Assembly (NCBI GenBank): GCA_030603365.1
Contig: JAUVXV010000005.1
Span: 96,001-160,000 of the forward strand
DNA from: Candidatus Heimdallarchaeota archaeon
GTDB lineage: Archaea > Asgardarchaeota > Heimdallarchaeia > Heimdallarchaeales > Heimdallarchaeaceae
DNA: 64,000 nucleotides
Direction: 5' to 3'
Shown: in pieces, positions 1 through 64,000 of the stretch
Layout: each line of letters starts with the position of its first letter
Position numbering within the stretch: the stretch's first letter is position 1
The notes under the pieces: model-generated
Seen by the model: the letters and a program-made list of their open reading frames with translations, nothing else
What the model was told of the DNA's origin: nothing
Database searches by the model: none
Made by a program: the position numbers and the translations under genes

Positions 1-30
1 CTTATATTTTAGAAGATTAAACGCGAATTA

Positions 31-1149
31 TTGATAAAAATGAGTGAAGAAGTATCGTATATTGATATGAGTACACTACACAATTTCATGAAAGATGTAT
101 TCATGGGTTTAGGTTATCCAGAAGAGCAAGCTAAGATTAGTGCAGATATATTGATCGAAGCTGATGTTAGAGGTATCACTTCTCATGGTGTTCAAAGATT
201 GAGATATTACTATGTTAGAGTGAAATCTAATCAACATCTTGTCACCGATTTTAAAATAATAAAAGATGAAGCAGCTACAGCTGTCATCGATGGTAACCAT
301 GGTAATGGTCATTATATCTCATACAAGGCAATGAAAATATCTATTGAAAAAGCTAAGAAGTATGGTATAGGGATGGTAGTCGTTAGAAACAGTACTCATT
401 ATGGTATAGCGGGTTACTATCCTCTCATGGCAATAAAAGAGGGGTGTCTAGGAATAACAGGAACAAATGCAAGACCAGCTGTTGCACCAACCTTTGGTGG
501 AGAACCTGTGTATGGTACTAATCCTCTTACCTTTGGCTTTCCAACCGATGAAGAGTTTCCATTTGTTTTAGATTGTGCTACATCTATTATTCAGAGAGGT
601 AAAGTAGAAATTGCTGCTAGAAATAACACTCCTTTACCAGATGGAGTAGTCATTGACAGAGAAACAGGTAAAACACGTACTGATGCAGCTCAATTGCTGA
701 AAGATTTTGTTGATAATAAAGCTGCTTTACTAGCTTTAGGGGGAGCTGGAGAAGAACTATCTGGTCACAAAGGATATGGTTACGCTACTGTAGTTGAGAT
801 TCTCTCTGCAGCTCTGCAAGATGGAGTGTTTCTCAAAGACTTATCAGGACTAGATGATGAGGGTACTAAAGTTCATTTCAGAGTTGGTCATTTCTTCATT
901 GCAATTGACCCATCGTTCTTCATGGGATTTGAGATTTTTAAAGCGATTGCAGGGAATATTTGTAGAGGCTTGCGAAATTCAGATAAGGTTCCTGATGCTT
1001 TTAGAATTTACACAGCAGGAGAAAAGGAATACGAAGCTGAGAAAATTGTTAGAGAAAAAGGCGTTCCTTTAAGCAAGAGTATCCAAGAAGACTTGATTTT
1101 CATGAGAGATGAGCTTAAACTTGCCAAGTATAATTTCTCTTTTAAATGA
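31..1149 (+). CDS. Ldh_2 family (malate/L-lactate/sulfolactate dehydrogenase-like) oxidoreductase
   Basis: ADVRGITSHGV, NSTHYGIAGYY, GTNPL, LDCATS, GHKGYG motifs; real start probably ATG at 40. Confidence 0.9.
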   Translation: MIKMSEEVSYIDMSTLHNFMKDVFMGLGYPEEQAKISADILIEADVRGITSHGVQRLRYYYVRVKSNQHLVTDFKIIKDEAATAVIDGNHGNGHYISYKAMKISIEKAKKYGIGMVVVRNSTHYGIAGYYPLMAIKEGCLGITGTNARPAVAPTFGGEPVYGTNPLTFGFPTDEEFPFVLDCATSIIQRGKVEIAARNNTPLPDGVVIDRETGKTRTDAAQLLKDFVDNKAALLALGGAGEELSGHKGYGYATVVEILSAALQDGVFLKDLSGLDDEGTKVHFRVGHFFIAIDPSFFMGFEIFKAIAGNICRGLRNSDKVPDAFRIYTAGEKEYEAEKIVREKGVPLSKSIQEDLIFMRDELKLAKYNFSFK

Positions 1150-1156
1150 AGTATAT

Positions 1157-2278
1157 TTATTCACTTCTAATTTCTTCTGGAGGGACGAAAGGAAACACTC
1201 TTCGAACAATATCTTTTGCTCTTTCGAAATGAGAGACCTTTCCTTCGAAATTTTCTAATTCTTCTCTGAATTCTTCGTAGAAGTTTTCAGTGAAATGTTT
1301 TGCTGCCGATTGAAGAATAAAGGCATCACTGTCACTTATAATAAGAGTAGTAACTTTATGTTCCTTGTCTTCAACAACTATGAGTTTTTTATCACCAAAA
1401 CTTACTTTCCGAAGATCCGTTTTAGCACCGGTAGTCTCAGAAATCAGCGCCTTTAGAGCTGTGACAGTTCCAGATACTAGTACGTCTTGATAAGCTAGAT
1501 CAACTGCCTTACCTCCAATTCTCACTGAAAAGAGTAATAGACCAGCATCATTGAAGATGAGTATCTTGTTAATTTTCGCAGGTAGTAGATAAACATAGAA
1601 TGGATTGAAGATGAAAGCTAAGGCTAAGATACCAAAGGTGATACTGAAAGGAATAGCTCCATAAATTTGGAAAGTGTTAAATGTCCATCTCTCGAAAACC
1701 TTGAGTGAAGCAAATACAAAACCAATTCCAGTTGCAGTAGCTATTAAGAAACTTATTCTTTTGAGTTTTTTATATTCCGCTCTCATTGTATCTTTTGTAT
1801 AAACATAAAACGCTTCTCCAAGTACAAAAGCTTGAAAGATGTTTAGCAAAACCCTTGAAACTCGATACTCTGGAGTTTCTGCATATACACCCGTAGATTC
1901 TATGCCGTAAAGAACCTCAAGTATGTATACAATTATGTATCCTCCTAGAAGTGTGGAAGCAGTTGCTAAGAGGAAAGTATTCGGTTTTTCATTACGCATG
2001 AATTCTAAATAGAGAAAGAGTACGAAAAGAGCTATACCTGAAGGAATCATGTGAAATTCTTGTAAAGAACTGTAATCAGAAACGATGCCATTTCGCCAAA
2101 GAATGAAAATAATGATCTCTAATACTCCTTGAAAGATTACCAAACCAAATAACCAAATGAACCATGTAAAACCAGTAATCCTGTCTCTGTATCTCCTATA
2201 CAAGAAATAAGCTAGGATGATACTAATAATAACCATCTGAGCAATTTTGATGTATAATTCACCATAACTAGAAGCCAT
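1157..2278 (-). CDS. 7TM membrane protein with C-terminal longin/roadblock-like domain
   Basis: Seven hydrophobic segments in aa ~9-225, then ILIFNDAGLLLFS...LVSGTVTAL...F..NFYEEF pattern typical of Asgard longin-like domains. Confidence 0.75.
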   Translation of the reverse strand: MASSYGELYIKIAQMVIISIILAYFLYRRYRDRITGFTWFIWLFGLVIFQGVLEIIIFILWRNGIVSDYSSLQEFHMIPSGIALFVLFLYLEFMRNEKPNTFLLATASTLLGGYIIVYILEVLYGIESTGVYAETPEYRVSRVLLNIFQAFVLGEAFYVYTKDTMRAEYKKLKRISFLIATATGIGFVFASLKVFERWTFNTFQIYGAIPFSITFGILALAFIFNPFYVYLLPAKINKILIFNDAGLLLFSVRIGGKAVDLAYQDVLVSGTVTALKALISETTGAKTDLRKVSFGDKKLIVVEDKEHKVTTLIISDSDAFILQSAAKHFTENFYEEFREELENFEGKVSHFERAKDIVRRVFPFVPPEEIRSE

Positions 2279-2339
2279 CGAATATGCTTAAACGTGCTGA
2301 AATATAAATTTAGCCCTAATTTAACATGAAGAGATAAGA

Positions 2340-2434
2340 GAGGGAAGGGTGTGGTTCCCCTCCCACTAAGCTCTGCTGGTGGTTAAAACTAGCGAGGGGA
2401 CGCTAGTTGAATTTGATATGTGGGGACATATCAA
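2340..2434. ncRNA. Candidate small RNA of four tandem hairpins
   Basis: Stems 2340-2362, 2363-2382, 2387-2408 (8 bp perfect), 2413-2434 (9 bp perfect); TTTAAATA box on minus strand at 2457-2464; strand not settled. Confidence 0.5.
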
Positions 2435-2623
2435 CATTAGACTTAAGAGAAAATACTATTTAAACCCCCAAATTTTCATAATACTTTCGTTTCACCATAC
2501 GCTGAAAGTAAAACAGATTCAATAGATAGGCGGTTTTTGGTTTCGTTGTGTAGGTGAAAACACAATAATGACTAAATGTGTGTGATGGAAATTTTATATA
2601 GGTAAGATTGTAATATACTTGCA

Positions 2624-2989
2624 ATGGATTCCGAAGTAGAGAAACAAGATTATGAGTTGCTCTTACTCCTCAGTACTTTAGGAGCTAATAAAATTCGAGC
2701 AATACTTATCTTGGCACACCTATACCCAAAAGCGATCACTGCCACACAACTATCAACTCTGCTTGGATATTCGATGAAAGCAAGAACAATCTATCGAGGT
2801 ATATTAGATGACCTACAGGAAAGAGAATTAATCTTTCTAGACAAACTCACTCCCAAAGTAGCCAGCATTCGATTAAATCATGAGAACGAGTTACTCAAAA
2901 GACTAATCGAAATGTCTCAGAACCAGGGAGGAGAGTATCAAAAGGTAATCGATGAACTATTGGTGAAAAAAGATGAAGATGAATGGTAA
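2624..2989 (+). CDS. Winged-helix DNA-binding protein
   Basis: KIRAILILAHLYPKAITATQLSTLLGYS...LDDLQERELI wHTH pattern. Confidence 0.65.
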   Translation: MDSEVEKQDYELLLLLSTLGANKIRAILILAHLYPKAITATQLSTLLGYSMKARTIYRGILDDLQERELIFLDKLTPKVASIRLNHENELLKRLIEMSQNQGGEYQKVIDELLVKKDEDEW

Positions 2990-3596
2990 ATACCAATCAC
3001 TGCTTCGAGCAGATAGAAAACCCACTCTAACTGTAAAAAGGGCGTTATTCTATTTAGTATTACTAGTATCTCTAGCCCTGTTTATCTCGTTTTTCACCTC
3101 TTTAAGTTATTCACAAACCTTTGATAGATCTTTTACTGATTTTAACGCTATACCTACTATTCCAACTGATTATGTAGCAGTCTTTACAACAGAACTAATT
3201 AACGAAGGATATAGAGATTTAAACGGTATCATCATCTCTTTACCAACTTGGGGTATTGTAACTCTAATCACCTCAGGTGTAGGATTTGGATCAACTATTC
3301 TGAGTTCAACTCTCTCAAAAACAATGTTATTAGAAAATAAGAAATGGTTGAAAACTTGGACAAAGAAAGGGAAAATAACTTACCACTATTTCTTTAAGAT
3401 GGTGAAAATAGATCTGGGGGAGAATAGAATAAGCATACTTAAGCTGAAGAATAAGTATAGAATTAAGATACAAATTGCAGAGGGTTTAGATCTTTCCAAA
3501 TATGGGTTCTCTTTAAAGAATAACTATTTTGTAGGATATTTTGTAAAAGAGGAACTGTCTAGTACTATTCATTTACTCAGTACTCAACTGCAATAA
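2973..3596 (+). CDS. Hypothetical membrane protein (2 TM)
   Basis: Two hydrophobic segments; overlaps upstream wHTH gene, suggesting translational coupling. Confidence 0.6.
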   Translation: MKMNGKYQSLLRADRKPTLTVKRALFYLVLLVSLALFISFFTSLSYSQTFDRSFTDFNAIPTIPTDYVAVFTTELINEGYRDLNGIIISLPTWGIVTLITSGVGFGSTILSSTLSKTMLLENKKWLKTWTKKGKITYHYFFKMVKIDLGENRISILKLKNKYRIKIQIAEGLDLSKYGFSLKNNYFVGYFVKEELSSTIHLLSTQLQ

Positions 3597-3650
3597 TTCT
3601 CTTATTGCTTCTGTTCTTACTCTTCTAACTATCCTACTTTCATTACTCGA

Positions 3651-3708
3651 GGACTCTTGTACAGAGTCCCACTATTGCCCTAGAGTGTAGAGTGGTGGAA
3701 ACTCTACA
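3651..3708. other. Two perfect hairpins between convergent genes
   Basis: GGACTCT-tgtac-AGAGTCC (3651-3669) and TGTAGAGT-ggtggaa-ACTCTACA (3686-3708). Confidence 0.55.
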
Positions 3709-3737
3709 TCTTGAATTATTCCGCTCGAATGTTTCGT

Positions 3738-5078
3738 TTAAGCTGTAGCTTCATTACCATTAGCAATATGCTTTCGCAGATAAGAAAGATCCTTAGATGC
3801 TGGCTCTTCTTTCTTATATTGACCAAAATTACCATTTTGTAATTTATCTTCGATTTTAGCTATGGTACTATCTAACAACCAGTCCTTGTCAACTCTCCAT
3901 TTTTTCTGCTGCCAGTCGAAATTATCATACTCAAAAGTCCAATAGAGACCATGTTTTCCAAAGAAATCAAGTGAGTAGATTTTATAATCCTTTAAGGTAC
4001 TCCAAATGAGATAATTAATCTTGGATTCGTAGTATGGCGGCATTGTAAGTCTGAGGAATATTCCTTTGTTGAATAGCTCTAAATGTGATTGAAATGGAAT
4101 TCTCTCTTCATGGAAGAAGCGGAAAATTTGAGCTTTTTCTTTTTCAGGAACATTTTCTATGAAATATGCTCGTGTAGCATGTTGTTCAAATAACTTACGA
4201 CTGAAATTCCAGCGTGGGTGAGTAACAAGGTTGTTCATGACTAAATTATAGTATTTCCTACCAAAATCAACTTTAGCATTGTGCATATTCTTGTCATCAA
4301 AAAACTCACTGAGATTGAATAACAAAATTTCTTCAGCACTTGTAAGTTTCTCCTCATTAGAGTTTGAAACTTGTTCATTCTTCTTGCTAAGATGTTTGTA
4401 GTAGTCACTATAATGTTGAATCAAATCTGTTTGCTTTGACCTAATATCAATAGTTCTTCCATTAGTTATTGAAGTTGTTAAGTCTTTTAGTAGTTCAAAA
4501 TGGAGAGGTTCTATTGTCTGAAGATCAATAGCAGATGGTAGTCTAGGTAGCGAAACGCTTTTAGATAACCTTTTTTCCCAGAATGAAATTAGATCAAATG
4601 GTTCTGGATCTTGAGTATAGTGGGGTAAGGGTTGTGGCCTGGTGAACCGATAACCCATAGATTTCATTGTGAAAAAACTGTCACAATATTCTTGTTCAAC
4701 TAAATGCTCAAGATACTGGTTAAATAACTGCTCAGTATTCTCCGGGAGCTCGAAATGTGCATAGATTCCATAACTTTCACCATAAAAACGGTTGTATGCT
4801 CGAATATACTTGTGTTCAGATAAGGCATTTTGCAATAAAGTAAACTGGTGGAGAGAACTTATTGAAAATATAACTCCATATCTATAAAGTGAAATTCGTT
4901 CTGGAACAAAAGATGCGAATGGTGTTCGGAGAATTTTCCGATCTTTAAGTGATTTAACGCGTCGAATCATTGTTTGTGGAGAAATTTTTAGTTTCTCTGC
5001 TTGCTTGGAAAATGGTTCTAACGGATAATTCTGCAATACATGCAGTATCTTTTTGTCAAGTATGTTTAAATGATCCAT
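3738..5078 (-). CDS. Large Lrp/AsnC-type transcriptional regulator, apparently with two HTH-RAM-like modules
   Basis: N-terminal LDKKILHVLQ...FSKQAEKLKISPQTMIRRVKSL AsnC HTH; second degenerate module starting near IEPLHFELLKDL. Confidence 0.7.
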   Translation of the reverse strand: MDHLNILDKKILHVLQNYPLEPFSKQAEKLKISPQTMIRRVKSLKDRKILRTPFASFVPERISLYRYGVIFSISSLHQFTLLQNALSEHKYIRAYNRFYGESYGIYAHFELPENTEQLFNQYLEHLVEQEYCDSFFTMKSMGYRFTRPQPLPHYTQDPEPFDLISFWEKRLSKSVSLPRLPSAIDLQTIEPLHFELLKDLTTSITNGRTIDIRSKQTDLIQHYSDYYKHLSKKNEQVSNSNEEKLTSAEEILLFNLSEFFDDKNMHNAKVDFGRKYYNLVMNNLVTHPRWNFSRKLFEQHATRAYFIENVPEKEKAQIFRFFHEERIPFQSHLELFNKGIFLRLTMPPYYESKINYLIWSTLKDYKIYSLDFFGKHGLYWTFEYDNFDWQQKKWRVDKDWLLDSTIAKIEDKLQNGNFGQYKKEEPASKDLSYLRKHIANGNEATA

Positions 5079-5104
5079 TTTTTTGACCTCTTTTTTTTGT
5101 TATT

Positions 5105-5402
5105 GTTGTTTGCGAAGAAACAACCGGAGAGATCAAGAAGGTGGCTTGTACAAGAAATGTAGCCTCCGCAGTTTGCAGTCTAGCGTGCAATATCTTGTAC
5201 AAGACCCTCTCGATATCCCCTTCGAGAGAACCCATTTAGACCTCTAACTTTGTTTCTTCGTGGTTTGACCCCTTGTGTTTGAGTTCGAATTAGCTTCCTT
5301 TGACCTTTCCTAGTGGAAACCTTAATGGGGGGATTAATGACCTAGTTTCCCCCCAGGTTTTCCTTTCTCGCCAAATGAGGAAAGGGGTGGGGTTTCTGGC
5401 GA
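5105..5402 (-). ncRNA. Candidate structured intergenic/leader RNA
   Basis: At least six hairpins; plus-strand A.C mismatches become G.U pairs on minus; G-run and C-run loops. Confidence 0.55.
5145..5204. promoter_or_regulatory. Two CTTGTACAAG palindromes (candidate operators or RNA stem arms)
   Basis: Perfect 10-bp palindrome at 5145-5154 and 5194-5203, 49 bp apart, upstream of the regulator. Confidence 0.4.
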
Positions 5403-5430
5403 TTTTGATTTTTAATTCAGCGTGATCTTA

Positions 5431-5658
5431 TCATCCAGTTGCATACCCATGAGTTCCTATTGGCACATCCTCAACCGGACCTGCTCCTCCAGGACTATAC
5501 CCTATTGGCACATCTTCAACTGGACCTGCTCCTCCAGGACTATACCCTATTGGCACATCTTCAAGAGGTTCAGAAGTTGTAATCATTATTGTTCCTGCAA
5601 CCAAAGCAAGAATTGTTACTAAACAAAATACCCCAAGTACTTTTTGTTTCTTTTTCAT
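5431..5658 (-). CDS. Small secreted/membrane prepropeptide with tandem repeated cores
   Basis: Basic N-terminus + hydrophobic helix, then EDVPIGYSPGGAGPV x2 and EDVPIGTHGYATG; GGTGG SD; CTTAAATA box near 5708-5715; double stop TGA-TAA. Confidence 0.85.
   Translation of the reverse strand: MKKKQKVLGVFCLVTILALVAGTIMITTSEPLEDVPIGYSPGGAGPVEDVPIGYSPGGAGPVEDVPIGTHGYATG
5456..5564. repeat. 45-bp coding tandem repeat, ~2.4 copies
   Basis: Units 5456-5500, 5501-5545, partial 5546-5564; the two full units differ only at synonymous positions. Confidence 0.95.
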
Positions 5659-6334
5659 TTATTTTCCACCAGCTTTATTCGAGCTCAAGTTACCATGTGT
5701 ACTAGTATTATTTAAGAGTTGTTACAATTTTCCATGTTTCTTAAAAAAGTGGAAAAAAGTAACATGACTCATGTCTAAATGCATTACATGAAAGTTTGAC
5801 GGCTCTGTTAAACTATTTTTGTCGGGATATTAAGAAGATATGACCTAATGGTCTATGTAAGGCAAATTCCGTTTTACCTTACAGACGTGAAAATATCTGG
5901 GTATATATGCGGGGAATATTGCTTAGATTATTTTTCTTTTAATAATAAAAAATTGTTGAACAAAGAGTGCATTCTTTTGAGTAATTCTACTGTTAGCTAA
6001 ACAAAATACTAGATAAAATCAACATACTTTCATTTAATGATTAATTAAGTATTGACATAAATGATTAGAGGGCTTGAATCAGTGATTTGTTTTTCTACAA
6101 AAAATCGATGTTTATCTAGAAGAAGAGTTGAGTCGATATCGCATTAAGAATAACTACAAAAAAAATCATATTACACTATTTTCTTCAAATTTGGAATTTT
6201 TTCAGAAGTATTTCTTAGCTGAGAATTTTACTTTAAAAACAACTCTTTTAGTATACAATCTGTCTTACAAAATTTCTCTATTTTAATTTACTACTATCTA
6301 TATACTTCTGTCAAATAGGATGCTAAAAAAGTAG

Positions 6335-6733
6335 TTATTTTTTAATCGCATAAGCAATTTTCAGAAATAATCCACATCCTGTACAAAACTCTGTTTCTTT
6401 TGAATTCACTGTTTCACAATTTGGACAAACAAGTAGTTCTTCTTTTGCAATTCCTTCTACTATTTTCTCTTGTTCAAGATCATCTTTAGGTTCTTCCTTG
6501 TTTTGTGATTTAACAAATTTTCTCATTTTAAAAGCTAGAACAGTAAATACAATTAGCAGGATGGAAGATACAAAAGCTATAAGTATACCAATTATTGACC
6601 AAATTAAACTTAAATGTACTCCAAAAACTATACCTCCGATGGCTACCAAAGGTAATGCGAATACAAATATAGTTAACAACAGTAATCCAAATGTGGTTGA
6701 TTTCTTTTTATTTTCATTCTTCTCCTTATTCAT
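6335..6733 (-). CDS. Membrane protein with C-terminal zinc ribbon
   Basis: 2 TM + CPNC...CTGC. Confidence 0.8.
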   Translation of the reverse strand: MNKEKNENKKKSTTFGLLLLTIFVFALPLVAIGGIVFGVHLSLIWSIIGILIAFVSSILLIVFTVLAFKMRKFVKSQNKEEPKDDLEQEKIVEGIAKEELLVCPNCETVNSKETEFCTGCGLFLKIAYAIKK

Positions 6734-7121
6734 CTATTTTGACCTCTTCCTCAGGTTCTTTTAAGAAGAAACCACATTTTGAGCAATTTTCTTGGTCAGC
6801 TGAATTACGTGTTTTGCATATAAGACAAATTTTCAAATTTAAGGACTGATTACAATAAACACAGTTTTTCCGACTAAGAGGATTTGTTTTATTACATTCA
6901 GGGCAGATCGAGATATCTTTTCTCTTCCTGAAAGAGGATCCAAAAACTAAAATAATGGATGAAAATGCAATTCCTAAAATCCCCCCTATAATGTATCCCC
7001 TATTCATAGTTTGATCTATGACAACTATACCTATATATAGACAGTAGACCGATCCCAGGAATATAATTATTAAACCAATGTTGATAACCTTATTGTTGAC
7101 TAAGAAATTACATCTTTTCAT
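6726..7121 (-). CDS. Membrane protein with double zinc ribbon
   Basis: 2 TM + four CxxC pairs. Confidence 0.8.
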   Translation of the reverse strand: MKRCNFLVNNKVINIGLIIIFLGSVYCLYIGIVVIDQTMNRGYIIGGILGIAFSSIILVFGSSFRKRKDISICPECNKTNPLSRKNCVYCNQSLNLKICLICKTRNSADQENCSKCGFFLKEPEEEVKIDE

Positions 7122-7179
7122 AACAATATTAACATTAGGAAAATGATGATTTAAGTTTTAGCTATGATTTCTAATTCTA

Positions 7180-8400
7180 CTATTTATGCTTAAAGAATTG
7201 CTTTGTGCTTAGTACAGTAAGAGCTAATAGTGATAAAATAAGCAAACTGAAACTGTAATTTATTGTTTTGATTGTTGGTGTTTCAAGATATTCAACTGAT
7301 GGAAAAGGATCATTAGCTTCTGCTGTTCCATCGATAGGATAAGGCATTTCCATATGCCAATCCGACCAATAATTACCTTCTTCTGTCTCTTCATCAAACC
7401 AAATATTTTCTGTTCCATCGTCACAAGCTTGAGAATAACCTCCAAAGTTATTATCTATGAAAGTATTATGGTGGATGATATTAACATCAGAAGCATAATT
7501 GATATAGAGACCATAATCTTGGTTTCTTTCAAATAGATTGTTAGTTAGAACACAATGATCAGCACTATCTAATCTCATACCATTATCATTAAACTCGCAA
7601 GTATTGTTAGCTAAGTTTACTCTAGAGGAGTAAGATAACAATGTTCCAGCAAAGCTATTTTTCGTACAAGTGTTATTTGTTACTGTCGTTCCTGTCGAAT
7701 ATTTTAACCAGATTCCATGCCAATTGTTGTACTTACAAGTGTTGTTTGTAACTGTGCTTCTGGATGAGGAATAAAGAAGAATTCCTGCATTAAAATTATT
7801 ACTACAATTATTACTAGATAATCTATTCTCTGGTGATTCAAAAATAAAGATTCCATGATTAATATTGTTAAAACAATTATTATTTGAAAGTGTTACATTA
7901 GATGAATTGAGTATCTCAATTCCATTAATGTTACTGCTACAGGAATTATTAGCAACTATGGCTCCAGAACATTCTCTTAAACTGATGCCATCAAATTCAC
8001 TGCTCACACAGCTATTATTCATAACTGACACAGTACCCCATGAAATGCAGTCTGAAATCGTGATTCCTACCCTCGATGCTTCTATGTAGCAGTTCAGTAT
8101 AATAAAAAATTTAGAAGTGTTCCAGATTGAAATACCATATTGAGCTGAAGTTACTATCAAGTAATTCTCTATTAGGTACGGATTTTCAGTTGTTCCTAAA
8201 CCTGGAAAACCATAGTTGATGAAACCTTCGTCATTGTCTATTTCTATTGGACCATGAGTTACATAAGAGTCAATTAAAGAATTATGAGTATTATTGAATT
8301 TGCTAACACTAGAATGATCCTCTGAATTGTATACTTCAGAACCAGATATTAAGCAAAAGCTGAATATCAGAACAATCAGAAGTTTTTTCATCTTTTTCAC
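7180..8400 (-). CDS. Right-handed parallel beta-helix (NosD/CASH-like) surface protein
   Basis: Signal peptide, GFPGLGTTENPYLIEN, NN-C-xx-N-xx-GI repeats, GNYWSD, C-terminal TM. Confidence 0.85.
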   Translation of the reverse strand: MKKMKKLLIVLIFSFCLISGSEVYNSEDHSSVSKFNNTHNSLIDSYVTHGPIEIDNDEGFINYGFPGLGTTENPYLIENYLIVTSAQYGISIWNTSKFFIILNCYIEASRVGITISDCISWGTVSVMNNSCVSSEFDGISLRECSGAIVANNSCSSNINGIEILNSSNVTLSNNNCFNNINHGIFIFESPENRLSSNNCSNNFNAGILLYSSSRSTVTNNTCKYNNWHGIWLKYSTGTTVTNNTCTKNSFAGTLLSYSSRVNLANNTCEFNDNGMRLDSADHCVLTNNLFERNQDYGLYINYASDVNIIHHNTFIDNNFGGYSQACDDGTENIWFDEETEEGNYWSDWHMEMPYPIDGTAEANDPFPSVEYLETPTIKTINYSFSLLILSLLALTVLSTKQFFKHK

Positions 8401-8521
8401 TCAAAGAGAATTATCGTTCTAACACTAATAAACGTAATGCAGAATCTTTCATAAATTCAAAATCCCAATTCTCTCTTTTATTTGAAATGTTTAAATATCC
8501 ATTTGTGCAAATATTCAAAGT

Positions 8522-9229
8522 ATGGAGTTGAGATGTTCGTTCTGTGGAGGAGAAGTAAACGAACTTAAACATGTTGATACAATGAAGAAGAAAGCATACT
8601 GTTCTTTTAGATGTACTATTGCTGATAGCATTCCAAGATTGGTTCTTTCTTTATTCTTAACTACTGGACTTGGAGTTATCTTAATTCTTGTCGGAGTTTC
8701 GAACGATTCTTCCAAAAATGTTATTATATTTAGTATTCTATTTGGAATTACAATTTTAGGAATCTTAATCTTCATTATTATAGGTTCAACGCACAATCCG
8801 AATAACCAATTACAAAGTAAAGAAAGAATATCCTTTCAAAAGATTAGATATGAGAAGATGAAGGCAGAAGAAAGTTTTACAAAAGCTCAACTTATTTATC
8901 CAGAATCACCTACAATTTCAAAAATTGCTCAACTTGTTTCTCCTGAAACATCTGCAATCTCAAAAAATACTATCCAATGTTTTTATTGCAAATCTAAGAT
9001 TGATTTCTCTAATTCAGAAGATCAAATAATCTGTATGAGTTGTGGAAATAAAATCCCTTTCTGTGATTTATGTGATGATTACATAGAATCAGAAGCTGAA
9101 ATTCTTCAACTTGAACCCTGTGGTCATATCTTTCATAAAAAAGAACTTCTAGAATGGGTAAAAAGTAATAAAATCTGTTCTAAATGTCAAGTAACTATGA
9201 CTTTTGTAGATGTTAGTCCAGATTTTTAG
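8522..9229 (+). CDS. Membrane-anchored RING-H2-like protein (putative E3 ligase)
   Basis: N-terminal CSFC...CSFRC, 2 TM, Zn ribbon, C-terminal CDLC...CGHIFHKKE...W...CSKC. Confidence 0.75.
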   Translation: MELRCSFCGGEVNELKHVDTMKKKAYCSFRCTIADSIPRLVLSLFLTTGLGVILILVGVSNDSSKNVIIFSILFGITILGILIFIIIGSTHNPNNQLQSKERISFQKIRYEKMKAEESFTKAQLIYPESPTISKIAQLVSPETSAISKNTIQCFYCKSKIDFSNSEDQIICMSCGNKIPFCDLCDDYIESEAEILQLEPCGHIFHKKELLEWVKSNKICSKCQVTMTFVDVSPDF

Positions 9230-10398
9230 AGTTTTCTTTTTCGCTTAATCCAACCTACTAGCATTACAATTGAAATAGCTATTACAAATGATTCAGTAGA
9301 TGCTTCTGTTGGTGATGAATATCCTTCTTCAACTGATTTGATAATGTAATCTATTGTAAGATAAACAAATGGCCAATCAAATTCTGCTAAACTTGACGTA
9401 AACACAACGACCATGTCATAGTCTGGCATTACTTGTATTATCTGTCCAGCCCAACCTAAAGCTAGATATGCATTCATCTGTGGGTAGACCCACCATTGGT
9501 ACCCATACCATGACCAACCACTAACCACCACTGTATTATTTGACGCTTGATCGACCCATTCCTTTGAAACTATCTGAGTTTCATTCCAAGTACCATTATT
9601 TAGAAAGAGAAATCCAAACTTTGCCATATCTCGAGGTAATAGATGAAGATCAGCTCCTCCAAAGTAAATTCCTTGTGGGTCTTGAGACCAGAACACATCG
9701 GTAAAACCTACAGGTTCGAAGATATGCTCATTTGCATACTCAAAAGTGGAATTTCCTGTCGCTTCTTCAATAATTGCAGAAAGCAGATGAGATCCTCCAG
9801 AATTATAGTTAAAAACAGTTCCTGGTTCTTCATCCTTTCCTCTGCTTAAGACAAACTCGACCCAATTATCACTTGCTTTCATCTGTACAAAACTATTTTC
9901 TGGCAAATAGTAAGAAATATCTTCTCTCCAAGAAATACCTGATGTCATGGTTAGTAGATGATAAATAGTAACATTTTCTCTTAATTCAATATTAGGTACT
10001 GAAACATTAACAAAGAAATCCAATATTTTCTGATTTACACTTTCTATAACCCCTTCCTCAATTGTAATACCAATCAAAGTTGAAATAAAACTTTTAGTAA
10101 CTGAATAGACAGGATGAAGAATTCCAGCAGTATAGTAACTGAGATACTCTTCAACCACTAGGTACCCATCCTTAACAATGAGAACACTGTCAATGTTGAA
10201 GTTATTTTCATCAATATACTCAAACATCCTATCTATTGTTTGTTCATTCATTCCTACATCTTCGAAAGAAGCTTTTTGCCACCCATTAGTGGGCCAATAG
10301 TCTCGTTCTATAACATCGCTTAAAACAGGATATGAAATAAATGAAGATAACAATAAAACCACAAACATTATGTAAACAGTAAGTGTTTTGTTTCTCAT
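9226..10398 (-). CDS. Serine hydrolase, beta-lactamase/PBP class C family, surface anchored
   Basis: SVTK, LLTMTSG, FNYNS, YGYQWW, ALGWAGQ motifs; signal peptide and C-terminal TM. Confidence 0.9.
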   Translation of the reverse strand: MRNKTLTVYIMFVVLLLSSFISYPVLSDVIERDYWPTNGWQKASFEDVGMNEQTIDRMFEYIDENNFNIDSVLIVKDGYLVVEEYLSYYTAGILHPVYSVTKSFISTLIGITIEEGVIESVNQKILDFFVNVSVPNIELRENVTIYHLLTMTSGISWREDISYYLPENSFVQMKASDNWVEFVLSRGKDEEPGTVFNYNSGGSHLLSAIIEEATGNSTFEYANEHIFEPVGFTDVFWSQDPQGIYFGGADLHLLPRDMAKFGFLFLNNGTWNETQIVSKEWVDQASNNTVVVSGWSWYGYQWWVYPQMNAYLALGWAGQIIQVMPDYDMVVVFTSSLAEFDWPFVYLTIDYIIKSVEEGYSSPTEASTESFVIAISIVMLVGWIKRKRKL

Positions 10399-10491
10399 AT
10401 TGACACCTAAATATAGGCTTACAGATGCTCAAACAGTTATATATATTCACAAACTAATTTTGTGTTTTTATACTAAATTCTGAATCATCTA

Positions 10492-10866
10492 TTGACAGAC
10501 ATGGCTTTAATATGGGGAGATACAGAAGATACTCAAAATGCTTCTAAACAGTCCTTTGAAGAAAGTATCGAGAGGATTCTAAAAGAAAAAGGAATAATAA
10601 GTCTGGATGAATTAATGGGGCTTATTAGTCATGATAATAATCTTCTAACAGATTATCAAAGGATTTTGAAAGGAATAGATAAATTGATTGAAGATGGAAA
10701 AATAATTATTGATCATGAGAAAAATATCCGAATGACAACTCTTTCTGTTTTAGGAACAGATGGATTAAATGAGCTTCCTATTTGGGATTTAATACATAAA
10801 GAAGAGGATGTAGAACTGAAAAAAGAAATTATTCGAAGATATAACCAGATCAACCCTTTACTCTAA
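10492..10866 (+). CDS. Hypothetical protein, possible winged helix
   Basis: ILKEKGIISLDELM...IDKLIEDGKI pattern. Confidence 0.5.
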   Translation: MTDMALIWGDTEDTQNASKQSFEESIERILKEKGIISLDELMGLISHDNNLLTDYQRILKGIDKLIEDGKIIIDHEKNIRMTTLSVLGTDGLNELPIWDLIHKEEDVELKKEIIRRYNQINPLL

Positions 10867-10937
10867 TTATTTCTTTGTCCATTCATTGGAAAACATTTGA
10901 ATAGGATAGATATTTAGTTATTACAGATAAATTATCA

Positions 10938-11876
10938 ATGTTGTTTGAAATGAAATATGTTTATGGACCAGTTCCATCCAGAAGATTGGGAAAATCTCTT
11001 GGTATTAGCCCAATTCCTGATAAAACTTGCAATTACACATGCATATACTGTCAATTAGGAACAACCACTAATTATACAAATACAAGAGCAATGTTCTATC
11101 CTGTAGAGGATATTCTTGACGAAGTAAGGTATGCTCTCAAACAAGAGAAGGAAATTGATTTTATTACAATTGTAGGAGAAGGGGAACCACTCCTTTATGA
11201 AGGATTAGGAACTTTGATATCAGAACTAAAGAAAATTACATCAATCCCTATAGCAGTAATAACAAACGGTGCTCTACTTTATAGAGAAGATGCGAGAAAA
11301 GACATTTTAGAAGCTGATGTAGTTTTACCGACATTAGATGCAGATTCCGAAGAACTATTTCGAAAAATAAATAGACCTCACAAGGATATTAAACTTGAGA
11401 AAGTAATTAAAGGATTTAAAGAATTTCGTAAAGTCTTTGCTAACCAAATTTGGTTAGAAGTTATGCTGATAAAGGATTTGAATGATGATGTTGAATCTCT
11501 TAAAAAGATTGAGGAAATAATAAATCAGCTCAAAGTTGATAGAGTATACATAAATGTACCAATTCGTCCTCCTACTGAATCATGGGTTAAGATTCCTCCA
11601 ACAAATCGATTAATAATTGCTCAAGAGATACTCAAAGCAGAGAGTATAGCTCATTTTGAAGAAATACTCATAGAGAGTGTAGATAGAGAATCTCCTCCTT
11701 TTAATCAAATTTTAAATATACTGAAAAGACATCCCTTAAGAAATGAACAGATGTATACTCTATTTCCTGAAATGTCTAAAAAGGAAATTGATTCCATGCT
11801 AGATGAGATGAAAAACAAGGATCTAATAGAATCTATTCTTTATAACAAGAAGATATTTTGGGAAACAAAAAAATAG
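10938..11876 (+). CDS. Radical SAM protein (COG0731/Tyw1-like Fe-S oxidoreductase family)
   Basis: YGPVPSRRLGKSLGI, CNYTCIYC, GEGEP. Confidence 0.9.
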   Translation: MLFEMKYVYGPVPSRRLGKSLGISPIPDKTCNYTCIYCQLGTTTNYTNTRAMFYPVEDILDEVRYALKQEKEIDFITIVGEGEPLLYEGLGTLISELKKITSIPIAVITNGALLYREDARKDILEADVVLPTLDADSEELFRKINRPHKDIKLEKVIKGFKEFRKVFANQIWLEVMLIKDLNDDVESLKKIEEIINQLKVDRVYINVPIRPPTESWVKIPPTNRLIIAQEILKAESIAHFEEILIESVDRESPPFNQILNILKRHPLRNEQMYTLFPEMSKKEIDSMLDEMKNKDLIESILYNKKIFWETKK

Positions 11877-11968
11877 AATTTAGGATTTATGCTAGAATGA
11901 AGAGTGATTTAGTTTTTTAATAGTTTATAGAAGATAGTGAATTAAAGAAAGAGATTATCGGGAAATAT

Positions 11969-12820
11969 TCAAATCAATTCTTTATTTTGAAATCTTTTTT
12001 TCCATTCTTTTGGTGCAACAACGGGTGGATGAACATATCGCTCAATTCTAGTTATTTCATCAATTTTTTCCAAATCCTCTTGTGATAGAGTTAATTCCAA
12101 TGAAGCATAATTGTCTTTTATATGATCTAAACTTGTAGCTTTTGGAATAGGATAAGCACCTTTACTTATTACCCAAGCTAGGCAAACTTGTGCGGAACTT
12201 ACTTTGTTTCTTTTTGCTATATCAATAATTATAGGATCTTTGAGAGCCTTACCTCTACCTAATGGGGAATAAGAAATAAAGTTGACATTCTTCTCATTAA
12301 GAGACTTTAGTAGTTCAGTCTGTTGTAGGTATGGATGATGTTCAACTTGATTTGCATAGATCGGCTTATCACATGCTTTAATAGCTGCTTCAGTTTGTTT
12401 GGCAGTGAAGTTTGAAATGCCTATATGCTTAACTTTTCCATCGTCAACAAGTTTGCTTAATGACCCTAAAGTATTTTCATGAGAATATCCTAGTGCAAAA
12501 GCTGGCCAATGGATATAAATGATATCAATATAATCAAGTTTAAGTTTTTCAATTGATTTAAGAGTGGATTTGTAAGCAAATTTAGGTTTAACTCTCAACG
12601 GATGAACTTTTGTTGCAATGATTAACTCATCTCGTTTTACTATTCCTCCATTAAGGACTTCATATAATCCTTTTCCTACACCTTTTTCATTACCATAGGA
12701 TTGTGCAGTGTCAACAAACCTGTAACCCATCTTTATTGCTTCAATTGTTGAAAATCTAGCAGCTTGAGGTTTGAGCATCCATGTACCCAATCCAATCTTA
12801 GGAAGTTCTTTGTCAGACAT
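11969..12820 (-). CDS. Aldo/keto reductase
   Basis: GLGTW, DTAQSYGNE, IHWP, IGISNF, NQVEHHP, IPKAT. Confidence 0.95.
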   Translation of the reverse strand: MSDKELPKIGLGTWMLKPQAARFSTIEAIKMGYRFVDTAQSYGNEKGVGKGLYEVLNGGIVKRDELIIATKVHPLRVKPKFAYKSTLKSIEKLKLDYIDIIYIHWPAFALGYSHENTLGSLSKLVDDGKVKHIGISNFTAKQTEAAIKACDKPIYANQVEHHPYLQQTELLKSLNEKNVNFISYSPLGRGKALKDPIIIDIAKRNKVSSAQVCLAWVISKGAYPIPKATSLDHIKDNYASLELTLSQEDLEKIDEITRIERYVHPPVVAPKEWKKRFQNKELI

Positions 12821-12881
12821 ATACTGACAAAACTGATAAAGATAATTTAAGCTTTCGGAGAATCTACTAAAAACTTATATT

Positions 12882-14462
12882 TTGCATATTGTTAGGGATG
12901 CTATGGAATATCGCATGGTTTTCGATGCAGGTTCTAAAGCATTGAAATGTGCCATTGCAGACGAAAATAACACCATCTTAGCCATGGAACATATTATCCC
13001 TCAAGCTATACAATCAGCTGATGGTTTTGGTAGAAGCTGGGAGCATTCGAAATATTGGACTAATTTATTGGATTTAGCAGAAAAAACAATTAAGAAATCA
13101 AAAATCGATTCACAGAAAATTAAGTATATTACTTCCTCAATTATCAGACCCAGCTGCGTTTTTACTGATGAAAATTTAGACCCTCTTTATATTGGGGCAA
13201 GCTTTGATGTTCAGGGAATAGACTATGGAGATGAAATAGATGAGAAGTTTGAGAAATTAACTGGAGAAACTCTCTATCAACAAACAGGACATTTCCCTAA
13301 CTTTCTTATGATACCATCCAGATTAGAATTCCTAAGAAATAATCCTGAAAAGATTGATAACAAAAAAATTACTCACTATTTACCTGTAGATAGTTGGATT
13401 CTTGTTAAATTTGGTGGAGAAGTTCATACAAATTATACCAGTGCAATGGAATCTGGTTTCTTCAGTCTTAAGGATAAACTCTGGCATGATGAGTGGCATT
13501 CAATTTTTGAAATTAATGATGATTTCTTCCCCCCTACTGTTCAATCAGGAGAAATAGTTGGGAATATTTCCACTTCAATCCAAGAGAGACTAAATCTAAA
13601 CTCTGAAACAGAATTAGTTGCTGGAATACCAGACACTCAAGCTGCACTGCTTGCATCCAATTCCATAACTCCAGGAAGAATGGGCGTAGTTTTAGGGAGT
13701 ACAACTCCAGTTCAACTTGTAACAAAAGAACTCTATACAGATGATCAAGAACGAACTTGGACAACGGGAATCTCAGTAAAAAACCTTTGTGACAATTATA
13801 TTGTAGAGGCTCATACAGGAATAACTGGACAAGTAGTGAAATGGGCAGCTCACCTTTTTGATAATAAACTGAATACTAAATTCTTAGAACCTTCAAAAAA
13901 ACAATATCATAACCTAAAGGTAAAATATCAACAATTTGATGAGTATGAACAAGAAGAATCAGAGGAAAACATTGCTACTCATTCAGTATTTGCTAACCTA
14001 GGTCCTTCTACGTTAACTAGCTCAAATCGAGCTGCAGGGGAGTTTTATTTTCCAAGCCCAGGTGGAATTGAAGAGTTTTTCATTCACCAGAATCAGCTGG
14101 TCGGAGCAGTCTTTGATAATATTATGTTTGCTGTATCTAGAAATATTGATTTAGCAAAAGAAGTAGCAAAAATGGAACAATTTACTTTATCTCTCCTAGG
14201 GGGGTTGTCTCGTTATACATTACTCAATCAGCGGTTTTCGGATTTATATAACCAACCAGTTTTATACTTATCAGATCATGAAGCATCAATTCACGGATTA
14301 CTAAAACTGTGTGATATTGCTAGCGGAAAAATAAAAAATCTGTTAGATTATCAAAAGGAATTCTCAACTACAGATGCGATTGTTAAACTAGAACCCCGTT
14401 CAACTATGTCATCTAAACTTCAAAATAAATATAAGAAATGGATGAGTATAACTAAGATTTAG
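12882..14462 (+). CDS. FGGY-family carbohydrate kinase (xylulokinase/LsrK-like)
   Basis: FDAGSKALKCAI, GIPDTQAALL, VLGSTT; likely start ATG at 12903. Confidence 0.8.
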   Translation: MHIVRDAMEYRMVFDAGSKALKCAIADENNTILAMEHIIPQAIQSADGFGRSWEHSKYWTNLLDLAEKTIKKSKIDSQKIKYITSSIIRPSCVFTDENLDPLYIGASFDVQGIDYGDEIDEKFEKLTGETLYQQTGHFPNFLMIPSRLEFLRNNPEKIDNKKITHYLPVDSWILVKFGGEVHTNYTSAMESGFFSLKDKLWHDEWHSIFEINDDFFPPTVQSGEIVGNISTSIQERLNLNSETELVAGIPDTQAALLASNSITPGRMGVVLGSTTPVQLVTKELYTDDQERTWTTGISVKNLCDNYIVEAHTGITGQVVKWAAHLFDNKLNTKFLEPSKKQYHNLKVKYQQFDEYEQEESEENIATHSVFANLGPSTLTSSNRAAGEFYFPSPGGIEEFFIHQNQLVGAVFDNIMFAVSRNIDLAKEVAKMEQFTLSLLGGLSRYTLLNQRFSDLYNQPVLYLSDHEASIHGLLKLCDIASGKIKNLLDYQKEFSTTDAIVKLEPRSTMSSKLQNKYKKWMSITKI

Positions 14463-14466
14463 TCTT

Positions 14467-16206
14467 TCATTCACCCAAATCTCTCATGATATCAAAAATT
14501 TCTTTCTCCTCTTCTTCGACTTCTTCAGGAAGAGCATAAATTGTTCCCAATAAAGAAGCTCGATATTGAATCTTAGCTGCCATTTCTACTTGTTGACAAA
14601 CAGTCCAAGCTTTATCTAATGAACCACCGCAGCAAACATTTCCATGATTAGCAATGAAAACTGCTAGGTTATCCCCTAGAGCTTCAACCGCATTATTTGC
14701 CAAATCATCTGTACCAGCCATTCCAAATTCTGCTACCTCACACCCTCCAATAAATGGAATGACTTCATCAACTATAGGACCAATTGGCATACGCGCAATC
14801 GATAGAGCTGTAGAATATGGTGCGTGAGAATGTACAATGGCTTTAATATCTTCTCTTGCTTTGTAAATAGCTAAATGCACTCTTCTCTCAGAAGTTGGAT
14901 TTCTTTGACCAACAATTGTTTCTCCTTCTTCATCAATTAGAACTATATCCTCAATTCCCATTTCTTCATATTTTACAGTACTAGGAGTAACAAGAAAAGC
15001 ATCTTGACCATTAGGTAATTTTACCCGAACAGATACATTACCAGCTGTTCCAACAATGTATTCTTTCTTAATCATCTCAATACATACTTTGATGATTTCA
15101 GTAATATGACTTGAGTACATTTGAAGTGTAGGCTGAATATCGGAGAATTCATCAGATTTATCTGCATGTACATCAGTTGGATCATATCCTTGTAGAACTT
15201 CAGGATTTTTAACGTTCTCTGGTATTTGGTTGTTCAGAATTTTTTCGATTCCATCTACCATCATCATTGAATGACGATGATTTGTATCAAAAGTATCTCC
15301 TCCCACATGAGGGGTAACTATCACATTATCTAATTCTAGAAACTCATTATCCTGATCAATGGGTTCTATGGAAAAAACATCCAAAGCTGCACCAGCAATC
15401 TTTTTCTCTTTCAATGCGTCTAAGAGTGCATCCTCATCTACAATTGATGCTCTTGCAGTATTAATGAACAAGGTATGTTCCTGAATCAATGCAATTTGTT
15501 CTTCTCCTATCATATCATCTGTTTCATCTGTAGGTGGACAATGTAAGGTAATGATGTCAGAATTAGACATTAATGTATCCAAATCAACTGAGTTCCCTTG
15601 GATAGCTGTTAATCTTTGAGGCAAAACATAAGGATCAAAAACTAAGAACTTAACGCCAAAAGGTAGAAGAAGCTTAGCCACGTTAAAACCAATCCTTCCC
15701 AATCCCACAATACCAACTGTTTTACCACTTAGTTCAAATCCTTTGAATTGATTGTAATATTTTATGTAATCTTCAAAGTCATTAACCTGGAAAGCTTCCT
15801 CAGAGTGGAGGATACGTTCTATTGAATGGAGTTTACGAGCAAGACTAAGTATTAGTCCTACCGTTAATTCCGCTACTGAAATTGTATTTCTATTTGGTGC
15901 AAAAAGTACTGGAATACCTTTGGATGTTGCTGTTTCCAAATCAATGTTATTTGGGTCACCTCTTGTTGAACCAATTATCTTAAGATCAACTTGTTCAATA
16001 ACTGATTTCTTAACATTATCTCCCTCACAGATGAATATCTCAGCACCAATATCTTTTATTCGCTTGATAAGATCTTCATCATTGAAGTATAGGTTTTTTG
16101 TATCTCGCCAGCTCTCATAAACTATCTCATCTTTCAGGAGAATTTTCAGTTTCTCAAGAGCTTCTGGAGAGAAATCAGCTGTAATATATGCTTTCATTTC
16201 ATTCAC
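14467..16206 (-). CDS. Fusion: D-isomer 2-hydroxyacid (SerA-like) dehydrogenase + class II aldolase (FucA-like)
   Basis: GIVGLGRIG, INTAR, DVFSIEP, TPHVGG; then GTAGNVSVR, PTSERRVH, VHSHAPYST, ANHG. Confidence 0.9.
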   Translation of the reverse strand: MNEMKAYITADFSPEALEKLKILLKDEIVYESWRDTKNLYFNDEDLIKRIKDIGAEIFICEGDNVKKSVIEQVDLKIIGSTRGDPNNIDLETATSKGIPVLFAPNRNTISVAELTVGLILSLARKLHSIERILHSEEAFQVNDFEDYIKYYNQFKGFELSGKTVGIVGLGRIGFNVAKLLLPFGVKFLVFDPYVLPQRLTAIQGNSVDLDTLMSNSDIITLHCPPTDETDDMIGEEQIALIQEHTLFINTARASIVDEDALLDALKEKKIAGAALDVFSIEPIDQDNEFLELDNVIVTPHVGGDTFDTNHRHSMMMVDGIEKILNNQIPENVKNPEVLQGYDPTDVHADKSDEFSDIQPTLQMYSSHITEIIKVCIEMIKKEYIVGTAGNVSVRVKLPNGQDAFLVTPSTVKYEEMGIEDIVLIDEEGETIVGQRNPTSERRVHLAIYKAREDIKAIVHSHAPYSTALSIARMPIGPIVDEVIPFIGGCEVAEFGMAGTDDLANNAVEALGDNLAVFIANHGNVCCGGSLDKAWTVCQQVEMAAKIQYRASLLGTIYALPEEVEEEEKEIFDIMRDLGE

Positions 16207-16214
16207 ATTTTTAG

Positions 16215-17018
16215 TTAAAACATCAGTTTTCTTAATTTTAACATGTTCTTCATTTCGCCTTTTACTTCCAAGTTTCCACTTGAATAAGCCTTTATTGGAT
16301 TGATCTGTTTAGTCATCATTTTCACGAAAACTGTTGAATCCATCTTTACCTGAACAGCTGCTTCTTCATCAACACCTTCCGAAAAATCTAACCCTTCCTC
16401 ACCATTAATCTTGAATAGAAAAGATTTGGAAATATCTGGAAAAGTAATCATTAGAGTGTTATACCAATTCTTGAATGCTTTCTTCACTTTCTCAGTATTG
16501 TAACGATCAATTATACTTTGTAGACCATCATCATAATTATAGTCTGATGGAATCTGTGTTTCTTTTTTGGTTGGAGCTTTACTGATTTTAATAGGAATTT
16601 GTTTCAATACTGCTTTCTTAGGAGGAGCTGGTCTTGATATCGTTTTGGTTGATGTTTCCTTTGGTACAGCTACTTCTGATTTAGATGACAATGAGGGTCG
16701 AATTATTTTCAAAGACGCAGAAGGTGCAGTTTGTACAATTTCGTTTTCTAATACCTTAAAATCTATTTTTTTCAATTTTACTAATGCTTTAATTGCGATA
16801 ACTATTCCTGCTATTAACATTCCAAACCCCATTACAGCAAAAATTAACATGAAAATTAGAATCACTTTCATGTATAGAGAAGCAGCTAGCTCAAAATCAA
16901 CAATTTTTGCAAGAAGAACTGAAGCAGAAATAAGTAAAACTGACCCAGTTGCAAAGAATGCTATGAAACTGATAGTCATTTGTCGAATAACAAAATTATT
17001 CCTTAATCTATTGCCCAT
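16215..17018 (-). CDS. Membrane protein with C-terminal SCP2 lipid-binding domain
   Basis: 2 TM, Pro/Lys/Ser-rich linker, then AAVQVKMDS...INPIKAYSSGNLEVKGEMKNMLKL. Confidence 0.8.
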   Translation of the reverse strand: MGNRLRNNFVIRQMTISFIAFFATGSVLLISASVLLAKIVDFELAASLYMKVILIFMLIFAVMGFGMLIAGIVIAIKALVKLKKIDFKVLENEIVQTAPSASLKIIRPSLSSKSEVAVPKETSTKTISRPAPPKKAVLKQIPIKISKAPTKKETQIPSDYNYDDGLQSIIDRYNTEKVKKAFKNWYNTLMITFPDISKSFLFKINGEEGLDFSEGVDEEAAVQVKMDSTVFVKMMTKQINPIKAYSSGNLEVKGEMKNMLKLRKLMF

Positions 17019-17068
17019 GAGACAGTTTTTCTTTTAAACTTTATGAATTTTTTGTGTCATTCAGTCAT

Positions 17069-17352
17069 GTTGTGGGTGTTTTATAGAGGTTATCATAAGA
17101 TCTGGAAGATGACTGGCTTACAGTCTGTACTCACTCTAAAGGATAATTCACGTATCCTCCTACCCCGTCCACACTCAAAGAGTGCTTACGGATCGCTTAT
17201 TAGCTCCTCATTCATAACTGGGAGTATAGGAATGGATTCCATTTCTCTTGTACCTTGACCACAATCTATGGAAGGAGGTGGTCTGCAAAGTCTACACGAG
17301 CGGTAAACCCTATTCCTATACTTTAAGACTGTTTGCTCTATATAAACCCAAC
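17069..17352 (+). ncRNA. Candidate large structured RNA, family unidentified
   Basis: Nested helices 17069-88/17336-52, 17121-26/17326-31, 17221-34/17311-24, 17257-62/17278-83 plus side hairpins; G.U pairs favour plus. Confidence 0.55.
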
Positions 17353-17470
17353 AAAAATGTAAAATAACTAGATGACAGAATTACTTTATAAATTTTGATG
17401 AAAAAAGGTTTTCCTATATCATGTAAAACTTTTCTTCGAGTTTAAAAGTCAAAGACTCTATTATATTTAC

Positions 17471-17531
17471 AGAGGCTAGCATCCTTAGAGCTGCACATCC
17501 CCTACCTTCTATTTCTCAAGTGCTAGCTTCT
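17471..17531 (+). ncRNA. Candidate small hairpin RNA with C-rich loop
   Basis: AGAGGCTAGCA/TGCTAGCTTCT stem; TTTAAAAG box at 17441-17448; pyrimidine tail. Confidence 0.35.
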
Positions 17532-17559
17532 TCTCTTTCATTTCTACGATAAAAGATTC

Positions 17560-17841
17560 TTATCCGCCTGAAATAAAAGGAATTATAGAAATAATTTGAT
17601 CAGCTGTAAGAGTAATTTCATCCAATTCGTCATTATTGACATTTCTCTTATCTAATTGAATAAAATAAAAATCCTTTATCTTTTCTTCACTATAGAGCAA
17701 ATTTTCCATCGCTTGCCCATATTTGTCTCTAAAGAAATCAAGAGCATTTTGAATTGATGAGTTCTCCTTTATTTCAATTTGGACGTATCTCTCTTTGGTA
17801 ATAGATCTTAACTGTCCAAAGCATTGAATAGAGACTTTCAT
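17560..17841 (-). CDS. MoaD/ThiS/SAMP-like ubiquitin-fold sulfur carrier
   Basis: 93 aa, MKVSIQCFGQLR start, C-terminal IIPFISGG. Confidence 0.9.
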   Translation of the reverse strand: MKVSIQCFGQLRSITKERYVQIEIKENSSIQNALDFFRDKYGQAMENLLYSEEKIKDFYFIQLDKRNVNNDELDEITLTADQIISIIPFISGG

Positions 17842-17878
17842 GGTAGACCTAACTCAAGAACTTATTTAAGCGCTTCTT

Positions 17879-18442
17879 TCAATCAAATTTCTCCAAAAAT
17901 TTATCTTTGATTTCAGGAGGATGCCAGGGGATATTTTCTAGCTTATGGATATCTTCTTCAACAAGAGTATGGAGTACAGACAATTCCTTAGCAGCAAGTA
18001 AATCTATTAGTTTGCCATTAAGTGTTTCAGTATCTTTCATAACATCGACTGATTGGACATTTTTGATTCCCATCCCAGATATCATTTCTTCATAAGCAAG
18101 ATTAGAAGAAACAGTTTGTTGGCCTCCCGTTGTGGCATATGAACCATTATCTAAAACAAGAATTTTCAAGTTTTGTGGCTTATGAAAAGCTATGGTAGCC
18201 ATTGAACTTAACCCCATAAGAAAGTTGCCATCACCAGTAATAACAATAACTTGTTTATTAGGTTGAGATAAAGCTAATCCAAAACCTACAGCCATTGGTA
18301 ATCCCATACTTCCTCTTAAGTAAACTTGAGGTTGATGAAGATAAGCAAATACTTGACGGCTAACATTACCATTAGAGCTAACAATTAACTCATCTCCCTT
18401 AAGCAAATCTTGTAAGCTTCTAACTACTTCATCGCCTTTCAT
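17879..18442 (-). CDS. comE: Sulfopyruvate (or phosphonopyruvate) decarboxylase beta subunit
   Basis: GSMG, TPP motif GDGNFLM...LDNG, TTGGQ; overlaps alpha gene. Confidence 0.65.
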   Translation of the reverse strand: MKGDEVVRSLQDLLKGDELIVSSNGNVSRQVFAYLHQPQVYLRGSMGLPMAVGFGLALSQPNKQVIVITGDGNFLMGLSSMATIAFHKPQNLKILVLDNGSYATTGGQQTVSSNLAYEEMISGMGIKNVQSVDVMKDTETLNGKLIDLLAAKELSVLHTLVEEDIHKLENIPWHPPEIKDKFLEKFD

Positions 18443-18936
18443 TCATCCATTACCCCCTTTTCAACAAGAATACAAACAACCGTTTTATTTGCATTCATTT
18501 CTTCTAAAGCTCTATCAATTGTGTCTTGCCAACCTTCTTCATAGAGAATCTCATAGGGAACATTGTAAGCATTAAGAACATCTTCTGTAACATCTCCCAT
18601 AAGAAGATGTTCAGGAAAAGTAGCATCAGGCTCTAAACCTCTATAGCTAACAAAAAGAAGCAAAGGGATCTGATAAAGTTGAGCAAGTGAAGTGAGTACA
18701 TCACCAATAGTAGCTAATCCAGAATTTTGCATCAAGACAAAAGAATTTTGTCCTCCTAAATAATAACCACAAGAAATACCAACAGCTTCATCTTCACGAG
18801 TGGCAGGGATATAGTTTATTTTGTCACTTTTTTCAAGTTCAATCAAAAGTTGTTTGAAATATGAACATGGAACACCAGTAGCTAGATTAAGACCATGTTT
18901 ATGTAAGTAAGAAATAAGTTCAACTGAATCAATCAA
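18439..18936 (-). CDS. comD: Sulfopyruvate (or phosphonopyruvate) decarboxylase alpha subunit
   Basis: GVPCS, PATREDEAVGI, LMQNSG, SYRG. Confidence 0.65.
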   Translation of the reverse strand: MIDSVELISYLHKHGLNLATGVPCSYFKQLLIELEKSDKINYIPATREDEAVGISCGYYLGGQNSFVLMQNSGLATIGDVLTSLAQLYQIPLLLFVSYRGLEPDATFPEHLLMGDVTEDVLNAYNVPYEILYEEGWQDTIDRALEEMNANKTVVCILVEKGVMDE

Positions 18937-19015
18937 ATGAATCTACCTTAAGTAAGTGGAAAATTAATAATAGCTATAAATAATTTGCTTAAAGAAAAGA
19001 GGAAAAAATTGGCAG

Positions 19016-19579
19016 TTATCGAGTTTCTACAGTTAAACGTTCAAAGTATGCAGAGATATTCTCAACTAAAGCGACAAAGACTTGATCGACATTCAAACCA
19101 GTTTTAGCAGAAGTTTCCATATAAGGAACATAAAATCCTGACCATTCACTAAGTTGATCAGCATACTCTTGAGCATATTCAGTAGGAACAGCATTAGGTG
19201 TTGATTCTCGAAGATCAGCTTTGTTACCGATTAAAACAATAGGAACGATACGGTTCTTGTTATTACGAATTAATTCATGTAACCAATTGGGTAAGACTGA
19301 ATAAGTTTCTGGACGAGATATGTCAAAGACAAGCAACGCTCCAGCAGTACCTCTGTAGTAGACTTCTCTAACAGCTGAAAATCTCTGTTGTCCTGCAAGA
19401 TCCCAAATTTGGAGTGTATATTCAGTATTTTTGGAGACCGTTTTTTTAACAGCAAAATCAGCTCCAATTGTCATAGAATATCCTTCTTTGAAACTCTCTC
19501 CTAAATATATACGACGAAGGGAAGTCTTTCCGACTGCTCCTTCTCCTAAAAGGGAAACTTTGAAAATTCTTTGGCTCAC
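19016..19579 (-). CDS. Rab-like small GTPase
   Basis: GEGAVGKTS, TIGADF, WDLAGQ, YYRG, NKAD, ETSAK; no C-terminal Cys. Confidence 0.95.
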   Translation of the reverse strand: MSQRIFKVSLLGEGAVGKTSLRRIYLGESFKEGYSMTIGADFAVKKTVSKNTEYTLQIWDLAGQQRFSAVREVYYRGTAGALLVFDISRPETYSVLPNWLHELIRNNKNRIVPIVLIGNKADLRESTPNAVPTEYAQEYADQLSEWSGFYVPYMETSAKTGLNVDQVFVALVENISAYFERLTVETR

Positions 19580-19734
19580 TATAACACCATCTCTTCCTAT
19601 ATAATTTCACTCATTTTTGTTATTTAAACAATGTGATATAGGGAACGCTCACAGAACTTCTTGTTAAGTTTTTCTAATAAATACACTTGAAAGTTTTTGC
19701 CACAAAAAAGAAATAATAGTAAGTCATAAATGAC

Positions 19735-20199
19735 TTGATGGAATATACAATCCGTGAAATAGGTCATATTGAATCACCATTTGAACAAGGTGATGAAGTA
19801 CCTATCCAACCAAGTTTTTCAGAAGCTTTTGGTACTATTATAATAGACCCAGAATTCGTTGAAGGATTAACAGAAATAGAGGGTTTTTCTCATATCATTC
19901 TTTTATACATATTCGACCGAGCTACAACTGTAGACCTCAAAGTTGCACCTTATCTAGATGAAAAACCTAAAGGTATCTTTGCAATCCGCCACCCAAATAG
20001 ACCCAACAAGATAGGTTTATCCATAGTGCAGTTAGTTAAAGTAGATAAAAATAAACTTCTAGTTAAAGGGATAGATGTTCTTAATAATACTCCACTCATT
20101 GATATCAAACCTTTTGTACCTGAGTTTGACATCAAAGGGATAGATAATACAAAGATTGGTTGGTTAGCTAACAAACTTCGTAAACAAGAAGGTGAATGA
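19735..20199 (+). CDS. tsaA: tRNA m6t6A37 methyltransferase TrmO/TsaA
   Basis: GIFAIRHPNRPNKIGLS, GIDVLNNTPLIDIKPF. Confidence 0.9.
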   Translation: MMEYTIREIGHIESPFEQGDEVPIQPSFSEAFGTIIIDPEFVEGLTEIEGFSHIILLYIFDRATTVDLKVAPYLDEKPKGIFAIRHPNRPNKIGLSIVQLVKVDKNKLLVKGIDVLNNTPLIDIKPFVPEFDIKGIDNTKIGWLANKLRKQEGE

Positions 20200-21286
20200 T
20201 ATTTCAAAAGTAGACTGTGCAGTTGTTTTAGCCGGAGGAAAAGGAACTAGACTACTACCCTTGACGACAAACCTTCCTAAACCTTTAGTACCCGTGACGC
20301 TTACTCCAATGATCGACTTTGCAATTAAACAGCTGACAGATGCTAGAATATCAAAAATTATAGTTGCAGTAAAATACCTTGGAGAACAAATTAAAGATTA
20401 TCTTCTTACATCACCTAAATTTGAATCTTTAGATATTTCAATACCTGATATCGATCCTAGTGGAACAGCTGATGCAGTTAGAAAAGTTGCTGATCAAATT
20501 GATGGTGATTTTGTTGTTTCAATGGCAGATATTGTTTGTGATTTATCAGTTAATAAAATGCAGAAATTCTTTTACAAAACAGATGCATATGCCACGATTA
20601 GTCTAAAAAATATTGACTTCCCAACCAAAAAATTCGGGGTCATCTTATTAGATAAAAATCAGAATATAGATATTTTTTTAGAGAAACCAAAACCTGAAGA
20701 GATGCTTTTCACAACCCTAGCTTTTGCTTACCGTCCTGTTGCTGAATTTCATCAAAACTTAGTTAATACAGGAATTTACTTTTTTAAGAATAGAGCATTA
20801 GAAATCCTCGATAGCTTTAATGACATTAACGATTTTGGAACAGATTTCTTCCCCTATTTATTACAAGAGAAGTTTAAGCTCAACGGTTTTGTTGATGATT
20901 ACTATTGGCTAGACTGTGGAAATGTGAAAAGCTATCTTTGGGCAAATTACGATATTATGCGTGGTTTTGTTACCAATTTTACTCCACCTGGAAAATCTGA
21001 GAAAGGAATAATAGTTGGAGATAATTGTACCTTATCTGATACGGTTAAGATTATCCCTCCAGTTGTTCTGGGAAACAATGTTTTAATTCAAGAAAATGCA
21101 ACTATAGGTCCTTTTACTGTTATTCATGATAATGTAAAGATTGCCAGTAATTCTAAGATAGACCACAGTGTAATATGGCAAAATTCCGTAGTTGAAGAAG
21201 ATGTCTTGGTGGAAAAATCTGTGGTTTGTAATAATGTGAAAATTGGGAAAAGCAGAAGAATAATAAACTACTCAGCAATAAGCTAA
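20192..21286 (+). CDS. Sugar-1-phosphate nucleotidyltransferase with hexapeptide repeats (ManC/GlgC-like)
   Basis: LAGGKGTRLLPLT...PKPL, GTADAVR, FLEKP, DFGTD, YWLDCG, left-handed beta-helix tail. Confidence 0.9.
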   Translation: MNDISKVDCAVVLAGGKGTRLLPLTTNLPKPLVPVTLTPMIDFAIKQLTDARISKIIVAVKYLGEQIKDYLLTSPKFESLDISIPDIDPSGTADAVRKVADQIDGDFVVSMADIVCDLSVNKMQKFFYKTDAYATISLKNIDFPTKKFGVILLDKNQNIDIFLEKPKPEEMLFTTLAFAYRPVAEFHQNLVNTGIYFFKNRALEILDSFNDINDFGTDFFPYLLQEKFKLNGFVDDYYWLDCGNVKSYLWANYDIMRGFVTNFTPPGKSEKGIIVGDNCTLSDTVKIIPPVVLGNNVLIQENATIGPFTVIHDNVKIASNSKIDHSVIWQNSVVEEDVLVEKSVVCNNVKIGKSRRIINYSAIS

Positions 21287-21297
21287 TTTAGTGAGAT

Positions 21298-21948
21298 ATG
21301 TTGAATATAAAGAAAATGAAATCAGTTCGTCGTTTATCAATTGTTTTACTAACTATCTATCTTCTTAATCTTACCATGATCCCTCTGCAAGCTCAGAATA
21401 CAAGTGTACTTTTTAAAGATATGAACATGATACTTGATGATGTAAGTTTCTACAGTGGAGTAAGGATTGTAGTATTTTTCTCACCTTCATGTTATGCTTG
21501 TAAAGAAGAAGTTCCAACCTTAAAAAAAATAGAAGAAAATTACAATGTTAGTATATTCATGCTTGATGTTCATCAACCTCTTACAAATGAGACATTAGTT
21601 GATTTTATTGATGAAATGGATATACCAGAAGAATGGACGCTTGGATTTGTTACTGATGCTTCCTATTATGGTTTCAACATTTCATATTTTCCGGTTACTA
21701 TTGTTCTTGATGATGAAGGTAGAATTGCCGCAGATATCTTAGGAGCTGCAAGTTATCTTTTTCTAGAAGATAGTGTAGTAAACGCAATAGAACACAACAC
21801 AGATGAATATTTTACAGATAGGATAGAAGATCCAGGAAGTAAGCTTGATGTGATTTTCATTGTTGTTGGTGTTATAGTAGCAGCTGTCGTCTTGTACTTC
21901 TTGATTAAATCTATACCACCCAAGAAGAAGAAAGAAGAAGTGGATTAG
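21298..21948 (+). CDS. Extracytoplasmic TlpA-like thioredoxin, C-terminal TM
   Basis: FFSPSCYAC, FPVT cis-Pro loop. Confidence 0.8.
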   Translation: MLNIKKMKSVRRLSIVLLTIYLLNLTMIPLQAQNTSVLFKDMNMILDDVSFYSGVRIVVFFSPSCYACKEEVPTLKKIEENYNVSIFMLDVHQPLTNETLVDFIDEMDIPEEWTLGFVTDASYYGFNISYFPVTIVLDDEGRIAADILGAASYLFLEDSVVNAIEHNTDEYFTDRIEDPGSKLDVIFIVVGVIVAAVVLYFLIKSIPPKKKKEEVD

Positions 21949-22877
21949 GTTATCTTTGATCCACAACTCACACAAGTTTTAGCGTTGTCATAAACTATTA
22001 ATCCACAGATGGGACAAAAAACTGAAAAATCTTGCTTAATAGGAACTTCTATAATTTTATTCCCAGTTTCTATGTATCGGATTCCCTTAACTTGTGGTAA
22101 GACATTATTTCTTGGTTCTTTCTCATGATTCATAAGAAGATGACCAATTTTGATTTTTCTACTATCTTTCCAGATGAAAATGAAGAAACCTACAGCTATT
22201 ACTGCAGAAATATAGGTCATGACTAGCTCTGAATATATAAAGAACATACTTGCCCAACCTCCAGTTAATTGCAATAATATTAAGAAAATAAATGGTAATA
22301 AATATCGTACTACTGGATTTATTGCAAATAAGGTGTAGAAAATACTTCCTCCTGTCTTAACTCCCTTGTATCTCCCTATTATAGTTATTAGATTTTTTAC
22401 TAGAATAAATCCAAAAATATGCAACATAATCATCAACATAAAAGGAACGGTCAAATCACCTTGGCTACTATAATTTAGTAGTAGTTCTCTTAGCATTGTA
22501 AGAATCTCATAAAGAGCTACAAAAACACCTGCTAAAATAACAGAAAAGAACGCGTAATTAGTCTTCTTCTTGTTTTCAACACCTATATTGTTTCTTCTCC
22601 AGCTCATAACCTGTAATCCCATTAGAACAAACATAAGTATAAGATAACTCGAATCAACGATTCTCCAAGTTATCCACATTTGCTCTGGAGAATCTTCTAG
22701 AGCAATGAATAAAATTCTATTAACCATTTCAGCGATATAATAGAGCATCATCCCGAAACCTGCGAACTTTAACCAGAAAAAAGAGAAACTTTCATTTCCA
22801 TAATTATTCGCAATTTGAATCTTTTTACTCAATTTATCTTCTCCATAATTGCTTACAGATTGACTATTGTTGGTCAT
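21945..22877 (-). CDS. Multi-pass membrane protein with C-terminal zinc ribbon
   Basis: ~6 TM + CPIC...CVSC. Confidence 0.75.
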   Translation of the reverse strand: MTNNSQSVSNYGEDKLSKKIQIANNYGNESFSFFWLKFAGFGMMLYYIAEMVNRILFIALEDSPEQMWITWRIVDSSYLILMFVLMGLQVMSWRRNNIGVENKKKTNYAFFSVILAGVFVALYEILTMLRELLLNYSSQGDLTVPFMLMIMLHIFGFILVKNLITIIGRYKGVKTGGSIFYTLFAINPVVRYLLPFIFLILLQLTGGWASMFFIYSELVMTYISAVIAVGFFIFIWKDSRKIKIGHLLMNHEKEPRNNVLPQVKGIRYIETGNKIIEVPIKQDFSVFCPICGLIVYDNAKTCVSCGSKIT

Positions 22878-22966
22878 TATTTTTCGGTTTGAACTGCTTC
22901 TGAAGTACTTATAAACTTGTTTTTCAAGTTGTGATATTCAGAAATAATAAGATGATGAAGAATTAT

Positions 22967-24433
22967 CTATTTTTCGTTGTTATCTTCTTTTAGTTCTTTT
23001 ATTGATTTCTTGTCAGTAGCTTTTGGTTGACTACCTGGCAATTCCTTAGGAACAGGAATAGTTTCAACATCTGTTGGCTCTCCAATATACCCTCTAACAT
23101 CCTTAACAATCGAATCTGTTTTGATTTCAATTGGTTGAATGTCCTTATCGATACTAGTATCAGTAACGATAGGATCAATTTTTTGTTTAATTTCTGTAAC
23201 AGTTTCAATTGGGTCAACATCAGGTTTCATATCTGGTTTTGTTACAATAGGATCAATATCTGCTTTAATTGATGAAGCGATATTTATATTATGAACTTCA
23301 ACATCCACACCTTTTGAATCTTCACTAATCGATTCTACTTCACCTCTTAATCTAATTCCTTCTTCATGTTGTAGTTCTATACCTTTTGCAATCTTTTGCT
23401 TTAACTCTACTTTATCATCAATAACTTCTACATCAGGTTGAGAAACAATTCGAGTAAATTTGATTTTTGTAGTGATTCCAATAATATCACTTACTAGAGG
23501 AATGAGTCTCTGGAAGAGTTTATTAGCTCCTTCTTTCCAAAAGATATATTTTTTTTCAGAATCATAAGAATAATTCATATCAGTGATTGAGAATCTCTTA
23601 AGAGTAATGTTGTTTGTATTTTGTGCCAGTTCTAGAGTTCCCTTCCTATCGTGATCTGTTAATTGTAATTCCTTGATTAACTTGACTTTAGAAGCATCCA
23701 TGTTTGATAGAAAACTTAACAGAGATATGACCATGAGTAGAATACTTAAAGGTAGAATATAATCCCCTAATGTTGAAGTATATGGGAGTTTCAAGCCTAA
23801 AAGAATTCCTCCAGCAACAAATCCAAATATTTTCAAAATCAATAGAATATTTCTTTCTTTACTATATTTATATGGACCAAAAAGTGAGAAATAAATCCAA
23901 TAGTTGAGAGATTCAGGATTAATATATGCTCTTGACTGCATGCCAAGAAAATTGCTTCTTTCAATTTGCTTCTGATCTTCTATCTCTCTTATTTGTGAGA
24001 ATTCAATATGGGCAGAAGCATAATCTTCTCTCTTTTGTTTGATTAAAAGTTTAAAGTAATTCTTTCCTTGTTTTATAGAACTTACAAAAGAAATATCTCT
24101 GAACCATACTTCTCGAGGACCTATCGTTATAGTCTCCAATTTGGTAGATTTACTCTTTTTAGATAGATCGCTGAACCATCCTACAACTGAATAATGAACT
24201 GAAATAGTAATAGGTTGTCCTGTATCGTTTGTGATAAAAACTCTAACAATCCCTCTCGCTTTTTCAGGTACTTGATCGATAATGGGAAGGAGTACATACG
24301 AAATTTCTTTGATTGTCTCCATTTCGATGTTTTCTCGGAGTTCCTCATCTACATCTTGGTAATGAGTAAATTTGGAAACGAATTTTGTAGCAAAAATAGG
24401 ATTTTCTACAATTTCATTACTCATATCTCTCAA
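22967..24433 (-). CDS. Hypothetical membrane protein with repetitive C-terminal tail
   Basis: 2 TM; DIDPIVT/DVDPIET/KIDPIVT/DIQPIEI repeats. Confidence 0.65.
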   Translation of the reverse strand: MRDMSNEIVENPIFATKFVSKFTHYQDVDEELRENIEMETIKEISYVLLPIIDQVPEKARGIVRVFITNDTGQPITISVHYSVVGWFSDLSKKSKSTKLETITIGPREVWFRDISFVSSIKQGKNYFKLLIKQKREDYASAHIEFSQIREIEDQKQIERSNFLGMQSRAYINPESLNYWIYFSLFGPYKYSKERNILLILKIFGFVAGGILLGLKLPYTSTLGDYILPLSILLMVISLLSFLSNMDASKVKLIKELQLTDHDRKGTLELAQNTNNITLKRFSITDMNYSYDSEKKYIFWKEGANKLFQRLIPLVSDIIGITTKIKFTRIVSQPDVEVIDDKVELKQKIAKGIELQHEEGIRLRGEVESISEDSKGVDVEVHNINIASSIKADIDPIVTKPDMKPDVDPIETVTEIKQKIDPIVTDTSIDKDIQPIEIKTDSIVKDVRGYIGEPTDVETIPVPKELPGSQPKATDKKSIKELKEDNNEK

Positions 24434-24609
24434 TTAAGCATTTGTCTTTAACTTAATAATATTTTCCTTAATTTCTTCCAATAAACCTAAGATAAGATTT
24501 TAAGAAATCCATTACCTTTCACTGTGACTTGTTCTGGAAAATAGACATTACTAGTACTGTAAAAATCTTTAATAGATAATTTTGTTTATACAGTATACAG
24601 TGAAACATT

Positions 24610-26643
24610 TTGAGACCAGATGAGTTTGATCTTCCTAATGAATTCTCTCGATATGAGAAGTTTATACAAGAAGATTTCGAAAATTTCCATCCGGTTTTCT
24701 TAAAATATCAAGACATGGGTTTCAGTTTTTTTCAATCAATTGTTTATGCTTCGGATGATTTAGCTAATACAATAAGTGTTCCTGAGATTTCAAAAATAAA
24801 TTACACACAATTGACAATGATAGGATACTTCTTGCTTTCTCAATACAAAAAAGTATTAACTTTTCCAATACCTGAAGATAACTTTGAAGCAATGTTCTTT
24901 AGATTTAAATCAGCACAATATGTTGGAGAAAAAGATATTGTTTCAGCGTTGCTCGCAAATACAATTGCTTTACTAGTAGAGCTCAAGAAAAATGAACCAC
25001 AGCTTCACAAAAATTTCTCAATCATCTTGTCTATCGAAATTGCTTCAATGAATTCTGATGTTCTATCCATTCAAAAGTACTCTAAAGAATTCAAATCTAT
25101 GATACTAAATACGGTTTTGATAAAAGAATATCCTCTGCTAGCTTTGCAAGTAGTTAGCGATTTAGCATATCGAGAATTTCGAACTGGAGATGAAGCATAT
25201 TCAGGCTGGCTAGAAATCTACAAAGAGCTTGCCGAAGCATTGAATATGGACACTAAAAGACTGGATTGCTATACAATGCTTGGAGGATTGTACAGATTCA
25301 AAGGTTATCTTGAAGAAGCTTCTGAATATTATAGCAAAGCTATTGTTATGGCAGAAAATATCGGTAACAAAGAATTCATTGCATCGCTAATCGCTAATAT
25401 GGCTGATTTAGAACAAACAAGAGGGAATTTAGAAAAAGCATTTCTTCTTTGTCATGAAGCTCTGAAAGATCCAGAGATATCTAAGTCAAAACCATCTATT
25501 TACATAAACTTGTCAGAAGTTCTGATTAAACAAGAAAAATATACTGAAGCATTAAATTATCTAGAAAAAGCTCTCCAATTGACCAGTCAAAAATCTCCAA
25601 TTGTAAATTTGCTATATGGTTTCGCTCTAACTAAAATACCAGGAAAGAATAACTTCAATGAAGGAATAAAGTATCTGCAAAAAGGACGATTCTTAAGTGA
25701 ACAATCAAAGAATCAAAGATGGCTAACAACTTGCCATTATTACCAAGGCAGAGTGTATCTTGATACTTATGATTTATCAGCAGCAATTGAATCATTCGAA
25801 AAATGTTATAAGCTAGCAATTCTGAGTGAATTTCAATATATTGTTCTTTCTCAACTATATCTCGCAGAAGCCTATCTTCACAGATATAAGATATCTCAAT
25901 CTGAAACTGATCTATCGGAATCAGAGAGATATTTAGCTAATGTTATCTCGATATGCCAAGAACAAGAATTACCAATTTTAGCTGAAGTACTTTACATCAG
26001 CGGACAACTGTTAGTTGCTCTTAATGAATTGGTAGATGCAGAATTTGTTTTCATGCAAGCAAAGGAATTAGCTGAAGAAAATAATAATCATCAACTGGTA
26101 AACAGATGCTCTTCAAGTGTTGAAAAAATACAAACAAATCAAATAGAAAAGCCAATGGTTATTATAAATGAGATAACAGACATAATCAATGATCTAGCTA
26201 AAAATTCCTATATTAAGAAAACTAAAAAAATGCCTCAAATTTATTTTCTGAACATCTTTACTCATGAAGGAAAATATGTCTACTCTTACTATTTCAACAG
26301 ATTATTTACAATTAATGATGTGTTGATTTCTGGATTAATTTCTGCAATAAGAACCATGTCCTCTGAAGTGTTTGGAAGCGGTTTAAGGGGTATCGATTTT
26401 GAAGGAAAAAGACTTCTAGTTGAAAGTTTTGGAAAATTCTGTGGAATATTAGCTTGTGACAGAGACAGTTTTAATGCACGAACTAAATTGTATAACTTTG
26501 TCCAAAGATTTAATCAGAAGTTTGAAAATTCTTACGAGAACATCAATGAAGCTGAAATACTAGCTAAGATTCAGAAAGAAGCAGATTTTATGATTGATAT
26601 TATTTTTGAAAAACCCGAGAAATCAATTATTCCACCTCAATAA
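24610..26643 (+). CDS. TPR protein with C-terminal longin-like domain
   Basis: TPR-like helices; C-terminal LNIFTHEGKYVYS...LISGLISAI...SEVFGSGLRGIDF...FVQRFNQKF. Confidence 0.8.
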   Translation: MRPDEFDLPNEFSRYEKFIQEDFENFHPVFLKYQDMGFSFFQSIVYASDDLANTISVPEISKINYTQLTMIGYFLLSQYKKVLTFPIPEDNFEAMFFRFKSAQYVGEKDIVSALLANTIALLVELKKNEPQLHKNFSIILSIEIASMNSDVLSIQKYSKEFKSMILNTVLIKEYPLLALQVVSDLAYREFRTGDEAYSGWLEIYKELAEALNMDTKRLDCYTMLGGLYRFKGYLEEASEYYSKAIVMAENIGNKEFIASLIANMADLEQTRGNLEKAFLLCHEALKDPEISKSKPSIYINLSEVLIKQEKYTEALNYLEKALQLTSQKSPIVNLLYGFALTKIPGKNNFNEGIKYLQKGRFLSEQSKNQRWLTTCHYYQGRVYLDTYDLSAAIESFEKCYKLAILSEFQYIVLSQLYLAEAYLHRYKISQSETDLSESERYLANVISICQEQELPILAEVLYISGQLLVALNELVDAEFVFMQAKELAEENNNHQLVNRCSSSVEKIQTNQIEKPMVIINEITDIINDLAKNSYIKKTKKMPQIYFLNIFTHEGKYVYSYYFNRLFTINDVLISGLISAIRTMSSEVFGSGLRGIDFEGKRLLVESFGKFCGILACDRDSFNARTKLYNFVQRFNQKFENSYENINEAEILAKIQKEADFMIDIIFEKPEKSIIPPQ

Positions 26644-26697
26644 TTTCTATTCATAGAGAAAACGTTTTTTATTTGGCTATTCAAAATCATTATACTG

Positions 26698-27888
26698 ATG
26701 ACTGTATTTGATTATACGAACGTCTCATCATCAGCATTTCAATTAAGATGTACTGCCTGTGGTGATGTTCATAACATTCAAGCAAAACACAGAACTTGTT
26801 CCTGTGGAAAAGTTTTGTTTGTAGATTACGATCTTGAGAAAGCCAAAGAAACTTTAGATTTAGGTTCTATTCAATCTAGACATAGATACAATATATGGCG
26901 AATGGCTGAAATTATGCCAGTTTTTGAAGAGAAACATCGATACAGCTTAGGAGAAGGATGGACACCCATTGTTAATCTGAAAAATATTGGTGATAAATTA
27001 GATCTACAACATCTTTACATTAAAGATGAAAGTTTCAATCCAACAGGTTCTTTCAAGAGTAGAGGTTTATGTGCAGCAGTTTCAAGAGCAGTTGAATTGG
27101 GGATAAACGAATTTGTTATCCCTACAGCTGGAAATGCAGGAGCAGCTTTAGCTGCATATGCTGCTAAAACAAATTCTAATGCTCATATCTACATGCCAGA
27201 AGATACCCCTCCTTTCATTGTCACAGAAATTAAAGCTCTTGGTGCAGATGCTCATCTGGTTAAAGGATTGATTACAGATGCTGGAAGAATAGCTAAAGAG
27301 CAAGGTGCAGCTAATAATTGGTTTGATGTTTCTACACTCAAAGAACCCTATAGAGCAGAAGGCAAAAAAACAATGGGTTTAGAGTTAGCTGAGCAGTTCA
27401 ATTGGATTCTTCCTGATGCAATTATTTATCCAACAGGAGGAGGAACTGGAATAATAGGAATGTGGAAAGCTTTCGATGAATTAGAAGAACTAGGATTAAT
27501 TGATGGTAAAAGACCAAAGATGATCTCTATCCAATCTAGTACCTGTGCTCCTATAGTGAGAGCATTTAAAGAAGGAAAAGATTATGCTGAATTCTGGGAA
27601 AATGCTGAGACAATAGCTGCTGGATTAAGAGTACCTTCTGCAATTGCCGATTATTTAATTCTAAATACTATCAGAGAATCGAAAGGAACTGCTCTAGCTG
27701 TAGATGATTTAACAATTAAAATAGCTATGACTCAGTTGGCAAAAGAAGAAGGTATAATGTTGTCAGCAGAAGGTGCTGCAACTATAGCTGCTTTAGAGCT
27801 TTTGCTAAGTAACGGTGATATACAAACAGATGAGAAAATAGTTGCTTTTGGAACAGGTTCTGGTTTGACTACTCCAGAAGCATGGTGA
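26698..27888 (+). CDS. thrC: Threonine synthase family PLP enzyme
   Basis: SLGEGWTP, KDESFNPTGSFKSRG, TAGNAG, YPTGGGTG. Confidence 0.8.
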   Translation: MTVFDYTNVSSSAFQLRCTACGDVHNIQAKHRTCSCGKVLFVDYDLEKAKETLDLGSIQSRHRYNIWRMAEIMPVFEEKHRYSLGEGWTPIVNLKNIGDKLDLQHLYIKDESFNPTGSFKSRGLCAAVSRAVELGINEFVIPTAGNAGAALAAYAAKTNSNAHIYMPEDTPPFIVTEIKALGADAHLVKGLITDAGRIAKEQGAANNWFDVSTLKEPYRAEGKKTMGLELAEQFNWILPDAIIYPTGGGTGIIGMWKAFDELEELGLIDGKRPKMISIQSSTCAPIVRAFKEGKDYAEFWENAETIAAGLRVPSAIADYLILNTIRESKGTALAVDDLTIKIAMTQLAKEEGIMLSAEGAATIAALELLLSNGDIQTDEKIVAFGTGSGLTTPEAW

Positions 27889-27893
27889 AAAGA

Positions 27894-28841
27894 TTAAATC
27901 TTTGGAATGATTTCTTCAGCCATTACTTTCATTTGCTCAATTTCCTTGTTCATTGGGAACATAAAGATGAATTGTTCGACTCCAAGTTTTTTATAAACCT
28001 TTAACCATTCTCTGATTTCTTCAATAGTTCCATGCATAGAACCTTCATATCGTTTTTCTATTTCCTCTTGGGAGAATCCACGTTTTTCAGCTACTTCTTT
28101 CCATACAGCTTTTTTCTCTTCTTCTGATTCATAGATTCTAGTCCAGACTCCATAAGATCTACGCAAAACATCTGGTTTTCTATTGTATTTCTCACAGAGT
28201 ACATCTAGTTGATTCATTTTATCTTCAAAATTTTCAGGAGTATAAGCCCAAGCTAAATTAATTCCATCAGCATGTTCAGCTGCTAGATTGAGCATTTTTG
28301 GTCTTCCATACATTGTTCCAACCCAAATATCAGGATGTGGTTGTTGAAAGGGTTTTGGAAAAGAAACAGCATTATTCAGCTGATAATACTCGCCTTTGAA
28401 ATCTGCTCGCTCTTGAGTCCAAAGATTGCGAATTACTTTAATTCCTTCTATCATTTGTTTTAGTCTGATTCCAGTTGAAAGAAACTCTAAACCATATTGA
28501 TCATACTCAACTTCTTTCCACCCTCCACCATAGCCAAATTCTATTCTTCCTTTAGAGAAATGATCAAGTGAAGCCACTTGTTTAGCCAGAACTGAGGGAT
28601 GCCTATAATTATTACAAAATACAAGAGAACCAATACGAAGTTTTTCAGTATAGGAAACAGCTGCCATCATAGCTGTAAAACATTCGTAAGCTAAAGTATC
28701 AGTAGCATCAGCTGTCATCATAAAATGGTCAGAAAACCAAGCATGAGTGAATTTGTTATTCTCAGCGAATTGAACCATATCTTTTATTTGTTCGAAATTA
28801 AAACCAAATTGTGGTTCGACCTGTAAACCATAGAATGTCAT
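27894..28841 (-). CDS. LLM-class flavin/F420-dependent oxidoreductase
   Basis: WFSDHF, YRHPSVLAK, LDHFSKGRIEFGYGGGW, PKPFQQPHP. Confidence 0.9.
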   Translation of the reverse strand: MTFYGLQVEPQFGFNFEQIKDMVQFAENNKFTHAWFSDHFMMTADATDTLAYECFTAMMAAVSYTEKLRIGSLVFCNNYRHPSVLAKQVASLDHFSKGRIEFGYGGGWKEVEYDQYGLEFLSTGIRLKQMIEGIKVIRNLWTQERADFKGEYYQLNNAVSFPKPFQQPHPDIWVGTMYGRPKMLNLAAEHADGINLAWAYTPENFEDKMNQLDVLCEKYNRKPDVLRRSYGVWTRIYESEEEKKAVWKEVAEKRGFSQEEIEKRYEGSMHGTIEEIREWLKVYKKLGVEQFIFMFPMNKEIEQMKVMAEEIIPKI

Positions 28842-28888
28842 GAATAGATAGAAAAAAGGAGATTAATAAATGGTTAGGTTCAAAGAAA

Positions 28889-29836
28889 TTAGACCTTGGG
28901 CATTATTTTATCCTTAAAGATTTTCATCTGCTCTACTTCTTCCTTTAATGGGAAGAAGAGTATCAAATGGTCTGCTCCTATTTTTTTGTATTCATTAATT
29001 TTTGAAACAATCTCATCTGGCGTTCCATGCAGAATTTTAGATAATCTTTGTTCAAGTTCATCAACCGTGATTTTCTGATGTTCAGCTGTCTCTTTTAGAT
29101 ACTTTTCTTTCTCTCCCCCGTCCTTGTAGATTTGTGTCCAAGCTCCATAAGACTTCTTCATATCTTTGTAGTCTCTACCATACCCATCCATCATGTTTTC
29201 CAGCTTGTTAAATTTCTGTTCTAATTCTTCAGCTGGAACTGCCCAAGCAAAATTTACTCCTTCACCATATTTTGCTGTTAAATTGAGAATTTTATCTTTT
29301 CCGCTTCCAACTCCTATCCATATTGTAGGATGAGGTTGCTGATAGGGTTTAGGTGCAGCAACAGCATTTTTAATTTTATAATACTTACCATCAAAATTGG
29401 TTCTTTCTTCTGTCCATAAACTTTTGACAATTTGAAGAGCTTCCTCAAACATAGCTAGTCTTACTCCACCACTTGGAAAATCAATTCCATACTGGTTAAA
29501 CTCTAGTTCTTTCCACCCTGTTCCAAATCCAAACTCAACTCTACCATGACTAAAGTGGTCAAGAGTTACAAATTGTTTTGCCAATACAGCTGGATAACGA
29601 TAGAGATTACATAGCACTAAAGGACCTATTCGCAATTTTTCAGTTTTCGCAGCTGCTCCCATCATCGCTGATATACACTCAAAACATTCAGTATCTACTG
29701 AATCTTCTCTCAGAAGAAAATGATCTGAAAACCATGCATGAGTGAAATCTATTTTCTCAGCTGTTTGAACTATGTCAAAAATCTCTTGCCAATTATATCC
29801 CATTTGCGGTTCGATTTGAACACCAAAAGTAGTCAT
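28889..29836 (-). CDS. LLM-class flavin/F420-dependent oxidoreductase (tandem paralog)
   Basis: Same motifs and same length (315 aa) as neighbour. Confidence 0.9.
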   Translation of the reverse strand: MTTFGVQIEPQMGYNWQEIFDIVQTAEKIDFTHAWFSDHFLLREDSVDTECFECISAMMGAAAKTEKLRIGPLVLCNLYRYPAVLAKQFVTLDHFSHGRVEFGFGTGWKELEFNQYGIDFPSGGVRLAMFEEALQIVKSLWTEERTNFDGKYYKIKNAVAAPKPYQQPHPTIWIGVGSGKDKILNLTAKYGEGVNFAWAVPAEELEQKFNKLENMMDGYGRDYKDMKKSYGAWTQIYKDGGEKEKYLKETAEHQKITVDELEQRLSKILHGTPDEIVSKINEYKKIGADHLILFFPLKEEVEQMKIFKDKIMPKV

Positions 29837-29962
29837 GATTAAGAAATAAAGAGGATTTTAATAAGTTTTTACTCTATTTCTTTAAAAGCAATTTTCTGTA
29901 ATATTCTAGAAGTAATGGAGCTAGCTCAATTCTTTAATCGTTTCATTGAGAGATGATAAGAA

Positions 29963-30295
29963 ATGAAAAATAAAAAAATTTCAAGTATAATAGTTACCAC
30001 AATGGTTATTCTTTCTCTTATTTTGTTGATTCCAACATTGGAAGTAAGAGGAGACGATTCTGGTAATGACGTCATAATACACAGTCCCAACGGAACTACA
30101 GAAGTGTTGTTTTATAACAAATTAACAGTTAATTTTACTGTTGAAAAAGGAGACCCTCCATGGATCTATACTGGTGCACATATTTATCTTAATGATCTAT
30201 GTGTAGATTCAACATCAGGTGGTTTAAGTTCTCCTTTTGTAAAAACCTACTATCCTGAAGGATACGCAGGCTCATATAATGTTCGACTACTTTAG
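29963..30295 (+). CDS. Secreted hypothetical protein, possibly truncated
   Basis: Signal peptide followed by short beta-rich segment. Confidence 0.5.
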   Translation: MKNKKISSIIVTTMVILSLILLIPTLEVRGDDSGNDVIIHSPNGTTEVLFYNKLTVNFTVEKGDPPWIYTGAHIYLNDLCVDSTSGGLSSPFVKTYYPEGYAGSYNVRLL

Positions 30296-30485
30296 AGACA
30301 ATTATTAGTAAATCTTTTCTTTCTTTTTCTTTTTTTAACTTCCTTCTATAGGCAGACAATTCATTAGCTCTATTAGTATGATTTCTTCCAGCAATAATAA
30401 AAATATTTCAAGAGATAAAGATTTCATGTAGGGTTTAGTGATTACTTTTGTAAGATAAAAAAATGATCTGGGGGGAATTAACAAA

Positions 30486-31172
30486 TTAGAGTTTCTTTTT
30501 TCGTTTGTAAGATTTTAATATCACTATCATAAAGAAAATAAATGTTGAGATACTAGAAAACACGTAGCTTGCTTGATTAGTCTGTGTTGTTTGAGAAAAT
30601 GTTGGTGTTGGTGTTGGTGTGTCGAAGACAACTGTTTCATTATTATATTCATAGAAATATGTAATAGTAGATCTTGCAACTTGAATGTTTAGTTTTTCAG
30701 TGATAACGGGAACAGGAACTGAGCAGCAATTTATATAGTCAAACCAAAATGTATAGTTCCCTAAAGGAAGGATTTCTTTCTCATAATTATGTATATAAAA
30801 CGTAATGTATGAAATCTTAGTTGATAAACCTGAAGGAACATTATAGCTCCCAGCAACCCACTCAATAAATAATGCTGGAATAGCATAAAGACTCTTATTT
30901 TCGAAGTTTACTAGGAAGCAAGGAAATGGTATTAGAGAACAAGTATAATTTACCCTTATATTAAACTGTGTAGGATTTTCAATTTGAATCTGAATCTCAA
31001 ACTGAACAAAGGTGAAATGATTGACACTATTTATTATATATACTGGGGGATAGTTTGCATCTAAAACACTTACAACTAAGTACTCCTCATATGAAAAGAC
31101 TTGCAGTGACCCTGTGAAGAATAACGATGAGAATAGAATGGTGATTATCATCCATTTTAGTTTACGTTTCAT
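30486..31172 (-). CDS. Surface protein with C-terminal TM/basic tail
   Basis: Signal peptide, TP linker, TNQASY-TM-KRKKK. Confidence 0.7.
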   Translation of the reverse strand: MKRKLKWMIITILFSSLFFTGSLQVFSYEEYLVVSVLDANYPPVYIINSVNHFTFVQFEIQIQIENPTQFNIRVNYTCSLIPFPCFLVNFENKSLYAIPALFIEWVAGSYNVPSGLSTKISYITFYIHNYEKEILPLGNYTFWFDYINCCSVPVPVITEKLNIQVARSTITYFYEYNNETVVFDTPTPTPTFSQTTQTNQASYVFSSISTFIFFMIVILKSYKRKKKL

Positions 31173-31686
31173 TCTCCTGTCTAACTCCTATTTCTAAGAT
31201 TTTGAGAGTAAAATACTCATTACTTCTACTTCTCAATTATATATCTGATTTTACTATATAAGAACTATGACAAAAATTATTATGGAACCTATCTTCTTCA
31301 ATAAATCCTTTTTCCTCATGATGTTTATATACTTTCTTTTCCTTAAATATATGGAGCTACCTTACTAATCAATTGCAGTCTTTCATTTGCAGTCTTTCGC
31401 CAAGACAAGAGATGAGAACAGACTCAATTGTTAAACACCTCTTATACTAGGTTTTCAATATTAGCTCCACGTTCTCATCCAATAAATGCATTTTTCGAAC
31501 TCAATTTATCTTGCCTTATTTTCTTTCTGTTTTAATACTGAAAAAGTTCTAAATAATCAAGATGAGTGAATATTCCAATTTTAAGCTTGGTAAAGTTGAT
31601 CTTGAGACTGAGAAAGCTCATTGTCACACTAAACCTTCATCTGAAAAAAGGAATAATTAAATATTAGTTCCCTTAATCTAATATGT

Positions 31687-32100
31687 ATGTCAATTGTCAA
31701 ATTCTTTGATGATATGGATGTAAAGGACTTTCTGTGGCTATCTGCAGCTTTTATAATCCTATTTGTTTCTGGCTTCGTAATAGGTTTTGTAAGAGATTTT
31801 CTTTGGATGATTATTCTTGCAGGAGTAATAGCAGGATTTTTTGTTATATGGTTATTGATGTACACATTGATAAATTGGCAGGAATGGAAAAAGGAAACTG
31901 AGCTGTTGGTCGAATTACCAAGTTTTCCTGAACCAGATTTCTGTGATATGTGTAGTAAAGAGCTAGAGGGTGGGGAGAGAAGAACTGATGGAGAATTCTT
32001 AGTTATTATTTGTCCTCATTGTGAAGCTGAAAACATTGTATCTAGTGAAGCCAAGATACAAGAAGTGGAAAAAACAATTGAGGAAGAAGAAACTGAATGA
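31687..32100 (+). CDS. Membrane protein with zinc ribbon
   Basis: 2 TM + CDMC...CPHC. Confidence 0.75.
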   Translation: MSIVKFFDDMDVKDFLWLSAAFIILFVSGFVIGFVRDFLWMIILAGVIAGFFVIWLLMYTLINWQEWKKETELLVELPSFPEPDFCDMCSKELEGGERRTDGEFLVIICPHCEAENIVSSEAKIQEVEKTIEEEETE

Positions 32101-32106
32101 ATATAA

Positions 32107-32214
32107 AGAAACTCCAACCTTTCAAATTACTTGCCTCATTCTATTGTCTGTCCTTATTGTCATAGTAGTTTGACTAGATGGATGAATCAACAACGAATCA
32201 ATAGAGGGTTTTGA
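32107..32214 (+). pseudogene. Relic of a RING-finger C-terminus
   Basis: Reads LPHSIVCPYCHSSLTRWMNQ, resembling CPNCHTDLSHW of the next gene. Confidence 0.4.
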
Positions 32215-32261
32215 AATGTTTATTAACAGCTATGCAAAAAGAAGTATAGGGAGATAAAAGA

Positions 32262-33212
32262 ATGAATGTTGAGGATTTTGGATATTTTGCTTTTCTAGTA
32301 GTAATTGCGCTAATTGCTATTCCTATACGTAGATCTAGAAAGAAGAAGAAGAAACAACGTTCAAGAAATCGATATTATTCCACTTATAATCCTCAAGTAG
32401 CTCATCAAACATATCAACAACAAGTTCAATACACAATGACTCCCAGAAGCACTTTTGATATGGAAAATTTATTAGAAGATCTGAAGCTTACTGATGCTCC
32501 TGTAATTCAAAGAGCAATTAATGGCTTTCAGGTCGAAACTTCAGAAGATCATAGATATTCTTTGTTCTCTGAAATAAAGATTATAGAGCAACAGAACAGC
32601 TTTTTGAAAGTATATTGTACTTTAAGAAAAATCATTCCTTCAAGTCTTGAAATAAGAAGAAGAAGCTCTATAGTAGTACAAGCACAAAATGAGATTAAAA
32701 TTCCACAACTTGATAATTTCTTTTCAATAGTTTCTGAACACCAGGATATGTGGTTCGCAATTCTTCACAATCATGAGTTAATTCATCGTTTTGAGAATCT
32801 GAAAGATCACTTAGAGTTTCTATATATAAGTGAGGATCATATGGTAGCAATTGTGGATAAGGATTATGCAGTTCGACCAATGTTAGATTTAACTTTGGTT
32901 CTACATGAAAATCTCAGAGATTTAGCAGGAGATGTTTCAGAATATCATGTAGAACAGTTGAAATGCTATAATTGTGATGATCCTTTTGACCCACTAGAGG
33001 AGGTTTGTGACAAGTGTGGAGCTCAAAGACCTAGATGCATGATCTGTTACCTCGATCTCAAACCTTCTGATAAGCAAGAAGTTGTAAAACATCCTTGCTG
33101 TCAAATCTATTCACACAAGCATCACATACTTTCATGGTTAAAGAAGAATAACAAATGTCCGAACTGTCATACAGATTTAAGTCACTGGTCCAAGAAATTA
33201 TTACTTCAGTAA
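32262..33212 (+). CDS. N-terminally anchored Zn ribbon + RING-like protein
   Basis: TM, CYNC...CDKC, CMIC...CCQIYSHKHH...W...CPNC. Confidence 0.75.
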   Translation: MNVEDFGYFAFLVVIALIAIPIRRSRKKKKKQRSRNRYYSTYNPQVAHQTYQQQVQYTMTPRSTFDMENLLEDLKLTDAPVIQRAINGFQVETSEDHRYSLFSEIKIIEQQNSFLKVYCTLRKIIPSSLEIRRRSSIVVQAQNEIKIPQLDNFFSIVSEHQDMWFAILHNHELIHRFENLKDHLEFLYISEDHMVAIVDKDYAVRPMLDLTLVLHENLRDLAGDVSEYHVEQLKCYNCDDPFDPLEEVCDKCGAQRPRCMICYLDLKPSDKQEVVKHPCCQIYSHKHHILSWLKKNNKCPNCHTDLSHWSKKLLLQ

Positions 33213-33306
33213 TTTGAAGTTCAAAAAACTGATTAATCTGATTCATGAGATGGGTTTCTGTCTTCTTCTACTTCTGGAATATGTTTTTATTTTGTAATGT
33301 AACTAA

Positions 33307-33729
33307 TTGTATTGTAAAAGTGGTTACATGACTAAGAAAAAAAAAGAACTAAAAAAGAAAGCAAGAAAAAGCTTAGATTTTATTGGACGAATGCGACTTT
33401 ATTTCTTCAGAGGTCATAATTCATGGCTATATCTTCCAATTTGGTTTATCAATATCCTAATTGTTTTCTATAAACTTCTTCTCGAAGATTTGTACTTCCT
33501 TCCAGAATGGGTTTCCTTCTGGAATTTCGCAATCATCTTTTCAGTAATCTACTTCCCTCTAGCTGTATTGGTTGGAAGATTTGATTACTATAGGGGAACA
33601 TACAAAGGAGAAGCAGAAGTAGGAATGGCAGTTAATCCCATCTGGATAAGACAGTTCAAAGAACTTGAGAGTTTAAAAACAGAATTAGCTGAAATAAAGG
33701 AATTGTTGTCAGAAAATAAAACCAGTTGA
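33307..33729 (+). CDS. Hypothetical membrane protein
   Basis: 2 TM + coiled-coil tail; likely start ATG at 33328. Confidence 0.6.
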   Translation: MYCKSGYMTKKKKELKKKARKSLDFIGRMRLYFFRGHNSWLYLPIWFINILIVFYKLLLEDLYFLPEWVSFWNFAIIFSVIYFPLAVLVGRFDYYRGTYKGEAEVGMAVNPIWIRQFKELESLKTELAEIKELLSENKTS

Positions 33730-33737
33730 AAGAAATC

Positions 33738-34088
33738 TCAGAGATATGGAATCACACATAGGAATACTAAGGTTTCATTTCCAGTATTCTTATATCCGTG
33801 AGGTTCATCAGGAGGAATATAGAGAACATCATCTTTTCTCATAACTGCTGTTTCAAAATGGGTAAATACTTCTCCTTCACCTGATAGACAATATATCTCA
33901 TGTTCTTGAGGATGGCCATGAATCCCTATCTGACCACCAGGTTGAATTTCGAATCGTCTGAGAGCATATCTAGGAGCACCCTCTTTTTCTTTAGTGATTA
34001 ACCATCGTACAGTTGTTTTAGTTGACCCATAATCTGTAACTTGTTGTTCTTCTTCCTCTGTAAAATGTTTTAATTTCATCATTATCAC
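33738..34088 (-). CDS. Cupin domain protein
   Basis: PGGQIGIHGHPQEHE...G.G, IPPDEPHGYKN. Confidence 0.9.
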   Translation of the reverse strand: MIMMKLKHFTEEEEQQVTDYGSTKTTVRWLITKEKEGAPRYALRRFEIQPGGQIGIHGHPQEHEIYCLSGEGEVFTHFETAVMRKDDVLYIPPDEPHGYKNTGNETLVFLCVIPYL

Positions 34089-34215
34089 TTAACGAAACAA
34101 ATTCTCTTTTTTAATTATAAAAAAACTTTCGTTTCAGTAAAACTAGTTGTAGTTAAACGAAAATGCTTATTTATTTCTCAACATAATTACTAGTAGAAAG
34201 AAAGGAGCAACATAA

Positions 34216-35010
34216 ATGAGCGAAGGATTTTGTCCAGACCATTCTCCCGAATATTATGAGGAATTTCAACGAGAAATTGAGTACACTAAAGAATTCAGAA
34301 AGAAAATCTATGAAAAAATAGGTTTGAAGAACGCTAGAAGAGTCTTAGAAGTAGGTTGTAGACAAGGTTTGATCAGCCAAGAATTAAGAGCTGAAACTGA
34401 GGCTCAAATAACATCAATTGACTCAGATTATGATAATATAGCTGATAACTCTAAAAGAATAAAAGGTATAGAATTTTACAGAGAAGCAGCTGATAAATTA
34501 TCCATGAGGGATGAGTCGTATGATATTGTTGTTTGTCATTTCTTTTTCTTATGGAAACCTAAACCTTTTGGTTCACTTATGGAGCTTAATAGAGTTTGTA
34601 AAAAAGGTGGATATATAGTAGCTCTTGCTGAACCAGATTACCTAGGTTGGATAGAAAATCCTGATCTAGGTCTAGGAGCTTATAACGTTGAGACAATTCA
34701 AAATCAAGGTGGTAATCCTGGTGTTGGACGAAGCCTATTGTCTATTTTCTCATCAGGAGGGCTAGAAACAGAAATAAATATTAATACTCGAATCTGGCCT
34801 CAAAGTGAGCTTGAAGGATGCTATGAGCAAGAATGGACTAATATATACAATGAAGGATTAATTTCTGAAGAAGAATACAAAGCAAAAGTTGCAGAAGAAA
34901 AGAAGATTATTGATGACAAACTTAGAGTAATAGCTTTACCAGTATTCTCGGCTATTGGCAAAAAAGTAACTCTCCTTGAAGAAACAATAGATCCTTATGA
35001 TGATTATTAA
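34216..35010 (+). CDS. Class I SAM-dependent methyltransferase
   Basis: VLEVGCRQG, YDIVVC, RVCKKGG. Confidence 0.85.
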   Translation: MSEGFCPDHSPEYYEEFQREIEYTKEFRKKIYEKIGLKNARRVLEVGCRQGLISQELRAETEAQITSIDSDYDNIADNSKRIKGIEFYREAADKLSMRDESYDIVVCHFFFLWKPKPFGSLMELNRVCKKGGYIVALAEPDYLGWIENPDLGLGAYNVETIQNQGGNPGVGRSLLSIFSSGGLETEININTRIWPQSELEGCYEQEWTNIYNEGLISEEEYKAKVAEEKKIIDDKLRVIALPVFSAIGKKVTLLEETIDPYDDY

Positions 35011-35801
35011 TTGATCTTCTCAATTATAACGACAAGATCATTACTTTTTTCTTCATCAAACTTGTTCCCTTGATAGTCACCTAGAAATGATACTTGTAAA
35101 TTTTCTTGTTCTTGAATATTATCAAAATCACTTTTCCTAGGAATAAAAAATTCAGTTCTTTTTCTAACTAACTCAAAATCATCTGAATCTTTAGAACCTT
35201 GAAGTATCTTTTGAACATACATAGTTACTTTTTCTTTCTTTATTTTCCATTCCATTATTCTAATATGAAAGATTAAAGAACCATTATTAGACCTTTGTAG
35301 GTTTGGATTATAATACCACTCAGTATCATTAACATGGGCTAGATAATTAACTGCTTGTAAGAGGATTTTCCCATTGGGATTAAGTACATTAATCAGCTGT
35401 TGAATAATGTTATTCCGATCTTGAGTATTAAAAATTGATAAGGTATTTCCAATACAGTAGATAAAATCAAATTTACTTTCTCCCACCTTGTTTTCTATTT
35501 CTAAGATATCTCCTAGAACGAATTTAATTTTTTCTTGAACAGAACTCTTTTCAGCTAATTTAATAGCTTCATCTATATTTTGTTCTGAGATATCAACTCC
35601 TATCCCACTTAATCCCCATTTACTTAGCATAACAAGATGAAATCCAGTTCCACAAGAAACATCTAAAACTTGAGAATTAGATGGTACCATACCTTCTAGA
35701 AGTTTCTTGAAAAAAGGTGCTTCTTTCTTTAATCTATCTCCCCATTTGACTAAATCTTGATACAATATCTCATCTTTCCACTCTATTTCCATCTTGAACA
35801 T
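35007..35801 (-). CDS. Class I SAM-dependent methyltransferase
   Basis: VLDVSCGTG, GVDIS, FDFIYCIGN, LNPNGKI. Confidence 0.9.
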   Translation of the reverse strand: MFKMEIEWKDEILYQDLVKWGDRLKKEAPFFKKLLEGMVPSNSQVLDVSCGTGFHLVMLSKWGLSGIGVDISEQNIDEAIKLAEKSSVQEKIKFVLGDILEIENKVGESKFDFIYCIGNTLSIFNTQDRNNIIQQLINVLNPNGKILLQAVNYLAHVNDTEWYYNPNLQRSNNGSLIFHIRIMEWKIKKEKVTMYVQKILQGSKDSDDFELVRKRTEFFIPRKSDFDNIQEQENLQVSFLGDYQGNKFDEEKSNDLVVIIEKIN

Positions 35802-35855
35802 CTTTAGATATTCTATAAAGTTCTTAACACTATTTGTTACTCAAAAATTGGAATA

Positions 35856-36782
35856 TTATATAAATTCCCAAATTTCCCAGTATTTCTCAAGACTATTTAC
35901 TGCAGCTTTTGCCCCATGATACTTTAAAATTTCATTACGATCGATTTTTCTGGTACTATAAAACATATTCAATAACGAACCTCTAGTCAATTCAGAATCA
36001 GGGTTAATGAAGTGAACAATATCTTGCATTTCTTTAAAATCAATATATTCTGCCTCGTAGTAACTTGCTGCAGGAGTCTCACAGAATAAAGATTCTATAG
36101 AAATTACATTATATGTTCTGCCAGTTTCAGGATTTATATGATCAAGAACATAATCACAGAAATTTAACGTTTCAAACATTTTTCCCCTTGAAACAGGTTC
36201 ATTGAGATAGTGGATTTTTGTTGATTTATTCTTATTTATTTCATCTATTGCTTCTTGCAATAATTTTGAACCCTTGATATGAGGAGAATGAGCAAAATGA
36301 CCTACAATGAAGTCGATCCCCTTTTCATCCTTAAATTTCTCCTTCTTTTCCTTAATTTCTTCTGAAGGGTAAAATTTCTTTTCATCAACTATTCTAGGCA
36401 AAAAGATTGAAATTTGACTATAATCTAGAAGCTCTTTTAGAGATACAAAAGAAGGGAACTTGGGTTTAACTGTTCCCAGTCTCAAATCAGAACCATGATA
36501 AGAATAGCAGGTATTCTTTGCTCTAACACATTTAGGATAAGTTCCATTTACAATTTGGATATCTGCTTTTTTGATTAATCTTCCAAAGGTCATCCAAAAA
36601 CCTGTATGGACATAATTCCAGAACAATGACCCTTGAACAGATCCAAGTTTGTGATATTTAACTGGTTGGTCTGTGTATTTATTATGTTGAAAGAAATAGT
36701 CTACTTTGTAACCTCTATTTTCTAATTCCTTACCGATCAAATAACTCTGACTAGCATAATCTCCAACAATCGAAACTTTCAA
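35856..36782 (-). CDS. GT-B glycosyltransferase-like protein
   Basis: YHGSDLR, VGHFAHSPHIKGS, SIESL. Confidence 0.65.
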   Translation of the reverse strand: MKVSIVGDYASQSYLIGKELENRGYKVDYFFQHNKYTDQPVKYHKLGSVQGSLFWNYVHTGFWMTFGRLIKKADIQIVNGTYPKCVRAKNTCYSYHGSDLRLGTVKPKFPSFVSLKELLDYSQISIFLPRIVDEKKFYPSEEIKEKKEKFKDEKGIDFIVGHFAHSPHIKGSKLLQEAIDEINKNKSTKIHYLNEPVSRGKMFETLNFCDYVLDHINPETGRTYNVISIESLFCETPAASYYEAEYIDFKEMQDIVHFINPDSELTRGSLLNMFYSTRKIDRNEILKYHGAKAAVNSLEKYWEIWEFI

Positions 36783-36842
36783 CCAATATCACATTCTGAA
36801 TACTTTTTACATATATTAAAAGTTTAGTCCTAGATTTTTAGT

Positions 36843-37268
36843 TTGATAGTAAAAAATAAATTCTACGAGATTTCAATCTACTTGGTTATACTAATGGAAA
36901 AACTTGAAGAATTTAAGGAATTTAGAAAAGAAATGGATGAAAAGATATTTGATTTACAGAATAAACAAATTAATCGTTTCTACGCTATAGATACTGGAGC
37001 TTATCTAGAAGGAGCATTGCCAGTTAAAATTAAAGAATTATTAGGTTTATCTACTTCTCTAGTTCTACGATGTGAAGATTGTATTAGATATCATGTAATA
37101 AGAGCCGTACAAGAAGGTTGTACAGATGATGAAATAGCAGAAACTTTATCCATATCATTAATTGTAGGTGGATCAATAGTCATACCAGAAATGCGAAGAG
37201 CAGTAAATGTTTTATCTCAACTCAGAGAAAAACAAAAAAAAGGAGAATCATTAGATAATATCCTCTAA
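36843..37268 (+). CDS. Carboxymuconolactone decarboxylase/AhpD family protein
   Basis: GALPVKIKELLGL...LRCEDCIRYH; likely start ATG at 36894. Confidence 0.9.
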   Translation: MIVKNKFYEISIYLVILMEKLEEFKEFRKEMDEKIFDLQNKQINRFYAIDTGAYLEGALPVKIKELLGLSTSLVLRCEDCIRYHVIRAVQEGCTDDEIAETLSISLIVGGSIVIPEMRRAVNVLSQLREKQKKGESLDNIL

Positions 37269-37275
37269 CTAAAAT

Positions 37276-37797
37276 TTATCGATAACTTTTGAGTTTATCC
37301 AGCTCTTCGTTTAGAAGATTTTTAGCTTCAGAAAGAGCGCTATTGATTTTCAAAGCATTCTTATAACAATCAACAGCTTCATCTCCTGTATGAATTTTAC
37401 CTAATTCCATCCAATCTTTAGAAGTTTGAGGAAGTTTGTTTTCAAGAATATATTCAAGGCTTTCACAGGGAGTACCAAATTCAACAAAAACCATATCTTG
37501 GTCGATTAATTCAGCTGAACCCGGAGGAATTACTGAAGAGAAGAATTCTTCTCTGTATCTCGGATTTTGGTACTTCTGAGAAACTAACCATATCCATCGA
37601 GGAGGATCTAAATATGTAAGTAAGACATGAGATTTATGTTCGATTTTTGCCTTACACTTTGGACAATATGAAAAGTTAATTTTCCCCTCTTTGACATCCT
37701 TTATGACCTTAGGATTTTCTGAAAGATTTATAGCTTCGCCAACTCTCTTTTTTAATCTAGTTCCACAATTTTGACATTCTATCTCTTTTAATGGCAA
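37276..37797 (-). CDS. CpXC-like Zn-binding protein with C-terminal TPR
   Basis: CQNC...CPKC...LTYLDP; AVDCYKNALKINS. Confidence 0.7.
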   Translation of the reverse strand: MPLKEIECQNCGTRLKKRVGEAINLSENPKVIKDVKEGKINFSYCPKCKAKIEHKSHVLLTYLDPPRWIWLVSQKYQNPRYREEFFSSVIPPGSAELIDQDMVFVEFGTPCESLEYILENKLPQTSKDWMELGKIHTGDEAVDCYKNALKINSALSEAKNLLNEELDKLKSYR

Positions 37798-37878
37798 TAT
37801 GAACCCCTTCTATTATGTTATTACCATTAATTACATTGGTTGACATCATTTATATAATTTATCCTTCAAATTCACAAA

Positions 37879-38376
37879 GTGACCGACATAAAACCTAAAA
37901 TTATGCTTTTGCAAATTTCTGTAGTAGTTGCACTAATAGGCTTTTTAGATGCACTATATTTGTATTATATGGAAATTTCTCGCAAATTCAAGTGCTTAAT
38001 TAACACAGGACTCTTTCAGTGTGAAACAGTAAATTCAAGTGATTATGCAAAAATCCTGGGGATTCCATTAAGTTTGTTAGGTTGTCTCTTTTATTTAGCT
38101 GTGATAATATTCCTCTTTCTAGCTATATTTGATAAAAATCAATACTGGTTAAGTTTCTTTCTTCCAGCTCTGGTTATTTTTGGTTTTATCTTTTCTATTT
38201 ATCTAACCGCAATAGAGATTTTTGCTATACACTTCTTCTGCGAATTCTGTATAATATCTGCGGTATGTTCAGTGACATTATTTATTTTGATATTGATAGC
38301 CAAACTGAAGAATTTTCCATCTTTATTCTCAAAACTTGATTTCTGGAATATGTTTAAGAAAGAAATTGTGGAATAA
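37879..38376 (+). CDS. Vitamin K epoxide reductase (VKOR) family protein
   Basis: C...CETVNSSDYAKILGIPLSLLG, FCEFC CxxC. Confidence 0.9.
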   Translation: MTDIKPKIMLLQISVVVALIGFLDALYLYYMEISRKFKCLINTGLFQCETVNSSDYAKILGIPLSLLGCLFYLAVIIFLFLAIFDKNQYWLSFFLPALVIFGFIFSIYLTAIEIFAIHFFCEFCIISAVCSVTLFILILIAKLKNFPSLFSKLDFWNMFKKEIVE

Positions 38377-38434
38377 TTCAAGTAGTCAATTATATAAGTG
38401 GCTTTGTACATGAAGGAGTAAATAGAGGAAAAGT

Positions 38435-40672
38435 GTGATAATGAGAAAATCTGTAACTTCTATTCTTTTGGTTCTTTTCATCACAGTATCTTTGTCCCAT
38501 AATTTCTCACCAGTTTTGGCAGAAGAAACTGATATTCTATTATCCAATCCAACCACCAATCAACCAATTAAAGAGTTAGTTAGCTCTGGTTCGATTGTTA
38601 TTTATTCAGATGCTGATTTTGAAAGTTATGCTATACCTGGAAGTGGGACGATTGATGATCCATATAGAATTGAGAATTTATTGATAGAATTACTCAACAG
38701 TTATGGGATTTATATCAGTGGTGTTCACAAATATTTCGTTATTCAAAACTGTCATATTAGGAATCTGACTTATGGTGGAATTATTGTTCAGAATACTTAC
38801 TCTGGTTATGGCAATATAACCAATAATGTGGTCGAAAATTGCAATGATGACGGTATTTATGTTCAAAGATGTGAAGGAATAACTATTAGTGATAATACTT
38901 GTACCAATAATATAGATGGTATCAATATAAAACTTTCAAATAATTGTACTGTTAGGAATAACATATGTGAAGATAATCTAGCCGTAGGAATCCATATAGA
39001 GCTTGATTCCCCCAACTGTTTATTTGAGAATAATACTGTCAACTCGAATGACAATTTTGGTATGTTTTTCTATAAATCAAATGGTGCTTTTGTTTATAAT
39101 AACAGTTTAATAAACAATGATTTTGAAGTATATGAGGATACGATCGAAGAATATCTGAAATATGAAATTGAAGATAACACCATCAATGGTACAAAAATGG
39201 GTTATTTTAAAAACTCAGAGAAATTCACAATAAATGATACCGACTACAACAAACTATACATTATGAATTGTTCAGAAGTTGTGGTAGAGAATTTGATTAT
39301 TGAAGGTAACTTTGTAGGAATATTTAGTTACTGGAGCAATAATTGTACTTTCCAACAGAATCTCTTTACAGGAAACATACAAATAGGACTTTATATTCAT
39401 AATTCAAATTTCACAAACATCATCAACAATAACTTTGCATTCAACTTACATGGTTTTGGTCTTGTTGACTCTTTTCATATTCTCATTAAAGGTAATAACT
39501 TTACAAGTGATGGAATAATCTTTGAAAATATAAACATTCTTGCTGTACCAACAATAACAATAGAAAACAATCTAGTAAATGGTTTGAAACTAGGATATTT
39601 CTATAAAGAACAATCTCTTACACTTTCAACTCCAGAGTACGGACAGTTGATTTTCTATAACTGTACTGACATCATTGTATCAAATCAAGTTTTATCTCAG
39701 ACTCAGGTAGCAATTACAGTTGTATTATCGAGGAATTTTGTGATTTCAAACTGTATAACTTCTGAAAGCGCTGCAGGTATAATAATGAATTCTTGTTATA
39801 ATGTCACAATTCTAGATTGTTCAATAAATGAAAACTCACTTGGCTTAAGTGCATATGATCTCTCTCTTTTTACTGTTGAAAATACAGAAATAAATTCCAA
39901 TAGGGATTCAGGATTCGAACTGTTAGCTTCTAATAATGTAATAATCAATCATTGTACTGTAAATAATAATGAGTTTGGGTTATTCTGTATAAATAATTTT
40001 GATGTTAGAGTCAATGGGTCTCTCATAGCCAATAATACTCAAATTAATCTCTATGCTCACGAAATGGATTATTTCTATATTTACTACACAGACTTATACT
40101 TCAGCACCTATGGAATATATTTACAATTGACAGAAGTGTGCTTCATCAAATACTGTAACATCAAGAATGCTGATGTCGATGGGATTCACTTAAGAGATTC
40201 TATTCGTGTTAATGTATTGTGGAGCAATAGTAGCTTAAACTTATTTGGAATCAGATCAAGAGGTTCTACTTTCTGTAAATTCCTGTATAATACATTTGCA
40301 GGAAATGCAGAATATGGCATCTCACTAAATCTTGCATCGGAACATAATCTCATCCATCATAATGTTTTCAATGAAAACAAAGCAAATGATGTTACAGGAA
40401 GGTTATCTCAATGTTTTGATGATGGTTACAACAACACATGGTATGATATTGTAACTTATGAAGGAAACCGGTGGTCTAATATTGATTCATATTATTACCA
40501 AATCTCTGGTTATGCCTATTCTGTTGACATCTTCCCTCTGAATCCTGTTGAAGTAACATATCCTACAGAACCATCTGATGAATCGTCCTTCTATTTACTA
40601 GTTCCATTGGTATCTTTGGTTCCAATAATCGCAATTTATACTATTAAACGTAAGAAGAGAAATATACAATAA
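38435..40672 (+). CDS. Large parallel beta-helix (NosD/CASH-like) surface protein
   Basis: PGSGTIDDPYRIEN, many NN..GI repeats, GNRWS, C-terminal TM/basic tail. Confidence 0.85.
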   Translation: MIMRKSVTSILLVLFITVSLSHNFSPVLAEETDILLSNPTTNQPIKELVSSGSIVIYSDADFESYAIPGSGTIDDPYRIENLLIELLNSYGIYISGVHKYFVIQNCHIRNLTYGGIIVQNTYSGYGNITNNVVENCNDDGIYVQRCEGITISDNTCTNNIDGINIKLSNNCTVRNNICEDNLAVGIHIELDSPNCLFENNTVNSNDNFGMFFYKSNGAFVYNNSLINNDFEVYEDTIEEYLKYEIEDNTINGTKMGYFKNSEKFTINDTDYNKLYIMNCSEVVVENLIIEGNFVGIFSYWSNNCTFQQNLFTGNIQIGLYIHNSNFTNIINNNFAFNLHGFGLVDSFHILIKGNNFTSDGIIFENINILAVPTITIENNLVNGLKLGYFYKEQSLTLSTPEYGQLIFYNCTDIIVSNQVLSQTQVAITVVLSRNFVISNCITSESAAGIIMNSCYNVTILDCSINENSLGLSAYDLSLFTVENTEINSNRDSGFELLASNNVIINHCTVNNNEFGLFCINNFDVRVNGSLIANNTQINLYAHEMDYFYIYYTDLYFSTYGIYLQLTEVCFIKYCNIKNADVDGIHLRDSIRVNVLWSNSSLNLFGIRSRGSTFCKFLYNTFAGNAEYGISLNLASEHNLIHHNVFNENKANDVTGRLSQCFDDGYNNTWYDIVTYEGNRWSNIDSYYYQISGYAYSVDIFPLNPVEVTYPTEPSDESSFYLLVPLVSLVPIIAIYTIKRKKRNIQ

Positions 40673-40735
40673 ACTAGCTCTTCTCCTCCTTTTTCTCAAA
40701 CACATTTAAAAAATGTAAAAACTAAGCAATATTAG

Positions 40736-42127
40736 ATGCAATCGAATCAGTATGATTTTTCTCATTTGAATAGAAAAAACAGATTAGCTGGTACAGCAAA
40801 TGATCTCTCACCTGATCAAGCATCAATGTTGGGAGAGATTTTAGGTACATATCTAGGTGGAGAGGAGGCAGTAGTTGTGTCAGCTAGAGATTACCGAAAA
40901 GATACTAGGATGATTAGTCGAGCTTTTAATGCAGGTTTAATAAGTGTAGGAACAACAGTTTTTGAATTACATGCAAGTTCTTTACCAGTAGTTCAATTTG
41001 CTTTAAGAAGATTCAGTGCTCACGCAGGAGTTCATATGGCTGCAGCTCACAGAACAGCTGAGAAGATTAACATAAGAATCTTCGACCAGACTGGTATAGA
41101 GGTTCCTTTCCAAGATATTTTTTCCAAGGAAAAAATCCAGCAGAAACCCATTAAAAGAGCTCCTCCTGACAAGATTGCAGATATACTCTCAGTCAAACAA
41201 GCTAATGATCTTTATAGAGCAGCAATTAGTTCAGCTCTAGGAACAGATATACTCAAACAACAGAATTTTTCAGTAGTTGTAGATTGTGCTTTTGGACCTG
41301 TTGCTGAGGTTTTTCCAAACATTTTAGCACAAAATGGTTGCAATGTATTAACTCTAAATGCTTTCAAACCTGAAAACATACCTGAATCATTGCCAAATCC
41401 GAATTCATTGTCTATTTTATCAAGAACAATGGTAGCAGCAAATGGAGATCTTGGAATTGCATTCGATCCAAGCGGTTCAAGAGCAATTTACTTAGATGAA
41501 CATGGAAGAATAATAGATCCGTGTGTAATAGTATCAATTCTACTTCAAGATAAAATGATAGGAAGACAAGAAGGAAAAGTAGTTTTGTCTAATTCTCTTT
41601 GGATAATGGAAAAATGGTTAAAAGAACATGATATTACTCCTTATTTCTCGAACGAATATCCAGGAGAGATTTCTAGAACCGTACAATTTCAAAGAGCTAT
41701 TTTTGGAGCTGATGAACAGGGGATTTATATTCACCCAACTATCTCAAATGAATCAGAACCATTTGCATCAACTTTACTGTTACTTTCCTCATTTGCTCGT
41801 GATGAGAAACATAAGTATATCTCCACATTTGTGGAAGATAGGGACATCTGCGATAAAGATATTTTTGAGGATAAATCCTATTCTCTCGTTGCTGATCCAA
41901 AATTGTTCTTAAAAAAGATTTATGAGAGAGATAACGAGAACAAGATAATAAATACTCTAAATGGTGTAAAAATAATTCATGATAAAAGGAAATGGAGTCA
42001 TATCTTCAGTACTATAATTCCTTCAAAGATCACCATTAGAGCATGTGCAGAAAATAGTGAAGATAGAGAATCAATATTGAATGAAACAATGTCAATGGTT
42101 GAAACTCTTGATGGTGAATTATCTTGA
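40736..42127 (+). CDS. Phosphohexomutase-fold protein, probably catalytically inactive
   Basis: ARDYR and VVDCAFG present, but SHNP replaced by AHRT and DGDADR by DPSGSR. Confidence 0.8.
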   Translation: MQSNQYDFSHLNRKNRLAGTANDLSPDQASMLGEILGTYLGGEEAVVVSARDYRKDTRMISRAFNAGLISVGTTVFELHASSLPVVQFALRRFSAHAGVHMAAAHRTAEKINIRIFDQTGIEVPFQDIFSKEKIQQKPIKRAPPDKIADILSVKQANDLYRAAISSALGTDILKQQNFSVVVDCAFGPVAEVFPNILAQNGCNVLTLNAFKPENIPESLPNPNSLSILSRTMVAANGDLGIAFDPSGSRAIYLDEHGRIIDPCVIVSILLQDKMIGRQEGKVVLSNSLWIMEKWLKEHDITPYFSNEYPGEISRTVQFQRAIFGADEQGIYIHPTISNESEPFASTLLLLSSFARDEKHKYISTFVEDRDICDKDIFEDKSYSLVADPKLFLKKIYERDNENKIINTLNGVKIIHDKRKWSHIFSTIIPSKITIRACAENSEDRESILNETMSMVETLDGELS

Positions 42128-42273
42128 AAAAGAAAAAAGAAATAGTACCAGAACAAGAACAAATGAATGTTTGTTTGAAGTGTGGAAGACCAATTGTACG
42201 CAAAGAGAAATTCTGTATGCAATGTGGTATTATGATAAACATTCGTCAACACTATCCGCATAATCTACTTTGA
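42124..42273 (+). CDS. Small zinc-ribbon protein (49 aa, not in ORF track)
   Basis: TTG start overlapping upstream stop, GGTGA SD, CLKC...CMQC. Confidence 0.65.
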   Translation: MKKKKEIVPEQEQMNVCLKCGRPIVRKEKFCMQCGIMINIRQHYPHNLL

Positions 42274-42335
42274 TTCTAACTAACTTTTCTCTCATTTCAA
42301 AAACATTAAAGAATGAGTAATTTTAGCAACTATTA

Positions 42336-44057
42336 ATGACTAAAGGTTATCTCAGTTTTGTTTTACATGGTCATATGCCTTGGGTACTAGAACAGGGTAC
42401 ATGGCCACATGGAGAAGTATGGTTACATGAAGCAGCTGCTGAAACATACACTCCTACTCTATCAATGTTGACAAACTTTCAAGAGAAAAAAGGTTATACA
42501 GATATGCTTACAATTGGTATGACACCTGTTCTTACTGAGCAATTAGTTCATCCACGTTTTAAAGCAAGTTTTGAGAATTATCTGAATGATCGAATCGAGC
42601 AGAGTATTAAAGATAAAGATCACTTTAACTGGGTAGGAGACCAAAAAATCGCTCAATTGGCAGAACGATGGATCAGCTATTATTCTTCAGTCAAGGAACA
42701 GTTTGTTGAAAGATTTAACAGAGATATAATAGATGGATATAAACGACTTCAAGATAAAGGAGCTATTGAGATAATTACTTGTGGAATCACACATGGATAC
42801 CTTCCCTTGTTAGGAAAAGAAGAGACAGTAAATGCTCAGATAAAAGGTGGACAAAGTATCTACAAATATAGATACGGTGGTAGAGAATCTGCTGGAATGT
42901 GGTTACCTGAAATGGCTTACCGTCCAGAGTATAGATGGAAGAACCCAATAACAAATGAAGAGTTTGATAGAAAGGGAGTTGAGTTTTACCTTGCTAAAAA
43001 TAACATTCGCTATTTCCTTGTTGATACTCCACTATTAAGAGGAGGAGAAAGCATAGGAACCTATCTAGATAAATTTGATGCGTTAAAGAAATTGTGGACC
43101 CAATTTGAGAAACAGAAACCTGATCTAGTAGACAAAGATTATCCGCTCTTTAGACCCTATTTCACAGGGGGGACAGAGGATTATGATAATAAAGTCAGTT
43201 TCTTCACAAGAGATGATAAAACAGGTATACTCGTCTGGTCAGGAGATATCGGTTTTCCAGGAGATGGGAGCTATCTAGAATTTCATAAAAAGCATTGGCC
43301 TTCTGGTAACAGGTACTGGAAAGTTACAGGCAAAGATGTTGATCTGGGAGAAAAAGAGGTCTATGACCATAGCAAAATAGTCGAAAGATTAGATGAAAAT
43401 TCAGAACATTTCTTCAAAGTAGCCAAAGAAAGTATTCTTCAGAATTATAAAGAGATTGGAACGCCAGGAATTGTAGTTTGTCCATACGATTTCGAACTTT
43501 TTGGACATTGGTGGTTTGAGGCTATAGGCTTTCTGGAAAGAATAATCACAAAAGTAAGTGAAGATGAAGAAATAGCAACAACTACAACTAGAAGCTATCT
43601 AGAAAAATATCCTCCAAGTGAAGACATCTATGTTCCTCTCCCAGAGGGATCATGGGGAAAAGGTAATTTCCACTGGATATGGCTGAATGATGATACAACT
43701 GCAAGTTGGAAATATATTTACGAATGTGAAGATCTATTTCTGAAAGCTCTGAAAGAGTTCAAAGTGACCCATTATAGAGATTTCAATCTAGCAAAAAGAT
43801 TGATTAATCAACTTGGAAGAGAATTATTCTTGCTTTCATCTTCAGATTGGACGTTTCTAATCTCAACATGGTCTGCGAGAGATTATGCAGAGGTTAGAAT
43901 AAAACTACATTATGATAATTTCAAAAAATTGTATGTTCTGTTTAAGCAGTATAAAGATGGTAAGATAAATGATCAAGCTATTCAACTTCTAGAAGAAATT
44001 GAAAAAGAAGATAGTATTGCTTGGGAACAAGATGTCTATCAATGGTTTGAGCTCTAG
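42336..44057 (+). CDS. GH57 1,4-alpha-glucan branching enzyme
   Basis: LHGHMPW, THGYLP, WLPEMAY, PYDFELFGHWWFE, SSDW. Confidence 0.92.
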   Translation: MTKGYLSFVLHGHMPWVLEQGTWPHGEVWLHEAAAETYTPTLSMLTNFQEKKGYTDMLTIGMTPVLTEQLVHPRFKASFENYLNDRIEQSIKDKDHFNWVGDQKIAQLAERWISYYSSVKEQFVERFNRDIIDGYKRLQDKGAIEIITCGITHGYLPLLGKEETVNAQIKGGQSIYKYRYGGRESAGMWLPEMAYRPEYRWKNPITNEEFDRKGVEFYLAKNNIRYFLVDTPLLRGGESIGTYLDKFDALKKLWTQFEKQKPDLVDKDYPLFRPYFTGGTEDYDNKVSFFTRDDKTGILVWSGDIGFPGDGSYLEFHKKHWPSGNRYWKVTGKDVDLGEKEVYDHSKIVERLDENSEHFFKVAKESILQNYKEIGTPGIVVCPYDFELFGHWWFEAIGFLERIITKVSEDEEIATTTTRSYLEKYPPSEDIYVPLPEGSWGKGNFHWIWLNDDTTASWKYIYECEDLFLKALKEFKVTHYRDFNLAKRLINQLGRELFLLSSSDWTFLISTWSARDYAEVRIKLHYDNFKKLYVLFKQYKDGKINDQAIQLLEEIEKEDSIAWEQDVYQWFEL

Positions 44058-45226
44058 ATATATAATTTTCTCTTCTTTTTTCTATTTACTATTAAAATCA
44101 TTAACATCCCAAGAATACTTAGCAAAGGATAATTTCCTTCATCAGTAGGCGTGGTTACTGTGACTACTATTTCATAAGTTTCTATCAATATAAGATTGTT
44201 AATATCTGATGCATCGAGTACAGAAATTCCATCACCTATTTGTGCCATATAGATAAGATCGTTGGCACTGTCCACATAGATATCTTCTGTTATATTTGCT
44301 ATTACAAGAAAAGTATTAACTTCAAGAAGATTTGAGGGCTCAGTTATATCAATTATACTCATTCCATACTCAAATGTTAAATCATTTGAAGTTATCAAGT
44401 ATGCATAATTTCCTTCAATATATACTTTATCTGCTCGTGTATTGGAGGTCAGATTATAAAACCCTAATATACTGATATCTGATATGTCCGAAATATTAAG
44501 AGCAATTAACCCATCTCCATCCGTTGCTATATAAGCTACATCATCAATAATTTCTACACTTTGAGCATTTAATGAATCTGTCGTACCAGGAATTTCACCA
44601 TAACTGTATGATATAACTGGTTGTGCTTTGTTACTTATATCAAGAATATTTAATCCAGAATCATAACCCACTAGAAATGCATAGTCATTTTTTATTGCTA
44701 TGTCTTTTACCATATCTCCTAAAGAATAACCTTCATCTTTTGTATTTCTAGATAAAACTTGAGGATCTGTTGGGTCTGTAACATCAATAATCGCAAAACC
44801 TTCTCCATTAATATCAATGTAAGCTATTTCATTTTGAATGGTTAAAAATCTAGTAATATTAGCTAAATCATAAATCTTTGAAAGCGGTGAAATACTACTT
44901 GTACCGCCTGAAATGTCAAAAATTACTAATCCACTCTCTCCAGCTGCTGCATATAGATAGTTTTCATTAATCACAAGTTCATTGAAGTTACCAGTATCAT
45001 CATCAAATCTTCCCAGATTTTCTAAGTTATACGGATCACTTACATCTATGAGCTCAATTCCACCTGTACGTTCTGCAACATAGGCAATATCCTCCTTAAC
45101 CTCTATTGATGCTGCAGGATAAGTTAGTGTTTCTGCTGAAGTTGTGGTGTTCATTAGCGAAATTAACTGGAAGGTAAGAATTAGAATAAATACAGTTACA
45201 ATTATAGCTCCTTTCTTCTTTTTCAT
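44054..45226 (-). CDS. LVIVD-repeat surface protein
   Basis: Repeated AYVA...GL.IIDISDP units; signal peptide; C-terminal TM/basic tail. Confidence 0.85.
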   Translation of the reverse strand: MKKKKGAIIVTVFILILTFQLISLMNTTTSAETLTYPAASIEVKEDIAYVAERTGGIELIDVSDPYNLENLGRFDDDTGNFNELVINENYLYAAAGESGLVIFDISGGTSSISPLSKIYDLANITRFLTIQNEIAYIDINGEGFAIIDVTDPTDPQVLSRNTKDEGYSLGDMVKDIAIKNDYAFLVGYDSGLNILDISNKAQPVISYSYGEIPGTTDSLNAQSVEIIDDVAYIATDGDGLIALNISDISDISILGFYNLTSNTRADKVYIEGNYAYLITSNDLTFEYGMSIIDITEPSNLLEVNTFLVIANITEDIYVDSANDLIYMAQIGDGISVLDASDINNLILIETYEIVVTVTTPTDEGNYPLLSILGMLMILIVNRKKKRKLYI

Positions 45227-45331
45227 TATTCAATCACTTTTCCTAGATCTATAACATTTGATAGATTCAGTTAGTACACTGGAGAAAATATAAAAGGATT
45301 TGGTTGTCAAATGGCAGGTGTTATAATTTTA

Positions 45332-46276
45332 CTATCCTTTTCTTTTTCTCTTTTTTCTATATACTAAAACTGCTAACAATAGAACTGAAAAAGCAACAAT
45401 TTCCAATGAATAGACAACTTTGAAAGTGTCAAAACCTTCTTCGAGGTACATTCTAAATAGATAGTCAGTTATTAGTATTACCTCTTCATTGAAAATGTCA
45501 TAGATTTTAGATTTAGATTCATAGGAACAAAGAACACCATTTGGGAGATATTTAAATGAAACATCATCAGTAATGTTTTTCTCAAGTAATCCATAAACAG
45601 CTTGATATGAATAATGCATATCATATGAAAAACCTTCTAACTTTGTATTATTATAAACAAAATCAGACTTCTCAATTACTGAGAAATTTTGATATATTTC
45701 TTCATTAATATCAGGATCGGTATTAATAATATAATCATCTAATTCTAATGGAAGAAAACACCCTAATATTCCCCGCCAACCTAGCATTGCTGTATTCAAT
45801 TCGAAAACATTTAATGGATAAGTACAATTAATTCCCAAGAGCTCATCAGGATAATTTCCCCCCTCAAATCCAAATAAATTATTATTGTTATCAATTTTAA
45901 ATACTAACTGAATACTATTTGTCTCATTGTCATATTGAAATCTATTTAGAGCACTCTCAATACATCCTTGACTCTGACAATGAATAAAATTGAAAATTGT
46001 TTGATTATCTGTTACTCTAAATGTTAATGTGTTCCTATAAGGTTCGAAATCAAAGAATACAAGAGTTTCATTATTAGTTTCCACATCTGTAGTTTCCCAA
46101 AAAGGGTCATATTCTGTTGTGATTTCAGAACGAAGATATGAAAAGGAATCTTGATGAAGATCCCAATAAGAATCTGCAACAACTTGTTTTTGAGAACTTA
46201 AGATTAGAAAAGTCATCATCAATGAACAAAGTTTTTGAAGATGTCTTTTTGATATCATAACACTGTTAATTCTCAC
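45332..46276 (-). CDS. Surface protein with C-terminal TM/basic tail
   Basis: Signal peptide; TM + RKKRKRK. Confidence 0.65.
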   Translation of the reverse strand: MRINSVMISKRHLQKLCSLMMTFLILSSQKQVVADSYWDLHQDSFSYLRSEITTEYDPFWETTDVETNNETLVFFDFEPYRNTLTFRVTDNQTIFNFIHCQSQGCIESALNRFQYDNETNSIQLVFKIDNNNNLFGFEGGNYPDELLGINCTYPLNVFELNTAMLGWRGILGCFLPLELDDYIINTDPDINEEIYQNFSVIEKSDFVYNNTKLEGFSYDMHYSYQAVYGLLEKNITDDVSFKYLPNGVLCSYESKSKIYDIFNEEVILITDYLFRMYLEEGFDTFKVVYSLEIVAFSVLLLAVLVYRKKRKRKG

Positions 46277-46316
46277 TAGAAATAATAAATGTTTGGAGCA
46301 ATCTATGAAAAAAGAG

Positions 46317-47786
46317 TTATTTCTTTTTCCATCTTTTCTTTAGTGCTTGTTCATACACTTTTTGCCAGTTACTTGCAGCATTTTTCCAAGAAAAGTCAAG
46401 ACTCATGACTCTTTTCTGTAATTTAACAAAACTTGGATGATCATTGTAATAAAGGCTTACAGCAAGTTCAACAGCTTCAAAGAATTCATCTGGTTTTGCT
46501 TTCTCAAAAACAAATCCATTTCCATTAGTTTGGTCTTCCACATAATCTTTTACAGTATCAGAGAGTCCTCCTGTGTTCCTAACAATAGGTACTGTTCCAT
46601 AAACCATGGAATACATCTGATTCAATCCACATGGTTCGTATATACTTGGCATTAGGAAGAAATCTGAGGCGGCTTCGATTTGGTGAGCTAAACGATTATC
46701 AAATTCAATGTTGATTGAACAGTCCTCTGGATACTTTTTCTCTTTTGTTTTGAATTTTTTCTCAAGTTTTGGATCTCCAGTTCCTAATAAAATAAATTGA
46801 ACTTTGAGATTCATAATATCATCAAATTTCTTAAGAATCATATTGAGACCTTTTTGAGTAGCTAATCTTGTAATTATACCCAGGAGAGGTTTATCAGTAA
46901 CATCTAGATTCAGTTTATCTTGCAGATAATTCTTGCATTCTTCCTTTCCTTTCAAGTTTCTAGCATCGTAATTCTTAACAATCAACTCATCTGTTCTCGG
47001 ATTCCAAATTGTTAAATCTATCCCATGAACAATACCGTAAAGGTCATCTTTACGAGTTGCAATGATTTTCTCTAAACCATACCCATATTCTTTGGTTTGG
47101 ATTTCTTCAGCATATTTTGAGCTTACAGTTGTGAGGATATCTGTATATACAACTGCTGCTTTCATGAAATTAATTTGATCATAAAATCCAAGCAAATCTT
47201 CAGTTAAATAAATTTCAGGTATATTTGCATCTGCTATTTCTTCTAAAGGATAGATTCCCTGATATCCAATATTATGAATTGTAAAAACTGTTCTTGCTTT
47301 ACTAAATAGAGGTTTTTCACTGTATTGTGTTTTTAATAAAAATGGAACCAATCCTGTATGCCAATCGTTAGCATGAATAATGTTTGGTGCAAATCCAAGT
47401 AATTCTAATGACGCAAAAACAGACTGAGAGAAGCTTAAGAATCTTATTGGACTATCTGCATAATCCTCACCTGTTTCTTCATCTACATAAATTCCATCTC
47501 TATAGAGATAGTTATTCTTAATGAAGTAGATTGGAACTTGACTACCAGGTAGAACAGATTCATACAGTTCGAAAACCTCAAGTTTTTCACCTATTGGTGC
47601 CACTAAATCTTTCTTGACTAGCTTGATATTATTGTCTTCTAAATTGATTTTCTTATACAATGGTGTAAAGATTATAATGTTGTGTCCCAATTCTTTCATT
47701 GCTTTTGGATAAGCGGATGAAACATCCCCTAAACCTCCAGTTTTGGAGAATGGAACAACTTCAGCTGAAATAAATACTATGTTCAT
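46317..47786 (-). CDS. glgA: Glycogen synthase (GT5)
   Basis: KTGGLGDV, HANDWHTG, PSIYEPCGLNQM, TGGLSDTV. Confidence 0.95.
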   Translation of the reverse strand: MNIVFISAEVVPFSKTGGLGDVSSAYPKAMKELGHNIIIFTPLYKKINLEDNNIKLVKKDLVAPIGEKLEVFELYESVLPGSQVPIYFIKNNYLYRDGIYVDEETGEDYADSPIRFLSFSQSVFASLELLGFAPNIIHANDWHTGLVPFLLKTQYSEKPLFSKARTVFTIHNIGYQGIYPLEEIADANIPEIYLTEDLLGFYDQINFMKAAVVYTDILTTVSSKYAEEIQTKEYGYGLEKIIATRKDDLYGIVHGIDLTIWNPRTDELIVKNYDARNLKGKEECKNYLQDKLNLDVTDKPLLGIITRLATQKGLNMILKKFDDIMNLKVQFILLGTGDPKLEKKFKTKEKKYPEDCSINIEFDNRLAHQIEAASDFFLMPSIYEPCGLNQMYSMVYGTVPIVRNTGGLSDTVKDYVEDQTNGNGFVFEKAKPDEFFEAVELAVSLYYNDHPSFVKLQKRVMSLDFSWKNAASNWQKVYEQALKKRWKKK

Positions 47787-48954
47787 TTTTATCCTCTACT
47801 TGTGATACTATATCTATTATCTTTTGAATTATGTCATTTGAGAGATTTAAAATTATTTGTTGAGAGTCTTCTGAAAGGTTTTCGATCATTTTTGCTAAGG
47901 TATTTCTCTGATACTTTAATCCGGTATGAATTAAATCAGAAGCCCACCAATCCTTTGAAGCCCACCAGAATTGGCAAGAATAGTAGGATGCATGATATTC
48001 ATCCATCCAATCACCTTCCAATAAATATCGTTTGATTTGGTGAAGTAATCGTAAATGAGTGTGTTGTAATTGATGAACAGGATTGAAAGGATGATTCCAT
48101 AAAGGATAAGGAATTAATGCATCTATGTCTGATTGTGTGGTAGACCAGGAGGAAGGGATGAAGATTTCACTTACCTTTTCAATAGGGAACCTATTCAAAC
48201 AGCTGGAAAGAGTTAATGTTTCTATTCTATCTGCTACATTGAAGAAGTAATAGTAATATTCTTCCATATGTTCGCCAAAAGTTTCTAGATCCATAGCTAG
48301 TACTATAGGTTGGTTTGTAGCTTTGAATTTATCTTGCAATTCTAGAACACAATGAGTTATATTGCGATTATAATGATTGAAAGAAATATTGTTACTCAAT
48401 TCTTTGTTTCTTTTGACTAACTGAATGGATTTCCCATTATCGAGAATGAAATTACAGCCATATGGTTCCGAATTAATATTAGTAGGAACTAAAACTGTGT
48501 TATATCCTTTTTCAAGTATTTGAGGAAGCAAGTCCTCTGAAACAGCTAATTCAGGAGGGAAGAAAACTGAAGAAGTCATACCTAATATGTTCTGAAGAAT
48601 TTCCTTTTGCTTTCCAATTTGGTATTTCTGATTTTCAATTGAAATTAAGGGTAGAAGTGGATGAAAAAAAGCCGACCCCATAATCTCTATTTGACCAGCT
48701 GATATACATTTTTCAATTAGTTCTAGAACATAGGGATATTTTGTGGCCAGTAATTCTAAAAGACAACCTGTAATATTTAGAGTAATTCTTACATTAGGTT
48801 TCTTTGTTAGATTTTCGAAAAATGGAATGTAACAGTTATTGACGATTCGTTCTAGAATCTCTATCCTCTGAGTTACTGGTTGGTAAGCATGGAGTATGAA
48901 AGAAACAGGAACCCTCTCTTCTTCTACCATCAACTTGACCTCTATATCTGGCAT
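47761..48954 (-). CDS. GH57 family glycoside hydrolase
   Basis: LHAYQP, FHPLLP, FPPELAV, DLETFGEH. Confidence 0.88.
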   Translation of the reverse strand: MPDIEVKLMVEEERVPVSFILHAYQPVTQRIEILERIVNNCYIPFFENLTKKPNVRITLNITGCLLELLATKYPYVLELIEKCISAGQIEIMGSAFFHPLLPLISIENQKYQIGKQKEILQNILGMTSSVFFPPELAVSEDLLPQILEKGYNTVLVPTNINSEPYGCNFILDNGKSIQLVKRNKELSNNISFNHYNRNITHCVLELQDKFKATNQPIVLAMDLETFGEHMEEYYYYFFNVADRIETLTLSSCLNRFPIEKVSEIFIPSSWSTTQSDIDALIPYPLWNHPFNPVHQLQHTHLRLLHQIKRYLLEGDWMDEYHASYYSCQFWWASKDWWASDLIHTGLKYQRNTLAKMIENLSEDSQQIILNLSNDIIQKIIDIVSQVEDKNEHSIYFS

Positions 48955-50150
48955 TATTTAGTTTCTTTTAAGCTTTCTCTCATAATACTAGCAACATCTT
49001 CTGGAAACATAGTAGCTATTCTGTAAGTTTCCATGATTTCTGCACCACCGATCCGTTGAATTGGGATAATATCTATCATGAGATGCATTCCAGAGCTGTA
49101 ACCCACGTTATCTTGCCTGAAAAGTATATTTCTATCCTGTAGAAGGTTCATACTCGGATTTGCCATTTTAATAAAATTATCAAGTGCTTTATTTGCATTT
49201 ACTAAAGCTTCAGCCAATCCCATAAGCTGTTTTGCATCTAAATCAATAAATTGCGAAACATGTCTCTTTGATATAAGTCTTAGTTGACCATCTCTTTCGG
49301 GGGAAAAAGCTGTTAATACTACCCACTCGTTATTTTCAAAAACCATTCTCTCTTCTACCAAAAGTTCTTGCTCAATAGGATCAACAATCTTTTCCTTATT
49401 ATTTGCAACTTCACAAGCCAAACAGTAATCTTCATCTTTCTTTAGCTCTTTATGAAAGCCTGGAACGCTAAGGAAACCAAGAGATGTCCATCCATGACCA
49501 ATATCATTTGCATAGATGTAGGTTTGAGAATGAAGATGACAAATACTTGCACCAGATTCTTCTCCAATATTGAAGAAATGAAGTGTAGTCAGTTTGTCTG
49601 TTTTGTATCTTTCTTTTAGCTCATTAATGGAGTTGCGATGAACTAACTGAGTAGTAGTAAGAAGTTTAGCAACTTCTATTATAGGTACTTCAGAAAGAAT
49701 ATCATAATGTTTGGTTAAGAGGTGGACTATTCCTATTCCTACACTTTTGTCCTTTATTGAAGTGATTTGTTGAGTGTTATCGTATAGTACTCTTGCCATA
49801 GGAGTAAAGAGATTAACAATTGAAATTGCAGATGAATCCTCCAAGTTCTTCTTCTCAGAATTTACACTAAGTGGGTGTTCTATAATTTTATCATCTCGTG
49901 ACAGAACAACTGCAGGTAGCTCTCCCTTAACTACTCTACAGAATGAATCATCTTGAGGAGAATGTTCTATAATTTCTTCAGTTTCCTCATTATTGTGTTC
50001 AATGGGTCGTTTTCCTCTTATTGGAGAAAATTGTGTTACATGTCCAACCTTTGTATTAAATTCGTTAATTAACGTTCTAAAAGGATCAAACCTTTCTAGT
50101 GGCATGTTTTCTATCTTCTTGTAGATCCCCCAGTATCCTTCCTCTACCAA
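48954..50150 (-). CDS. GalT/HIT-family nucleotidyltransferase (possible ADP-glucose phosphorylase)
   Basis: RGKRP, FFNIGEESGASICHLHSQ, CLAC, KRHVSQF. Confidence 0.8.
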   Translation of the reverse strand: MVEEGYWGIYKKIENMPLERFDPFRTLINEFNTKVGHVTQFSPIRGKRPIEHNNEETEEIIEHSPQDDSFCRVVKGELPAVVLSRDDKIIEHPLSVNSEKKNLEDSSAISIVNLFTPMARVLYDNTQQITSIKDKSVGIGIVHLLTKHYDILSEVPIIEVAKLLTTTQLVHRNSINELKERYKTDKLTTLHFFNIGEESGASICHLHSQTYIYANDIGHGWTSLGFLSVPGFHKELKKDEDYCLACEVANNKEKIVDPIEQELLVEERMVFENNEWVVLTAFSPERDGQLRLISKRHVSQFIDLDAKQLMGLAEALVNANKALDNFIKMANPSMNLLQDRNILFRQDNVGYSSGMHLMIDIIPIQRIGGAEIMETYRIATMFPEDVASIMRESLKETK

Positions 50151-50301
50151 ATTATTTCACCATTAACAAGCTCTGCACCAGAAGAATACTTCTTAAAATT
50201 GACGGTAGGACTCAAAAACATTAAGAGATCTGGGAGCTGATTTTTTTTATTCATAGAAGAACACTTTTAAGCAAAGAATCTAAAATGAGTTTGAACCTAT
50301 A

Positions 50302-50946
50302 GTGAGTGATATGATAGGAAAAACTCATTCATTGCAACCGATTATTTTCAAAGATATGATGATCAAAAGTGTTGAACACATTGGTATTGAAAAAGAGAAT
50401 ATCAATGCGATCAATGTTTTCCCGATTCCAGATGGAGATACGGGATCTAACTTTTATTATACTTTACAAGCAATTGTAAAAGAACTAGCAGTAATAACTG
50501 AAGGTAACTGCGATCAAATTTTCCAGGCAATTAGCAAGGGAAGTTTCGTAGGAGCAAAAGGAAATTCTGGTGTTATCTACTCTCAATTTCTTATTGGTGT
50601 TGTTGATTATCTAGATGAAGCTGATTCCATTACTCCAATAACATTTACAGAAGCCTTGAAAGAAGGAACGGAATTTGCATATGAATCTGTTCTAAATCCA
50701 ACAGAAGGGACAATTCTAACAGTTATGAAAGCAATTACAGAAAAATCAAATGAACTCATAAGCGAGAATCCCGATATAGATTGGATTGAATATATTAACA
50801 AAATTGTAGAAGCAAGTAATATTACACTAGCACAAACCAAAGAAATGTTAGATGTTCTGAAAGAAGCAAATGTAGTAGATGCAGGAGCATTAGGTTTCGT
50901 CCATATTCTTGAATCTTGGAGAGATATTATAGTCAATAGTGAGTAA
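50302..50946 (+). CDS. Stand-alone DAK2 domain protein (FakA N-terminal-like)
   Basis: INVFPIPDGDTGSN, GAKGNSGVI, PTEGTILTV, VVDAGA. Confidence 0.9.
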   Translation: MSDMIGKTHSLQPIIFKDMMIKSVEHIGIEKENINAINVFPIPDGDTGSNFYYTLQAIVKELAVITEGNCDQIFQAISKGSFVGAKGNSGVIYSQFLIGVVDYLDEADSITPITFTEALKEGTEFAYESVLNPTEGTILTVMKAITEKSNELISENPDIDWIEYINKIVEASNITLAQTKEMLDVLKEANVVDAGALGFVHILESWRDIIVNSE

Positions 50947-51478
50947 GAAGAACATGCCTTTTTTTATCGTGACAGGGAAAAAAGGAGAAGGTAAAACTTA
51001 CTTAGTGGAAAAGTTTTCTGAACTAATTTTAAAAGAAGGATTGTCCGTTGGTGGATTTATCACAAAGGGACAAGAAAATAGAAGTTTTGTAGATTTAAAA
51101 ACACGAAAAGAAGAAACATTTTGGAAAAAGGGAGATACACTAAAAGAAGAGATAGGAAATTTCAAAATTTCTAAGAGAGCTTTATCATTTGTAGAAGAAG
51201 TCTTAGATAAGATAGGTAATGAGGATCTCATCGTAATAGACGAAATAGGGTGGCTAGAAGCAGAAAAAAAATGTTTACACGAAATAATTGTGGCATTTCT
51301 AGATAGAGAAAACAGAGAAATTGAAAAGAATGTAATCCTTGTAGTAAGACGTCAGATTGTAGAAAAAATAACAGATCTATATGGGGTTAAAATTCAACAA
51401 ATTTGGTTCTATGAAAGACAAAAACATCAACAAATTCTCTCAGACATGTATCGAACTATGATTGAAAATCATTTGTGA
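50939..51478 (+). CDS. Nucleoside-triphosphatase (THEP1/NTPase_1 family)
   Basis: TGKKGEGKT, GGFIT, IVIDEIGWLE. Confidence 0.85.
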   Translation: MSKKNMPFFIVTGKKGEGKTYLVEKFSELILKEGLSVGGFITKGQENRSFVDLKTRKEETFWKKGDTLKEEIGNFKISKRALSFVEEVLDKIGNEDLIVIDEIGWLEAEKKCLHEIIVAFLDRENREIEKNVILVVRRQIVEKITDLYGVKIQQIWFYERQKHQQILSDMYRTMIENHL

Positions 51479-51658
51479 GGGAGGGAGGGTTGTGAGAAAT
51501 AAAACAAATTACTCACAACCAAATATCCTTTCTCACAGTTATATATAAAAACTACTATTCAGAATATCCACAAATTTTCCTTTGAAAAGCTAATTGATTA
51601 TTTTACAAATTAAATTATTCTTTTGTGACTAGGTAATATTGAAATATAACTAGGTTTT

Positions 51659-52987
51659 TTGAAGTACATGAAGAATAAGAAAGCAATCTTGTTAACTATT
51701 ATGTTATTCTTACCAATTTTCGTAATAGCAAATTATGAAATACTAGCTTCTTCCCAATCACCTGATGGTGAAGACGCTAAACTCAAAATGGTTGACGTAG
51801 GTACCCCTGCTCCTGATTTCAATATTACAGATGTTGATAGCTTAATAGAATACAAGTTATCTGATTTCCTTGGAAAAGTAGTTATGATCGACCTCTTTGC
51901 TACATGGTGTGGTCCTTGTATAGCTGCACTTCCACTAATTCATGACTTGTATTTGATGTATCCAGAGACTATGTTTCAAATTATCTCTATAGATGTAGAT
52001 ACCGATGAAACAGAAAATCAAGTTTCATCTTTCAGAGCATCTTATAATATGGATTGGATTGTAGGATTGGATTATAATAGAACTATAACTGATGACTTGA
52101 ATTATGGGTCTGGTTTTATTCCAACAATGTATCTCATTGACCAATCTGGTGATGTAATATATGCAGAGATTGGTTATGATGACACAGCAGTAAAAGCTGC
52201 CTTAAGCACTGTCCTCTCTGATGATACTACAGACCCAGTTTATAATGAGTATAATTTTTACAATAATACTGAACTATCAATTTTCAATCCAAGGTTTGAA
52301 ATCTTTGCAAATATATCAGAAGACCGAAATCTGAAATCAATTGAATTAAGAATTGTGAATGAAGGTATTGAAAAATTCTATTTAGAAATTGAGAAAATTG
52401 GTGATTTTGTTATTATTGATCAAGGTTTCTCTGTAGAATCTCTGTTCCTCTATCCATTTGCTGTTCTAGAACTCCAAATACTTGTTGTAGACTATTTTGA
52501 CAACTACAATTTGACGGATGTATTCTATCTTCCAGTTACTCAATATACTGATGCAGGACCTCCAACAGTCACGAATACTGGAGTAGAATGGTACGAGACC
52601 TCAGATACTAAATATAATGTAACAGTTTATGCAACCATTGAAGAAGACCTACTTTTTGCTAAGAAGGATGTTTGGTTTATGGAAGGTGCAACAATTTGGA
52701 AAGCAGCAACTTTTGAAGATTTCAATGGAACTCATATGGTTGCTTCAGCAATAATATTGTACTCTCAAGTTAATCCTTGGGAATTGACAGCTCATATAGT
52801 AGTAAGAGATGCTGCAGGGAATGAAGTATTAGTCGATCTTGATGTAGCAGACCCACCAATAACTCCAACACCCACACCAACAGAAACTGAAGAACCAACT
52901 GAAGAAGGAAGTTATGCATTCATTATACCATTGGTAAGCATAGTTGCAATTATCTCAATTGTAAGAATAATAAGAAAAAGGAAATAA
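51659..52987 (+). CDS. Surface TlpA-like thioredoxin with extended C-terminal domains
   Basis: APDF, FATWCGPC, IPTM; TP linker and TEEGSY-TM-RKRK. Confidence 0.85.
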   Translation: MKYMKNKKAILLTIMLFLPIFVIANYEILASSQSPDGEDAKLKMVDVGTPAPDFNITDVDSLIEYKLSDFLGKVVMIDLFATWCGPCIAALPLIHDLYLMYPETMFQIISIDVDTDETENQVSSFRASYNMDWIVGLDYNRTITDDLNYGSGFIPTMYLIDQSGDVIYAEIGYDDTAVKAALSTVLSDDTTDPVYNEYNFYNNTELSIFNPRFEIFANISEDRNLKSIELRIVNEGIEKFYLEIEKIGDFVIIDQGFSVESLFLYPFAVLELQILVVDYFDNYNLTDVFYLPVTQYTDAGPPTVTNTGVEWYETSDTKYNVTVYATIEEDLLFAKKDVWFMEGATIWKAATFEDFNGTHMVASAIILYSQVNPWELTAHIVVRDAAGNEVLVDLDVADPPITPTPTPTETEEPTEEGSYAFIIPLVSIVAIISIVRIIRKRK

Positions 52988-53098
52988 CCTTCCTTTCTTT
53001 TTCTCTTTTCATCTACAAGGATATTCATAGATGATATTGTTATTTCTCATATGAATCCCTTTTCTTATTGGATTTCCTCTATACTTCTCCTTATTATT

Positions 53099-54311
53099 TT
53101 AGTTTTCATTCCCTTTTATTTTCTTCTTTCTATATTTTTTACATAAGATTGCTAACAAGATGAAACCTGGAATGAACAACATAAAGCTATAATCTATCCT
53201 TTCCATATTTTCATTCATTGGATAGGGGTCAGTATTATTTGCATCACCATCGATATGATAAGGTTTATCTTTTTTCCAATCAGACCAATAATTACCTTCA
53301 GTTAGTAAGGGATCGTACCATAGGTTGTTTTCTCCATTATCTGAAGCTTGAGATGAACCATCAGGATTATTATCTTTGAAGGAATTGTGATGAATTCTGT
53401 TTAATTTAGAATCTAAATCGAATTCAATACCATATCCTTCATTCTCTATTGATTGGTTGTAAATAAGATGACAATAATCATAATTAACCAGACTAATTCC
53501 CACTTTGTTTTTTGTGCAAGTATTATTCATTAATTCGTTATTAGTTGAAGATTCATGAATTATACCATATTTCCGATTGTTAGAGCATGTGTTTTCTATT
53601 ATTGCAGAAGATGATGAATAGGTTAAACCTAAACCATAAAGATTTTCTCGACATATGTTATCTGTTACTATTGCATTACCGGAATACCCCATAGTGATTC
53701 CATATTGATTGTTGTTAATGCAAGTATTATTTAACAGAGTAACACTATAGCAAGCCCATATAACAATACCATTATCATTGTTGTTACAGATGTTATTAGT
53801 TACAGTTGCATGTGAGGAAGAATATAATGAAATTCCATTCCATGCGTTGTTGTTATTACAAATATTGTTCGTTATAATTGCTCTTGATGAATGTTGTAAA
53901 GAGATACCACAATAATCTCTGTTATCACTACAAATGTTATTTATTATTGAAGCTGTAGCTTCAGCAGTGTTGGAAATATATATGCCATAACCATTTGTTT
54001 TCAAATAACAATTACGGATAACAAAACATTTCGTGGTGTCATTAATATAAATACAATTCCCACTTTGAATTGTAATATTAAAATTGTCAATAATGTATGG
54101 ATTTTCAACAGTTCCAATTCCAGGAAAGCCATAATCGGTGAAATTATCATCATGTGTAATTACTATTGATCCGCGAGATATATAAGCTAAAGTTAACTGC
54201 TACTTCACTAGTATTTTCAGTAGCGAGTAAAATATCAAGATGTGTTTCTATTGAACCAAAGAAAATAATTGTTCCACAAATAACTGTAACAATAATTAGT
54301 TTTGTTCTCAT
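53099..54311 (-). pseudogene. Frameshifted parallel beta-helix surface protein
   Basis: Signal peptide ORF from ATG 54311 is out of frame with YISRGSIVITHDDNFTDYGFPGIGTVENPY, which continues into ORF 53099-54004. Confidence 0.75.
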
Positions 54312-54445
54312 AATTTTTCACTCAAAATAATTCTATCGAAACAAAGAATATAAGAATTATGGAAAAAATGAAAAAAACAGTGTTATTCTCTTTTTCTTTT
54401 CTATAAATCCAATAATTTTTAAGTAACTAATTTTGCTCATTTGCT

Positions 54446-55759
54446 GTGAAGAAGAGTCAAGTTGCTATATTAATTTCATCCATTATCATTATAGGTGGTG
54501 CAGTAGGTGTTTATTTCCTAATTGAATCGTTAGGAACAAAAACCACAGCTGCTCCAGATTATGCGTTAGAAAGCATCAATGGAACCACCACTTTTACTCT
54601 ATCTTCTTTACGTCCAAAAACTGTTCTTTTAGATTTTATGAGTATTCCTTGTATTCCTTGTAGAGCTATGAATCCGATTCTCAACGATCTGTTTACTGAT
54701 TCTGACCTTATAGGAAAAGTAGAGATAATTTCAATAGAAACAGTAACGAATACATCTTTTGTTGATCTGCAGAATCATGCACTTCTGGAAAACATGAACT
54801 GGACTGTAGTGATTGCACCAGAAGGTATGCAAGCTGAATATGGAGTAGATCAAATACCAGTTTTTGTGATAATAAATCCTGAAGGAAACATAACCTACTT
54901 TGAAACAGGTATTGCATCGTTTGAAGAATTGAAAACTGAAATAATCAATGCTTTTGAAGGTACAAGTGAAGGAATAACAATCACAAGTTATCAAGGATTT
55001 ATAATAGGTTTCGCAATTATAGTAGCAATAACATCTTTCTTCTCCCCTTGTTCTTTCCCTCTCATGCCAAGTTATGTAGCTCATATTCTAGGAATGAATA
55101 TGTCAAGTGATGAAAAAGAAAAAGCGCTAGATAAGGAGATTAATAGGGAAATTCTAAACAATGAAAACCAAAAAGTGAAAAGAAAACTGTGGCTTTATCC
55201 ATTGTTGGGATTAAGTAGTGGAGTGGGGATTTTAATAAGTTACTTGATCTTGGGGATTACGGTTAGTGCAGTCGGAAGTTCGATTTTACCTTATGTTGTT
55301 TATGCTCTCCCAATAATTGGTGGGATTTTCATTGTTCTTGGAATTCTAATGTTTACAAAATTAGAGTTTTCTTTGTCAAGGGTTTTAAGCTGGATTAGAA
55401 AAAAACAAATCTCATCTGAGGAAAAGAAGAAAGATTCGAATGTTAGTAAATTCTCAAGTACTTTTCTTTATGGTTTAGGATATGGAATTGCTTCTCTGGG
55501 GTGCAATGCACCAATATTTCTAGCTTTCAGCTTACAAGTATCAGCTCAAGAAACAATCTTGAAAATGGTCTTTGCTTACCTTGCTTTTGCATTAACTATT
55601 ATTCTCTTGATGGTAGGAGCAACTCTTCTTATCAGCGTTTCTAGAGACGCAATTTTACAAAAACTCAAAGCTGGAACTGAAATTATCAAGAAAATAAGTG
55701 GAGTAATTTTAGTTGGTGTAGGGATATATTTATTATTGGAGTTTTTCCTAGGTGGATAA
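54446..55759 (+). CDS. Thioredoxin (TlpA)-CcdA fusion
   Basis: N-terminal CIPC thioredoxin; CcdA motifs FFSPCSFPLMPSY and LGCNAPIF. Confidence 0.88.
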   Translation: MKKSQVAILISSIIIIGGAVGVYFLIESLGTKTTAAPDYALESINGTTTFTLSSLRPKTVLLDFMSIPCIPCRAMNPILNDLFTDSDLIGKVEIISIETVTNTSFVDLQNHALLENMNWTVVIAPEGMQAEYGVDQIPVFVIINPEGNITYFETGIASFEELKTEIINAFEGTSEGITITSYQGFIIGFAIIVAITSFFSPCSFPLMPSYVAHILGMNMSSDEKEKALDKEINREILNNENQKVKRKLWLYPLLGLSSGVGILISYLILGITVSAVGSSILPYVVYALPIIGGIFIVLGILMFTKLEFSLSRVLSWIRKKQISSEEKKKDSNVSKFSSTFLYGLGYGIASLGCNAPIFLAFSLQVSAQETILKMVFAYLAFALTIILLMVGATLLISVSRDAILQKLKAGTEIIKKISGVILVGVGIYLLLEFFLGG

Positions 55760-56321
55760 GATGAAGAATAAAGCAAGAATAGCTAAAATTCTACCTTTGT
55801 TTGTAGTATTATTATCTGCAATGTTTATTGGTGATTCGGTAAATGCATCAAGCGATTATGGTATCACTTCTATTGCTCAAAGCCCAACACCTCTAATATT
55901 TGAGGAAAATCTAACCATAACTGTAGTATTCTATGATACAACAAATATCTCAACAGTTAAACTACTTATTTGCACAATCACTCCTGAATTCCTATGCGAA
56001 TCTCAACCAATAACAATGGTTGAAATAACTAGTGGAACATATGAAGGGAAATTCTTGATTGATGATTATGCCATCGGAACAACTGTAGGATATCATTTAA
56101 TTTTAACATATGAGAATTTTACTTCTATTATCATTCCAGATGCACCAGAATTTCTTGAAATGGAAATTATTGAACCTATAACTGGTTTCTATTTCTTTGA
56201 TGCTGGAGCAGTTCAACAGCGAACTGAAGAAGCAGGATGTTGTGGAATAATAGGTGCAACTTTAGCAGTGTTATCAACTTCATTGATTGCTAAAAGAAAA
56301 AGAAAGAATATCAACGAATAA
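55752..56321 (+). CDS. Surface protein with C-terminal GCCG-TM-basic tail
   Basis: Signal peptide; paralog of next gene (P.PLI, FDAG.VQ). Confidence 0.7.
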   Translation: MDKMKNKARIAKILPLFVVLLSAMFIGDSVNASSDYGITSIAQSPTPLIFEENLTITVVFYDTTNISTVKLLICTITPEFLCESQPITMVEITSGTYEGKFLIDDYAIGTTVGYHLILTYENFTSIIIPDAPEFLEMEIIEPITGFYFFDAGAVQQRTEEAGCCGIIGATLAVLSTSLIAKRKRKNINE

Positions 56322-56384
56322 TCTGTTCTTTAACACATTTTTCTTGATAATATTTTTAATAGGGTTAGTCAACTGTGTATCAGA

Positions 56385-56984
56385 ATGAAACAGAGAATAG
56401 GCTATGCTTTTCTAATACTAACAATGTCTCTAATATTCCTTAATTCACAGAGTCTGCCAACAGTAATCGCTAACCCATATGATATCTATAATATTGAACT
56501 AGCACCTCAACCCTTAATCTACGGTCAAAATATGTCAGTTAGAATACAATTTGATTGTTTAGCAAATATCAATTCTGCAAAACTCTACATCTATAAGATA
56601 ACAGAAGATATGATTTGCGCTTGTGATTTCGTTTATGTATCGATGTATGAAATCACCAGCTGGATAGAATGTGCAACTGCTCAAAGATTTGAAGGGAACA
56701 GAACAGTAGACTTTCCACTTGGAATGCAGATAGGTTACCGCATACAAATTCTCTATGAAAATTTTACAGTACTAACCGTACCTAATTCAGTGAATTTTAT
56801 TGGAATAGATACTATAGAGCCTCTTAATAATGAATTGATGTTTGATGCAGGAAAAGTACAAGAAAGTACCAATGTTGAAAGTACCAATGTAGCAAGTTTC
56901 AGCAAATTCATTATCTTAGGTTCAGCTTTACTCATTTCATTTGTTCTTTACAGAAAACGAAGATCAAGGGTTAAATATGGCTGA
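56385..56984 (+). CDS. Surface protein, tandem paralog
   Basis: Shared motifs with the previous gene; ESTNV duplicated before TM. Confidence 0.7.
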   Translation: MKQRIGYAFLILTMSLIFLNSQSLPTVIANPYDIYNIELAPQPLIYGQNMSVRIQFDCLANINSAKLYIYKITEDMICACDFVYVSMYEITSWIECATAQRFEGNRTVDFPLGMQIGYRIQILYENFTVLTVPNSVNFIGIDTIEPLNNELMFDAGKVQESTNVESTNVASFSKFIILGSALLISFVLYRKRRSRVKYG

Positions 56985-57300
56985 AAAACGGAGAAAAAGC
57001 AAAAGGAAAAAGCTAGTTGAGGGAGAATGTTATTTTTGTAAGCAAGAGCTAAAAAAAGTTGATAAAACAGACAAGATTATTCTAGGCTGTTGTAATCTGG
57101 TAGCGCATAAACATGAACTGTATAAGTGGTTTCTTCAAAATCAACACTGTCCAAGTTGTCTAGCTGTCAACAAACAAAAAAGATCAAAACTAGTTCAGTG
57201 GGGAATGAATAGAGAAAAACCGAAGAGGGAGCATGTAAAAACAAAGTCTTTAGAATATGGTAAAGAGAAAAAAAAGAGGTATGAGAAGAAGCTAAGATAG
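56977..57300 (+). CDS. Small basic RING-like protein
   Basis: CYFC...CCNLVAHKHE...W...CPSC; ATG at 56977. Confidence 0.7.
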   Translation: MAEKRRKSKRKKLVEGECYFCKQELKKVDKTDKIILGCCNLVAHKHELYKWFLQNQHCPSCLAVNKQKRSKLVQWGMNREKPKREHVKTKSLEYGKEKKKRYEKKLR

Positions 57301-57338
57301 AGAAAAAATTTTTAAGTTCTCCTTCCTAATTTAATGAG

Positions 57339-57827
57339 ATGAAACAACATTCTCTACAATGTCTTATTCTGATAATAATTACAATTTTTATGTTAAATTC
57401 TATCTGTCTGGTTGATTCTTATAGCGAAACCGATGGAATAGAATATGATGATATCATTGATGTTGCATTCATAAGTTATAGAAATGGGGAATTTGTTATA
57501 GAATATACAGCTCAAGGACCAATCAGACTTGAAATAAATACAAATGCAGTGAATGAATATTTTGTAAATGAGGTTTTAGGAATGAAAATTGGGGAAGTGA
57601 AACCTTATATTACTTGGAATGTTGGTGCAGATTTAATTGAATATTTTAACACTACAATAGTCAATTTAGTAAAAGATTCCACACCAGAAACATCGACACC
57701 TTCACCTACTGAAACATCGACATTTTCATCTATTAAAACAATTGATTTCTTCTGGGGTATCATCGTTGTTAATTTTATATCTATCTCACTTCTGAAAAGA
57801 AAGAAGAATAGAAGAATACTTAGGTGA
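57339..57827 (+). CDS. Surface protein with FKBP-like domain
   Basis: IDVAFISYRNGE...GP..L.I...VLGMKIGE; C-terminal TM/basic tail. Confidence 0.55.
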   Translation: MKQHSLQCLILIIITIFMLNSICLVDSYSETDGIEYDDIIDVAFISYRNGEFVIEYTAQGPIRLEINTNAVNEYFVNEVLGMKIGEVKPYITWNVGADLIEYFNTTIVNLVKDSTPETSTPSPTETSTFSSIKTIDFFWGIIVVNFISISLLKRKKNRRILR

Positions 57828-57905
57828 TAATTCACATCAACAAGATTTATAATAAAACAACAAATTCTCACTTCTTAATCAGAAATTGTAGATGGTTTTA
57901 GGAAA

Positions 57906-58874
57906 ATGATTGATGAGAAGAAAATGTTTTCACATAGTCAAGAGGAAACTGAAATCATAGGTGAAATGCTCAAGAAAGGCAGAAGAGATGTACTAACTTT
58001 TCTTGAAGATGGAGCTTGTGAAATTCTTTATGTTTCAATTGACGATGGTGAGTTGAGAGTATTTCATCATAAACCTGAGAAAAACGAAACTTCACGACCA
58101 ATAGTTTTTCTTCCAGGATTTGTTGCTGCTCCTACAACCTGGGTAGATTTTCATGTCCCTCATCATGGTATAGGTGAATACTACTATCTAGAAACCAGAG
58201 AAAAGAGATCAAGTAGAATCAATAAAACTCGAAAAACTCTAATGACTATAAACAGAACAGCTGTAGATCTAGGAGTAGCTCTCAAAGAGCTAGGTTTAGA
58301 AGAAAAAGACTATGTTTTAGCAGGTTCAAGTTATGGCTCAACAATAATCCTTGAAGCATTAATTCATAGATATATTGACCCTCCAACAGTAGTTGTTCAT
58401 GATCCAATTATCAAATGGATATGGGATAAATCTCTCAATAATATTCTACTTAGAATAGTCCCCAAATTCATTCTATCTTTCATGAGAATTCTAATTGCTC
58501 ATGTCTTCACCTTAGGTATGAGGAATAAAGAACAAAGAGAAAGGATGATAGAATTCACAAAGGGGCTTGAACCATGGAAGTTTAAAAGAGCAACTCTTCA
58601 AAATAATAAATTCAATATCTTTGAGAATTTAAAAAATATCAAGAAAGAAGTCTTCATTACAACAGGACCCTTAGATAGATACCATCCAAGAATTGCTTAT
58701 TACAATTACGCTAAGGAGATTCCTAATGGAAGATTCATTTTTATGGACACAGATAACGAGGAAAGGCAATTACTAGCGGGAATAATTGGAACTGAATTTG
58801 CTAAGATAACAAAAGATGCAGACATACCAGAATCAATTAAGCAATTTGAAATTAAACTTGAAAGAGAAAATTAA
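57906..58874 (+). CDS. Alpha/beta hydrolase
   Basis: VFLPGF, GSSYG nucleophile elbow. Confidence 0.75.
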   Translation: MIDEKKMFSHSQEETEIIGEMLKKGRRDVLTFLEDGACEILYVSIDDGELRVFHHKPEKNETSRPIVFLPGFVAAPTTWVDFHVPHHGIGEYYYLETREKRSSRINKTRKTLMTINRTAVDLGVALKELGLEEKDYVLAGSSYGSTIILEALIHRYIDPPTVVVHDPIIKWIWDKSLNNILLRIVPKFILSFMRILIAHVFTLGMRNKEQRERMIEFTKGLEPWKFKRATLQNNKFNIFENLKNIKKEVFITTGPLDRYHPRIAYYNYAKEIPNGRFIFMDTDNEERQLLAGIIGTEFAKITKDADIPESIKQFEIKLEREN

Positions 58875-58944
58875 AGATGAGAGACACAAATGGAATTTTT
58901 GTAATTCGATAATATTAAAATATCAAAGGGTTGAAAATGAATTC

Positions 58945-59760
58945 ATGTTTCAGAGAAAAACATACTTGATTCTTCTAATACTTAGTCTTCCAATTCTAAT
59001 AATTATATCTGAACAAAGGTTTTCAGATGTTGTAGGAAGTACAAACGACAATTCTGAGACATCCTTAATCCAGGCAACAGCATCAGATTTCACCGTTCAA
59101 GATGTTGGGTCAGGAAAAACATACTCGCTTAGCGATTTTCGTGGAACTGTAGTTGTTCTAGATTTATTCGCTACATGGTGTCCTCCATGTCAGCTCTCTA
59201 TCCCCTTTTTACGGGAGCTATACTCTCAATATACTCAAAGTGAACTTAGAATTATATCTGTAGATGTTGATAGTTCAGAATCTCAATCTACTGTCTCCCA
59301 ATTCCGTCAAGAAGAAAATATGGACTGGATAGTAAGCCTAGATTCAGGAGGTTCAATAAACAGTGTTTACGGTTCTGGTTCAATACCTACTTTTTATATC
59401 ATTGACCAAGAAGGTTCAATCATTTGGTCAGACTCTGGTTTTTCAAATGAAGAAACAAAACCCAAAATGCAAACTACAATTGAAACATTATTAGCTGATG
59501 GTTCTGATTCAATCAATCCTGGATCAACCGAAACACCAAGAGGACTAATAATCTTCGCTGAAGTTACAGGGGGTCTAGCAATAGCAGTTGCAGTAATTTT
59601 TGGATATTATAAGATAAAAAATCGAATAAAAACTAAGATGTGTCCTACATGTAGCAATGTTGCTAGTTCAAAATGTTCAAAATGTGGGATATTTACTTGT
59701 GCAAATTGTTCAACAAAAGGTTGTAAAAACTGTGGAAGTAGACAATTTATTAGATTATGA
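58945..59760 (+). CDS. TlpA-like thioredoxin + TM + C-terminal Cys8 zinc finger
   Basis: FATWCPPC, IPTF; TM; CPTC/CSKC/CANC/CKNC; ATG at 58945. Confidence 0.82.
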   Translation: MFQRKTYLILLILSLPILIIISEQRFSDVVGSTNDNSETSLIQATASDFTVQDVGSGKTYSLSDFRGTVVVLDLFATWCPPCQLSIPFLRELYSQYTQSELRIISVDVDSSESQSTVSQFRQEENMDWIVSLDSGGSINSVYGSGSIPTFYIIDQEGSIIWSDSGFSNEETKPKMQTTIETLLADGSDSINPGSTETPRGLIIFAEVTGGLAIAVAVIFGYYKIKNRIKTKMCPTCSNVASSKCSKCGIFTCANCSTKGCKNCGSRQFIRL

Positions 59761-59842
59761 TATTCGCATATATTCAAGTTACACCTATCTTAATATGGTT
59801 TAATCCAAAATACTTTAAGTTGTAGAATATCTCATATAATCA

Positions 59843-61081
59843 ATGTCTTATGCAAAGGAAACAAGAAGATCTATCCTAGTGGTTATTGCAGTAGTCAGTT
59901 TGCTTATCGTGCTAAAATTAGTTTTTGGAATAATCTCCAAATCTTCTGCTTTAATCTCAGATGCTGTTCATTCTACTACTGATCTGATTGTGGCTTTAGC
60001 TTCATTAATAGGGTTGTATTTTGCTAATAGACCTCCTACTAAAAAATTTAGTTATGGTTATTATAAAGTAGAAAATCTTACAACTTTATTAATCTCAATT
60101 GTTATTCTTGGTTCCTCTGGAGAGTTAATATATGAAGGAATAAAGCGATTATTTGAAACACCAGTTTTAGTAATACCTTATGTTGCTATGGGTGTAGCTC
60201 TCTTTTCTTCATTAAGTTCTTTGATTCTAGGATATTATTTGAGGAAAGTTGCTAAAAAAACTAAATCTACAACTATTGAAGCAAATGCTAAAGATAAACT
60301 ATTAGACACACTGACTTCTCTGATTGTGTTTTCTTCGATATTAGCTAGCTTCTTTGAGGTGAAGTATTTCGAAGGAATCGTAACAATTGTTATCTCACTT
60401 ATGGCAATAAAAATAGGTATAGAAATTGGTAAGGAATCTCTCTTCTCTTTGCTGGATAAAAGTGATGTGAAATTAGAACAAGAGGTTGGAGAGATGATAA
60501 ATAAGACCGCTGGGGTTATAAATTTCGCTAGATTAAGAATAAGAAAATCAGGCTCTTACTATCTGGGAGATTGTGAAATAAGAGTACAAAAAGAATTAAG
60601 TATTGATGAAGCACACGAAATCTCTGAAAAAGTTAAAGCTAAGATATTAACAGAAGATTTGAACATCATTACTTTTGTAGTCCATGTTGAACCAGAACAA
60701 AGGGAAGAGAGAAGAATTATTTTACCAGTATTTGAAAATCAAGGATTAGAATCCGTTGTCTTCAAGCAATTTGGTCGTGCTCCTAAATTACTATTGGTAA
60801 ATGTAAATATACAAAGTAAAAGTATTGGATTAATTGAAGAGATTAAGAATCCATTCTTGAAACAAGAATCTCATGCAGGATTAGCTTTTACAAAATTAGT
60901 GCTAAAGAAAGATATTAACACACTAATTACAAAAGAAATAGGAGAGATAACTTTCTATAAATTAAAAGGGGAGCATATAGAAGTGTATAGAGCAGATTGT
61001 GATAATATTAAAGATTGCTTAGAAAAATTGTTTCATAATAAACTAGAAACTATACAAACGCCCACTAAAGAAAAAATATAG
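59843..61081 (+). CDS. Cation diffusion facilitator fused to NifB/NifX-like domain
   Basis: SALISDAVHS..D, FSYGYYKVE, AHEISE, VHVEP; C-terminal QFGRAP...IKNP...EIG. Confidence 0.88.
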   Translation: MSYAKETRRSILVVIAVVSLLIVLKLVFGIISKSSALISDAVHSTTDLIVALASLIGLYFANRPPTKKFSYGYYKVENLTTLLISIVILGSSGELIYEGIKRLFETPVLVIPYVAMGVALFSSLSSLILGYYLRKVAKKTKSTTIEANAKDKLLDTLTSLIVFSSILASFFEVKYFEGIVTIVISLMAIKIGIEIGKESLFSLLDKSDVKLEQEVGEMINKTAGVINFARLRIRKSGSYYLGDCEIRVQKELSIDEAHEISEKVKAKILTEDLNIITFVVHVEPEQREERRIILPVFENQGLESVVFKQFGRAPKLLLVNVNIQSKSIGLIEEIKNPFLKQESHAGLAFTKLVLKKDINTLITKEIGEITFYKLKGEHIEVYRADCDNIKDCLEKLFHNKLETIQTPTKEKI

Positions 61082-61341
61082 CATAATCATCTCTAAATTA
61101 CTCATAGAGTATATCTAATATCGAAATTCGTAAGGATTACTTTCTAATGCCTGTCAGATAAGAATATTGCAGTTCTAGGAGAGGTATGGTTGATAAAAGA
61201 ACTTCTTTATATGAAGAATAGAATTTAAAAACTCTTTTGAATAAGAATATGTATTGTAAAAAGAATCTTCTTATAGAAAAGGAAGAACTAGTATTAAATA
61301 TTATATGATTGAAATGAAAAATATAAATAGAGGTAACAGCT

Positions 61342-63024
61342 TTGTCTGAAACTATTCAAAAGCAATTATTGAGAATTGAGAAATTAATAGTTACGGGGGA
61401 TTATCAAAAGGGATTAGAATTAATAGAAGAAAATCTCAAAGGATATGAAATTGATGAAGATAACCAACTTCGATTATTAAACTTCAAGGGTCACATTCAG
61501 AATAAGTTAGGAAATTATAAAGATGCTTTTGAGATAGCAGAAAATATTTTGAAAAGAAAGCAAGAAGATAAAAATTCGTTAATATATCTAGATGCGCTTA
61601 GTTTGAAAGCATTTACATCTTTTATACTTAATAAGGTAAAACAATCGTTTCTACTAATTGAAGAGTGCTTTCAATTAATAACCAAAATCTCTAATGTTGA
61701 TAAAAAGGAGTTAACTAAAAGAAAAAGCTATGTTTATGGTATAAAGGGGACCCAAGCTGGATCTTTAGGGGATTATACAGAAGGAATAGAGAATTTACAA
61801 TTAGCAATCAAATATGCAAAAGAAGTTGATTATAAAGATCGAGAAGCATTTTATTCTTCTCAACTAGCAATGACACTTTTCTATCAAAACAAACTGGAAG
61901 AAGCTGAAGAAATACTTGAAAAAGCACTAGAATTAGCTCAATCAATCAATAATAAGCACGAAATAGCTTTTGCTTATAATAGATATGGCGTATTAAAATC
62001 AGCAAGATTCAATCATAATGATGCTCTCGAATATTACTTTAAATCTGAATCTCTCCTAAAAGAACTTGGTTCAACATTTCTTTTCTCAGTGTTATATGTT
62101 AATATAGCAGACGTGTACTTGAGTAGATATCAGCTTGATGAAGCTTTAGAGTACGCTAAGAAAGCATTGGAATTTGGTTTTTTAGAGTATCTAATGTATG
62201 GAATTATTGGAGAAATCTACCTCTGGAAAAATGAATTTGAGAAAGCAGAAGAAAATCTGCTAAAAGCAATGAAATTATGTGTCAAAGCAGCTGATACTCG
62301 AGTTATTCCAAAAATGTTGTATAATCTAGTTATTTTAGCAGTTGAAAGGAAAGAAGAAACAAAGGCACAAGATTATTTGAAACAACTTGAGGATTTAGCT
62401 AAGAAGAGAGAATATGAATATTTAGAAGGTTACTATTATTTTGCTCTAACTATTTATTATAAATCAAGTTCAGATATAGATGACTGGGGAAAAGCAAAAA
62501 GAATATTGAAAGAACTTTTAAAAGATAAGAAATTACCTGATTACTTAAGGACTGATGCTCTCTTTAGTTTACTTGAAATTCGATTAATGGAATTACAAAT
62601 TACTGCAAGTAAAGAAACATTAGAACAAGTTCTTCAACAGATTTTAGAACTGCAGAATGAAGCGGAAGATAAACGTCTTTATTGGGTTCTTGTAGAACTC
62701 TATTACTTAAGATCTCAGGTTGCTTTACTTGAATTAAATGTAAAAAAATCATTAGAGTTATTAACTACTGCTAGTATAATAGCTGAAGATAAAGGTCTCA
62801 AATTTCTAATGCAGAAAATAGAAAAAGAACGGAAGAAAGTTGAAAGTCAGATTGAAATGTGGAATAGGTTCCAAGAACAAAATACGCCCTTAACAGAAAC
62901 ATTGAAGGAAATTCAATTGGAAAACACAAGAAAAGATATAGTAAGAGAAACAATAATGGAAGTAAGGGACAAAAATACAGGTGAAATTAAAGAATATCGG
63001 AAATTATTTTCTATTAAGATATAA
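61342..63024 (+). CDS. TPR protein
   Basis: Repeated A...L.KAL.LA helical repeats. Confidence 0.8.
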   Translation: MSETIQKQLLRIEKLIVTGDYQKGLELIEENLKGYEIDEDNQLRLLNFKGHIQNKLGNYKDAFEIAENILKRKQEDKNSLIYLDALSLKAFTSFILNKVKQSFLLIEECFQLITKISNVDKKELTKRKSYVYGIKGTQAGSLGDYTEGIENLQLAIKYAKEVDYKDREAFYSSQLAMTLFYQNKLEEAEEILEKALELAQSINNKHEIAFAYNRYGVLKSARFNHNDALEYYFKSESLLKELGSTFLFSVLYVNIADVYLSRYQLDEALEYAKKALEFGFLEYLMYGIIGEIYLWKNEFEKAEENLLKAMKLCVKAADTRVIPKMLYNLVILAVERKEETKAQDYLKQLEDLAKKREYEYLEGYYYFALTIYYKSSSDIDDWGKAKRILKELLKDKKLPDYLRTDALFSLLEIRLMELQITASKETLEQVLQQILELQNEAEDKRLYWVLVELYYLRSQVALLELNVKKSLELLTTASIIAEDKGLKFLMQKIEKERKKVESQIEMWNRFQEQNTPLTETLKEIQLENTRKDIVRETIMEVRDKNTGEIKEYRKLFSIKI

Positions 63025-63110
63025 CAAAGTGGGCGAGCTAAAAGTCTATTAGCTCCTATAATAAGAAGAAAAAAAAGATGAGAGTTTGATTACTCTTTCT
63101 TTAATAATTA

Positions 63111-64000
63111 TTAAACAACTTCTTCATTATCTGACACTCGTTCTTTAATTATCTTTAATTCTGCAAGAATTTCAGAATAGAGATTGCGAATTGGTAAAGG
63201 TGAATTTGAAATAAATGAATGTTCTTTTAGATATCTAGGCGGATCAAGTAATCGAACAAGATTTAGTATCTCTTCCAGTAATTTGTGCGGATAATATATT
63301 CCAACAATCTTGCCCTCTGGATTATTAGATTTACTTTCCCCTGCTGTTTGGATTAATATAGTTGATATTCCAAAAAATCTATCTAGCGGACCTCGTTTAA
63401 TTAGAAGATTGGTAATTGTCCTAAAAGGAATTATTGTTTTTGTTCTGGTAATAACACCTCTTCTGATAACGAACTCGGTATCAAGAATTTCATATTCCAG
63501 TATTTTAAAATAATAATGCATTAAAATGATTGAAAGTACAGCTATAGTTCCGAAGATTACCAAACCAAGACCAATGAAAATCAAAATTCTATTTACTGCA
63601 CTCAATTGAGAGAATAATAGTGAATTAAGTGTTTTTGAAAAACCGAACAGAAATGACCATATGATCATTATTGTAACAAAAACTCCTATTATAGAGATGA
63701 ACCACTTCTTTTTTGTTTCCTCTGCTGGATGAATTTTCTTTATCGACAAGTTTTCAAATAATGATTTTAACTCAATTACTTCTTGTTTATCATCTTTCAA
63801 TGATTGAATCTGTTTGAGTAGATCTATTGACTTCTTCCCGATTGATGTTAATCTATATGCTTTTTCGTCTTTCTTGTCAATTAAACCAGTTAATTGTCTA
63901 AGATGAAAATTAAGTTTACCAGTTGATAATTTCAATTCTCGTAATAAATCTGAGTAGGTTAGAAAAGAATAATCCTCTATAAGGTACAATATCTTTCTTC
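63111..64000 (-). CDS. wHTH + 2 TM + bacterial PH (bPH_2) domain protein, 5' end beyond window
   Basis: LTYSDLLRELKLSTGKLNFHLRQL; IRRGVITR...IPFRTITN...GPLDRFFGI..I.IQTAG. Confidence 0.75.
   Translation of the reverse strand, partial: RKILYLIEDYSFLTYSDLLRELKLSTGKLNFHLRQLTGLIDKKDEKAYRLTSIGKKSIDLLKQIQSLKDDKQEVIELKSLFENLSIKKIHPAEETKKKWFISIIGVFVTIMIIWSFLFGFSKTLNSLLFSQLSAVNRILIFIGLGLVIFGTIAVLSIILMHYYFKILEYEILDTEFVIRRGVITRTKTIIPFRTITNLLIKRGPLDRFFGISTILIQTAGESKSNNPEGKIVGIYYPHKLLEEILNLVRLLDPPRYLKEHSFISNSPLPIRNLYSEILAELKIIKERVSDNEEVV

What the first reader, a model, noticed from the sequence alone, without database searches (positions are those of the whole stretch)
1157..5790. Candidate Asgard peptide-signalling module: repeat prepropeptide, riboregulated Lrp-type regulator and 7TM-longin receptor-like protein
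Seen within 4.6 kb: a signal-peptide precursor with three EDVPIG-initiated cores, a ~300-nt structured spacer, a co-oriented double Lrp-like regulator, a wHTH/membrane pair, two more hairpin clusters, and a 7TM protein with a cytoplasmic longin-like domain. Established: repeat-bearing prepropeptides sensed by 7TM receptors are the logic of yeast alpha-factor/Ste2, and longin/roadblock domains regulate small GTPases. Inference: processed peptides are sensed by the 7TM protein or the regulator and feed into GTPase or transcriptional control, making a pheromone/quorum-like circuit. Linkage to the 7TM gene rests on proximity only.
Basis: partly seen in the sequence, partly recalled or inferred. 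Interest (0 to 1): 0.88.

Follow-up and report, generated by a model that had tools for sequence, protein, structure and literature searches.

The report
Secreted repeat peptide, RNA leader, tandem-Lrp cassette
A Heimdallarchaeal genus carries a conserved three-part unit (a small exported repeat peptide, a structured RNA and a double Lrp-type regulator) that derives from a gene pair found widely in Asgard archaea, while the neighbouring 7TM-longin gene is not shown to belong to it.

Summary
They do not form one module.

**The conserved unit** lies on the minus strand:
- a 75-aa exported peptide with three EDVPIG repeats (5431-5658);
- a 352-nt spacer RNA (5079-5430) with three helices supported by covariation;
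- a 446-aa protein built of two Lrp/AsnC units (3738-5078).

This trio was found in every same-genus genome where the region is assembled. Repeat number varies from 2 to 7, and the repeat unit is species-specific around a D-E-P-I-G core.

**It derives from an older, undescribed two-gene cassette.** That cassette pairs a roughly 155-aa secreted beta-sandwich protein, carrying an FDPPGG..DP tail, with a tandem-Lrp protein. It occurs in up to 9 copies per genome across two Asgard classes.

**The other genes are not linked to it.** The 7TM-longin gene and the wHTH/membrane pair are only genus-level neighbours. They are absent beside the trio in two genomes, and the cassette genes are absent beside 7TM homologues in other genera.

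**Mechanism is inferred.** The most likely model is an autoregulated loop of exported signal and cytoplasmic regulator, similar in logic to RRNPP systems (about 0.35). The main rival is a plain regulator-plus-cargo operon.

The parts
5431..5658 (-). Small exported repeat peptide gene (75 aa): signal or anchor sequence followed by 3 x EDVPIG(YSPGGAGPV).
   Evidence: Orthologues with 2-7 repeats lie upstream of every regulator orthologue.
5706..5715 (-). TATA-like box (TTAAATAATA) about 50 nt upstream of the peptide ATG. A GGTGGA Shine-Dalgarno sequence lies at 5665-5670.
   Evidence: Read directly. This is inference; no transcription start data exist.
5079..5430 (-). Conserved intercistronic or leader RNA. 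It has no oligo-T run of 5 or more on the gene strand.
   Evidence: Alignment A1. One copy in the window's own genome. The motif was found in only 17 genomes, all Heimdallarchaeota, among 185,579 species genomes. No Rfam match.
5235..5405 (-). RNA core. It contains the invariant tract AUCGCCAG..CCCCACCCCUUUCCUC, the nested helices P2/P3 with conserved loop GAGGUCA, and the motifs GGGGUCAAACC and AGAGGUCUA.
   Evidence: The covariance model gives 18 hits of 121-177 bits. Covariation score is 0.305 against 0.159 for shuffles (0 of 500 reach it). Six of seven P3 pairs change on both sides.
5145..5203 (-). Helix P7: two CTTGTACAAG copies that pair with each other and enclose 39 nt.
   Evidence: One search gives the positions; 7 of 10 pairs change on both sides, covariation 0.339 against 0.214 (0 of 500), and G.U pairs sit on the gene strand.
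3738..5078 (-). Tandem Lrp/AsnC-fold protein ('Lrp2x', 446 aa), a probable ligand-responsive transcription factor.
   Evidence: The family is small: 111 clusters among 1.84 billion proteins. Public names are Lrp/AsnC or wHTH regulator, Heimdallarchaeaceae.
3651..3708 (.). Two short perfect hairpins between the convergent ends of the membrane-protein gene and the regulator gene. They are probably terminator-region structures.
   Evidence: Their conservation was not tested.
2973..3596 (+). Fast-evolving membrane protein (207 aa) overlapping the wHTH gene. A neighbour, not shown to belong to the cassette.
   Evidence: Identity is 28-59% within the genus. No family found.
2624..2989 (+). Small putative wHTH protein (121 aa), 74-93% identical across the genus. 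A neighbour, not shown to belong to the cassette.
2546..2565 (+). Inverted repeat TTGTGTA-N6-ACACAA upstream of the wHTH gene. Its two arms are invariant in 12 genomes. Probably the operator of the wHTH protein.
   Evidence: 0 expected by chance. (alignment).
1157..2278 (-). 7TM protein with a C-terminal longin/roadblock-like domain. The positive-inside rule places that domain in the cytoplasm. A syntenic neighbour only.
   Evidence: The family has up to 10 matches per genome across the order. Other genera lack these neighbours.

Best explanation
**What it is (shown).** The functional unit is the minus-strand trio from about 5716 to 3738: promoter, exported repeat-peptide gene, a roughly 350-nt structured RNA, and a tandem Lrp/AsnC-fold gene. 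It is the genus-specific form of an Asgard two-gene cassette. In that cassette a secreted protein of about 155 aa (signal peptide, Ig-like beta-sandwich, and a Gly/Pro/acidic C-terminal segment FDPPGGxGGxDP...) lies directly upstream of, and co-oriented with, a tandem-Lrp gene. Up to 9 cassettes occur per genome.

**How the window's form arose (inferred).** In this lineage the beta-sandwich was lost. The acidic Pro-containing tail unit (D-[ET]-P-I-[GQ]) was multiplied in tandem. The intergenic region grew into a structured RNA.

**How it most likely works (inferred, about 0.35).**
1. Peptide and regulator are made from one transcript, since no oligo-T terminator lies between them.
2. The peptide is exported by Sec and cut into units.
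3. The units or their fragments are taken up again. The genome holds about 23 Opp/Dpp-type binding proteins.
4. They bind the RAM-like domains of the tandem-Lrp protein.
5. That protein then changes transcription of its own operon and other targets.

This would be an autoinducing signal-plus-receptor loop with the logic of RRNPP or Agr systems.

**Role of the RNA (inferred).** It sets how much regulator is made per peptide transcript. Its invariant C/U tract can pair either with purine segments inside the RNA or with GAGG-type Shine-Dalgarno-like motifs.

**What is excluded.** The 7TM-longin gene and the wHTH/membrane pair are not part of the unit.

**On the confidence figure.** The value 0.35 is for the signalling mechanism. 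That the trio and the cassette are a real, functionally linked unit I put at about 0.9.
For: **Trio conserved within the genus.**
- Regulator orthologues (57-85% identity) occur in most of 24 same-genus genomes.
- Each has a signal-peptide repeat ORF 346-429 nt upstream.

**Cassette conserved far beyond the genus.**
- Two of the three paralogous regulator genes in the window's own genome (C6, C2) follow a secreted beta-sandwich gene. The third (C14) follows a larger 285-aa secreted protein.
- Ten of 11 regulator-like genes sampled in other genera and families do the same, with gaps of 0-162 nt.
- The partner family occurs in 95 of 301 genomes sampled across the phylum.
- All 18 listed partner genes in five genomes from two classes lie directly upstream of a tandem-Lrp gene.
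- The two genes diverge together (Mantel r 0.50, 11 of 5000 permutations reach it).

**An intermediate form exists.** The nearest non-genus cassette (41-43% identity) keeps the domain, ends in ..PDTPIS.., and has a spacer of about 340 nt.

**Regulator fold.**

**RNA.** Helices P2, P3 and P7 covary, with G.U pairs on the gene strand.

**Peptide frame.** Differences between repeats are synonymous.

**Uptake capacity.** 23 SBP_bac_5 genes score above the cut-off.
Against: - No processing, secretion, uptake or binding has been shown.
- In most cassettes the partner is a folded domain of about 110 aa. Its 'tail' probably ends in a beta-strand that belongs to the fold, which is unlike known peptide pheromones.
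- Profile search does not prove that the repeat peptide is homologous to the partner family. Only the signal peptide aligns, at E about 0.01.
- The best fold match, NirDL, is an enzyme and not a regulator.
- Only the first HTH is recognised by Pfam. No RAM-domain Pfam hit was found.
- The window's RNA is no more stable than shuffles.
- There are no basic cleavage sites between repeats in the window's clade.
Confidence: 0.35

Rival explanations
1. Plain regulator-plus-cargo operon. The tandem-Lrp protein is an amino-acid- or metabolite-responsive transcription factor that controls its own operon. The secreted partner, here reduced to an acidic Gly/Pro repeat peptide, acts outside the cell, for example in adhesion, cation binding or antagonism, and does not feed back on the regulator.
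For: - Lrp/AsnC regulators normally sense amino acids.
- In most cassettes the partner is a conserved Ig-like domain with a DxDxDG-like acidic motif, which suggests an extracellular role of its own.
- Co-divergence is expected from adjacency alone.
Against: - It does not explain why each of up to 9 small secreted paralogues keeps a private regulator in the same operon across two classes.
- It does not explain why the domain could be lost while the tail unit was kept and multiplied.
Confidence: 0.3
2. Translation- or secretion-coupled cis control, as in SecM, MifM or VemP. The upstream ORF is a monitoring substrate. Its Pro/Gly/acidic C-terminal motif slows ribosomes unless it is pulled by export. 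The stalled ribosome then remodels the downstream RNA and exposes the regulator's ribosome-binding site.
For: - The anatomy fits: an N-terminal export signal, a conserved C-terminal DPPGG motif close to the stop codon, and the downstream gene 0-44 nt away in most cassettes.
- DPP and PPG are strong EF-P-dependent stall motifs in bacteria (own knowledge, not tested here).
- In the window a structured RNA with GAGG motifs sits between the two ORFs.
Against: - Known monitors control Sec or YidC genes, not transcription factors.
- Up to 9 paralogues per genome and a conserved folded domain are unexpected for a pure leader.
- The window's repeat has no Pro-Pro.
- The last repeat lies about 350 nt from the regulator start.
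Confidence: 0.1
3. The tandem-Lrp protein is not a regulator. It is an enzyme or chaperone with a NirDL/AhbAB-like fold that acts on the partner precursor or on a small molecule.
For: NirDL is the best whole-length structural match (E 1.3e-8). There is a Pfam NirdL-like_HTH hit.
Against: - No haem-biosynthesis genes lie nearby.
- Identity to NirDL is 12%.
- TM-scores are only 0.41 (by query) and 0.54 (by target).
- The HTH is well preserved. The paralogue on C2 hits HTH_24 at 2e-15.
- A cytoplasmic enzyme has no obvious access to a Sec-exported substrate.
Confidence: 0.1
4. One reading: the processed peptides are sensed by the neighbouring 7TM-longin protein, which signals to a small GTPase or to transcription.
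For: The genes lie within 4.6 kb and stay syntenic in about 13 same-genus genomes. The 7TM topology and the longin-like domain are real.
Against: - The unrelated Ldh2 gene is equally syntenic.
- The block is interrupted in four genomes. The 7TM, wHTH, membrane-protein and Ldh2 genes were not found near the trio on a 10.6-kb contig, nor within the 13 kb fetched from a 41-kb contig.
- 7TM homologues in other genera lack all cassette genes nearby.
- The paralogous cassette loci fetched show no 7TM-longin gene beside them.
- No GTPase gene lies nearby.
Confidence: 0.05

Closest known systems
RRNPP-type peptide communication cassettes (Rap-Phr, NprR-NprX, PlcR-PapR, AimR-AimP) of Bacillota and their phages
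   Same: - A small Sec-exported pro-peptide gene lies next to a cytoplasmic regulator.
- Many diverging paralogous cassettes occur per genome.
- The active part is presumed to lie near the C-terminus of the exported product.
- Opp-type uptake proteins are available.
   Different: - The receptor has a tandem Lrp/AsnC fold, not TPR.
- The peptide gene lies upstream, with a 350-nt structured RNA in between.
- In most cassettes the exported partner is a folded beta-sandwich protein.
- The host is an archaeon.
- No step has been shown experimentally.
Lrp/AsnC (feast/famine) transcription regulators
   Same: An N-terminal AsnC-type HTH followed by an alpha/beta sandwich. The structure matches many solved members.
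   Different: - Two units are fused in one chain of 354-446 aa.
- The second HTH has diverged and carries long helical inserts.
- There is no Pfam RAM-domain hit.
- It is strictly paired with a secreted protein gene.
NirDL / AhbA-AhbB sirohaem decarboxylases
   Same: They have the only solved fused two-unit Lrp-like architecture. NirDL is the best whole-length fold match.
   Different: Identity is 12%. There is no haem-pathway context. The protein here occurs as multiple paralogues, each paired with a secreted partner.
Multi-core precursors (yeast alpha-factor, fungal Kex2-processed repeat precursors, cyanobactin PatE)
   Same: A signal sequence followed by tandem near-identical units. Copy number varies between species, and the units within one gene are kept alike.
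   Different: - The window's clade has no dibasic or other recognised cleavage sites.
- No maturation enzymes lie nearby.
- No evidence links it to a 7TM receptor.
Asgard Roadblock/LC7/longin superfamily. The bioRxiv paper 10.1101/2020.10.19.343400 counts 130 gene families of this superfamily and notes many lineage-specific architectures.
   Same: The C-terminal domain of the 7TM protein has this fold.
   Different: It is fused to seven membrane helices. I did not find that architecture described in the two papers checked. No GTPase partner lies nearby.

Membership tests
Lrp/AsnC regulators | N-terminal AsnC-type winged HTH | tested here: met
   Pfam HTH_AsnC-type scores 27.8 bits against a cut-off of 27, at residues 6-44. 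The C2 paralogue hits HTH_24 at 2e-15.
Lrp/AsnC regulators | C-terminal RAM (alpha/beta sandwich) effector domain | tested here: inconclusive
   No Pfam AsnC_trans_reg hit. However, the model aligns over the full length of many Lrp/AsnC structures (TM by target 0.6-0.7).
Lrp/AsnC regulators | Single unit of about 150 aa that forms dimers or octamers and binds amino acids | tested here: not met
   Two units are fused in 446 aa. Oligomer state and ligand were not testable.
NirDL/AhbAB sirohaem decarboxylase | Fused or paired Lrp-like units | tested here: met
   Foldseek match to 4ch7: E 1.3e-8 over 420 columns.
NirDL/AhbAB sirohaem decarboxylase | Haem d1 or alternative haem biosynthesis gene context | tested here: not met
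   The neighbours are the secreted partner and unrelated genes.
RRNPP communication systems | TPR-domain cytoplasmic receptor | tested here: not met
   The fold is Lrp/AsnC-like.
RRNPP communication systems | Adjacent gene for a small exported pro-peptide | tested here: met
RRNPP communication systems | Processed peptide is re-imported by Opp and binds the receptor | not testable with these tools
   The only relevant result is that 23 SBP_bac_5 genes are present.
Alpha-factor/Ste2-type pheromone circuit | Repeat cores flanked by dibasic processing sites | tested here: not met
   The window's repeats contain no Lys or Arg. Some relatives have a single Lys per unit.
Alpha-factor/Ste2-type pheromone circuit | Cognate 7TM receptor functionally linked to the peptide | tested here: not met
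   The synteny is separable and does not extend beyond the genus.
Longin/roadblock domain proteins | Alpha-beta-alpha sandwich fold | tested here: met
   Matches to AP2 sigma, TRAPP, MglB and Sec22b with probability 1.0 and TM by target about 0.6, but E-values of only 0.008-0.05. Model pLDDT in this domain is 52-83.
Longin/roadblock domain proteins | Partner small GTPase encoded nearby | tested here: not met
   No GTPase family among the nine products in 1-9229.
Secretion monitors (SecM/MifM/VemP) | The downstream gene is a Sec or YidC component | tested here: not met
   The downstream gene encodes an Lrp-fold protein.
Any Rfam RNA family | Match to a curated covariance model | tested here: not met
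   No relevant match at E <= 1 in 1-9000.

The most novel reading that the evidence does not exclude
The cassette family, a secreted partner plus a tandem-Lrp protein, is a peptide- or protein-based self-signalling system native to Asgard archaea. It is present as several private channels per cell. The window's genus has stripped one channel down to a pure multi-copy pheromone precursor, with an RNA switch controlling the receptor. This would be the first signal-and-receptor communication family defined in the archaeal lineage closest to eukaryotes, and it uses a receptor fold not known to sense peptides.
Probability: 0.25. Interest if true: 0.9.

Novelty: new variant of a known kind. Interest (0 to 1): 0.62.

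Why it matters
- **Archaeal communication.** Quorum sensing in archaea is described as poorly characterised (abstract of PMC13464002, seen). My literature searches found no peptide-and-receptor pair described for Asgard archaea.
- **A tractable candidate.** Here a strictly conserved, multi-paralogue gene pair links an exported product to a cytoplasmic Lrp-fold protein. One lineage reduces the exported product to a short repeat peptide. That gives synthetic-peptide and DNA-binding experiments a defined starting point.
- **A new RNA.** The spacer is a covariation-supported, lineage-specific archaeal cis-RNA. Few such elements are known.
- **A warning about Asgard synteny.** An attractive neighbour such as a 7TM-longin gene can be linked by nothing more than genus-level gene order.

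Tried and rejected
- **Complex prediction.** The tandem-Lrp protein with peptide residues 29-75 gave score 0.00, reported as 'no answer'. It counts neither for nor against binding.
- **Single-sequence folding.** Energy of the RNA core gives z 0.10 on the gene strand and -0.18 on the opposite strand. There is no thermodynamic support.
- **RNAalifold on raw MAFFT alignments.** It recovered only invariant helices.
- **Self-versus-cross duplex test for P3.** It discriminated poorly because all stems are G/C runs, and the anchor was misplaced in two sequences.
- **Rfam.** Nothing relevant.
- **Covariance model on paralogous and distant cassettes.** No convincing hit.
- **Upstream ORF 'MGSLEGD'.** It is not conserved. 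The ATG is lost in several genomes and indels break the frame.
- **Profile of the partner family against the repeat peptides.** Only the signal peptide aligns, at E 0.01-0.7.
- **Pfam for the partner, the 7TM protein, the wHTH protein and the membrane protein.** Nothing above the cut-offs.
- **RNA-library contigs.** Contigs from four studies cover parts of the regulator, spacer and repeats of relatives, and one contig continues from the spacer start with unlike sequence that I read as a relative's peptide-gene end. Contigs cannot show transcription, ends or strand.
- **Metagenome pattern hit L090.** This was a chance match in a GC-rich contig.
- **CTTGTACAAG pair as DNA operators.** Rejected in favour of an RNA helix, because changes are compensated between the two copies rather than within each palindrome.

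Full report
**Observation**

The window is C9:96001-160000 of a 3.65-Mb MAG. Public names on homologues place it in Candidatus Heimdallarchaeaceae.

- ORF 5431-5658(-) encodes 75 aa: a Lys-rich start, a hydrophobic stretch of about 20 aa, and three EDVPIG units.
  - The DNA repeat has a 45-nt period and 96% matches.
  - The three differences between copies (cca/ccg, gaa/gag, ggg/gga) are synonymous in this frame.
- A 352-nt spacer follows, with GC 0.46 against about 0.33 around it.
- ORF 3738-5078(-) encodes 446 aa.
  - Only an N-terminal AsnC-type HTH is seen by Pfam.
  - The AF2 model has pLDDT 84.7.
  - Its best whole-length match is the fused two-unit NirDL (E 1.3e-8). Dozens of Lrp/AsnC regulators follow. 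'Double Lrp-like' is therefore correct.
- ORF 1157-2278(-) folds into seven helices plus an alpha/beta domain.
  - That domain matches longin/roadblock proteins with weak E-values.
  - Basic loops after helices 1, 3 and 5 put the domain in the cytoplasm. This is read from the sequence by the positive-inside rule.
- The overlapping 121-aa and 207-aa ORFs and the hairpins at 2387-2434 and 3651-3708 are there.

**What stays together**

Within the genus, regulator orthologues are 57-85% identical. Each is preceded, 346-429 nt upstream and in the same orientation, by a small ORF. That ORF has a conserved export signal and 2-7 tandem units.

- The unit differs between species. Examples are PVEDEPIGAMLPGGAG x7, PDGGYPDEPIGGNFASGGG x4 and GPVDGQTDTPIQGVSDK x3.
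- The units keep a D-[ET]-P-[IVL]-[GQ] core.
- Within one gene the copies are nearly identical.
- Several MAG contigs end inside the repeat.

The wider block Ldh2 - 7TM - wHTH - membrane protein - regulator - peptide is also kept in about nine genomes. This is general synteny, for four reasons.
- The unrelated Ldh2 gene is just as linked.
- Insertions of 2-3.7 kb split the block in four genomes.
- In two genomes the regulator and peptide have none of the other genes nearby. One is a 10.6-kb contig. The other is the 13 kb fetched from a 41-kb contig.
- The nearest 7TM homologues in other genera (25-29% identity) have none of these neighbours.

**The older cassette**

The regulator has three paralogues in the window's own genome. 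Each follows a co-oriented gene for a secreted protein.
- On C6: a 152-aa protein ending ..FDPPEGDPDYPPGGGVTPGP.
- On C2: a protein ending ..FDPPGQTGDTDPPEIEFITL.
- On C14: a 285-aa protein with a C-terminal anchor.

Beyond the genome:
- In other genera and families of the order, 10 of 11 regulator-like genes follow a protein of about 155-175 aa. It has a signal peptide, conserved motifs (ITDAYY..DxDGxEDDV..LTLPSG..NHATESGWY) and the tail FDPPGGxGGxDP plus 5-9 residues. Gaps to the regulator gene are 0-162 nt.
- The partner has no Pfam family. Its ESM Atlas model resembles Ig/PKD-like domains.
- A profile of the partner finds it in 95 of 301 genomes sampled across the phylum. This includes all sampled families of the window's order, further families of its class, and 33 of 76 genomes of one family in another class. 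It found none in 68 genomes of a third family. Up to 9 copies occur per genome.
- In five genomes from the two classes, all 18 listed partner genes lie directly upstream of a tandem-Lrp gene.
- The two genes diverge together (Mantel r 0.50). Adjacency alone would produce this.
- The regulator family is small: 111 clusters among 1.84 billion representatives.

**Origin of the repeat peptide**

- In sister genera the closest regulator (35-43% identity) still follows a 152-aa domain protein.
- One such protein ends ..FDPPGEEEPDTPISVSVSP. Its spacer is about 340 nt and carries three hairpin-plus-CACCCACCC units.
- One clade of the genus keeps about 28 non-repeat residues (..KGVHTTEYTMDL..) before units with the core DTPIQG.
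- I infer that the domain was lost and the tail unit multiplied. A profile search cannot confirm this homology, so it rests on gene position and motif resemblance.

**The RNA**

- The spacer aligns across 16-18 genomes with invariant blocks.
- It is single-copy in the window's genome.
- Its signature occurs in only 17 of 185,579 species genomes, all Heimdallarchaeota, once each.
- It has no Rfam match.
- Indels of one and two nucleotides, and loss of the ATG, rule out a conserved small ORF.
- Separate folds give the same nested P2/P3 hairpin in 17 of 18 sequences. The stems differ (GGGGGG/CCCCCC, GACGUC/GACGUC, GGGUCU/AGACCC, GGGCCU/AGGCCC) around a conserved GAGGUCA loop.
- On a model-based alignment the covariation score is 0.305 against 0.159 for shuffles (0 of 500 reach it) and 0.04-0.15 for slid controls. 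Six of seven P3 pairs change on both sides. That alignment leans towards the structure it was fitted to.
- On the unfitted MAFFT alignment, the two CTTGTACAAG copies form a 10-bp helix. Seven pairs change on both sides, with covariation 0.339 against 0.214 (0 of 500).
- G.U pairs in both tests place the structure on the gene strand.
- The invariant C/U tract (CCCCACCCCCUUUCCUCAAUU) is complementary to a purine segment after P2 in every sequence I inspected from the alignment. That segment changes sequence and register between clades: GGAAAGG, GAGGAA, AAUUGAGGA, AAGGGGUG, UGGGGUU. Alternative pairings exist (my reading of the sequences; not scored). This suggests a switch but is not proven.
- The window's RNA is no more stable than shuffled sequence.
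- No oligo-T run of 5 or more lies between the peptide stop and the regulator start. Co-transcription is therefore likely but not shown.

**Mechanism**

What is shown is a tight, ancient pairing of an exported product with a cytoplasmic Lrp-fold protein. It has been duplicated many times. One lineage keeps only the export signal and the tail unit.

- **Favoured (about 0.35):** an autoregulated signal-and-receptor loop. Uptake capacity exists, with 23 Opp/Dpp-type binding proteins.
- **Main rival (0.3):** a plain regulator-plus-cargo operon.
- **Stalling monitor (0.1):** it fits the anatomy but not the downstream gene or the number of paralogues.
- **Enzyme reading (0.1).**
- **7TM receptor model (0.05).**

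**Known or new**

- The literature searches found no description of this cassette.
- The two papers checked do not describe a 7TM-longin fusion. They do report that the Roadblock/longin superfamily is hugely expanded in Asgard archaea, with many lineage-specific architectures.
- The earlier notes of this scan that I retrieved for this stretch were first-reader notes, mostly on this same window.

**Verdict**

The real finding is narrower in one respect, because the 7TM-longin gene is not shown to take part. It is broader in another, because the pair belongs to an undescribed Asgard cassette family and carries a new cis-RNA.

Noticed in passing
window 2330-2440 (+): A conserved element lies between the 7TM and wHTH genes. 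A TATAAATTT box is followed by three or four hairpins (for example CTAGCG/CGCTAG and GATATGT/ACATATC). Stem changes are compensatory across 8 genomes of one clade. The element is absent from the other clade. There is no Rfam match. It is a candidate small RNA.
   Followed up: partly
window 2546-2565 (+): The inverted repeat TTGTGTA-N6-ACACAA lies just upstream of the wHTH gene's TATA-like box. Its two arms are invariant in all 12 genomes aligned, and it occurs once in the 64-kb window. It is probably the autoregulatory operator of the wHTH protein.
   Followed up: partly
G000:C6:50310-52028; G000:C2:108169-109831; G000:C14 around 169250-170830: Three further cassettes (secreted partner plus tandem-Lrp) occur in the same genome. 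The C6 copy is followed by a receiver-domain gene. The C14 partner is larger (285 aa) and ends in a membrane anchor with a basic tail.
   Followed up: partly
L079:4665-5000: The closest cassette outside the genus has a 337-nt spacer. It carries three copies of a hairpin (TTAGAC..GTCTAA) followed by CACCCACCC, each with a G-run downstream. It shares the words ATCACG / AATCG / CACCC with the 5' part of the window's RNA, so it is possibly the ancestral form.
   Followed up: no
window 6335-8400 (-) and 8522-9229 (+): Two small zinc-ribbon membrane proteins and a secreted right-handed beta-helix (NosD-like) protein lie between the peptide gene and a 235-aa zinc-ribbon/repeat protein. In three relatives that 235-aa protein lies within about 1 kb of the peptide gene, so these three genes look like an insertion. 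A similar beta-helix gene flanks the C6 cassette.
   Followed up: no
L059, L072, G013:C138, G018:C274 (contig ends): Several MAG contigs end inside the peptide repeat, and one contig has an N-run there. Copy numbers in draft genomes are therefore lower bounds.
   Followed up: no
whole order: The longin-like domain of the 7TM protein also matches the C-terminal part of proteins of about 680 aa and about 360 aa that are conserved across the genus. The 7TM-longin architecture itself has up to 10 matches per genome in sister families.
   Followed up: no

Follow-up and report, generated by a model that had tools for sequence, protein, structure and literature searches.

The region described here lies within a 64,000-nucleotide stretch of DNA (hereafter, the window; contig C9, 96001-160000) from a Candidatus Heimdallarchaeota archaeon whose 3.65-Mb genome is 89%-complete. 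It comprises a small gene for a repeat-bearing peptide, a larger, co-oriented gene for a tandem Lrp/AsnC-fold protein, a GC-enriched spacer between the two, and a palindrome and TATA-like box in front of the peptide gene (Table 1). The peptide has a basic start, a hydrophobic stretch of ~20 residues, two full 15-residue units, a truncated third unit and seven unique residues, and the motif within its units is P-V-E-D-x-P-I-G, i.e. acidic and proline-containing, with Gly/Pro linkers between the copies. Comparison of genomes establishes, at the level of sequence, that these elements form a fixed module with the order palindrome, TATA box, peptide gene, structured spacer of ~350 nt and tandem Lrp/AsnC-fold gene.

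Table 1. Positions of the peptide gene, its parts and the associated elements within the window
Feature	Position	Strand	Remarks
Tandem Lrp/AsnC-fold protein, 446 aa	3738-5078	minus	NirDL-like architecture; co-oriented with and downstream of the peptide gene
Conserved GC-enriched spacer, peptide gene to regulator gene	5079-5430	minus	Invariant blocks; covarying hairpin
Peptide coding sequence, 75 aa	5431-5658	minus	ATG start; TGA stop at 5431-5433; from the ORF list and the sequence
Third, truncated unit (residues 63-68, ending P-I-G) and 7-residue non-conserved C-terminal tail	5434-5472	minus	
Two full 15-residue (45-bp) units, residues 33-62	5473-5562	minus	Tandem Repeats Finder and codon table
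Probable Sec signal peptide, residues 1-23	5590-5658	minus	Basic n-region, 14-residue hydrophobic core, small-residue c-region (A-G-T)
Invariant 10-nt block with Shine-Dalgarno-like GGTGG	5665-5674	minus	7 nt upstream of the ATG; identical in 11 of 11 aligned upstream regions
Conserved TATA-like box, TTAAATAA	5708-5715	minus	~50 nt upstream of the ATG; column block in alignment A3
Inverted repeat, arms 5720-5739 and 5745-5764	5720-5764	not assigned	Directly upstream of the TATA box; 14-20 nt arms

The peptide gene and its probable export

The translation and span of the open reading frame (ORF) given in an earlier note, written from the letters of the DNA, were correct, and the strand, which that note had left unstated, is the minus strand. 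Tandem Repeats Finder places the repeat at 5456-5564, with a period of 45 bp, 2.4 copies, 96% matches and a score of 204. Frames on the opposite strand across the repeat are open as well, and were rejected as genes because they have no start codon, ribosome-binding site or protein conservation. Neither the peptide nor its variants have a match in Pfam or NCBIfam, and a second copy was not found in the peptide's own genome. The repeat also breaks short-read assemblies, with several orthologues lying at contig ends and one containing a run of N (loci L005, L007, L010, L036 and L038). In the likely source run, a collapsed 75-nt repeat unitig (window positions 5477-5551) has a depth 2.9x that of its flank, and the true array may therefore hold one unit more than the 2.4 that were assembled.

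The leader of the peptide is probably a Sec signal peptide, which signal peptidase would cleave after residue 22 or 23, as judged by eye with the -3/-1 rule; in alignment A2, residues 21-23 read A-[S/G]-[T/S/A] in nearly all members. Alternatively, the hydrophobic stretch could be an uncleaved membrane anchor of 22 residues that reaches residue 28. A class III signal, according to the FlaFind rule, has a charged residue at -2 and a Gly or Ala at -1, directly before the hydrophobic stretch. Such a prepilin-type signal was rejected because, in every member, the residue ahead of the invariant Gly9 is hydrophobic (L, F or I). Also rejected were a lipobox, as Cys12 is not conserved and lies in an unsuitable context, and sortase, PEP-CTERM and PGF-CTERM signals, there being no C-terminal membrane helix past the motif. 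The view of the earlier note that this is a genuine exported small protein is supported, with export predicted from the sequence.

Orthologues and anatomy of the family

Of 24 genomes from the same Heimdallarchaeaceae genus, 17 have a syntenic orthologue according to six-frame genome searches, and no clear orthologue was uncovered in six genomes from other Heimdallarchaeaceae genera; elsewhere in the class, the matches were weak and at the level of the signal peptide at most. When the single sequence was searched against a clustered collection of 5.8 billion proteins, the window's own protein was the sole match. From 1.84 billion representatives, a profile search retrieved 42 matches, in which the true members are proteins of 76-111 aa and one 40-aa fragment (P0018), and from which the long matches (P0003, P0005, P0008, P0010 and others) were rejected as unrelated low-complexity repeat proteins that do not belong to the family. 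Since all true homologues are small, they are not N-terminal fragments of longer surface proteins, an outcome that the earlier note had named as one that would count against its reading. Based on these searches, the peptide represents a previously undescribed family of predicted exported repeat micro-proteins that belongs to one Heimdallarchaeaceae genus. Two unrelated proteins of other organisms, P0023 and P0033, have a membrane helix and tandem acidic proline repeats, and one of them has a seven-residue string in common with the unit of the relatives. A membrane helix with acidic proline repeats is a recurrent low-complexity architecture, and can mislead profile searches.

The members found in genomes range from 62 to 142 aa and carry 2-7 copies of the motif, such that the variation in copy number and core that the earlier note had proposed to look for in relatives is indeed present. 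The constant part of the unit consists of G-P, 2-5 residues, D-x-P-[I/L/V] and, usually, G. The 2-6 residues that come after the constant part vary between species and are uniform inside one array. In one subgroup, a lysine closes each unit and represents a possible monobasic site; one early-branching subgroup has ~25 additional residues that separate the leader from the repeats. The array of every relative stops just past a motif, with 3-9 non-conserved residues after it. Because of this, what had been described as a last core that diverged in the manner of Phr peptides is better seen as a truncated unit followed by a tail that is different in every species.

Selection on the repeat units

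As had been stated for the window, the two full DNA units differ solely at synonymous sites (CCA/CCG and GAA/GAG), and the codon table confirms this. The third, partial unit adds a GGG/GGA difference, so that all three differences between units are synonymous, a result that by itself is weak evidence (~0.02 by chance). Much stronger evidence comes from ten orthologous arrays, which show the same pattern, with 37 synonymous vs 6 non-synonymous minimal codon changes (binomial p 3e-16, with 26% of random codon changes expected to be synonymous). Between neighbouring units that are in register, there are 48 synonymous and 4 non-synonymous codon differences. The non-synonymous changes are confined to the linker or to the terminal truncated unit, with none in the D-x-P core of full units, and between species dN/dS is 0.11-0.63 at a dS of 0.17-1.4. 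Read from these codon changes, purifying selection holds every repeat unit constant, linkers included, and the earlier suggestion that selection acts on the peptide is borne out by the counts from the ten arrays. The peptide ORF is a genuine coding gene, for which translation and selection on each unit are strongly supported by the codon pattern, together with the invariant start codon and ribosome-binding block. The sole RNA-library match on the gene is one 75-nt contig, from a relative's repeat, with a depth ratio to its flanks of ~3; since the ratio is the same in a DNA run, this contig is uninformative about expression.

The regulator gene, promoter and spacer

In every genome, a distance of 346-399 nt separates the peptide gene from a co-oriented downstream gene, which encodes a protein of 446-490 aa, and the two genes are present in the same 17 genomes of the genus. 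As this synteny spans one genus, it does not constitute independent evidence of a functional link. The larger protein has an HTH_AsnC-type match in Pfam, and its AlphaFold model (pLDDT 83, pTM 0.82) has NirDL (4ch7) as its best Foldseek match (E 4e-9 over 421 columns), with numerous Lrp/AsnC regulators ranking next. Based on the model, this tandem Lrp/AsnC-fold protein is presumed to be a transcription regulator.

In all orthologues, the peptide gene starts with an ATG that is located 7-10 nt behind the invariant GGTGG block. By analogy with the usual layout of archaeal promoters, the TATA-like box would be a promoter element. The palindrome directly upstream of it (5720-5764) is kept in orthologues and is the sole such palindrome in the 3.65-Mb genome, and it could serve as the operator to which a dimeric or tandem HTH protein binds. 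Between the two genes, the spacer has a GC content of 44-47%, vs ~30-35% in its surroundings (and ~32% in the genome), is single-copy in the genome, and is conserved more strongly than the flanking coding sequence. Across 10 genomes it contains invariant blocks, several of which are 10-20 nt in length, and its predicted hairpin has compensatory changes in 20 of 48 pairs, with G-U pairs on the gene strand. There was no Rfam match in the spacer and its surroundings, and the interval that separates the peptide and regulator genes shows no T-run terminator. From its sequence conservation, the spacer probably forms a structured RNA that belongs to the same transcript and is a leader of the regulator gene. 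In sum, the module looks like one regulated operon, which would consist of an operator, a promoter, the peptide gene, a structured leader and the regulator gene.

The neighbouring genes encode, besides the tandem Lrp-fold protein, zinc-ribbon membrane proteins, a beta-helix protein, a RING-finger protein and an S12 hydrolase. The statement that a tailoring enzyme is absent beside the gene holds for these flanking genes, and among the genomes compared no tailoring enzyme, protease or transporter was found as a constant neighbour. An S12 (beta-lactamase-fold) hydrolase is encoded directly upstream of the peptide gene in some genomes. In the window's own genome, a four-gene insertion separates the peptide gene from the gene for the exported S12 hydrolase (window positions 6335-9229 and 9226-10398), and the four inserted genes encode two zinc-ribbon membrane proteins, a NosD-like beta-helix protein and a RING-finger membrane protein. 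Next to the cassette on contig C6 that is described below, there is a similar beta-helix protein as well. The sole radical SAM gene nearby is 5.3 kb away, and its product is devoid of a SPASM domain and matches generic families below all curated cut-offs. Within the window's interval 2624-3596 on the plus strand, there is a gene for a winged-helix-like 121-aa protein with 80-93% identity across the genus, and it overlaps the gene of a two-helix membrane protein (2973-3596; 207 aa) with 28-59% identity, which is the fastest-evolving gene of the neighbourhood except for that of the peptide. The winged-helix and membrane proteins are a possible sensor pair, and the duo has no paralogue elsewhere in the genome.

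Probable origin from a 152-aa secreted protein

Ahead of each paralogous regulator gene, and of each regulator gene in sister genera, lies the gene of a secreted ~152-aa protein, which belongs to a family that is confined to Heimdallarchaeaceae and annotated solely as hypothetical. An example of the family is K9W45_02030 of Candidatus Heimdallarchaeum aukensis (P0044). Within the window's own genome, copies occur in two-gene cassettes on contigs C6 (50310-52028) and C2 (108112-109852), the loci being L055 and, in relatives, L050-L056. Several such paralogous cassettes, each with a 152-aa gene and a tandem Lrp/AsnC gene, are present per genome, and they are specific to Heimdallarchaeaceae and uniformly annotated as hypothetical. 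The spacers in these cassettes vary from 37 to 347 nt. Similarly laid-out palindromes, with arms of 14-18 nt that are 15-16 nt apart, are located upstream of some of the 152-aa genes (L054 and L056).

The AlphaFold model of the 152-aa protein (pLDDT 89) is an Ig-like beta-sandwich of seven or eight strands, for which Foldseek returned generic beta-sandwich matches, none at E <= 0.001. The protein contains a calcium-type D-x-D-x-D-G loop. Its C-terminal tail is invariant, reads F-D-P-P-G, a few residues, D-x-P and then G-G, and packs on the folded domain in the model (pLDDT 83-88). In a BLASTP comparison (E 8e-4), the tail of the H. aukensis protein shares 11 of 16 positions with one peptide variant across its junction and first unit, and 10 of 13 positions with the units that come next; identity of the tail motif to the repeat unit of some peptide variants reaches 77%. 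When compared by hhalign, the final 45 positions of the 152-aa family align with the peptide subgroup that has extra residues (E 1.6e-4, probability 50%), and the ~25 extra residues of that subgroup may be the last strand of the 152-aa domain. When every ORF of the genome was scanned for the motif, the peptide and one 152-aa protein were recovered and nothing else; a third, more diverged cassette was identified upstream of another regulator paralogue. In a maximum-likelihood tree of the regulators, those linked to the peptide form one clade (100/100) that is nested among those linked to 152-aa proteins. The variants that are closest to the parent tail branch first in this tree, and the window's own variant is further from the parent tail than are the variants of early-branching species.

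Because the 152-aa proteins, which are encoded at the corresponding place beside paralogous regulators, have the motif in their tail, the peptide probably arose by loss of the domain and amplification of the tail. Accordingly, with moderate support, the peptide is taken to be a probable descendant of the 152-aa secreted Ig-like protein, with domain loss and tail amplification at the base of the genus. Yet the tail homology rests on a match of 12-16 residues; of two hidden Markov models (HMMs), one built from the parent tail and one from the 14-residue unit, neither picked up the other family at a level exceeding noise in a set of 25,425 genome ORFs, and a whole-peptide profile aligned with the 152-aa family in the signal region only. 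For these reasons, the derivation is probable and not proven.

Function of the array

The best explanation overall, put forward at even confidence, is that the peptide is an exported array of an acidic proline motif, in which the motif is a selected recognition element and which is controlled by a regulator, derived from a tail and not tailored by enzymes. As read from its sequence, the peptide would be exported by Sec and probably freed by signal peptidase. Each repeat unit would then serve as the recognition element for an extracellular partner, the array supplying several identical copies of it. The adjacent regulator would control expression via the palindrome, and the product would not be an enzyme-tailored natural product. 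The constraint on whole units, together with linkers that are specific to the species yet uniform within the array, is the pattern expected of a ligand that co-evolves with its receptor, and this pattern is compatible with either released single peptides or an intact, multivalent array. That the ancestral motif is a single tail modelled as packed on a domain suggests binding rather than excision. An array that acts intact as a multivalent ligand is slightly favoured over one that is cut into single peptides.

The main rival, which appears rather unlikely, holds that the gene encodes a multi-core prepropeptide, with the array cut into identical, diffusible and species-specific signals of ~15 residues and with the regulator closing an autoinduction loop, either directly or via a membrane sensor. 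Its appeal is that the copies are kept identical even at the linkers, as in the precursors of pheromones and neuropeptides, that the linker residues vary between species and not inside an array, and that the copy number varies. A promoter with a dedicated palindrome and a co-transcribed regulator, the lysine that ends each unit in one subgroup as a possible monobasic site, and the Phr family as the nearest language-model cluster (score 0.86, a lead and nothing further) point the same way. However, the mature region of the window's peptide is devoid of basic residues and of any other known cleavage site, and the module has no conserved protease or peptide transporter, the S12-type hydrolase being adjacent in some genomes only. 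Further, the ancestral single tail is modelled as packed on a folded domain (pLDDT 83-88), and the regulator has the Lrp/AsnC fold, which is not a known peptide-receptor fold. The more elaborate scenario of an Asgard peptide-pheromone or kin-recognition system appears improbable; it would have the array cut to peptides of ~15 residues that are sensed by the regulator or by the membrane/winged-helix pair, feedback on the palindromic promoter, and invention of the whole within one genus by domain loss and tail multiplication. Even less credence is due to the idea that the units are the cores of a ribosomally made precursor (RiPP), modified by a tailoring enzyme and then released, which is hardly likely at all. 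The layout with multiple cores, having conserved flanks and a short variable stretch, does recall cyanobactin precursors, and a radical SAM gene lies 5.3 kb away. But its product, besides being without SPASM, has generic and sub-threshold family matches, and no maturase, RRE protein, protease or exporter is adjacent in any of the genomes compared. The units also contain no Cys and have no conserved Ser, Thr, Lys or Tyr, and the leader is a probable secretion signal and not a recognition leader. The earlier note had likewise disfavoured a RiPP, and the lack of a maturase nearby makes this the right call.

There are two further readings. On the first, the ORF is a cis-acting leader whose Pro/Gly/Asp-rich nascent chain stalls ribosomes and sets expression of the regulator through the structured spacer, following the logic of SecM, MifM and VemP. 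Such a role is suggested by an export signal and a Pro/Gly/acidic sequence located upstream of conserved, structured RNA that runs into the regulator gene, by the fact that no T-run terminator is visible between the two genes, and by a gene order that is as in known arrest peptides, but it is judged very unlikely, given that the stop codon is ~350 nt from the start of the regulator, that 2-7 copies and changing linkers are unexpected for a tuned arrest sequence, that the homologous slot beside paralogous regulators is occupied by a folded 152-aa secreted protein (with spacers of 37-347 nt), and that the regulated gene is not an export factor. Only marginally better in its prospects, and still quite improbable, is a generic acidic proline-rich surface spacer, or a decaying remnant of a truncated 152-aa gene, that has no specific recognition. 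Unrelated membrane proteins (P0023 and P0033) do have similar acidic proline repeats behind a membrane helix, and the C-terminal tail beyond the last motif is not conserved. Against this stand the strong purifying selection on every unit and on the linkers as well, a constraint that is not predicted by a spacer role, and the retention across the genus of the start codon, ribosome-binding site, promoter and operator while synonymous sites are near saturation.

Significance

Peptide-based signalling between cells is well known in bacteria and eukaryotes. To our knowledge, there is no characterized case of it in archaea, and within the literature on Asgard archaea no peptide-based cell-cell signalling was found. 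With a short motif, a dedicated operator and a cognate regulator, the family is a concrete and testable candidate for signalling in the lineage that is closest to eukaryotes. The signalling interpretation is attractive as a hypothesis, and the unusual evolutionary origin of the peptide is reasonably well supported. Whatever its function, the gene is a clean example of the probable birth of a micro-protein gene, in which a folded secreted protein would have lost its domain and a tail of 12-16 residues would have been amplified and then held constant, one unit at a time, by selection. Additionally, the family illustrates that short-read metagenome assemblies miss or break small repeat genes, and the clustered protein collection had the window's copy only.

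Comparison with known systems

Among the systems with which the peptide may be compared are the repeat proteins that are processed by Kex2, including fungal alpha-factor-type pheromone precursors and UstA, which have a secretion signal (probable in the Heimdall peptide) and, likewise, near-identical tandem units and a copy number and unit sequence that vary between species (PMC7329392). The ustiloxin-type precursors have dibasic Kex2 sites between their repeats, a core Tyr, and DUF3328 oxidase genes nearby (PMC7329392). In contrast, residues 24-75 of the Heimdall peptide contain no Lys or Arg, and the relatives have at most one basic residue per unit. The Heimdall units also have no conserved Tyr, whereas Tyr is mandatory for cyclization of the ustiloxin type; DUF3328 was not found in Pfam scans of the neighbours of the peptide gene; and, as an archaeal protein, the peptide has no ER or Golgi processing route. 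The relatives read D-E-P-I-G, the valine of the window's peptide being the exception. The resemblance to the ED-YAIG repeats of ustiloxin precursors to which the earlier note had drawn attention is therefore coincidental, there being no tailoring enzyme, Kex2-type site or tyrosine.

Like the cyanobactin precursor PatE, the Heimdall peptide has repeated cassettes with conserved flanks around a short variable stretch; however, there are no PatA/PatG-type proteases or other biosynthetic genes near its gene, its N-terminus is a probable secretion signal and not a recognition leader, and its variable stretch is just 2-6 residues in length. The arrest peptides SecM, MifM and VemP are also small ORFs that have an export signal and lie upstream of structured RNA and a regulated gene. 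They differ from the Heimdall case in that the copy number of the latter varies, the distance from its stop codon to the next start is ~350 nt, and the downstream gene encodes a regulator and not an export factor. The Phr peptides of the Bacillus Rap-Phr (RRNPP) systems are similar to the Heimdall peptide in being small, in having a Sec signal (probable in the latter) and a short exported part, in being encoded beside a cytoplasmic regulator, and in occurring in paralogous cassettes. Yet the Heimdall partner has an Lrp/AsnC fold rather than being a TPR receptor, the peptide gene is upstream of its regulator whereas Phr genes are downstream, and there are several identical units in place of one C-terminal pentapeptide.

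The 152-aa family of the Heimdallarchaeaceae themselves has in common with the peptide a position upstream of and co-oriented with a tandem Lrp/AsnC-fold gene, a probable Sec-type signal and, probably, the tail motif (P-P-G-G .. D-x-P .. G-G). Its members have a globular domain and a single tail motif, whereas the window's protein has no such domain and three copies of the motif. As the beta-sandwich and the D-x-D-x-D-G loop are present in the 152-aa parents and absent from the 75-aa protein, the latter is best regarded as a probable derivative of the 152-aa family and not as a full member of it.
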